Source: a virus (taxonomy: Duplodnaviria; Caudoviricetes). Taken from it: DNA of 26,538 nucleotides. The notes under the pieces are model-generated. The model was not told the origin of the DNA. It worked only from the letters and a program-made list of their open reading frames with translations, and did no database searches. The position numbers and the translations under genes are program-made. This document shows, piece by piece, positions 1 to 26,538 of this stretch. The stretch's first letter is position 1, and every line of letters begins with the position of its first letter. Location of the stretch: IMG/VR virus record IMGVR_UViG_3300018070_000016, positions 1 through 26,538 of that record; one strand, 5' to 3'.

Positions 1-48
1 AAGCTTTTCAATAGAGACAAGTTCAGGCTTCGGTATCTTGATACTCAT
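1..48 (-). CDS. 5' fragment of a gene running off the window (MSIKIPKPELVSIEKL...), possibly a ParB/Srx-like N-terminus
   Basis: ATG at 48-46 with purine-rich AAGGA upstream; open to the window edge; 'ELVSIEKL' resembles ParB-N starts, but only 16 codons are visible. Confidence 0.4.
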   Translation of the reverse strand, partial: MSIKIPKPELVSIEKL

Positions 49-90
49 TCTAATCTTGTTCCTTAATCTTAAATTCGTAAGTATCTTTAT

Positions 91-432
91 ATGACTTGCC
101 AAAGAAAGTTGAATACTGTGTCCGGTCTCGGAGAGGCTATTGAGCAAGTAGTTTGGGTTAAGAGCGCGCAGCAAGGCGCTCACGAATCCTTTGCGAGATA
201 TGAACATCCGGTAGAATATGATCTTCTGCTTCGTTGGATCAAGTTAGACGGGCAAGTACGAGAATTTCGCGGAAAGAAGCTTAGAATATTCTACTTTGGA
301 GCGTACAAATATTGGGTTACTCCTCCGTTTATGAATCGAGCGTTAAAGATGGGTGAGAACGTAGAGCACAGCGCCAGTGGTGAGGCTAGCGGTAACAGCA
401 ACAAGGATAGGACGCACGAAATCAGCCCATGA
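91..432 (+). CDS. hypothetical phage protein
   Basis: 113-aa ORF with a protein-like aromatic core (HESF..R...G....F.G....F...YKYW...MNRA); its 3' end overlaps the convergent 343..588 ORF. Confidence 0.5.
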   Translation: MTCQRKLNTVSGLGEAIEQVVWVKSAQQGAHESFARYEHPVEYDLLLRWIKLDGQVREFRGKKLRIFYFGAYKYWVTPPFMNRALKMGENVEHSASGEASGNSNKDRTHEISP

Positions 433-588
433 ACGCTGCACTTGAAGCTTTGACTCAATAGTCTTGACGCTTCCAACAAGCCCTGTTTGCATGTCGTCGC
501 CAATGAGAGCCGTCTTAATTTTATCAATATCAGTCCTGCACTGTTGAATGAGCGAAACGTATGGGCATCTCGGGTTAATATTAGCCAT
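343..588 (-). CDS. small membrane protein (coiled coil plus C-terminal TM helix; holin/XhlA-like architecture)
   Basis: GGAG RBS before the ATG; hydrophobic C-terminus FVRPILVAVTASLTTGAVLYVL. Confidence 0.7.
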   Translation of the reverse strand: MANINPRCPYVSLIQQCRTDIDKIKTALIGDDMQTGLVGSVKTIESKLQVQRSWADFVRPILVAVTASLTTGAVLYVLTHL

Positions 589-650
589 TTCGCAGATCTC
601 CGGTCCCTCTGACGTATAGAATCCCTCATATGGCTCTCTCAGCTTTTTCC

Positions 651-661
651 TTTTAAGCTTT
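651..661 (-). promoter_or_regulatory. putative BRE/TATA promoter AAAGCTTAAAA
   Basis: identical 11-mer also at 20379-20389 on the minus strand; both lie upstream of minus-strand genes. Confidence 0.4.
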
Positions 662-716
662 TCATAGACCTTGAAAAGTTCTATAAAGTGTGTATGTGTG
701 TGTTGTAGTGTATGTG

Positions 717-1175
717 TTAAGAGATCTCAGTTGCATTAATGTTAATGTCAAAACTGAACGTTGAGTTACTTGGAAACCAGTAGAGATTAGAGTTTGAGAT
801 CAGCGAGACTAGATATGGAGGCGAGACTTCGCCAACAAGAATCTTTGAGCCGACCGTATAGTTCCAAGTGCAGGAGAGCGCGGTTGAGATATTCCAAGGA
901 ACCCAATTTGACGTTGACATATCAAGAGTAACGTTAGTATTCTTCTCGTTTCTAACGTATGCTATGACGCCTTTAACCTCATTTGGTCCTATGACGCCCC
1001 AATCTATCATGGTCAACCTATTGGTGCATAGAGCGTCAGAATAGACTGAGACGCCTATACCCTTGACTCTGCCGACGTTTGAGATTCTGTACGAGTATGT
1101 TAGAACCACGATTGCAGCGATCACGACAGTTGCGACAAGAGCTATTCCTAGAGACTTTTCGAGTGTCGTAGCCAT
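717..1175 (-). CDS. membrane-anchored Ig-like surface protein of a type recalled from Bathyarchaeia
   Basis: N-terminal TM helix; motif V.VYSD..CT....IDWG...P......YVRNE.N..VTL....SNW.P.......WNY; several N-x-S/T sequons. Confidence 0.8.
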   Translation of the reverse strand: MATTLEKSLGIALVATVVIAAIVVLTYSYRISNVGRVKGIGVSVYSDALCTNRLTMIDWGVIGPNEVKGVIAYVRNEKNTNVTLDMSTSNWVPWNISTALSCTWNYTVGSKILVGEVSPPYLVSLISNSNLYWFPSNSTFSFDININATEIS

Positions 1176-1429
1176 TTACAATTCCTCAAATAGAAGTAAA
1201 GAGCTTCCAGAATTTAAACTCTAGGGAGGATGAGCCGAGTCTCGAATAGTTAGATGTTTTTTTCCTTTCTTCTTCCGCATACAATAAACAGATCTTAAAA
1301 TGCTTATATTGCCTTCTCGCCCTATAGAATTACGCTTTAACAGAAAAAGGATGTGAAAGGCCAACGGCAAAGCCCTCCACGCCGAGTAGTAAGCTTCTCA
1401 AGGCTAATAAGACTTGTGCAAGGTGTCCG

Positions 1430-1702
1430 ATTCTACCGAAAGAAGCAGCTAGCTTCAACATACTACGCAGAAAATTTGGCTATAGCATACAGGTGATCGC
1501 AAAGATCTTCGGCCGCAGCACCTCAACAGTCTCGCGCATTCTAAACTTTAACATCAAGCTTGGGCTTATGCGTAAGGTCGACTTGCGAAAATTACCCACA
1601 AGAATAAAGCATCTGCAGGCGCTCCGACAACATGCTACGCTCTTGCGGTACATAGAGCTTTGGACGCAATGGATTATCAGTGACGAGGGAAAACCGCCCT
1701 AA
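1430..1702 (+). CDS. helix-turn-helix DNA-binding protein (start uncertain, probably upstream of the GTG at 1493)
   Basis: frame open from 1328; LRRKFGYSIQVIAKIFGRSTSTVSRIL forms a complete HTH only if extended upstream of 1493; AGGTG RBS at 1421-1425 precedes an in-frame ATT at 1430. Confidence 0.7.
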   Translation: MLPKEAASFNILRRKFGYSIQVIAKIFGRSTSTVSRILNFNIKLGLMRKVDLRKLPTRIKHLQALRQHATLLRYIELWTQWIISDEGKPP

Positions 1703-1969
1703 TACGTTTTTAGACTCTTATATACTAACTTAGATTTCTAGTCGTAAGAAGAAGAAGAACATAATAATCTAGTAGATATCCAATATTCCTTTCCACTACC
1801 ATAGCATCGAAATGTCTTTTTTAGGCTTAAGATCTTCTCGTAATTTTCGCTTAATTGTTAATATGGTCCATAGCGCCATATGATCTAGTATAGTTACTAT
1901 TGTTTAGTCTATACTACTTGCTGAGAAGATAGCTTAGATTAGTTTTCTCGCTCTACGTCTTACGTTAGT

Positions 1970-1981
1970 AAAACTTATAAA
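1970..1981 (+). promoter_or_regulatory. archaeal BRE-TATA promoter (AAAAC-TTATAAA)
   Basis: canonical TTATAAA preceded by an A-rich BRE; would place the start site near 2003-2006. Confidence 0.6.
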
Positions 1982-1997
1982 GGTAGGCGCCTACCTT
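1980..1997. repeat. 18-bp perfect palindrome AAGGTAGGCGCCTACCTT, candidate operator
   Basis: equals its own reverse complement; directly abuts the TATA box. Confidence 0.9.
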
Positions 1998-2004
1998 AGA
2001 CTGA

Positions 2005-2405
2005 GGAAAAGAATGGCAGCGCAGAGCTAAAAGCGCTTTAGAGCTTAAGCGATCACGCGCGAAAGATGCACGTACCAACGGCAGTTGACTACGGAAGAAC
2101 CGAATAGCGCTCGGGCAGAGCCTCTAGCTAGATGCAAGCTAAGCCACGCAAAACGTGGTTGAGACGCTCGAGCGAAATTAGCCTCTTAGGATTCGGTTAC
2201 GACTGAAAGGTCGCATGGGCTGAGTGCATATCCACTAAAAGTAATGCGCCTAGAAAACGCTGCTGTAACTCAGCAAGTTTGATAACGAGCCGATCCTCGA
2301 TAAGAGGAGACCAACAAGAGCACTGATTAGCACATAATCAGCCACCACGTACTAAACAGAGTTACAGGAAAAACGGCGTCTAGCTTGCGTATTACTTTAA
2401 TTTTT
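2005..2405 (+). ncRNA. candidate large structured non-coding RNA of unknown class
   Basis: no ORF of 60 aa or more; at least 10 complementary pairings, several with G-U wobbles that work on the + strand; TATA upstream and T-tract downstream. Confidence 0.65.
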
Positions 2406-2407
2406 CT
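2392..2407 (+). terminator. T-rich archaeal-type terminator
   Basis: TTACTTTAATTTTTCT immediately after the last paired segment (2381-2390). Confidence 0.4.
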
Positions 2408-2486
2408 AACCCTCGAGCCAAGTCTGCTGAAAGTCCAAGCAGAAGATCTAAGATCTCTCGAGGAGGCGACAGAAGAAGGATTGTAA

Positions 2487-2729
2487 ATGGCAAATCAAAC
2501 CGTTTTTAAAGAGTCGCAAAAAAGCGACAAAGATTCTATAGAGGCGCAGAGATGCGATTTTACCTCTAGTGAAGATCTGGCAAAAGCAAACGCTCTAAAG
2601 AAGCTTCTCATGGGAGACGAGAAGCCAAAGCGCTTCGAGCCAGTATGCAATAACTGTTCTCCTCAAGTAGCTGCCGAATGCGATAACTTCGGCTGCGAGA
2701 AGGCGATGAAAAGGAGAAGGCTACAATGA
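2487..2729 (+). CDS. small Cys-rich (Zn-finger-like) protein
   Basis: CxxC...C....C near the C-terminus; ATGA overlap with the next gene. Confidence 0.75.
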   Translation: MANQTVFKESQKSDKDSIEAQRCDFTSSEDLAKANALKKLLMGDEKPKRFEPVCNNCSPQVAAECDNFGCEKAMKRRRLQ

Positions 2730-3085
2730 CAATGGCCAGAAACGATGCTAAGATGCATCAGATCTCGGAGAGACACGAGATCTCCGGAGAAGGAAAAATC
2801 TGCGAAGCTCGATACAGTAAATATGCGCTTCTAGTCGCTCGAATAGAGCTTCTTACTTACGATCTAGCTCAATTTAAGCGAGATCCAGAAAACCAAAAAG
2901 AGCTAGATAAAATGAAGGATATAGCTCTTAACGAAATCGAGAACAGTCAAGGATCCTGCTTAACAGCGTTCTTAGAAGCGTTTATCCTCGCAGATCTCGA
3001 GCATTCAACCATACTCTTACCTGTTTTTGAATATCTACGGAAGAAGCACAACTGGAGGAAAGCTTCTCCGTCAACATTCTGCTAA
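2726..3085 (+). CDS. hypothetical protein
   Basis: 119-aa ORF, translationally coupled, GGAG RBS. Confidence 0.75.
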   Translation: MTMARNDAKMHQISERHEISGEGKICEARYSKYALLVARIELLTYDLAQFKRDPENQKELDKMKDIALNEIENSQGSCLTAFLEAFILADLEHSTILLPVFEYLRKKHNWRKASPSTFC

Positions 3086-3102
3086 GAAAGGAGGTGAATA
3101 GA

Positions 3103-3987
3103 ATGGAAGGAAAAAACGACTCAATAAACTTCTATCAGCCACTTGACACCTGGAGAGACTACGGTATATTAGAGTATCCGATCGAGTTTAACGAAAAACA
3201 GAGCGGATACAAGGCCATAACTCGAAAGAATACGCTCATCGCAATAGTCTCAAACCGCTACAAAGTGCTACCTAACGAAGAGGCCGTTGAGATCGCAGAT
3301 CAAGCAGCAGAATCCGCCGGGTTAGTTCCTTTCACAGTCGACCATTTCGGAGAAGCAAAAGACTGGTATCAACCACTAAGCGACCACGTTATACTCGATC
3401 AAGGCGAAACACGCGTCCACGCTCTCTACGCGATTAACAAAAGCTTCACAGTCGGAGGCGAAAAAATGTTTCTAGGCGTAGGCGTCCACAACTCTATAGA
3501 CGGAACAATGGGCTTCGGCTGCGGAGTCTTCAGCTTCAGGCATGCATGCGCTAACATGGTATTCGCAGGGATGAGAGGATATATGCAGAGCTTTGACGAG
3601 AGAAAGACTCTAGCATACATCTATCGCAGACACGTTGGAGAGATCTTTGAAAGCGACAAGATACAAGCCGAATTAAAGATCTCAATAGAGGCAGTAATGA
3701 ACAAGGCTCAGAACATTCTCGAGGCCTACAGATTAATGGAGCGTCAAGAAGTAACGCTTGAAATCATCAAGAAACTTTGGAAGCAACCATTACCCGCAAA
3801 GATCTATCCGGAATGGATACCGTCAGAGAAAGGTCAAGCTCAGCTAGACGCGAAAGGCAAAAACGTTTGGGATCTCTACAACGCCTTCACAGCTAACATT
3901 TGGCATAACGAAAGCAGTTCAATCCGCACTAAGATGCACAACTTTACTTCGCTACATAAAGTCCTGACAATAGAGGTGAGACAATAA
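3103..3987 (+). CDS. DUF932-family (TIGR03299-like phage/plasmid) protein
   Basis: motifs VSNRYKVLPNEE, HNSIDG, ACANM, RRH, and WDLYNAFT near the C-terminus; GGAGGTG RBS favours the ATG at 3103. Confidence 0.8.
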   Translation: MEGKNDSINFYQPLDTWRDYGILEYPIEFNEKQSGYKAITRKNTLIAIVSNRYKVLPNEEAVEIADQAAESAGLVPFTVDHFGEAKDWYQPLSDHVILDQGETRVHALYAINKSFTVGGEKMFLGVGVHNSIDGTMGFGCGVFSFRHACANMVFAGMRGYMQSFDERKTLAYIYRRHVGEIFESDKIQAELKISIEAVMNKAQNILEAYRLMERQEVTLEIIKKLWKQPLPAKIYPEWIPSEKGQAQLDAKGKNVWDLYNAFTANIWHNESSSIRTKMHNFTSLHKVLTIEVRQ

Positions 3988-4244
3988 TGGCAATGCAAAT
4001 ACGCGAAGATAAACACCTACCAAATATGAGTAAGGTTCTAGAGAAGAAATGCAGTAACTGCCTATCCGCGCTCGTCTGCATACCTTTTCGTAACGCGATT
4101 AGAAACTTCAAGCAAGAATGGGATGAGAACAATAGCCCAATAGATCCGTTAGATCTCGCGAAGATCTGCAAGGCATACATACACAACTCAGTCAAACTTA
4201 TGGAGGAGGATATGAGGATTGACCGACAATATCGTAAAGGTTAA
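3987..4244 (+). CDS. small Zn-binding protein
   Basis: CSNC....VC ... C..Y pattern; TAATG coupling. Confidence 0.75.
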   Translation: MAMQIREDKHLPNMSKVLEKKCSNCLSALVCIPFRNAIRNFKQEWDENNSPIDPLDLAKICKAYIHNSVKLMEEDMRIDRQYRKG

Positions 4245-4398
4245 GATGAAGATAACGCCACATGACGATTCAAAATAGGCGTTTTCTCTATACTTTGAGA
4301 GTATTGAGGACGCGCAAAGATTTACCCTTTTTATTCAGCAACTAATCGAGAAGATAAAGGAGAGGGAGGCGATTAAACTTGACGGAAAAGAATCTTGA
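4219..4398 (+). pseudogene. 59-codon ORF interrupted by one in-frame TAG (4276-4278)
   Basis: GGAGGA RBS then TTG; MTDNIVKVKMKITPHDDSK*AFSLYFESIEDAQRFTLFIQQLIEKIKEREAIKLDGKES; fills the gap between its neighbours. Confidence 0.5.
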
Positions 4399-4846
4399 GC
4401 AACGCGTAGCTGAGCTTGAAAAAGTCGTTGACATAATGAAGGAAGCATTCTTTATGAGAATCGAAGCAGATGACGCAGCAAATACTAAGCTTCGTGTAGA
4501 TCTACGCTGCGATCCATTCAAGAATGCGAAAGTGCCACCGGTACAGAATCAGAATACTTCGCAGGAAGCATCTCAACCGACAGCAGATCCGCAGCCACCG
4601 CAGACGTCTGCAAATACAAAAGATTTTGACGTTGAACTTATAGAATGGGTTGGAAAAGAAAATGAGAACGGCAAATTCGATCTAGCGCGAGAAGCAGACA
4701 ATAAAGAAAATCCAAACTACATAAACTTGAGAGCATATCTAGCAAGACTACCGAAGAAAAGCGACTTTCTAGACGGCATGTTCTACTGGATTATGCGCGG
4801 AGAAGGCGACGCACTTGGAAGAAAGAAGACTCAAGGAAGACGTTGA
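4379..4846 (+). CDS. hypothetical protein (N-terminal coiled coil, Q/P/T-rich linker, C-terminal globular domain)
   Basis: 155-aa ORF with GGAGG RBS. Confidence 0.8.
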   Translation: MTEKNLEQRVAELEKVVDIMKEAFFMRIEADDAANTKLRVDLRCDPFKNAKVPPVQNQNTSQEASQPTADPQPPQTSANTKDFDVELIEWVGKENENGKFDLAREADNKENPNYINLRAYLARLPKKSDFLDGMFYWIMRGEGDALGRKKTQGRR

Positions 4847-5054
4847 GTATGAGCTACGTATGCAGCGCTTCATAAACGCTGCGCGCCTAATGTTTCATAC
4901 AAAGTTTCCCTCTTTAGAAAAGGATTTTGAGAAGTGCCTGGACGACATCTGCGACTGATATAGAAAAAATCGTAGAGACATGACTCTCAGAGCATTTCAT
5001 CAGATCTTGAAGAAGAATAACGTTGTGTTACCAGAAAAACGTAAGGAGGAATGA
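4815..5054 (+). pseudogene. 79-codon ORF interrupted by one in-frame TGA (4956-4958)
   Basis: MEERRLKEDVEYELRMQRFINAARLMFHTKFPSLEKDFEKCLDDICD*YRKNRRDMTLRAFHQILKKNNVVLPEKRKEE; final stop is 1 nt before the next ATG (5056). Confidence 0.5.
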
Positions 5055-5055
5055 T

Positions 5056-5259
5056 ATGGAAAAGAATAAGACTCCACTTGGAGAATCAAAGATCTCAAAG
5101 AAGTGGCAGATCTGCCTTATCTCGCAGGTTCAGCCACATCTTGACGTCAAAATAGGAGGAAAAATACGGTATATCTTACGAGATGGAAAGGTCTATTTGG
5201 AGGTGGTAAAGAATGAAAGCGAAAGAAATTCTACTCTTCAAAAATCAGGACGGACTTGA
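5056..5259 (+). CDS. AbrB/MazE/SpoVT-like DNA-binding protein
   Basis: SKISKKWQICL......HLDVKIGGKIRYILRDGKVYL matches the swapped-hairpin pattern; AGGAGG RBS before ATG 5056. Confidence 0.75.
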   Translation: MEKNKTPLGESKISKKWQICLISQVQPHLDVKIGGKIRYILRDGKVYLEVVKNESERNSTLQKSGRT

Positions 5260-5467
5260 AAAGAAGATCGTTCTCTATGCGAGCGCTGCGCGACTACTAA
5301 AGAAAATGGATATGAGCAAATCCGAGTTTATGGAAATGCTTAGAATCTATCTTTCAGTTAGCGGATTCGACGGCGCCTTCGTAAGCGTGAACGGTCCCAT
5401 AATAGAAATCGGTATGCTCAAAAAAGAGAAGCTAAGAGAGGTCGAGACTAATGCCAAGAAAGACTAA
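5213..5467 (+). CDS. hypothetical protein
   Basis: 84-aa ORF, GGAGGTG RBS. Confidence 0.75.
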   Translation: MKAKEILLFKNQDGLEKKIVLYASAARLLKKMDMSKSEFMEMLRIYLSVSGFDGAFVSVNGPIIEIGMLKKEKLREVETNAKKD

Positions 5468-5645
5468 GATACGCATAGCCGGAGAACCTGAACTCTGCGA
5501 GAAGATCGCGACCGTCATTCAACGCTTCTTCAAGATAGAAGCTCGACAAGAGTTTGAGGTCGCTATTGGACGCGACACAAGCCATACAACTCTTCAAGGA
5601 AAGACTATTTATCTTAACGTGGAGAAGGCGAATGAACCATGCTAA
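5451..5645 (+). CDS. hypothetical protein
   Basis: 64-aa ORF, GAGGT RBS, overlaps both neighbours. Confidence 0.7.
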   Translation: MPRKTKIRIAGEPELCEKIATVIQRFFKIEARQEFEVAIGRDTSHTTLQGKTIYLNVEKANEPC

Positions 5646-5947
5646 ACGATCTTGTAAACGTTGAAAAAGAGTTCCAGAAACTTCTGCAGATTCCGCAAAT
5701 TCAAGCGTTACTACCTAGATCTCCGAATATGCGCTATTGGGAGAACGGAAACTACATTTACGCCTGGACGACTGAGCGAGTGAAAGGAAAATTCTACGCT
5801 CTCAGATACAGAGTACGCAAAGACGGCTCATGGACTTTAAAGCAGAAGGCCAAATTCGGAAAACGTAGAGTCGCAAAAGCTAGAGCTAGAAAGTGGCTTC
5901 AGAACGCGACAAGAACCTTTCTTGTTAAGGAGGAAAGTAAACTATGA
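5639..5947 (+). CDS. basic hypothetical protein, possibly nucleic-acid binding
   Basis: 102 aa, strongly K/R-rich C-terminal half. Confidence 0.75.
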   Translation: MLNDLVNVEKEFQKLLQIPQIQALLPRSPNMRYWENGNYIYAWTTERVKGKFYALRYRVRKDGSWTLKQKAKFGKRRVAKARARKWLQNATRTFLVKEESKL

Positions 5948-6471
5948 ACAAAAAAACTCGAAAGAAGAAAATACCGTATATCAATACAGATATAACGCCG
6001 GAGAAAACTCAGGCAGAAATCAAGAAGCTTCTCGAAGATCATGGCATAGAGGATATTCAATGGACCACTTATCATGGTCAGACATACCTCGAGTTTATCT
6101 GGCATCTCGAGTTAGGAGGCGTCCAGAAGGAGATCTCATTTCGGTTTACGCTACCAACAATTCCAAGCACTAAACGCTCATGGACCGGCCTACGATACGA
6201 GAATATTATCGTTAATCTTCTAGCTCCAGCCTATCGTCTTCTCTGGCACTATCTCAAGAATAAGCTTGACTCTGTCGAATGGGGTCTAGAGACTATGGAG
6301 AAAGAGTTTTTCAGCCACGCAGTTGTCGCGTTACCAAGCGGAGAAAAAACGACTATTGGCGACCAGATCGGAAAGATCTATGAGCAAGTTAGCTCACCTG
6401 CGCTCGAGCATACGCCTTTAGATTCGAAGATTGTTGAAGCTGAAATCGTAAGTGAGGAGACCGATCAATAA
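5944..6471 (+). CDS. conserved-type phage hypothetical protein
   Basis: pattern Y.NT....EKT..EI..LL..HG ... YR.L..YLKNKL..VEWG..T.EKEF...LP.G..T recalled from phage proteins; GGAGG RBS. Confidence 0.8.
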   Translation: MNKKTRKKKIPYINTDITPEKTQAEIKKLLEDHGIEDIQWTTYHGQTYLEFIWHLELGGVQKEISFRFTLPTIPSTKRSWTGLRYENIIVNLLAPAYRLLWHYLKNKLDSVEWGLETMEKEFFSHAVVALPSGEKTTIGDQIGKIYEQVSSPALEHTPLDSKIVEAEIVSEETDQ

Positions 6472-6611
6472 TGGTTTTGCCATATGTAGATCTCTCTAAA
6501 TGCAAGCGATGCCCTCTCAAACAATTATGGATAAGAAACCATGAAGCGCATAAATGCTCTGATTTAATTATTGCTCAATGTATCAAGCAAGGAGTCTTCA
6601 ATAATGAATAA
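6471..6611 (+). CDS. 46-aa Cys-rich peptide (not in the ORF track)
   Basis: MVLPYVDLSKCKRCPLKQLWIRNHEAHKCSDLIIAQCIKQGVFNNE; TAATG coupling; GAGGAG RBS. Confidence 0.65.
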   Translation: MVLPYVDLSKCKRCPLKQLWIRNHEAHKCSDLIIAQCIKQGVFNNE

Positions 6612-7074
6612 AGAAGTGAGCCAAACCAAGCGGAAGCCTGAAACAAGCGTGAAAGCTTCACCAAAGCTAAAATCAAAAACAACATGCGAAATCGCTTACA
6701 ATTGTGGTAGATGTACGATAATGGATATTACTTCTTGTGAAAAGGGCGATAAAAACAAGAGGTGGGTTTCTGAGGCTGACCATCGAAAAGGCTTAGCCGA
6801 AAAGGACAAGCAAATCAAGGAAATACAAGAAGAGTTTAATTCTTACTGTGCTAAAACCCAAGCAAACTGCAATCATTGCGCTGTGAAGCATACTGAGAAA
6901 ATTGAGGTTCTTGAGGGGAGGCTTGAGGCAATCAGAAAGTATGTTGATGCGTTGGCTAAATATGAAGATTTACATGTAAGTGCCGAAACGATAGCGACAG
7001 AGCTTGGGGTTTTGCTTTCCACCTTTTTGCCGAAAAAGCTGGACCAAAAAATGGGTGAGGCTGAAACCAAATGA
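6604..7074 (+). CDS. hypothetical protein with Cys clusters and coiled coil
   Basis: start moved to ATG 6604 (AAGGAG RBS); C....CxxC......C and CxxC motifs. Confidence 0.75.
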   Translation: MNKEVSQTKRKPETSVKASPKLKSKTTCEIAYNCGRCTIMDITSCEKGDKNKRWVSEADHRKGLAEKDKQIKEIQEEFNSYCAKTQANCNHCAVKHTEKIEVLEGRLEAIRKYVDALAKYEDLHVSAETIATELGVLLSTFLPKKLDQKMGEAETK

Positions 7075-7505
7075 GCGAAGTTAAACAAGTCGCTTTCGCT
7101 AAAGCAGTTTGTCAAGAATGTGGCGTTGAAAGTATCGTAAACTTTACGCTTTTTCTATATGGAAAATTAGCTTGCCCTTCCTGCGGAAAACCTATGAATA
7201 CTATGCTAGATAGAAAACCTCGTAAACATAAGAGTCACGATATGCGCGATACGAGCCTTCTATCATATATTGAAACTCAAGAGACTAGCTTAGGCGAAAT
7301 GCAGAGACTCGTCTATGACGCCATCCGAAATTATCTGACGCCACCAACAGACCGCGAGATCGCGAAAGCTCTTTCACTAACAGATCCTAACGCTGTACGA
7401 CCTAGACGCAATGAGCTTATGGAACAAGGATTTATCGTTGAAGCAGGTAAACGTAAGTGTACAGTAACCGGAAGACTCGCGCTAACTTGGAGAGTGAAGA
7501 AATGA
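7071..7505 (+). CDS. Zn-ribbon plus winged-helix DNA-binding protein
   Basis: CQEC...CPSCG; TDREIAKAL......VRPRRNELMEQGFI...GKRKC..TGR....W. Confidence 0.8.
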   Translation: MSEVKQVAFAKAVCQECGVESIVNFTLFLYGKLACPSCGKPMNTMLDRKPRKHKSHDMRDTSLLSYIETQETSLGEMQRLVYDAIRNYLTPPTDREIAKALSLTDPNAVRPRRNELMEQGFIVEAGKRKCTVTGRLALTWRVKK

Positions 7506-7687
7506 ATAAGCTAAACGAGTGGCAAATGCGAGAGATGCTGGAGCGCCTTCTTCAAACTAGGGAATTTTCTTTCATTGGAAATATGACGGTCGCAGATCTG
7601 CTTAGAGAGCTTGTTCTAATTACCCTCGATAACTTATTTAAACAACTTGATGAGCCTAAAGCGAAAAAGGAGGATGATATAAAGTGA
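7502..7687 (+). CDS. hypothetical protein
   Basis: start at ATG 7502 (ATGA overlap with the upstream stop). Confidence 0.65.
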   Translation: MNKLNEWQMREMLERLLQTREFSFIGNMTVADLLRELVLITLDNLFKQLDEPKAKKEDDIK

Positions 7688-7797
7688 GAGACGATTCGGG
7701 TATTATTGGCGCTCAGATAATAACGCTAGCTGTTGAGATCGCTGTACTTGCTATCGGGCTATGGGCGCTTAAGCTACTCTTGAGGTGTCCAGGATGA
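7684..7797 (+). CDS. 37-aa single-TM peptide (not in the ORF track)
   Basis: MRDDSGIIGAQIITLAVEIAVLAIGLWALKLLLRCPG; GTGA overlap; GGAGG RBS. Confidence 0.65.
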   Translation: MRDDSGIIGAQIITLAVEIAVLAIGLWALKLLLRCPG

Positions 7798-7961
7798 GCA
7801 ACCGTTTAATGACGTATTCTGGATGGCTTCAACAGACTCGCAAAGACCATTCAAGCAAGGCCTACGCTGAATATCAGCAATATGCGATCGCATGGGAACA
7901 GAGACATGGACAAGCAGACACTAGAGCCACAAAAGAGACGAAACCACTAGGAGAGAGGTGA
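7794..7961 (+). CDS. 55-aa hypothetical protein (not in the ORF track)
   Basis: MSNRLMTYSGWLQQTRKDHSSKAYAEYQQYAIAWEQRHG...; ATGA overlap; GAGGTG RBS. Confidence 0.65.
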   Translation: MSNRLMTYSGWLQQTRKDHSSKAYAEYQQYAIAWEQRHGQADTRATKETKPLGER

Positions 7962-7967
7962 GTTAAA

Positions 7968-8102
7968 GTGCAAGTAAGACTAAATCAAGTAGATCTTAGA
8001 AAATGGCGCTGGATAAGATGCGCTCTAAATCGCGTATGGTTTTCTCCACGCGAGTGCGCCGGAGTGATCTATCAAGCGCTCGAGTTAATGGGCTATTTCT
8101 AG
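7968..8102 (+). CDS. 44-aa hypothetical protein (not in the ORF track)
   Basis: GAGGTGA RBS then GTG; MQVRLNQVDLRKWRWIRCALNRVWFSPRECAGVIYQALELMGYF. Confidence 0.55.
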   Translation: MQVRLNQVDLRKWRWIRCALNRVWFSPRECAGVIYQALELMGYF

Positions 8103-8161
8103 CGTGAAGCGTAAACCTTTTAATTACAATGAACAATAGCTTTTCTCGGAGGTGTGTGAGT

Positions 8162-8344
8162 GTGAATAGCTATCTAGCACGCTATACGAGCGATAAGGCT
8201 CACTTAACCGTTGAAGAAATCTTCTCTGTAAAAGACTCGGCAGACGCAATCAAGAAAGCCATAAACTTCATTGCGGATCTTAACGCGACTTGTGCAAATG
8301 ACTTCTGCTTGAAAGCCGTAACATTCAGCTATAGCGTTAAATAA
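8162..8344 (+). CDS. small hypothetical protein, probably with its own promoter
   Basis: GGAGGTG RBS before GTG 8162; AAACCTTTTAATT TATA-like element at about 8113-8125. Confidence 0.65.
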   Translation: MNSYLARYTSDKAHLTVEEIFSVKDSADAIKKAINFIADLNATCANDFCLKAVTFSYSVK

Positions 8345-8356
8345 ATAATAAAACCG

Positions 8357-8420
8357 TTCTAATCTTTCTTTCCCTTTTTCTCTATGATTCTTTTATGGTT
8401 AAACTTGATAGAAAAAAGGG
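8357..8420. terminator. convergent T-tract terminators between the early and late modules
   Basis: pyrimidine/T tract on + (8363-8383) and AAAAAAGGG at about 8412-8421 (T tract on -) between converging genes. Confidence 0.55.
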
Positions 8421-8436
8421 ATGGCGCAGCTATAAC

Positions 8437-8760
8437 CTATTGCATGGTTCTAACGGGTGTAAGAGCTTTTGAGAATGCTTCTGCGATTGCTTTTCGGAAG
8501 CTGCGAATAAAGTCCAAGATTAAGCCTATTCCAACTGCGTATGATGCTGGAAGATTTGCGAAGCCTATGAGAATAATGAGCAATGTCTCCCATAGAAGTA
8601 GAGTTTCAAGTAACTGTGCAGGCTCATAGTTGAGCAATTTTCTTGCTGCAGTTGACGCTGTGAAGTAGCCGAGAACGTTTCTGACGATGCTTATGATTGC
8701 AGCGAACAGTACAGGATTCTGCGCCAATTCTCTAAGCATAGGTAGCCATTCGTCTAACAT
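8437..8760 (-). CDS. holin-like membrane protein
   Basis: 107 aa, 2-3 hydrophobic helices, basic C-terminus, last gene of the tail module. Confidence 0.6.
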   Translation of the reverse strand: MLDEWLPMLRELAQNPVLFAAIISIVRNVLGYFTASTAARKLLNYEPAQLLETLLLWETLLIILIGFANLPASYAVGIGLILDFIRSFRKAIAEAFSKALTPVRTMQ

Positions 8761-8780
8761 TAGCTTTCCTCAAGCGTCCT

Positions 8781-10808
8781 CTATGGTGTTCTTCGCTCTA
8801 AAAGTTTGCGCTTCTTCTCGATGTCGCGGAAGACATAATCCCATAGTACAGGCTCATTTGAAAGCTCAAGCTCAGAATCCCATTGATTCTGTTTAACTCG
8901 ATCAGTAACCTCAACTATTCTGCGAGTGATATCAATTCCTGTGAGCGTTTGAAGGCGCTGCGTGTAGCTTGGATGAAAACGGTAATCACCATCTAGCGTT
9001 ATTCCGCTAGCCTGCTCGAGTGGATTCTTGTTTGAGGCGATCAGTGAAGCTGCACGCGATAGGCACTCAGCGTCCGATTTAAGAGCATCATCCACTATTG
9101 GTTTTCCTTTAAGAATCCCATAGGTTCCTTGGCTTGTCGTGTCCTCTGCGTCTCCTCTAAACTTTAGAGGCGTCAAGGTCAGATAATCCACCGTTGCGTA
9201 GAGCGCTGCGAGCGTTCCAAATTGAATCCATGAGTTGAAGCGTACAAATTTAATGTTATCCCATGCTGCGCTTCCATATCTTTTCCATGTTTTGCCTGTT
9301 CCAGTGTAAGCTTCTCCGAGATCAAGGTCCTGCTCAAGGTTTACGCCATATGCGATGTTTGTGTGTTCGTGTGCGAAATAGTTGCTTGAGTCTGGCGCTT
9401 CTAAGATAACGTCAAACTGATTTGAACCTGAACCTGCTGCAGATAGTAAGATTTGGCAGTAGAGTTTCTCAATCGCGCTTGGCTCGAGTATCTTGTCTCC
9501 GCAGAGATATGGATGTGGAAAGACTGTGCGCTTAAACTGTGCTTCTCTATTAACGTCAACATCACATAGTATGTATCCAGGGTTAGGCGAGTAAAGCGTT
9601 CCTTTGATCGCTGACCAATTCGTGTTGCTGTGAACCCATGCGTCCTTGTTATCTTGAAAAGCTAGTGAACCATAGACGGTTACCTTATTACGCGAGCTAT
9701 TAATATCATCGCCAAAATCAATAGTGAATGGATAGAGCGAGCCGATTCCGCAATCGAAATCTGCGCTGCTTCTTAGATGCCCAATTAGCGCGCCTGATGG
9801 CGTCTCAATAATGTCGAAGCCTTGTACAGAGCTAGGGTTTGAGGCTTTATCGAGTACGTCTTTTATGACGTCTATTGGTAGCTCATCGTCATAGGTTATA
9901 TCATGCGTGCTGTTTATTCTGTCGTCTGTGCTTCCAGAGGACCCGGTATTATCAAACCATTTAGACGCTGTTGGATGCTTATAGACGTAATTGCATTTTG
10001 AGATCGCTTCCTCAATTATGGTTCTTCCATTGACCGCACTATATACTTTCTTTATAAGAGGCTTATCTGAATTGGCGCAAGGAACGATAGTTAGCTCTCT
10101 CGCGTGACCCATACACTCAAGTTTAACATACCACTTTCGTGACTCTCTCTCAACGTAGCTGCGCTGGATTATGCGACCTCCAAATCTCTTGTATTCAGGG
10201 TGCCCAAGATTTGTACTGTCTCTAGCAACCCATATGATAATGGCGTCTTGAGGCTTGAATAACGCGCTATAAGTGTTTGCAGCGTTATTAAGCCAAACTA
10301 GAGCGCCATTTACTCCTTTTGAGAGAACAGGACGATTAATGGTTAGCTCTTTCGCAAGATATTGCGTATCAATCGAATGATAGGCATATTTTGAGATCGC
10401 CACATAGTCAAACCACGCCTCTGCTCCTGGTGATCCAAAAGCCTGCAAGACAATATAGTCTATGGTGCCGTCGTAGGTATTTCTCATATCAATACTGTTT
10501 ACGCCAAGAGATAATGTTCCGAGGCTTAACCATGCAGAAGTATCTTTTCTTCGTATCCACGCCTTTGCGCTCAATAATCCACTGGTAAGTCTATAGTTGA
10601 AATAAGGGTAAAAAATCGTTGAAACTTCAAAAGGGCGATTCAAATTCTGTGTTGTCTGTCCTGCTTGAACGGTAAGCTGTACTATGTCGCCATCCCAGAC
10701 GACACCATCACTAGGCGCTCCCTCCCAAATCCTAAGAAAATGATCGTCAAAAAGTTGTGTCTCACGAAATATCTCAATGCGAACCTTAGGAACTGAGATA
10801 CTACTCAA
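8781..10808 (-). CDS. tail tip/baseplate hub protein with inserted beta-rich domain(s)
   Basis: follows the tape measure; hub-like motifs (FGGRI, LECMG, RNKVTVYG, EDTTSQGTYG...D). Confidence 0.7.
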   Translation of the reverse strand: MSSISVPKVRIEIFRETQLFDDHFLRIWEGAPSDGVVWDGDIVQLTVQAGQTTQNLNRPFEVSTIFYPYFNYRLTSGLLSAKAWIRRKDTSAWLSLGTLSLGVNSIDMRNTYDGTIDYIVLQAFGSPGAEAWFDYVAISKYAYHSIDTQYLAKELTINRPVLSKGVNGALVWLNNAANTYSALFKPQDAIIIWVARDSTNLGHPEYKRFGGRIIQRSYVERESRKWYVKLECMGHARELTIVPCANSDKPLIKKVYSAVNGRTIIEEAISKCNYVYKHPTASKWFDNTGSSGSTDDRINSTHDITYDDELPIDVIKDVLDKASNPSSVQGFDIIETPSGALIGHLRSSADFDCGIGSLYPFTIDFGDDINSSRNKVTVYGSLAFQDNKDAWVHSNTNWSAIKGTLYSPNPGYILCDVDVNREAQFKRTVFPHPYLCGDKILEPSAIEKLYCQILLSAAGSGSNQFDVILEAPDSSNYFAHEHTNIAYGVNLEQDLDLGEAYTGTGKTWKRYGSAAWDNIKFVRFNSWIQFGTLAALYATVDYLTLTPLKFRGDAEDTTSQGTYGILKGKPIVDDALKSDAECLSRAASLIASNKNPLEQASGITLDGDYRFHPSYTQRLQTLTGIDITRRIVEVTDRVKQNQWDSELELSNEPVLWDYVFRDIEKKRKLLERRTP

Positions 10809-12048
10809 TTATCCCTTCTCTCCTAAGCGTCCGTATAATCTCCTCACTGGTCGCCTTTGGGCTTGAGGTCTCATAAACGTTAACCGTAACCGTATTGCTG
10901 CGAGTTGTCATTTGACTAAGCGGTATAACTGCTTCTGCTTCGCGCTCACCGATCATTGCCAAAGTTTCTTTGTACGCTATTCCTCCTGTAGCCATTGGAA
11001 TTGGGAGCAAGGGCAGAATGTTAAGGTAGTTTAGGTTTCGCTCAGTGAAAGGCGCAATAATTGTCTCAGCAACTTTGCTTAATGGAATAACTGCTTCTGG
11101 CTCTTTTTCTCCGATAAGCGCAAGAGTTGGAGACATCGCTATGCCTCCTTTTGAGAATGGACTATACTTTCCGACAACGTAGATTCCAGCTACTGCGCCG
11201 GCTGCAGCAAGCATTATTGGAACAGACAAGCCCATTGAAGCAATGGCGTTAGCTACGAAGTGTGCTGCAGCCCTAGCCCATTCAACGATTGTTAATGCTG
11301 CGCTCGCGACTTTCTGAGCTACCATTGAAGCTACATGTGCAGCGCCAGCAGCTACAGATCCAAAGAGTGCTGCGATAGTAACGTATAGAGCGTTTGATCG
11401 TATGCCCTCTGCAATAGCATGCGCCTTGGCGCCAATAGTCTGCGCGACCATAGACGCGAAGTGACTGACACCCGCAGCAATCGTTCCAACTAGACTTTTA
11501 GTGGCAAAGATTAAGGATGAGCTTCTAATGTATTCTGCTGCAGCGTGCGCTTTCGCAGAGATCGCTTGAGCGCCCATGGAAGCTGTATGCGTAATCTCAG
11601 CGCCTATAACTGACTGTGTGGCATTCATTGAAAAGTAGAGTTGTGTTCCTCTTATTCTCTCAGCTACGGTATGAGCGCCTGATGCTATGGTTTCACCGGT
11701 GACTGACGCAGCATGCGCGATAGATTTGCCGATCTGAATATCCGTAATGTCTGAGAGACGCGCTATAGTGCCGACAAGATGAAGAACGTTTGTTGAAAGA
11801 TATAGTGTAGCATCAGATAGATCCATTTTGCCGGAAGCTAGATTCTCAATATTACGTTTCAAGCTTAGGGCGGTCATTCCAAGACCTGCCATGCTGTACG
11901 TCAACATTCGCGTGCTAGCTTCAGAACGTTTCGAGCTTGTCTCAATCTTGTTTCCCATTTCTTCTCCTGCAGCGCCAATATCACGCATACTAGAAATAAC
12001 GGCGCCTGAGTTTTCGATCTCAAACACGAAAGGAATAGAAATGCTCAT
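10801..12048 (-). CDS. tail tape measure protein (short)
   Basis: follows the chaperone pair; Ala-rich helical repeats; C-terminal GG....T.A.IGE...EAVIPL motif present twice. Confidence 0.85.
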   Translation of the reverse strand: MSISIPFVFEIENSGAVISSMRDIGAAGEEMGNKIETSSKRSEASTRMLTYSMAGLGMTALSLKRNIENLASGKMDLSDATLYLSTNVLHLVGTIARLSDITDIQIGKSIAHAASVTGETIASGAHTVAERIRGTQLYFSMNATQSVIGAEITHTASMGAQAISAKAHAAAEYIRSSSLIFATKSLVGTIAAGVSHFASMVAQTIGAKAHAIAEGIRSNALYVTIAALFGSVAAGAAHVASMVAQKVASAALTIVEWARAAAHFVANAIASMGLSVPIMLAAAGAVAGIYVVGKYSPFSKGGIAMSPTLALIGEKEPEAVIPLSKVAETIIAPFTERNLNYLNILPLLPIPMATGGIAYKETLAMIGEREAEAVIPLSQMTTRSNTVTVNVYETSSPKATSEEIIRTLRREGIIE

Positions 12049-12320
12049 CCAAATACCTCTTTTATTCTCTGCGGTAGAACCGCGTTCATTGCTTTACTGT
12101 ACTCAGAAATCCTTTTAACCTCTTCCCTACTCATCTGAGGCTTGCCTTCCAATTCGCCTCTAGCCTCAATTAAGAGCGCGTAGTCTATCTCAAAGCATGT
12201 TCGCGCGTCAAAAGGAAGCTTTAAGATCTCACTCGGTAGCTTCTTTAGAATTAGTGCTAGCTGCGCTGCCTGTTTTATCGTCGGGCTTCTTTGGCTTACG
12301 AAACCAGTCTGCTTTGTCAA
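12045..12320 (-). CDS. tail assembly chaperone, frameshifted C-terminal extension (GT-like)
   Basis: overlaps the upstream chaperone by 92 nt in the +1 frame; no clear RBS of its own. Confidence 0.75.
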   Translation of the reverse strand: MTKQTGFVSQRSPTIKQAAQLALILKKLPSEILKLPFDARTCFEIDYALLIEARGELEGKPQMSREEVKRISEYSKAMNAVLPQRIKEVFG

Positions 12321-12573
12321 ACGCTTCTTTTGTGGCGTCTTGAGCTAAACTATAGAGAGCATACCAATCTTCGGGTTTAGGTTCGGGTGTAACACATGCT
12401 TTGAAGAATGCTGGAAAGAGCTTACTAAGATCATTTGAGAATGCTAGTGCCTCATCTGTCGTCATTTCTTTGCCCTGTAGCTGTAGAAGCTGAGAAATTT
12501 TGACGTTTAGAGGCGTAGCGTAAGCCTCAATCGATCTTATTTCATATACTTGGCCGTTAAGCGTTTTAATCAA
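12229..12573 (-). CDS. tail assembly chaperone (G-like)
   Basis: lies between tail tube and tape measure; AGGTG RBS. Confidence 0.8.
   Translation of the reverse strand: MIKTLNGQVYEIRSIEAYATPLNVKISQLLQLQGKEMTTDEALAFSNDLSKLFPAFFKACVTPEPKPEDWYALYSLAQDATKEAFDKADWFRKPKKPDDKTGSAASTNSKEATE
12298..12303 (-). promoter_or_regulatory. putative +1 programmed frameshift site TTT-CGT
   Basis: in-frame TGG TTT CGT in the chaperone; a UUU to UUC slip enters the 12045..12320 frame (…ADWF-VSQRSP…). Confidence 0.7.
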
Positions 12574-12582
12574 TAGCTACAC

Positions 12583-13548
12583 CTATGGGCCATAGAGCGC
12601 AATGCTATCCTGGAGCGTAACCTTAGCCTCTGCGTTGAAGCCTCCGGTTGTGTCGTAGAAGGCTTGGAACGGAAACTCTATGACAAGAGGCTCTTTCAAA
12701 GGTTTGTTCTCTGGCGCTGCGTCCTTGAGTATTATGCATTTGCGAAGCTCAAACTCAAGATAGTATGGTTGAGGATCAACCACAAAGTTAGTGTGAATTA
12801 TTTTGCCTTTGAGCGTGAAGCTTGTTGGAGGATTCGCGATCATCTTGTCGTATATGTCGAAGGTGTCAAAGTACATCTTTATTATGCCTGAAACTTCTCT
12901 GTCGCCTATTCTCTTTGTAATCATTTCTCTGCTATCAAGCGCTCGCTTGTCTTTCGGAATGTTGTTTTTGATGGTAAACTCGACGCCATAGACTACGCTT
13001 GCCAAGTCTGCTGCGTCAATAAACATGGTTGTCGTATGTGCTTGTGGAGAAAACTGTTGATGTATGGTAAATGTTGGTGTCTCAAGAGTCTCTTTTGTCT
13101 CCGCGCTTCCTGAGAAGAAGTCTGCTTCAACCTCAAGTGGCTTATCGTTTGCTAGGCGAATAGTGAGAGCGTCAACGAAGCCTCCTTTAATCTTGCGCTC
13201 ATTTACTCCTGCGCCCAAGTGAAGCGTATAAGACTTGATTGTATCGGCCGGAGCGAAAAGATGTCTATAGACTAGAGCTATTGGGTTTGTAACCGTTTCA
13301 CCGCCAAGAACACCATACAATAGATCTCCCAAAATGTCGCATGGCGCAGCTTTGTATGGACCTATTTTGCCTCCAATGTTTAGCTGCCCTATTTGCCACA
13401 TTTTGAAAGCGCGCTCAGTCATTGGTTCCTGTTTGACGATCCCTTGATCGTGTCCAATATTTGCGCCCGCTTCTGCCCATCTTGCTGACGCAACGCCTGT
13501 TCTATAAGTGGTTTCTCTCCCTAGTCCAACATATCTTGTCGCGACCAT
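12583..13548 (-). CDS. major tail tube protein
   Basis: YVGLGRETTY N-terminus, Y.H.F, SYTL, FTIKNN, REVSG...YF; position in the module. Confidence 0.85.
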   Translation of the reverse strand: MVATRYVGLGRETTYRTGVASARWAEAGANIGHDQGIVKQEPMTERAFKMWQIGQLNIGGKIGPYKAAPCDILGDLLYGVLGGETVTNPIALVYRHLFAPADTIKSYTLHLGAGVNERKIKGGFVDALTIRLANDKPLEVEADFFSGSAETKETLETPTFTIHQQFSPQAHTTTMFIDAADLASVVYGVEFTIKNNIPKDKRALDSREMITKRIGDREVSGIIKMYFDTFDIYDKMIANPPTSFTLKGKIIHTNFVVDPQPYYLEFELRKCIILKDAAPENKPLKEPLVIEFPFQAFYDTTGGFNAEAKVTLQDSIALYGP

Positions 13549-13977
13549 TCAATCCATTCTCCTAGTTGAAATTGTTACTTTGACGTAACAGAGGCTATTC
13601 TCTTTCTCAAAGAGTTTAAGCTTTTCCCTACGCGAAACCTCAGCATGCTCAACGGTTCCTCCAATAGTCTCATCTTCACGTAGCGCGTCATGGATCGCCT
13701 CAGCTAAACTTAATACGCTATCCTCAGCTTTCTCAGCATCATAGTTTTTGTCGCAGACTACGATCACGAAAATATCTCTAATCTGTTGACTCGTTGTGAA
13801 AGGTGATTCAGCGTCTCCAAGTAAAGCCTCAACCCATCCGAAAGGAAAAGACGGATACTTCGTCCGATGAGGTTCAGCTTTCAACCATTTTGTGACCGCT
13901 ATTTGATTTAGGTTCTGGATAGTCTTTTTCTCAAGAAAAGCTATTAGTGCATCTCGAATCTCGCTCGCGTCAGTCAA
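13549..13977 (-). CDS. tail terminator/completion protein
   Basis: 142 aa directly upstream of the tail tube; I.DALR.D.TIGG.V motif. Confidence 0.7.
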   Translation of the reverse strand: MTDASEIRDALIAFLEKKTIQNLNQIAVTKWLKAEPHRTKYPSFPFGWVEALLGDAESPFTTSQQIRDIFVIVVCDKNYDAEKAEDSVLSLAEAIHDALREDETIGGTVEHAEVSRREKLKLFEKENSLCYVKVTISTRRMD

Positions 13978-14429
13978 CGCATATCCTCTCCAATTTCCTC
14001 TTTAGCTATAAGTCTCAGGATCTCCCTCAAAACACTTCGCATTGCGTCTCGAGTACGCTCAATAAAATGCTGTCCAGTAGTACCTGGATGCTGAACTTTC
14101 TTCGCGAAACGTGGTATTCCAAAAGGATCTTGCTCCCATCGGAGCGCGAGCGCATACCTCGGAATAATTAAGTGTGGTCTAGTGTCCTCATTGACAAACT
14201 TCGCATAAGTTACCGTTGGATAGACGCTGAAACCTTGTGAAGTCTCATGGACTATTGTACTTTCAACAAGTTGCCCTGTCTTTCCAATAGGCATAATCGC
14301 TCGCATATACGTTAATGTTTCTCGGCCACCTTCAGCTTTAAACCTATCAAGAATCCGATCCTGCGTCTCCGGCTGCTTAACTACGAAGGCTTCAAGCTTC
14401 TGTATATTAGCGCGTACAGTTACTCTCAA
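13974..14429 (-). CDS. HK97 gp10-like neck/tail completion protein
   Basis: P..TG.L..S, YAKFVNE.TRPH.I.P, V.HPGT....F..R motifs. Confidence 0.8.
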   Translation of the reverse strand: MRVTVRANIQKLEAFVVKQPETQDRILDRFKAEGGRETLTYMRAIMPIGKTGQLVESTIVHETSQGFSVYPTVTYAKFVNEDTRPHLIIPRYALALRWEQDPFGIPRFAKKVQHPGTTGQHFIERTRDAMRSVLREILRLIAKEEIGEDMR

Positions 14430-14749
14430 ACTCCATCGTCTCTAAACTCGATCTCAAAAGCGTTTGGCCTCGCAGGAAAAGTCTGTTTCTTCGTGTCGCT
14501 GTATGTAATCTCAAACTCGCCTTGGCAGACACCAATATAATTCGTGTCTCCAGATGCCCATTCATAGGTTACGATTCCATTGTCTATGTCTATGATCGTG
14601 GCTGTCTTGTCAACTACTCGGACGCCTTCTTTGCTTAAATGAAATTTTGCAGAAGCGCCGGTTAGCGGAGGGATTGTATCATCTGTAAAGCGTAATGAAG
14701 CTCTTATGGAAGGCTTCAAGTTTCCTTGAACCATAAAGATCTTAACCAA
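14426..14749 (-). CDS. BppU-N-like Ig-fold structural protein
   Basis: QG...P......LTGA...F ... G.VTYEW..GDT...G...GEFEITY.D...TFP. Confidence 0.75.
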   Translation of the reverse strand: MVKIFMVQGNLKPSIRASLRFTDDTIPPLTGASAKFHLSKEGVRVVDKTATIIDIDNGIVTYEWASGDTNYIGVCQGEFEITYSDTKKQTFPARPNAFEIEFRDDGV

Positions 14750-15899
14750 GAAGTATCACGCTTCCGCTTGGGCCGATAATCGTTATTATTCCTGAATCTC
14801 CATATAAGGTTACTGCGATCCCTGAGATGTCAACTCCTATGAGAAATGCTGTGCCGTTAATTGTTTTTGTGGTCATGGCCTCTTTTAGTTCAGCGTTTCC
14901 TGAGAGCGTCTTCGTGACGTCTGTAAGTATTAGCCGAGCGTTACCATTGAGAGTCTTTAAGATCGAACCAACAAGGCGTGCGTCTCCGCTAATATTCTTG
15001 CTCGAGGCGATAGTTATTGAGGCGTTTCCGTTTCTAGTTACTGTGGACGTAGTTTTTAGGCGAGCATTCCCATTCAGAGTCTTCGACTGAACCGCCTTAA
15101 CGTAAGCATTCCCAGCAACCGACTTGGTTGTACCCGGAATCGTTATTGTAGCATTTCCATTGAGAGTCTTTGACGTTGTGGTTTTGAGTCTAGCGTTACC
15201 TGAAACGGTTTTGGTTGATGTAATAAGACCGCTAAAAATCTCTGCGTTTCCATTAATCGTCTTTGTTGAAGTGGTTTTCAGTTGCGCGTTAGCATTTATA
15301 CTCTTTTGGCTAGCGAGTAGAAGCGCTGCGTTTCCATTAATGGTCTTGCTCTCTGTGGTCTTGATTCGTGCGTTTGCGTTGACGCTTGACTGTCGAAGCG
15401 CTTTAATCCACGATGAGCCATTGAGCGTCTTGATTATCTGTTGGATTGTGGCGTTTCCGCTTCGCGTTACGGAGACCGTGTTCTTGAGAGTCGCGTTTCC
15501 ATTTAAAGTCTTTGAGACTGTGGCTTTAACATGAGCGCTTCCATTACGCGTAATTGTCTGCGTAGTTTTAATAGTGGCGTTTCCGCTTCGCGTCTTTGTG
15601 GTTTCAGTGATCGAGATGTCGAGACGTTTGCCGCCAGTTGGAGGAGACGTAGATAGTCCGGTTATAGTTGTTATCTGCGTGTGACCTAGCGCTGTGACTC
15701 TAATCTCATTATCAGCAGCATAATCTGTGGTGTACTTAGTTTTGTCTCCAAGATCTATAAAGTATTGGCCAACAGAATTTGTGGGTGCGGCAAACTCTTG
15801 ACTGTTCGTGTGGTTACGGATAGTGACGCTTGTTGCTGACTGAGCGACTCCGTTCTTGGTGATTACACCATAAATTATGTACGGATTCTGCTCAGTCAT
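14742..15899 (-). CDS. fibre/spike protein with about 18 tandem ~14-aa repeats
   Basis: repeat consensus (T/S)KT(L/I)NGNA(R/T)(L/I)KTTx after an N-terminal beta-sandwich-like domain. Confidence 0.8.
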   Translation of the reverse strand: MTEQNPYIIYGVITKNGVAQSATSVTIRNHTNSQEFAAPTNSVGQYFIDLGDKTKYTTDYAADNEIRVTALGHTQITTITGLSTSPPTGGKRLDISITETTKTRSGNATIKTTQTITRNGSAHVKATVSKTLNGNATLKNTVSVTRSGNATIQQIIKTLNGSSWIKALRQSSVNANARIKTTESKTINGNAALLLASQKSINANAQLKTTSTKTINGNAEIFSGLITSTKTVSGNARLKTTTSKTLNGNATITIPGTTKSVAGNAYVKAVQSKTLNGNARLKTTSTVTRNGNASITIASSKNISGDARLVGSILKTLNGNARLILTDVTKTLSGNAELKEAMTTKTINGTAFLIGVDISGIAVTLYGDSGIITIIGPSGSVILLG

Positions 15900-15914
15900 G
15901 GTTTACCCTAGCTG

Positions 15915-18815
15915 TCAATAGATATGGTTCCAAACTCCTATTGCGCTGACGAGAACGAAAAACTTGCCATCTGCAGTAATGAGTACAGAGTCTTCTCCTC
16001 CAAAGTCCTTGATAAACTCGTACCTAGTGCCATTTGCGTATTGAAACGCGAACATGGTCCAACTTATTCCGTCATAGGTTAAGCTCGCGTTCACTTCTCC
16101 AATTGTGTGTGAGACATCATAGAGCGTGGCAGTAAAATTATTCCACCCGACGCTCATGCTTGTGTGGATTGCTGAGAAGTAGCTGAACGCGAAAAGGTTA
16201 TCGTCAGAATTATCTGTAAGGTTTGTTGCCATGAAAGCAATCATCGCGCGTCCAAGAGCAACGAATGGCACTGCATGGTTAGGGTCAGAAGGGAATCTCC
16301 AATTATCAGGAACGATCCCTATGCGTTCAACAGGCTTCCATGCTGTTGCGTTCTTGCGTAACAGCCAAATTGACTCATCATCAATTCCATACATGCCTTT
16401 CTCTGGAAAGCTTGTTGTTGTGAGCCAATTGAAAAGTAAATCTCCAGTGCCTTCGAGGCTTATGATAGGGTAAGTGTTTGATGCAGTAATTGTTGACACT
16501 TCATAGTCTTGTGGAGACCATGAGTCATTGGCGTTGCGCTGAGAAAACCTTATGCGACCAGTACTTGAAGGTGTTGTCTCATTTGTTCGATAAACCAAAT
16601 AGAGTACGCCTTTATCTGAGATTCCGCTGAACCTGCGCCCTTCACTCATACCATAGGCGCTGATTGTCTCATTAGCTTGCAAAACATGACTTAGAATCTT
16701 ACGCCCTGCTAATCTATAGTTTGCAACGCTTCTGAAAATGACATAGGCATCATCATTCGTTAGAGCGTAAATATATGCTTCTTGCACCTGTGCAGCTGGA
16801 ATATAATCTGACGCAACTTTTGGATATCCTGGGTAAGTCGTCCATGTTCCATCAGTGGCATTGCTAAAGGTGACGTATATCTCGCGACTCGTACTATTTT
16901 CAAGGAAGTGACAATAATAGACGTAACCGCTTGATGTAACAGCTAAACCGTTTGGAGCGAAACGTGCGAAGCTTGGAATCCCAGAGCGACTACGAGCCGT
17001 CTGCAGTGGCGTCCAGATAATTGTTCTATTTGGGAAAAGTTCTCCGCGCCTATAAAAGAGATCGGCGATTGATGTCTCATTGCAATAGTTGTAATGGATG
17101 TAGCTGTGTCCATCTCGGATTTCTGGTGTGACGTAGAACATTCCAGATTGTTGCTCGCCACCATCGTATTGAAAAGCTGCGCCATAAATCCATGTGAAGC
17201 CATCGCTTGAAGTGCTGTAGCAGTACCATGTTCCATTATAGTAGAATGACCAATAGAGCTTCGTTATGTTTGGATCGTGAATGATTTTGCGTCCGAGACT
17301 ATGACAGTGTCCGCTAGCTTCAACGTTTGCTGCGATAGTGCTGATTGATGTTGATGGGTTGAAGCCTTCCCAGATCGTCCAAACATAGATTATGTCAGCA
17401 GCTTCCCAATTGTTAGCTGTGTCATTCGCGTAAAGTTTTGCAGCAACAACATATGATGTATCTGTTGGCATGGTTACAGTGAAGTTGCTCCAAGCCTCGC
17501 TAGGCGATCCTGCGAAGATCCCTGTTACGTTGCTTCCCCAACTTCCTGTTGCGTTATGCGAATATTTGTACGCGTTGAGACCTGTATTGTCAAGCCATTT
17601 GACGGAAATGGTTGTGGTTGAGTCTGCTGCACCATAGTGTGTTGGCGCTGCAGTTTCCTTTGGTCCATTATAGAGCCTAAGGTACATGCGAGTAACTCGG
17701 ATGCTTTGAAAGCTCTCAATGAAATTGTACATGGAGACCTTGAGATCGTTGATCTTTGTAATGGTATTCAGAAAGGAAGTAGTGTTATATTCAACCCAAA
17801 TGTATCTGCTCATTTCAAACGTGAAGTTTACAGCAACCTGCGTCACACCATTATCTAGGTACGCGGTTACTGTTCTTTCAAGTGGAGAAAAGCTTGCCAC
17901 GCCTTCAATCCGAAGATAACTCGCCTGTACAGTAGCGAGATCTGTTGGCTCAAATAGAAACCATGAATCGTTGCCAGTTACAGATGAAGTCGTAATGTAG
18001 TTAGACGAGCTATTACTTAGGTATGGTAAAGCATCAACATTCATCCATCCGTCAGTTGAAGTGCTGTCAAACTTGCTAGTCCACAAGATGTTTGAGGCGT
18101 ATGTTCCAGTAACATAGAGCTTAGCAGGAAACCCAGTTTCATTACAGCTAAACTGGACATCCTCTTTCGCTGCAGGAACATTCAATACGATCTCTCTTTG
18201 GCTTCGGACAAGAACGTATGTCATGCCTCTTGGCACTAGAAGCGCTGTACTGTTGAGCGTAATATTGTAGTATATGTTGACGCTTGAGATGCTTGTCGTA
18301 CCCAAATTTCCCTGCGCTGCTCCTTCCCAGAACGTGTGATTATAGTCTGAGAGCCAAAGTCCATTAGTATGAGGAAAAGCTGCAGGCGCATAATCGCTTT
18401 TTATTAGAGTTTCAATGTAGAATTGGGAGACGTCACATTCCTTTAAGGTTACGTTGAGACTGAAAATTATGCTGCTGATAGTCATGCCCTTTGGGATAGA
18501 AGCTGTATTGAAAGGAAACATGCACCGATAAATCGCGTAAGTCGTTGAAATCTTGGACTGACCAATACGCATCGTCCCAGAAGTAACATTATTCGCTGCG
18601 TTTGCTTGGTCATGGCTTGTGGCATAAACTGTACTTGAATGCATATCTTGAGTATCGCCTGCGGTTGCGTTGAAAGTCAACGTTATTGGTCCCGCGCTAG
18701 TAGCAGGAAAACTCTTTGGAGAAAAGAAAACCCATCCGAAAATAGAGGCTACAACAACTATCACAGCCGCGATTATTGCGTAAACTTTCTTGCCAAAAGA
18801 CTTCAAGTTTTGCAT
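15915..18815 (-). CDS. large membrane-anchored/secreted glycoprotein, adhesin-like
   Basis: N-terminal KK plus hydrophobic helix; roughly 29 N-x-S/T sequons counted by eye; DNRLRE-like segment (YRCMFPFNTASIP.G.TISS) and BNR-like motifs (STSSDGFTW, SNATDGTW). Confidence 0.8.
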   Translation of the reverse strand: MQNLKSFGKKVYAIIAAVIVVVASIFGWVFFSPKSFPATSAGPITLTFNATAGDTQDMHSSTVYATSHDQANAANNVTSGTMRIGQSKISTTYAIYRCMFPFNTASIPKGMTISSIIFSLNVTLKECDVSQFYIETLIKSDYAPAAFPHTNGLWLSDYNHTFWEGAAQGNLGTTSISSVNIYYNITLNSTALLVPRGMTYVLVRSQREIVLNVPAAKEDVQFSCNETGFPAKLYVTGTYASNILWTSKFDSTSTDGWMNVDALPYLSNSSSNYITTSSVTGNDSWFLFEPTDLATVQASYLRIEGVASFSPLERTVTAYLDNGVTQVAVNFTFEMSRYIWVEYNTTSFLNTITKINDLKVSMYNFIESFQSIRVTRMYLRLYNGPKETAAPTHYGAADSTTTISVKWLDNTGLNAYKYSHNATGSWGSNVTGIFAGSPSEAWSNFTVTMPTDTSYVVAAKLYANDTANNWEAADIIYVWTIWEGFNPSTSISTIAANVEASGHCHSLGRKIIHDPNITKLYWSFYYNGTWYCYSTSSDGFTWIYGAAFQYDGGEQQSGMFYVTPEIRDGHSYIHYNYCNETSIADLFYRRGELFPNRTIIWTPLQTARSRSGIPSFARFAPNGLAVTSSGYVYYCHFLENSTSREIYVTFSNATDGTWTTYPGYPKVASDYIPAAQVQEAYIYALTNDDAYVIFRSVANYRLAGRKILSHVLQANETISAYGMSEGRRFSGISDKGVLYLVYRTNETTPSSTGRIRFSQRNANDSWSPQDYEVSTITASNTYPIISLEGTGDLLFNWLTTTSFPEKGMYGIDDESIWLLRKNATAWKPVERIGIVPDNWRFPSDPNHAVPFVALGRAMIAFMATNLTDNSDDNLFAFSYFSAIHTSMSVGWNNFTATLYDVSHTIGEVNASLTYDGISWTMFAFQYANGTRYEFIKDFGGEDSVLITADGKFFVLVSAIGVWNHIY

Positions 18816-19309
18816 ATTTCAACCTCATCTTTCGAGAATTTGAACCAGACTTTAACTATGGGCGCGAGATGCAACCAGTCAAGCTGCACGCCATTGTACT
18901 CAACGACACAGTGACCGATTCCTGTTGAGAGAGCGCCACATACGATCTTAACGGTCTCTAACCCTAGAGAGGAGAGCATATTTGCTAGTAGTATAGCGCC
19001 ATCCTCACAATCTCCTCTTTGAATACTTGCTGTCTCAAGGGGCATCTGCCAATTCTCTCTATCGTCATTTAGAAAGGTGACGTATTTAGAAACAAATTTG
19101 AGACATGCTAACGCAGCATCCCAAGAGAGATATCCTTCGGGTAGCTCAAGGACTGATTTTGTAAACGTAAAGTTTGAATCAAAGAAGCTGCGGATATTCA
19201 TAAGGTCGCGGTATCTGAGCTTCAAGAGAAGACGCGCAAACCATGTGGCTTTAAACTTCTCTCCTGTACTCTTTCGGTAAAGCATTGTAGTCGCAAAGAA
19301 GCTTCTCAT
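18803..19309 (-). CDS. transglutaminase-like cysteine protease (BTLCP/C93-like)
   Basis: D..NWQMPLET....GDCEDGAILL...L...G, then GHCVV and a downstream D, giving a Cys-His-Asp triad. Confidence 0.8.
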   Translation of the reverse strand: MRSFFATTMLYRKSTGEKFKATWFARLLLKLRYRDLMNIRSFFDSNFTFTKSVLELPEGYLSWDAALACLKFVSKYVTFLNDDRENWQMPLETASIQRGDCEDGAILLANMLSSLGLETVKIVCGALSTGIGHCVVEYNGVQLDWLHLAPIVKVWFKFSKDEVEICKT

Positions 19310-19830
19310 GTTAAGACTACTCTCCCATCCTCACGGACATAGAGGATTCTTTTAACGTTCCTTTTTCTTGTTGACCACTGTTTCGCGCCTTGAGATAGGT
19401 ATGGCTCAAATATATCTCCTTGATATCCTATAGCATATACAAAGTTCTCGCTCAAGACGTTCTGGATATCTGCAGCGTCCATGACTCTTGTTACTCTTCG
19501 GAAGAAGATAGGTCGAATGTTACTTAGTTTGAAATCTGGATGTTCTTTTAGCTCGCTGAAAGTGTACTCGAGATCCGGCAAGACACCGAGCTCAACGCCC
19601 AGCGCCTTGAAACTTACGCCCTCGCCATCCTTCAAAAGCATGATGTTGCCATTCGCAAAAGCAAAACCGTAACGCAAGCTCTCTTTCTCGTCAGTAAGCC
19701 ACAGAACCTCAAGATCCTCAGCCTTTGGTACGACTTCCTCATTAAAAAAATGGCCTTCGCTCTGCTTAACGATTAAGCCATTCTTGAACTTCGCTACCCA
19801 AAATAATAGAGGCATTGTATTGCTCTCCAC
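19306..19830 (-). CDS. hypothetical protein of the structural module
   Basis: 174-aa ORF, coupled to its neighbours. Confidence 0.75.
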   Translation of the reverse strand: MESNTMPLLFWVAKFKNGLIVKQSEGHFFNEEVVPKAEDLEVLWLTDEKESLRYGFAFANGNIMLLKDGEGVSFKALGVELGVLPDLEYTFSELKEHPDFKLSNIRPIFFRRVTRVMDAADIQNVLSENFVYAIGYQGDIFEPYLSQGAKQWSTRKRNVKRILYVREDGRVVLT

Positions 19831-19838
19831 ACGTTTTT

Positions 19839-20339
19839 CTAGCTTTCGTCATACTTCATGGTGATGGTGTTTGTTCCGATCGCGCCTGTTGGTGATCCAA
19901 CGCTTGTTTGAATCTGTGTTCTACAGTATGCGCTGTAAGCAGGGTTTGCCGTAGTGCTTGTTGTCGTTGCTGTCTCTGGTGTGCCTCCGAAATTGACGGT
20001 TAGCGCAGCGCCCTCTGATTGTGGTAGATCGCTGTCTCCGCTTGAAGTCTTTGTTGGTGTAGCATAAACAATAACCATAGCGCCCTTCAAGGTGACACCT
20101 GTTGGCAATGAGACTGTGCTATGCCAGAGTTTTCCGTTTGGACCGATCTGCGAGTATGTTCCAGAGAAGTGACTTGCAATATATTTCGTATAGGCGTTCT
20201 CGCCTCGAGGGATCTTGTTTGCTTCAACTGTTATGTCTAGGTTTGCAGCGTCAACGTTACCCCAGTTTACGTTAGAAATAGCGTGAGTTTGAGTCTTGCC
20301 GACTCCGTTCCACTCATCCCATTCTTGTGTGGCAACCAT
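19839..20339 (-). CDS. putative virion structural protein (beta-rich, Thr-rich)
   Basis: 166 aa; GAGGA RBS; TATA-like element at 20379-20389. Confidence 0.75.
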   Translation of the reverse strand: MVATQEWDEWNGVGKTQTHAISNVNWGNVDAANLDITVEANKIPRGENAYTKYIASHFSGTYSQIGPNGKLWHSTVSLPTGVTLKGAMVIVYATPTKTSSGDSDLPQSEGAALTVNFGGTPETATTTSTTANPAYSAYCRTQIQTSVGSPTGAIGTNTITMKYDES

Positions 20340-20391
20340 TTAGAATCCTCTTTAATAGTGTCTCTGTGTGCAGATTATTTTTAAGCTTTGT

Positions 20392-20706
20392 CTAGCCTCT
20401 GCGACCACCGATTGATCCAGAAATGTCCGTTGTTATGAAGGCTTGAAGAAAGGTCTCATGTTGCTTAAAGAATTTCTCTGCCTCATCTGGGCTACGCCTA
20501 GAGCTAAAGATCCACGCAGCGATCAAGGAAGCTGCCATTTTACAGTTTTCGTCTCCTGCGTCTCCGCTAGTGTCATATTGATATAGTCTTGCATCAATGA
20601 ATGCGTCTGCTGCAGTAATGCAATGTTCAAGCTCTGTCTTCTCGCTCTCATCTTCACTTTTTAGCGTTAGAATCTCTTTTACCTGAGCGAGAGTCGCGTA
20701 AGCCAC
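20392..20706 (-). CDS. head-tail adaptor (SPP1 gp15/HK97 gp6-like)
   Basis: MAYATLAQVKEIL ... L...I.AA...ID..L typical adaptor N-terminus. Confidence 0.8.
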   Translation of the reverse strand: MAYATLAQVKEILTLKSEDESEKTELEHCITAADAFIDARLYQYDTSGDAGDENCKMAASLIAAWIFSSRRSPDEAEKFFKQHETFLQAFITTDISGSIGGRRG

Positions 20707-20966
20707 TAGGCTACAACTCCAAACGCGTAGATATGAACATCAATATTTGTTGAGACGCCTGTAATGGTTATGACGTTATACGCGATTGTGCAGGAGATCT
20801 CTGAACCGTCGCTCTGCTTGAATACTTTAGCCTGGGCTAGAGCGCTAGTATCCAAAAACTCTTTTAGAGTGCATGTATCGCCTTGAGAAACTTGAGATTC
20901 ATACATTGCGCTTTGGAACCTTTTGACGGGCAACGTTTTCTTTAGAGTTACGTCACGCGCTACCAT
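20706..20966 (-). CDS. small structural protein (possible head decoration)
   Basis: 86-aa beta-rich ORF next to the adaptor. Confidence 0.65.
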   Translation of the reverse strand: MVARDVTLKKTLPVKRFQSAMYESQVSQGDTCTLKEFLDTSALAQAKVFKQSDGSEISCTIAYNVITITGVSTNIDVHIYAFGVVA

Positions 20967-20997
20967 TTGACCACAGGATTAACTGACTTCATTCTGC

Positions 20998-21570
20998 TTA
21001 AAGCTTTTTTCTAGTGAACCAGAAAAGGATTTGAGGAATATCTCCGCGCACTTCCTTCTCAATAAGCTCGAAGCCTTCTGCAAGAAACAGAGCCTCATAA
21101 TTATGTAGCCAATTATGTCGACTTAGATCCTTAGGCGCTGTTTCTTCTGAATACTCGTAGATTAAGGCGCTATTGCAAGAGTCGCAGATATTATGTACTG
21201 CAGCTTGAATCTTGTCCGGAGGAATATGCATTAAGACTGTGCGCGTCATTACGAAATCAAATGTTGTTGGTAGAGGCTCTTTCGTTATATCATGTAGAAA
21301 GATATCAACAAGCCATCCATGAAACTTTACACGTTTCAAAGACTCTTGTATCATTGTTGGCGAGAAATCACATCCGGCAGCCTTCAAGAGGTCCTTATAG
21401 TATCGGATCAGCATGCCTGTTCCGCAGCCGATCTCGCAAAGACTCTCAGGTTTTGCTCTCTCAATAGCGTTTTTTAGAACGAGACGACCAAAGAGATCCA
21501 CCTGTTGCTCATTGTATCCTAGCCCTGCGCGTTGCTCCCAATAATCTGCGACATCGAATCCTTCGCTCAA
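20998..21570 (-). CDS. class I SAM-dependent methyltransferase (small-molecule/glycan type)
   Basis: EIGCGTG motif I, GCDFSPTMI, FDFVMTRTVLMHIP; no DNA-MTase DPPY/NPPY/PC motif. Confidence 0.9.
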   Translation of the reverse strand: MSEGFDVADYWEQRAGLGYNEQQVDLFGRLVLKNAIERAKPESLCEIGCGTGMLIRYYKDLLKAAGCDFSPTMIQESLKRVKFHGWLVDIFLHDITKEPLPTTFDFVMTRTVLMHIPPDKIQAAVHNICDSCNSALIYEYSEETAPKDLSRHNWLHNYEALFLAEGFELIEKEVRGDIPQILFWFTRKKL

Positions 21571-22556
21571 GGCTTGATCCCTGCTAACTCACAGAAGCGC
21601 ATGGCCACAGGTTTTTCATCATGCACTTTCTTGGCGTAGTTGAGTACGCGTTGACCCATTACGCGCCTAAGATCCTTTCGTAGAGCAAGCGTTAAGACTC
21701 GCTCGATTAACTCGTCCTCATTGTTAAAATTAATAAAAGGATTCTCGTAACCATGTTGCTTCATAACGTCTGTTACTTCTTTTATGAGCCTTACGAATAC
21801 GGGTATGCCAAACGCTGCAGCTTCAATAGCGATCATACCGTAAGGATTAATGAAGGGAGGAATTTGGTCAATATAGAGATCAACATTTGAGAGAAGTCTA
21901 AGAAGACAATCCCAAGGCTGCTGTTGTATCGCCTGATATTCGATCTCTGGCCTATTCTCAATAAGCTTCGTGATCGCTGAGTAGATTATCTTGCTTCCTT
22001 TCTTAGCCTCATCGCTTGGAGCATGCGTTATTACGCAGCGCACGCGCTCGACATCCCAATCTTTCATAGCAGCGATATCAAGTCTTGATCTTCCGTACTT
22101 TAATTGTAGATCTGTAATTGAGCGGGTAACTGGTAGCCATTTAGCATTAGCTTCCTTTGGCGCAAATAGTAAGAGATCGGGTGTACTGACAAGAATCTGC
22201 GTGTCCTCTGGCAAAAGCGTCTTTGTCTCGGTATAGAGCGCTTCACCATACATTCTCAAGTCTGTTCCATGATAATAGTGCAAAACTTTCTTGCCTTTAA
22301 GCATCTCCTTTGTGAGGCCTAACCCTTCAAACAATGGTGAAATAAATGTATGGAAAACGAGAATATCTGCGTCCTTGATGACTTTTTGGCATACTGCTAG
22401 GTTATAGTGTCTCATTTCCATATGTGTCGGATAATGTGCAAAACTGTCAGAGCTTCGGAGAGAAAGCGTACTGTGTTCTGTAAATCTGTTTAACGCGTGA
22501 GCTAGACTATAGCTCGCTCCGGCAGGATCATATGTTGTGAGGCTTAAGATCTTCAT
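21567..22556 (-). CDS. GT-B fold (GT4-like) glycosyltransferase
   Basis: YHGTDLR, VSTPDLL, HAPS...KG, D..IDQ....YGM.AIEAAAFGIPV. Confidence 0.85.
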   Translation of the reverse strand: MKILSLTTYDPAGASYSLAHALNRFTEHSTLSLRSSDSFAHYPTHMEMRHYNLAVCQKVIKDADILVFHTFISPLFEGLGLTKEMLKGKKVLHYYHGTDLRMYGEALYTETKTLLPEDTQILVSTPDLLLFAPKEANAKWLPVTRSITDLQLKYGRSRLDIAAMKDWDVERVRCVITHAPSDEAKKGSKIIYSAITKLIENRPEIEYQAIQQQPWDCLLRLLSNVDLYIDQIPPFINPYGMIAIEAAAFGIPVFVRLIKEVTDVMKQHGYENPFINFNNEDELIERVLTLALRKDLRRVMGQRVLNYAKKVHDEKPVAMRFCELAGIKP

Positions 22557-22837
22557 TTAGGCTTCTTCTTTGGTGCTGTTATCGTTACGTCTTCAACAGG
22601 TTTCTTTTCTTCCTCATGCAAAACGCGTATAGCGATAAGTTTTCCATATTCGTTCAGGTGAAAGTGTACGACTGCAGCGCCTTCTTTTACTAGATCTTCC
22701 CAGACTTCAAAAGACTCGTTTGATGATAGGTCGTTTACATATTCTTGTAGCGCGGTATAGAAGCCTCTCTTATGCAGTTCAGCCATTAATTCCTGATGAT
22801 TCATAGAACCTTGATTATCTCGTTTGCTTTTTAGCAT
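22553..22837 (-). CDS. hypothetical protein
   Basis: 94-aa ORF overlapping both glycosyltransferase genes. Confidence 0.65.
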   Translation of the reverse strand: MLKSKRDNQGSMNHQELMAELHKRGFYTALQEYVNDLSSNESFEVWEDLVKEGAAVVHFHLNEYGKLIAIRVLHEEEKKPVEDVTITAPKKKPK

Positions 22838-23552
22838 TTGCGGTTTTTAGATTCTCTGGTTCGATCCAAGCGTGTTTCTGAAGCATATTGAGCATGTAGT
22901 TATGGTGAGGCATCATACGGTTTAAAGGCTTAAGATATTTGAAGTGTGCGATCGCGGATTTGAATGTCTGCGCTGTTGGGTAATTATCCTCTATTAGTCT
23001 ATCAAACCTGTCTCGAATATGCCAATGTGTGCCTTTATAGTGCATTCCTTCAAGCTTTTTGAATACTCTCGGATGCCAATAAGGATACATGCGGTCAGCG
23101 TCTTGCCCAAGATTAACAAGAGGCATGCGTCCAACGTAGCAGCCAGAGTTTATGATTTGCCAAAGCGCCTCATCTACGTCTCCGATTATCATCTCGTCAG
23201 CGTCAACGCCTACGAAATAGTCTCCGTTTGGAACAGCGTTAATCATTGCATCACGCTTTACGTTCTGATTAGGCCAGGGTTGCCCATTTGGAGGATTAAG
23301 AATCTTATAGCTAGGCATACCGTGAAAAGATTTGATTAGCTCGAGTGAGCCGTCTGTACTCCAAGCTTCAGCTTTAGGGTAATACTTCCGCATATCTTCA
23401 AGATATTTAGCGTAGGCGCCATCTGCGAAGATAATGCTATCGAAATGATCTACTAAGCTTTCAATTGAGCTTGACAGAAAGCATCGGTCGTCATAGAGCA
23501 TAACGGTCGCATGAATCTTCGGCATATGAGACACTTGAGAATCAATCTTCAT
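22815..23552 (-). CDS. GT-A fold (GT2-like) glycosyltransferase
   Basis: IIFADG, KRD, GDYFVGVDADE (DxD), RVFK....Y.G.H, I.HF.Y. Confidence 0.85.
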   Translation of the reverse strand: MKIDSQVSHMPKIHATVMLYDDRCFLSSSIESLVDHFDSIIFADGAYAKYLEDMRKYYPKAEAWSTDGSLELIKSFHGMPSYKILNPPNGQPWPNQNVKRDAMINAVPNGDYFVGVDADEMIIGDVDEALWQIINSGCYVGRMPLVNLGQDADRMYPYWHPRVFKKLEGMHYKGTHWHIRDRFDRLIEDNYPTAQTFKSAIAHFKYLKPLNRMMPHHNYMLNMLQKHAWIEPENLKTANAKKQTR

Positions 23553-23587
23553 TTAAGGTTTACGAAATAAAAGGGAGAATGGAAGGA

Positions 23588-23615
23588 CGCGCAGCGCCCA
23601 TGGAAACGCTGCGCG
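23588..23615 (-). terminator. GC-rich hairpin plus pyrimidine/T tract downstream of the capsid gene
   Basis: CGCGCAGCG / CGCTGCGCG 9-bp stem with 10-nt loop, followed on - by TCCTTCCATTCTCCCTTTTATTT. Confidence 0.65.
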
Positions 23616-23645
23616 GAGCCTTATACAGCAACTTGGTTATGTTGA

Positions 23646-24719
23646 CTAGCTTATGGCAGTTGTCAAGCAGAGGATTCTTACGGCTTCTTTCGCGTCCAGG
23701 ACCTTAACGCCGAATGTGTGAGATGCGGTTAAGCGCAGCTTTCTGGTTGCGATCTGTTTGTCTGTCTCTATCAATAGATCTCTCTTTGGCGCTAGAGCAA
23801 GGCATCTTTTTGGTCGCATAAGCCACTGTACTTCGCATGTTCCGGTTGATCCGGATGCTGTGCGTTTCTTGGAGTCAACTCTGCCTCCGATTAGTATTGT
23901 TACGCCTAGCCACTTCTCAATCATGGTGTTTGTCAATGGTGCACCGATACCGTACATTATGGTTGCGTTGCTAGTGAATGTTTTGAGTAGCGCTCCGTAA
24001 CCTTTTGGTGTCATGTAGAGGATTAGGCCGGCATTTTGTGGTGCAACATTTTTCTGTGCAGCGAGAAGCAGTGCGATTGCTTTTGGTATTGATAGAATTG
24101 AGAACCCTGTTGAGCCTGTGTCGACAACGGTTCCAGCAAAATTCGTTCCAGTAAAGGCTATCAAAGCAGCTATGAGGTTTGAGTCTTCGGCTCTGCGTGC
24201 AGCAATAACGTATCTGGAGTTTAGCTCGTCCAGGAGGTTGCGGTCGATCTTTTCGATGTCAGCATAGCCTATATCGCTCCAAGAGCCCGCTTCTTTAAGT
24301 ACAGTTGTCAATACGGCTACGAGACCTGTGGTTTCGCCTGAGAAGGCATCGCCAACATTCGTTAGTGTTTGGAAGTCATGGTCTTTGACGTAGGGAATGT
24401 TTACAATATCGCCAACTTTTCCAGAGATCTCTTCTGTGATCCAAACATAATCTCTGAGATTAGCTGCGATCTCATATAGCGTATAGTTGGGTATTGTGAG
24501 GCTCCACTGTTCTTTGATATCGCTTTCTCTGCAATGTTTCAAGGATTCCACTAACTTATTCATATCCTTATTACTTCCGATAACAACGCCTTTTCCTTCT
24601 GCCGGAGGCTTTGGCGTCATTTGCTCGGCTACGCTTTTGACGGCTTGTTTGACTGTCTCAGTCATGGCTTCTTTGAGCCCTGAGAGATCAAGTTTCACAA
24701 CTTGTTCTTGTTCACTCAT
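23646..24719 (-). CDS. major capsid protein (HK97 fold inferred)
   Basis: 357 aa directly after the protease; GKVGDIVNIP, C-terminal FGVKVLD..AV; perfect AAGGTGATCA RBS. Confidence 0.85.
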   Translation of the reverse strand: MSEQEQVVKLDLSGLKEAMTETVKQAVKSVAEQMTPKPPAEGKGVVIGSNKDMNKLVESLKHCRESDIKEQWSLTIPNYTLYEIAANLRDYVWITEEISGKVGDIVNIPYVKDHDFQTLTNVGDAFSGETTGLVAVLTTVLKEAGSWSDIGYADIEKIDRNLLDELNSRYVIAARRAEDSNLIAALIAFTGTNFAGTVVDTGSTGFSILSIPKAIALLLAAQKNVAPQNAGLILYMTPKGYGALLKTFTSNATIMYGIGAPLTNTMIEKWLGVTILIGGRVDSKKRTASGSTGTCEVQWLMRPKRCLALAPKRDLLIETDKQIATRKLRLTASHTFGVKVLDAKEAVRILCLTTAIS

Positions 24720-24839
24720 TTGTGATCACCTTTTCAAACTTGCCTATTTCTGCGCTCAGTGCGCTGACGGAAGCCTCTGGCTGTGTGTCTTCCGCCCAAC
24801 ATCATCCTGTCGGGTAGTCTATTTGTTACTACAAGGTAA

Positions 24840-26165
24840 CTAGGATATTTTTGCAACGATCTTGCCAAGACGCTTTGCTTTTGCTAGCTTCTCCTTTATG
24901 CCTGCGTTATCTTTCTCAAGTGCGCTTAGTTTCTCAAGAAGCTCTGTGTTTGTCCGCGTCAACGCAATGTTCGCGCTCAGCGTATCCTGGTATTTCTTGA
25001 AGGTATCAGTTGAGTTCTTTCCTATAGCTTCATGCTCTGTTTTGAGTTCTGCGTTCTCGGTTCCTAAATCTTCAATACGTCTCTGAAACGCTGTAATTCT
25101 TTTGCTGTCGTCCACTTTTTCTTCGTCTCTGATCTTGATTCGAGTCTCAAGCTTTGTGATCGCTTGATTCAGCGTATCATTTGCTCCGCGTAGTTTATTG
25201 TTCTCGGTCTCAGTCTCAACGTTTATCTTCTCAAGCTCGGCTATTCTAAGTTCAGAAGCTTTCAACGCGCTTTCTGCTTTAATCGCTCGGAGCTTCGCAT
25301 CTGAAATCTCGAGTCCGCTGTGTCTATCTGCGTTGCTAATAGCCGGTTTTGAATCTGTCTTGACCTCAACTTTCTGTGGTACCTTGATTTTGAAGCGGAC
25401 CTCAAACTCGTTGCGCTTATACTGTAAGGCCTCTGAAATGAATTTCTCAGATGGGAATATACGCGCAGTTGCAAACCCGGGTAATGTGTCAAGCGTCAAT
25501 AGTGCGCAGCCAGTAAATTTGAATGCGCCATCTCTATCGGCTTCGAGGCTTACGTTTACTATGCCTCTTTGATCGAGCATCTGATAGAGCTTCACGCCCT
25601 TCGCGCAGACTGTGCAAACAACGTCTTTTGGCACTTGAAGAATGGCCTCTACCGCTCCTTCCTCATAGTTTGCGTCAATGTACTTTACGGTCTCTGGTAG
25701 CATAAGGCGTCTGTTATGATTAATGTTCATTGGTACGCCGATTATGCTTTTTGCTGCAGCTTCGAGTTCAGGTTCTGAGTACGGGTTTCCATTCATGCTA
25801 TCATATGGAAAAGCTACTGTAACCTTGTAGAATTTGTTGTTTTCATCTTCTCTAAGGGCTGTAAGCATATCTTTTGCCCATTGGAAACTTTCAAAGAATT
25901 TTTCGTATGCGTGCGTCTCGTCCAGGCTGTAGTCATCTACGAATTGGTAATATTGCCAAGCTGCAAACGGTTCAAGGTTCTTGTCGCCATGCGCGTATGT
26001 TGTTTGGAAGTCTTGGTAGATCTTTTTGAAGTGTGGATGTCGAAGCTCGCCCATAAGTTGCGCTCTTATGGACGCGCAATAGGCTGCCGGGTCGCCTTTA
26101 TCAGCGTTTTTGGCTTTACAGTCATCAAAATCTGTGTATCCTGCTTTTGTCCAATCACAAGGCAT
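24840..26165 (-). CDS. prohead protease fused to a coiled-coil scaffold
   Basis: SMNGNPY..EL......G.P.NINH (His), VNVSLE (Ser), F.G.ALL...PG; long C-terminal coiled coil. Confidence 0.8.
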   Translation of the reverse strand: MPCDWTKAGYTDFDDCKAKNADKGDPAAYCASIRAQLMGELRHPHFKKIYQDFQTTYAHGDKNLEPFAAWQYYQFVDDYSLDETHAYEKFFESFQWAKDMLTALREDENNKFYKVTVAFPYDSMNGNPYSEPELEAAAKSIIGVPMNINHNRRLMLPETVKYIDANYEEGAVEAILQVPKDVVCTVCAKGVKLYQMLDQRGIVNVSLEADRDGAFKFTGCALLTLDTLPGFATARIFPSEKFISEALQYKRNEFEVRFKIKVPQKVEVKTDSKPAISNADRHSGLEISDAKLRAIKAESALKASELRIAELEKINVETETENNKLRGANDTLNQAITKLETRIKIRDEEKVDDSKRITAFQRRIEDLGTENAELKTEHEAIGKNSTDTFKKYQDTLSANIALTRTNTELLEKLSALEKDNAGIKEKLAKAKRLGKIVAKIS

Positions 26166-26215
26166 ACTCTATACCTCTTGATAATTCCTAGCGCGCGTTT
26201 AGGTTTTAAAAGTAT

Positions 26216-26332
26216 CTATGAGGTTGATTCATTATTGCAGCGTGTACAGGCGAATTTCGTGCCTTCTTTGTTGACTCTCCATGCTTTACCAACTATCTTC
26301 TCATGGCAGATAGAGCAAATATCTTTAGGCAT
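26216..26332 (-). CDS. 38-aa Zn-finger peptide
   Basis: MPKDICSICHEK...FACTRC; GGAG RBS; the track start at 26413 overlaps the MuF gene. Confidence 0.6.
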   Translation of the reverse strand: MPKDICSICHEKIVGKAWRVNKEGTKFACTRCNNESTS

Positions 26333-26346
26333 TTCTCCACATCCTA

Positions 26347-26538
26347 TTAAGTAGTTCTTAATTGGACTAGACGTATATAGTCTGTGGCGCTCGTCAAACG
26401 CAGCAAGATACATCTACAGTTAGGGTGTGTAGAAGGGTAAAGCGTGTTCACGTCTTTGAAGCGTAACCAAGGAAACGCTGAGCGAAGCTCGAGACCTGTA
26501 AAGAGTATTCCTCCTAGAACGGTGCAGCTAAAGCAAGT
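26347..26538 (-). CDS. 3' end of MuF/SPP1 gp7-like minor head protein (partial, not in the ORF track)
   Basis: open frame from the window end: TCFSC...LYPSTHPNCRCIL...; TAA at 26349-26347. Confidence 0.8.
   Translation of the reverse strand, partial: TCFSCTVLGGILFTGLELRSAFPWLRFKDVNTLYPSTHPNCRCILLRLTSATDYIRLVQLRTT

Follow-up and report, generated by a model that had tools for sequence, protein, structure and literature searches.

Bacterial phages are known to carry large structured RNAs. Two of these, ROOL and GOLLD, are phage-borne and protein-free and have no known function, according to passages of PMC12286853. The put RNA of phage HK022, as described in excerpts of PMC9378689, acts alone in a phage early operon, where it controls read-through. 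Do tailed viruses of archaea carry anything comparable? Our literature search, which lay mostly outside subscription journals, turned up no description of a large structured RNA in a virus of Bathyarchaeia, and in the accessible portion of the main text of a Bathyarchaeia virus survey (PMC10541130) none of the words noncoding, non-coding, intergenic and DUF932 occurs. Here we describe a stretch of about 400 bases in a tailed virus, likely of Bathyarchaeia, that is an uncatalogued structured element and, as modelled by folding, most likely a non-coding RNA.

We analysed a linear virus record of 26,538 nucleotides, referred to as the window, that is about one third complete. Matches to capsid, tail-tube and baseplate proteins are encoded on its minus strand, those to capsid and tail tube marking the virus as a tailed dsDNA type. 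The plus strand carries a run of small genes, a DUF932 gene among them, and because of its gene content we read this run as a putative early operon. The host is likely a sediment archaeon of Bathyarchaeia, because seven of ten genome loci with relatives of the DUF932 gene lie in Bathyarchaeota or Bathyarchaeia MAGs and the HTH protein encoded upstream has a strong match in 4 of the 401 genomes examined from this class. The folded element has the HTH gene on one side and, on the other, ORF 2487, with which the plus-strand run begins; its features are collected in Table 1.

Table 1. Features of the locus, in window coordinates
Feature	Position	Strand	Evidence or remark
Small basic HTH gene, upstream; start uncertain	1328..1702	+	104 relatives; weak HTH_38 match
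Archaeal BRE and TATA promoter, predicted	1967..1982	+	one of two strict BRE-TATA matches in the window
Perfect 18-bp palindrome over the 3' end of the TATA box	1980..1997	.	self-match
Predicted non-coding RNA of about 400 nt	2003..2407	+	z -4.28; ORF-free; variant keeps pairing
Domain 1	2033..2227	+	ensemble probabilities 0.68-0.99; z -2.73 when folded alone
Domain 1 loop: 10-nt palindrome at 2122-2131, 5' strands of the two candidate pseudoknot registers	2122..2141	+	
Domain 2: rod, branched head, A/C-rich linkers	2238..2398	+	z -6.36 when folded alone; MFE = centroid
Covarying 7-bp hairpin, 5-nt loop unchanged	2323..2341	+	contig X2 differs at 8 stem positions
Predicted leaky terminator: U-rich tract, a single run of five U	2396..2407	+	sequence
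Three-way element between U-tract and first early ORF	2411..2463	+	z only -1.77
DUF932 gene of the putative downstream early operon	3103..3987	+	PF06067, E 1.8e-07

Some further observations on the window may be recorded here. The HTH protein family has a conserved C-terminal W..GE..PP end and no PHROG match; relatives of the gene often precede a low-complexity, strand-skewed stretch, possibly an origin. A tie between the HTH gene and the folded RNA was rejected, such a cassette being found in none of the eight relatives with downstream DNA (about five of them distinct). Methyltransferase and glycosyltransferase genes within the head-tail module (20998-23552) suggest virion glycosylation. The hexamer AGATCT occurs 38 times, against 7.9 expected from base composition, with 26 copies in the first 8 kb; a Markov model does not rank it with the largest excesses.

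Does the stretch fold rather than code? The first-pass annotation, made from the sequence alone, had called it ORF-free, and indeed no ORF of at least 60 aa overlaps 2005-2405, the longest stop-free frames measuring 51-55 codons. On the plus strand this region folds with a z-score of -4.28, equalled by none of 100 shuffles, whereas its minus strand reaches -2.04. In a scan of 329 windows with approximate z-scores, the element has the lowest mean z of all 400-base spans on both strands, and all three best-folding spans coincide with it. Other low-z windows of the first scan (12 shuffles), which are coding, dropped to z -2.8 and -3.1 when re-tested. Moderate folding (z about -2.8 to -3.6) is also seen in the coding stretches 2480-2830 (minus strand), 15600-15920, 17560-17830 (minus strand) and 24400-24880. 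The linkers are A-rich, as had been noted, A accounting for 84 of 157 unpaired bases.

The element corresponds to no known class in the collections searched. In keeping with the novelty proposed at first, Rfam gives no match at E <= 1 in the whole window; a search with the region alone returned a single chance match, to a plant-virus pseudoknot (15.5 bits, E 5.6). Covariance models of GOLLD, ROOL, OLE, raiA and other large Rfam RNAs find no match in the window. ARAGORN predicts no tRNA or tmRNA gene, and the element contains no T-loop pattern. Nor does it resemble an archaeal box C/D sRNA: no C box is found by pattern, and of the CUGA motifs present, the one starting at 2323 is altered by the natural variant described below. 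We regard the element as very probably a real structured RNA; its description as a discrete, multi-domain RNA outside the catalogued classes is backed by the z-scores, the variant, the promoter, the U-tract and the Rfam result, while the transcript itself is a prediction, with a start at 2003 derived from the spacing to the TATA box.

Which helices make up this fold? All twelve pairings proposed initially, seven long-range helices and five hairpins, are present in the sequence. Seven of the eleven nested helices have ensemble probabilities of 0.69-1.0, but for the other four (2015-21/2258-64, 2066-71/2224-29, 2277-81/2353-57 and hairpin 2200-13) the ensemble gives no probability above 0.12. 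Forcing the whole nested set costs 24 kcal/mol, and adding the proposed crossing helix by simple summation still leaves it about 17 kcal/mol worse. The ensemble instead closes the multiloop of domain 1 by the stacked helices 2033-38/2222-27, 2042-47/2216-21 and 2049-54/2209-14, which enclose the inner helices 2098-2105/2191-98 and 2108-16/2166-74 and the hairpins 2076-87 and 2142-60. The rod of domain 2 consists of helices 2238-49/2387-98, 2250-54/2379-83, 2257-62/2374-79 and 2263-71/2359-67, the first of which, a 12-bp closing helix absent from the earlier model, has an ensemble probability of 0.98.

This closing helix bears directly on the pseudoknot that had been drawn between 2132-41 and 2381-90. 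The 10-bp crossing helix exists, but it overlaps the stronger closing helix and excludes it, and the variant change at 2390 costs it its end pair but converts a G-U pair of the closing helix into G-C; disfavoured by energy and variant alike, the pseudoknot in its original register finds no support. A helix of at least 10 bp with at most one G-U appears in 25% of 150 shuffles, three helices of at least 10 bp in only one of the 150. Candidate registers pair either 2126-35 or 2132-41 of the domain 1 loop with 2376-90. The shifted register 2126-35/2376-85, 5-6 bases off, is compatible with the closing helix and about isoenergetic with the MFE before loop penalties; no covariation is seen in it. 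A long-range pseudoknot in this modelled register is a candidate.

Is the predicted fold maintained in nature? Part of the stretch was found in six DNA sequencing runs, one of them possibly the source of the window. A single contig of run X2, at depth 3.7, spans 2008-2451 with 14 differences from the window, and we judged these against a structure predicted from the window alone, with the variant held out. Thirteen differences lie within 2008-2405, two at unpaired and eleven at paired positions, and all eleven of the latter preserve the predicted pair: three pairs are changed on both sides, four pass from Watson-Crick to G-U and none to A-C (4 versus 0, P only 0.06), and one goes from G-U to G-C. 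When changes were placed at random, zero broken pairs were obtained in 0.7% of trials, and three double-sided changes had a P of 1e-5. Hairpin 2323..2341 holds eight of the thirteen changes, with the three double-sided pairs, two pairs changed to G-U and none broken (with the eight changes confined to this hairpin, the three double-sided pairs have a P of 0.002-0.010); this cluster may reflect one recombination event. Elsewhere in domain 2, the changes at 2365, 2388 and 2390 preserve their pairs as well. The plus-strand fold is under selection in domain 2.

In domain 1 the contigs compared have one variable site, 2177, which is unpaired and provides covariation neither for nor against the model. 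Positions 2008-2322 are more conserved than the flanks (1/315 versus 16/283 changed, P 6e-5, with a split chosen post hoc), whereas the variability of the whole RNA does not differ from that of the flanks (13/398, P 0.18). The fourteenth X2 change, at 2415, makes up, with a partner change read from the loose end of the contig, a double-sided replacement of G-C by A-U in the 7-bp helix 2411-17/2457-63 that closes the three-way element. The structure therefore extends beyond the U-tract, and continues 3' of it to about 2463.

The flanking TATA box and T-tract reported at first are both present. The palindrome over the TATA box is a candidate operator for a repressor. At the other end, termination at the U-tract is probably leaky, given the Methanococcus termination data and the lack of a strict BRE-TATA promoter match between the tract and ORF 2487. 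In Methanococcus, termination is more effective the more U4 tracts are present, and it requires aCPSF1 (excerpts of PMC8716108), and internal termination with higher abundance of the upstream RNA affects 38% of operons (excerpts of PMC10450193).

How widespread is the element? Neither nhmmer nor blastn detected a homologue in 105 DUF932 loci, and two single-sequence covariance models, R1 and R2, detected none in 100 such loci, in 19 capsid or pattern loci or in 20 viral records. With filters off, the best matches in 19 loci were partial, one of them within a coding gene at E 0.0017. R1 and R2 found nothing in sets of 101 and 150 Bathyarchaeia-class genomes, a comparison with weak single-sequence models and no positive control. 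A DNA search of 401 genomes of this class gave only three short, chance-level matches, and a phage collection gave none. Five pattern scans of viral contigs were made; four yielded only unrelated matches and one yielded the contig L137, considered below. These searches are weak, and near relatives may have been missed. We also examined the 2 kb upstream of 44 other DUF932 loci for which 1 kb or more of upstream sequence was available. A gene-free 240-base window is absent from 23 of them, and only six have one with z <= -2.4, four of the six belonging to one clade. Because most DUF932 loci have no folded, gene-free upstream stretch of this kind, the structured RNA appears to be accessory and not needed for the DUF932 operon. 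Strongly folded intergenic stretches were noted at L101:1680-2000 (z -6.9) and L005:10080-10480 (z -5.1), the latter with repeated palindromic GGTGCCACC-type units, origin-like. The idea that the RNA serves as an antisense or guide RNA for sites in the window was rejected, since there are no matches of 12 nt and three of 11 nt; the search for a partner protein, a target or an antisense match came up empty.

In a sister clade the same position is taken by a second, previously undescribed, gene-free structured RNA of about 300 bases (L013, L017, L018, L105, L106 and L137; for example L013:4565-4870). The DUF932 protein of L013 is 36% identical to that of the window, and the L137 contig also encodes a capsid relative. 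A promoter 14-mer with one free position is common to the window, five sister-clade RNA loci and L137, and the order of promoter, RNA, U-tract, hairpin and early ORF is that of the window. Across the six sequences, 98.4% of cells pair and seven pairs are double-sided versus 2.6 in shuffles, figures that are biased upward, the structure having been fitted by hand to these same sequences; one member folds alone at only z -1.35. The L137 RNA has no Rfam match, and model R3 recovers its own four members, nothing new among 22 records and nothing in 150 genomes. Both RNAs contain a two-helix module with an A-rich bulge, a pattern chosen post hoc, but the sister-clade RNA is shorter than the ~400-nt window RNA and has a different fold: pairwise z-scores of 0.2-1.5 reveal no detectable homology, and the sister-clade model does not match the window RNA; the best cross-match has E 0.44. 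Different RNAs behind the same promoter fit an exchangeable cargo slot. At L017/L106:3420-3720, upstream of the slot RNA, lie two more TATA-like promoters and modestly folded gene-free sequence.

What could such an RNA do? We tentatively favour a discrete early non-coding RNA that would be released by leaky termination and serve in trans as a scaffold, or as a decoy for a protein. The stretch folds on the plus strand into two domains, as folding and one variant show, and would be transcribed from the BRE/TATA promoter. A leaky stop at 2401-2405, postulated because of archaeal internal termination, would yield an abundant ~400-nt RNA, and read-through would supply the DUF932 operon. The folded RNA, with its A-rich junctions and conserved hairpin loop, might then bind itself or a host protein, the latter being a host RNA-binding factor targeted early in infection; this last step is drawn solely by analogy with proposals for ROOL/GOLLD-type RNAs. 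Action in trans is preferred because the RNA has its own predicted promoter and terminator, most relatives lack it and the sister clade has another RNA. The position at the head of the operon and the two competing 3' conformers, however, fit a cis-acting leader equally. Here the nascent RNA would set read-through of the U-tract. It might be an attenuator that has two 3' conformers, or it might antiterminate in the manner of put, with archaeal RNA polymerase or aCPSF1 as its target; the comparison is again with HK022 put (parts of PMC9378689 and PMC9974457), a precedent in a phage early operon. We rate a leader, the main rival, as rather unlikely. The element does separate the promoter from the first early ORF, and past the U-tract no strict promoter match occurs; 2376-2390, beside the tract, can join the domain 2 rod or pair with the loop of domain 1; transcript prefixes that end at 2265 and at 2372 form helix 2015-21/2258-64; and the sister clade repeats the arrangement. 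Yet most DUF932 relatives have no such leader, the variant changes consolidate the closing helix and not a switch partner, and no homology is detectable between the two slot RNAs, which is unexpected if they bind one polymerase surface. A more specific proposal, which we consider doubtful, is that the exchangeable RNA cassette of Bathyarchaeia viruses would be an archaeal counterpart of HK022 put, mediating protein-free read-through of U-tract/aCPSF1 termination and switching via the pseudoknot 2126-35/2376-85.

As a special case of action in trans, the RNA might assemble with itself alone, as an oligomer of the ROOL, GOLLD or OLE kind with palindromic or kissing loops as the contacts. There is indeed a 10-nt palindrome in a loop, the loop on the covarying stem is unchanged, and palindromic loop bridges are known in OLE and GOLLD (passages of PMC12286853); but about 0.4 ten-nt palindromes are expected per 400 bases, no loop-loop pairing among MFE-unpaired bases is better than -0.2 kcal/mol and no palindrome-switching variation is seen, which leaves self-assembly improbable. 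Slightly more improbable is a structured single-stranded DNA element, a replication or priming signal instead of an RNA. As single-stranded DNA both strands fold better than chance (z -3.56 and -3.20), and the element adjoins an AT-rich, inverted-repeat-rich stretch after the HTH gene. Against this reading stand the precise fit of the element between TATA box and U-tract, the A-rich junctions, the strand bias of RNA folding, the tolerance of G-U in the variant on the plus strand only (4 versus 0) and the tailed dsDNA type of the virus. A ribozyme, whether self-cleaving or a diverged core of RNase P or of a group I or II intron, is very unlikely. In favour of it are the size and multi-way junctions of the element, short stretches of which have what we take to be a loose resemblance to RNase P and intron motifs. 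The region alone, however, matches no Rfam ribozyme family at E <= 10, be it RNase P, group I, group II or the small self-cleaving ribozymes, no hammerhead core is found by pattern, and there are neither flanking exons nor an interrupted gene; a ribozyme-like function thus finds no support.

The element offers a compact, synthesisable 400-nt candidate with defined predicted ends and a natural variant, and the related clade supplies a second RNA in the same slot. Should it act in trans, it would represent a new archaeal viral RNA family; should it control read-through, it would be a case of RNA-based control of archaeal termination, bearing on how aCPSF1-dependent termination is regulated.

How, then, does this RNA compare with those described before? 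HK022 put RNA is much shorter. Both are structured and head early phage genes, but put works on E. coli RNA polymerase (excerpts of PMC9378689), and the Rfam search with the region alone showed no sequence likeness to it. Like ROOL and GOLLD, the window RNA is a large, multi-junction RNA gene on a tailed virus, though at 400 nt it is shorter than their 659 and over 800 nt (passages of PMC12286853) and, with few proven tertiary contacts, is at best a candidate for comparable complexity. Genes for tRNA, which often lie beside GOLLD and ROOL, number zero by ARAGORN in this record, itself about one third complete. Unlike ROOL and GOLLD, the window RNA has a predicted archaeal promoter of its own and heads what we read as an early operon.
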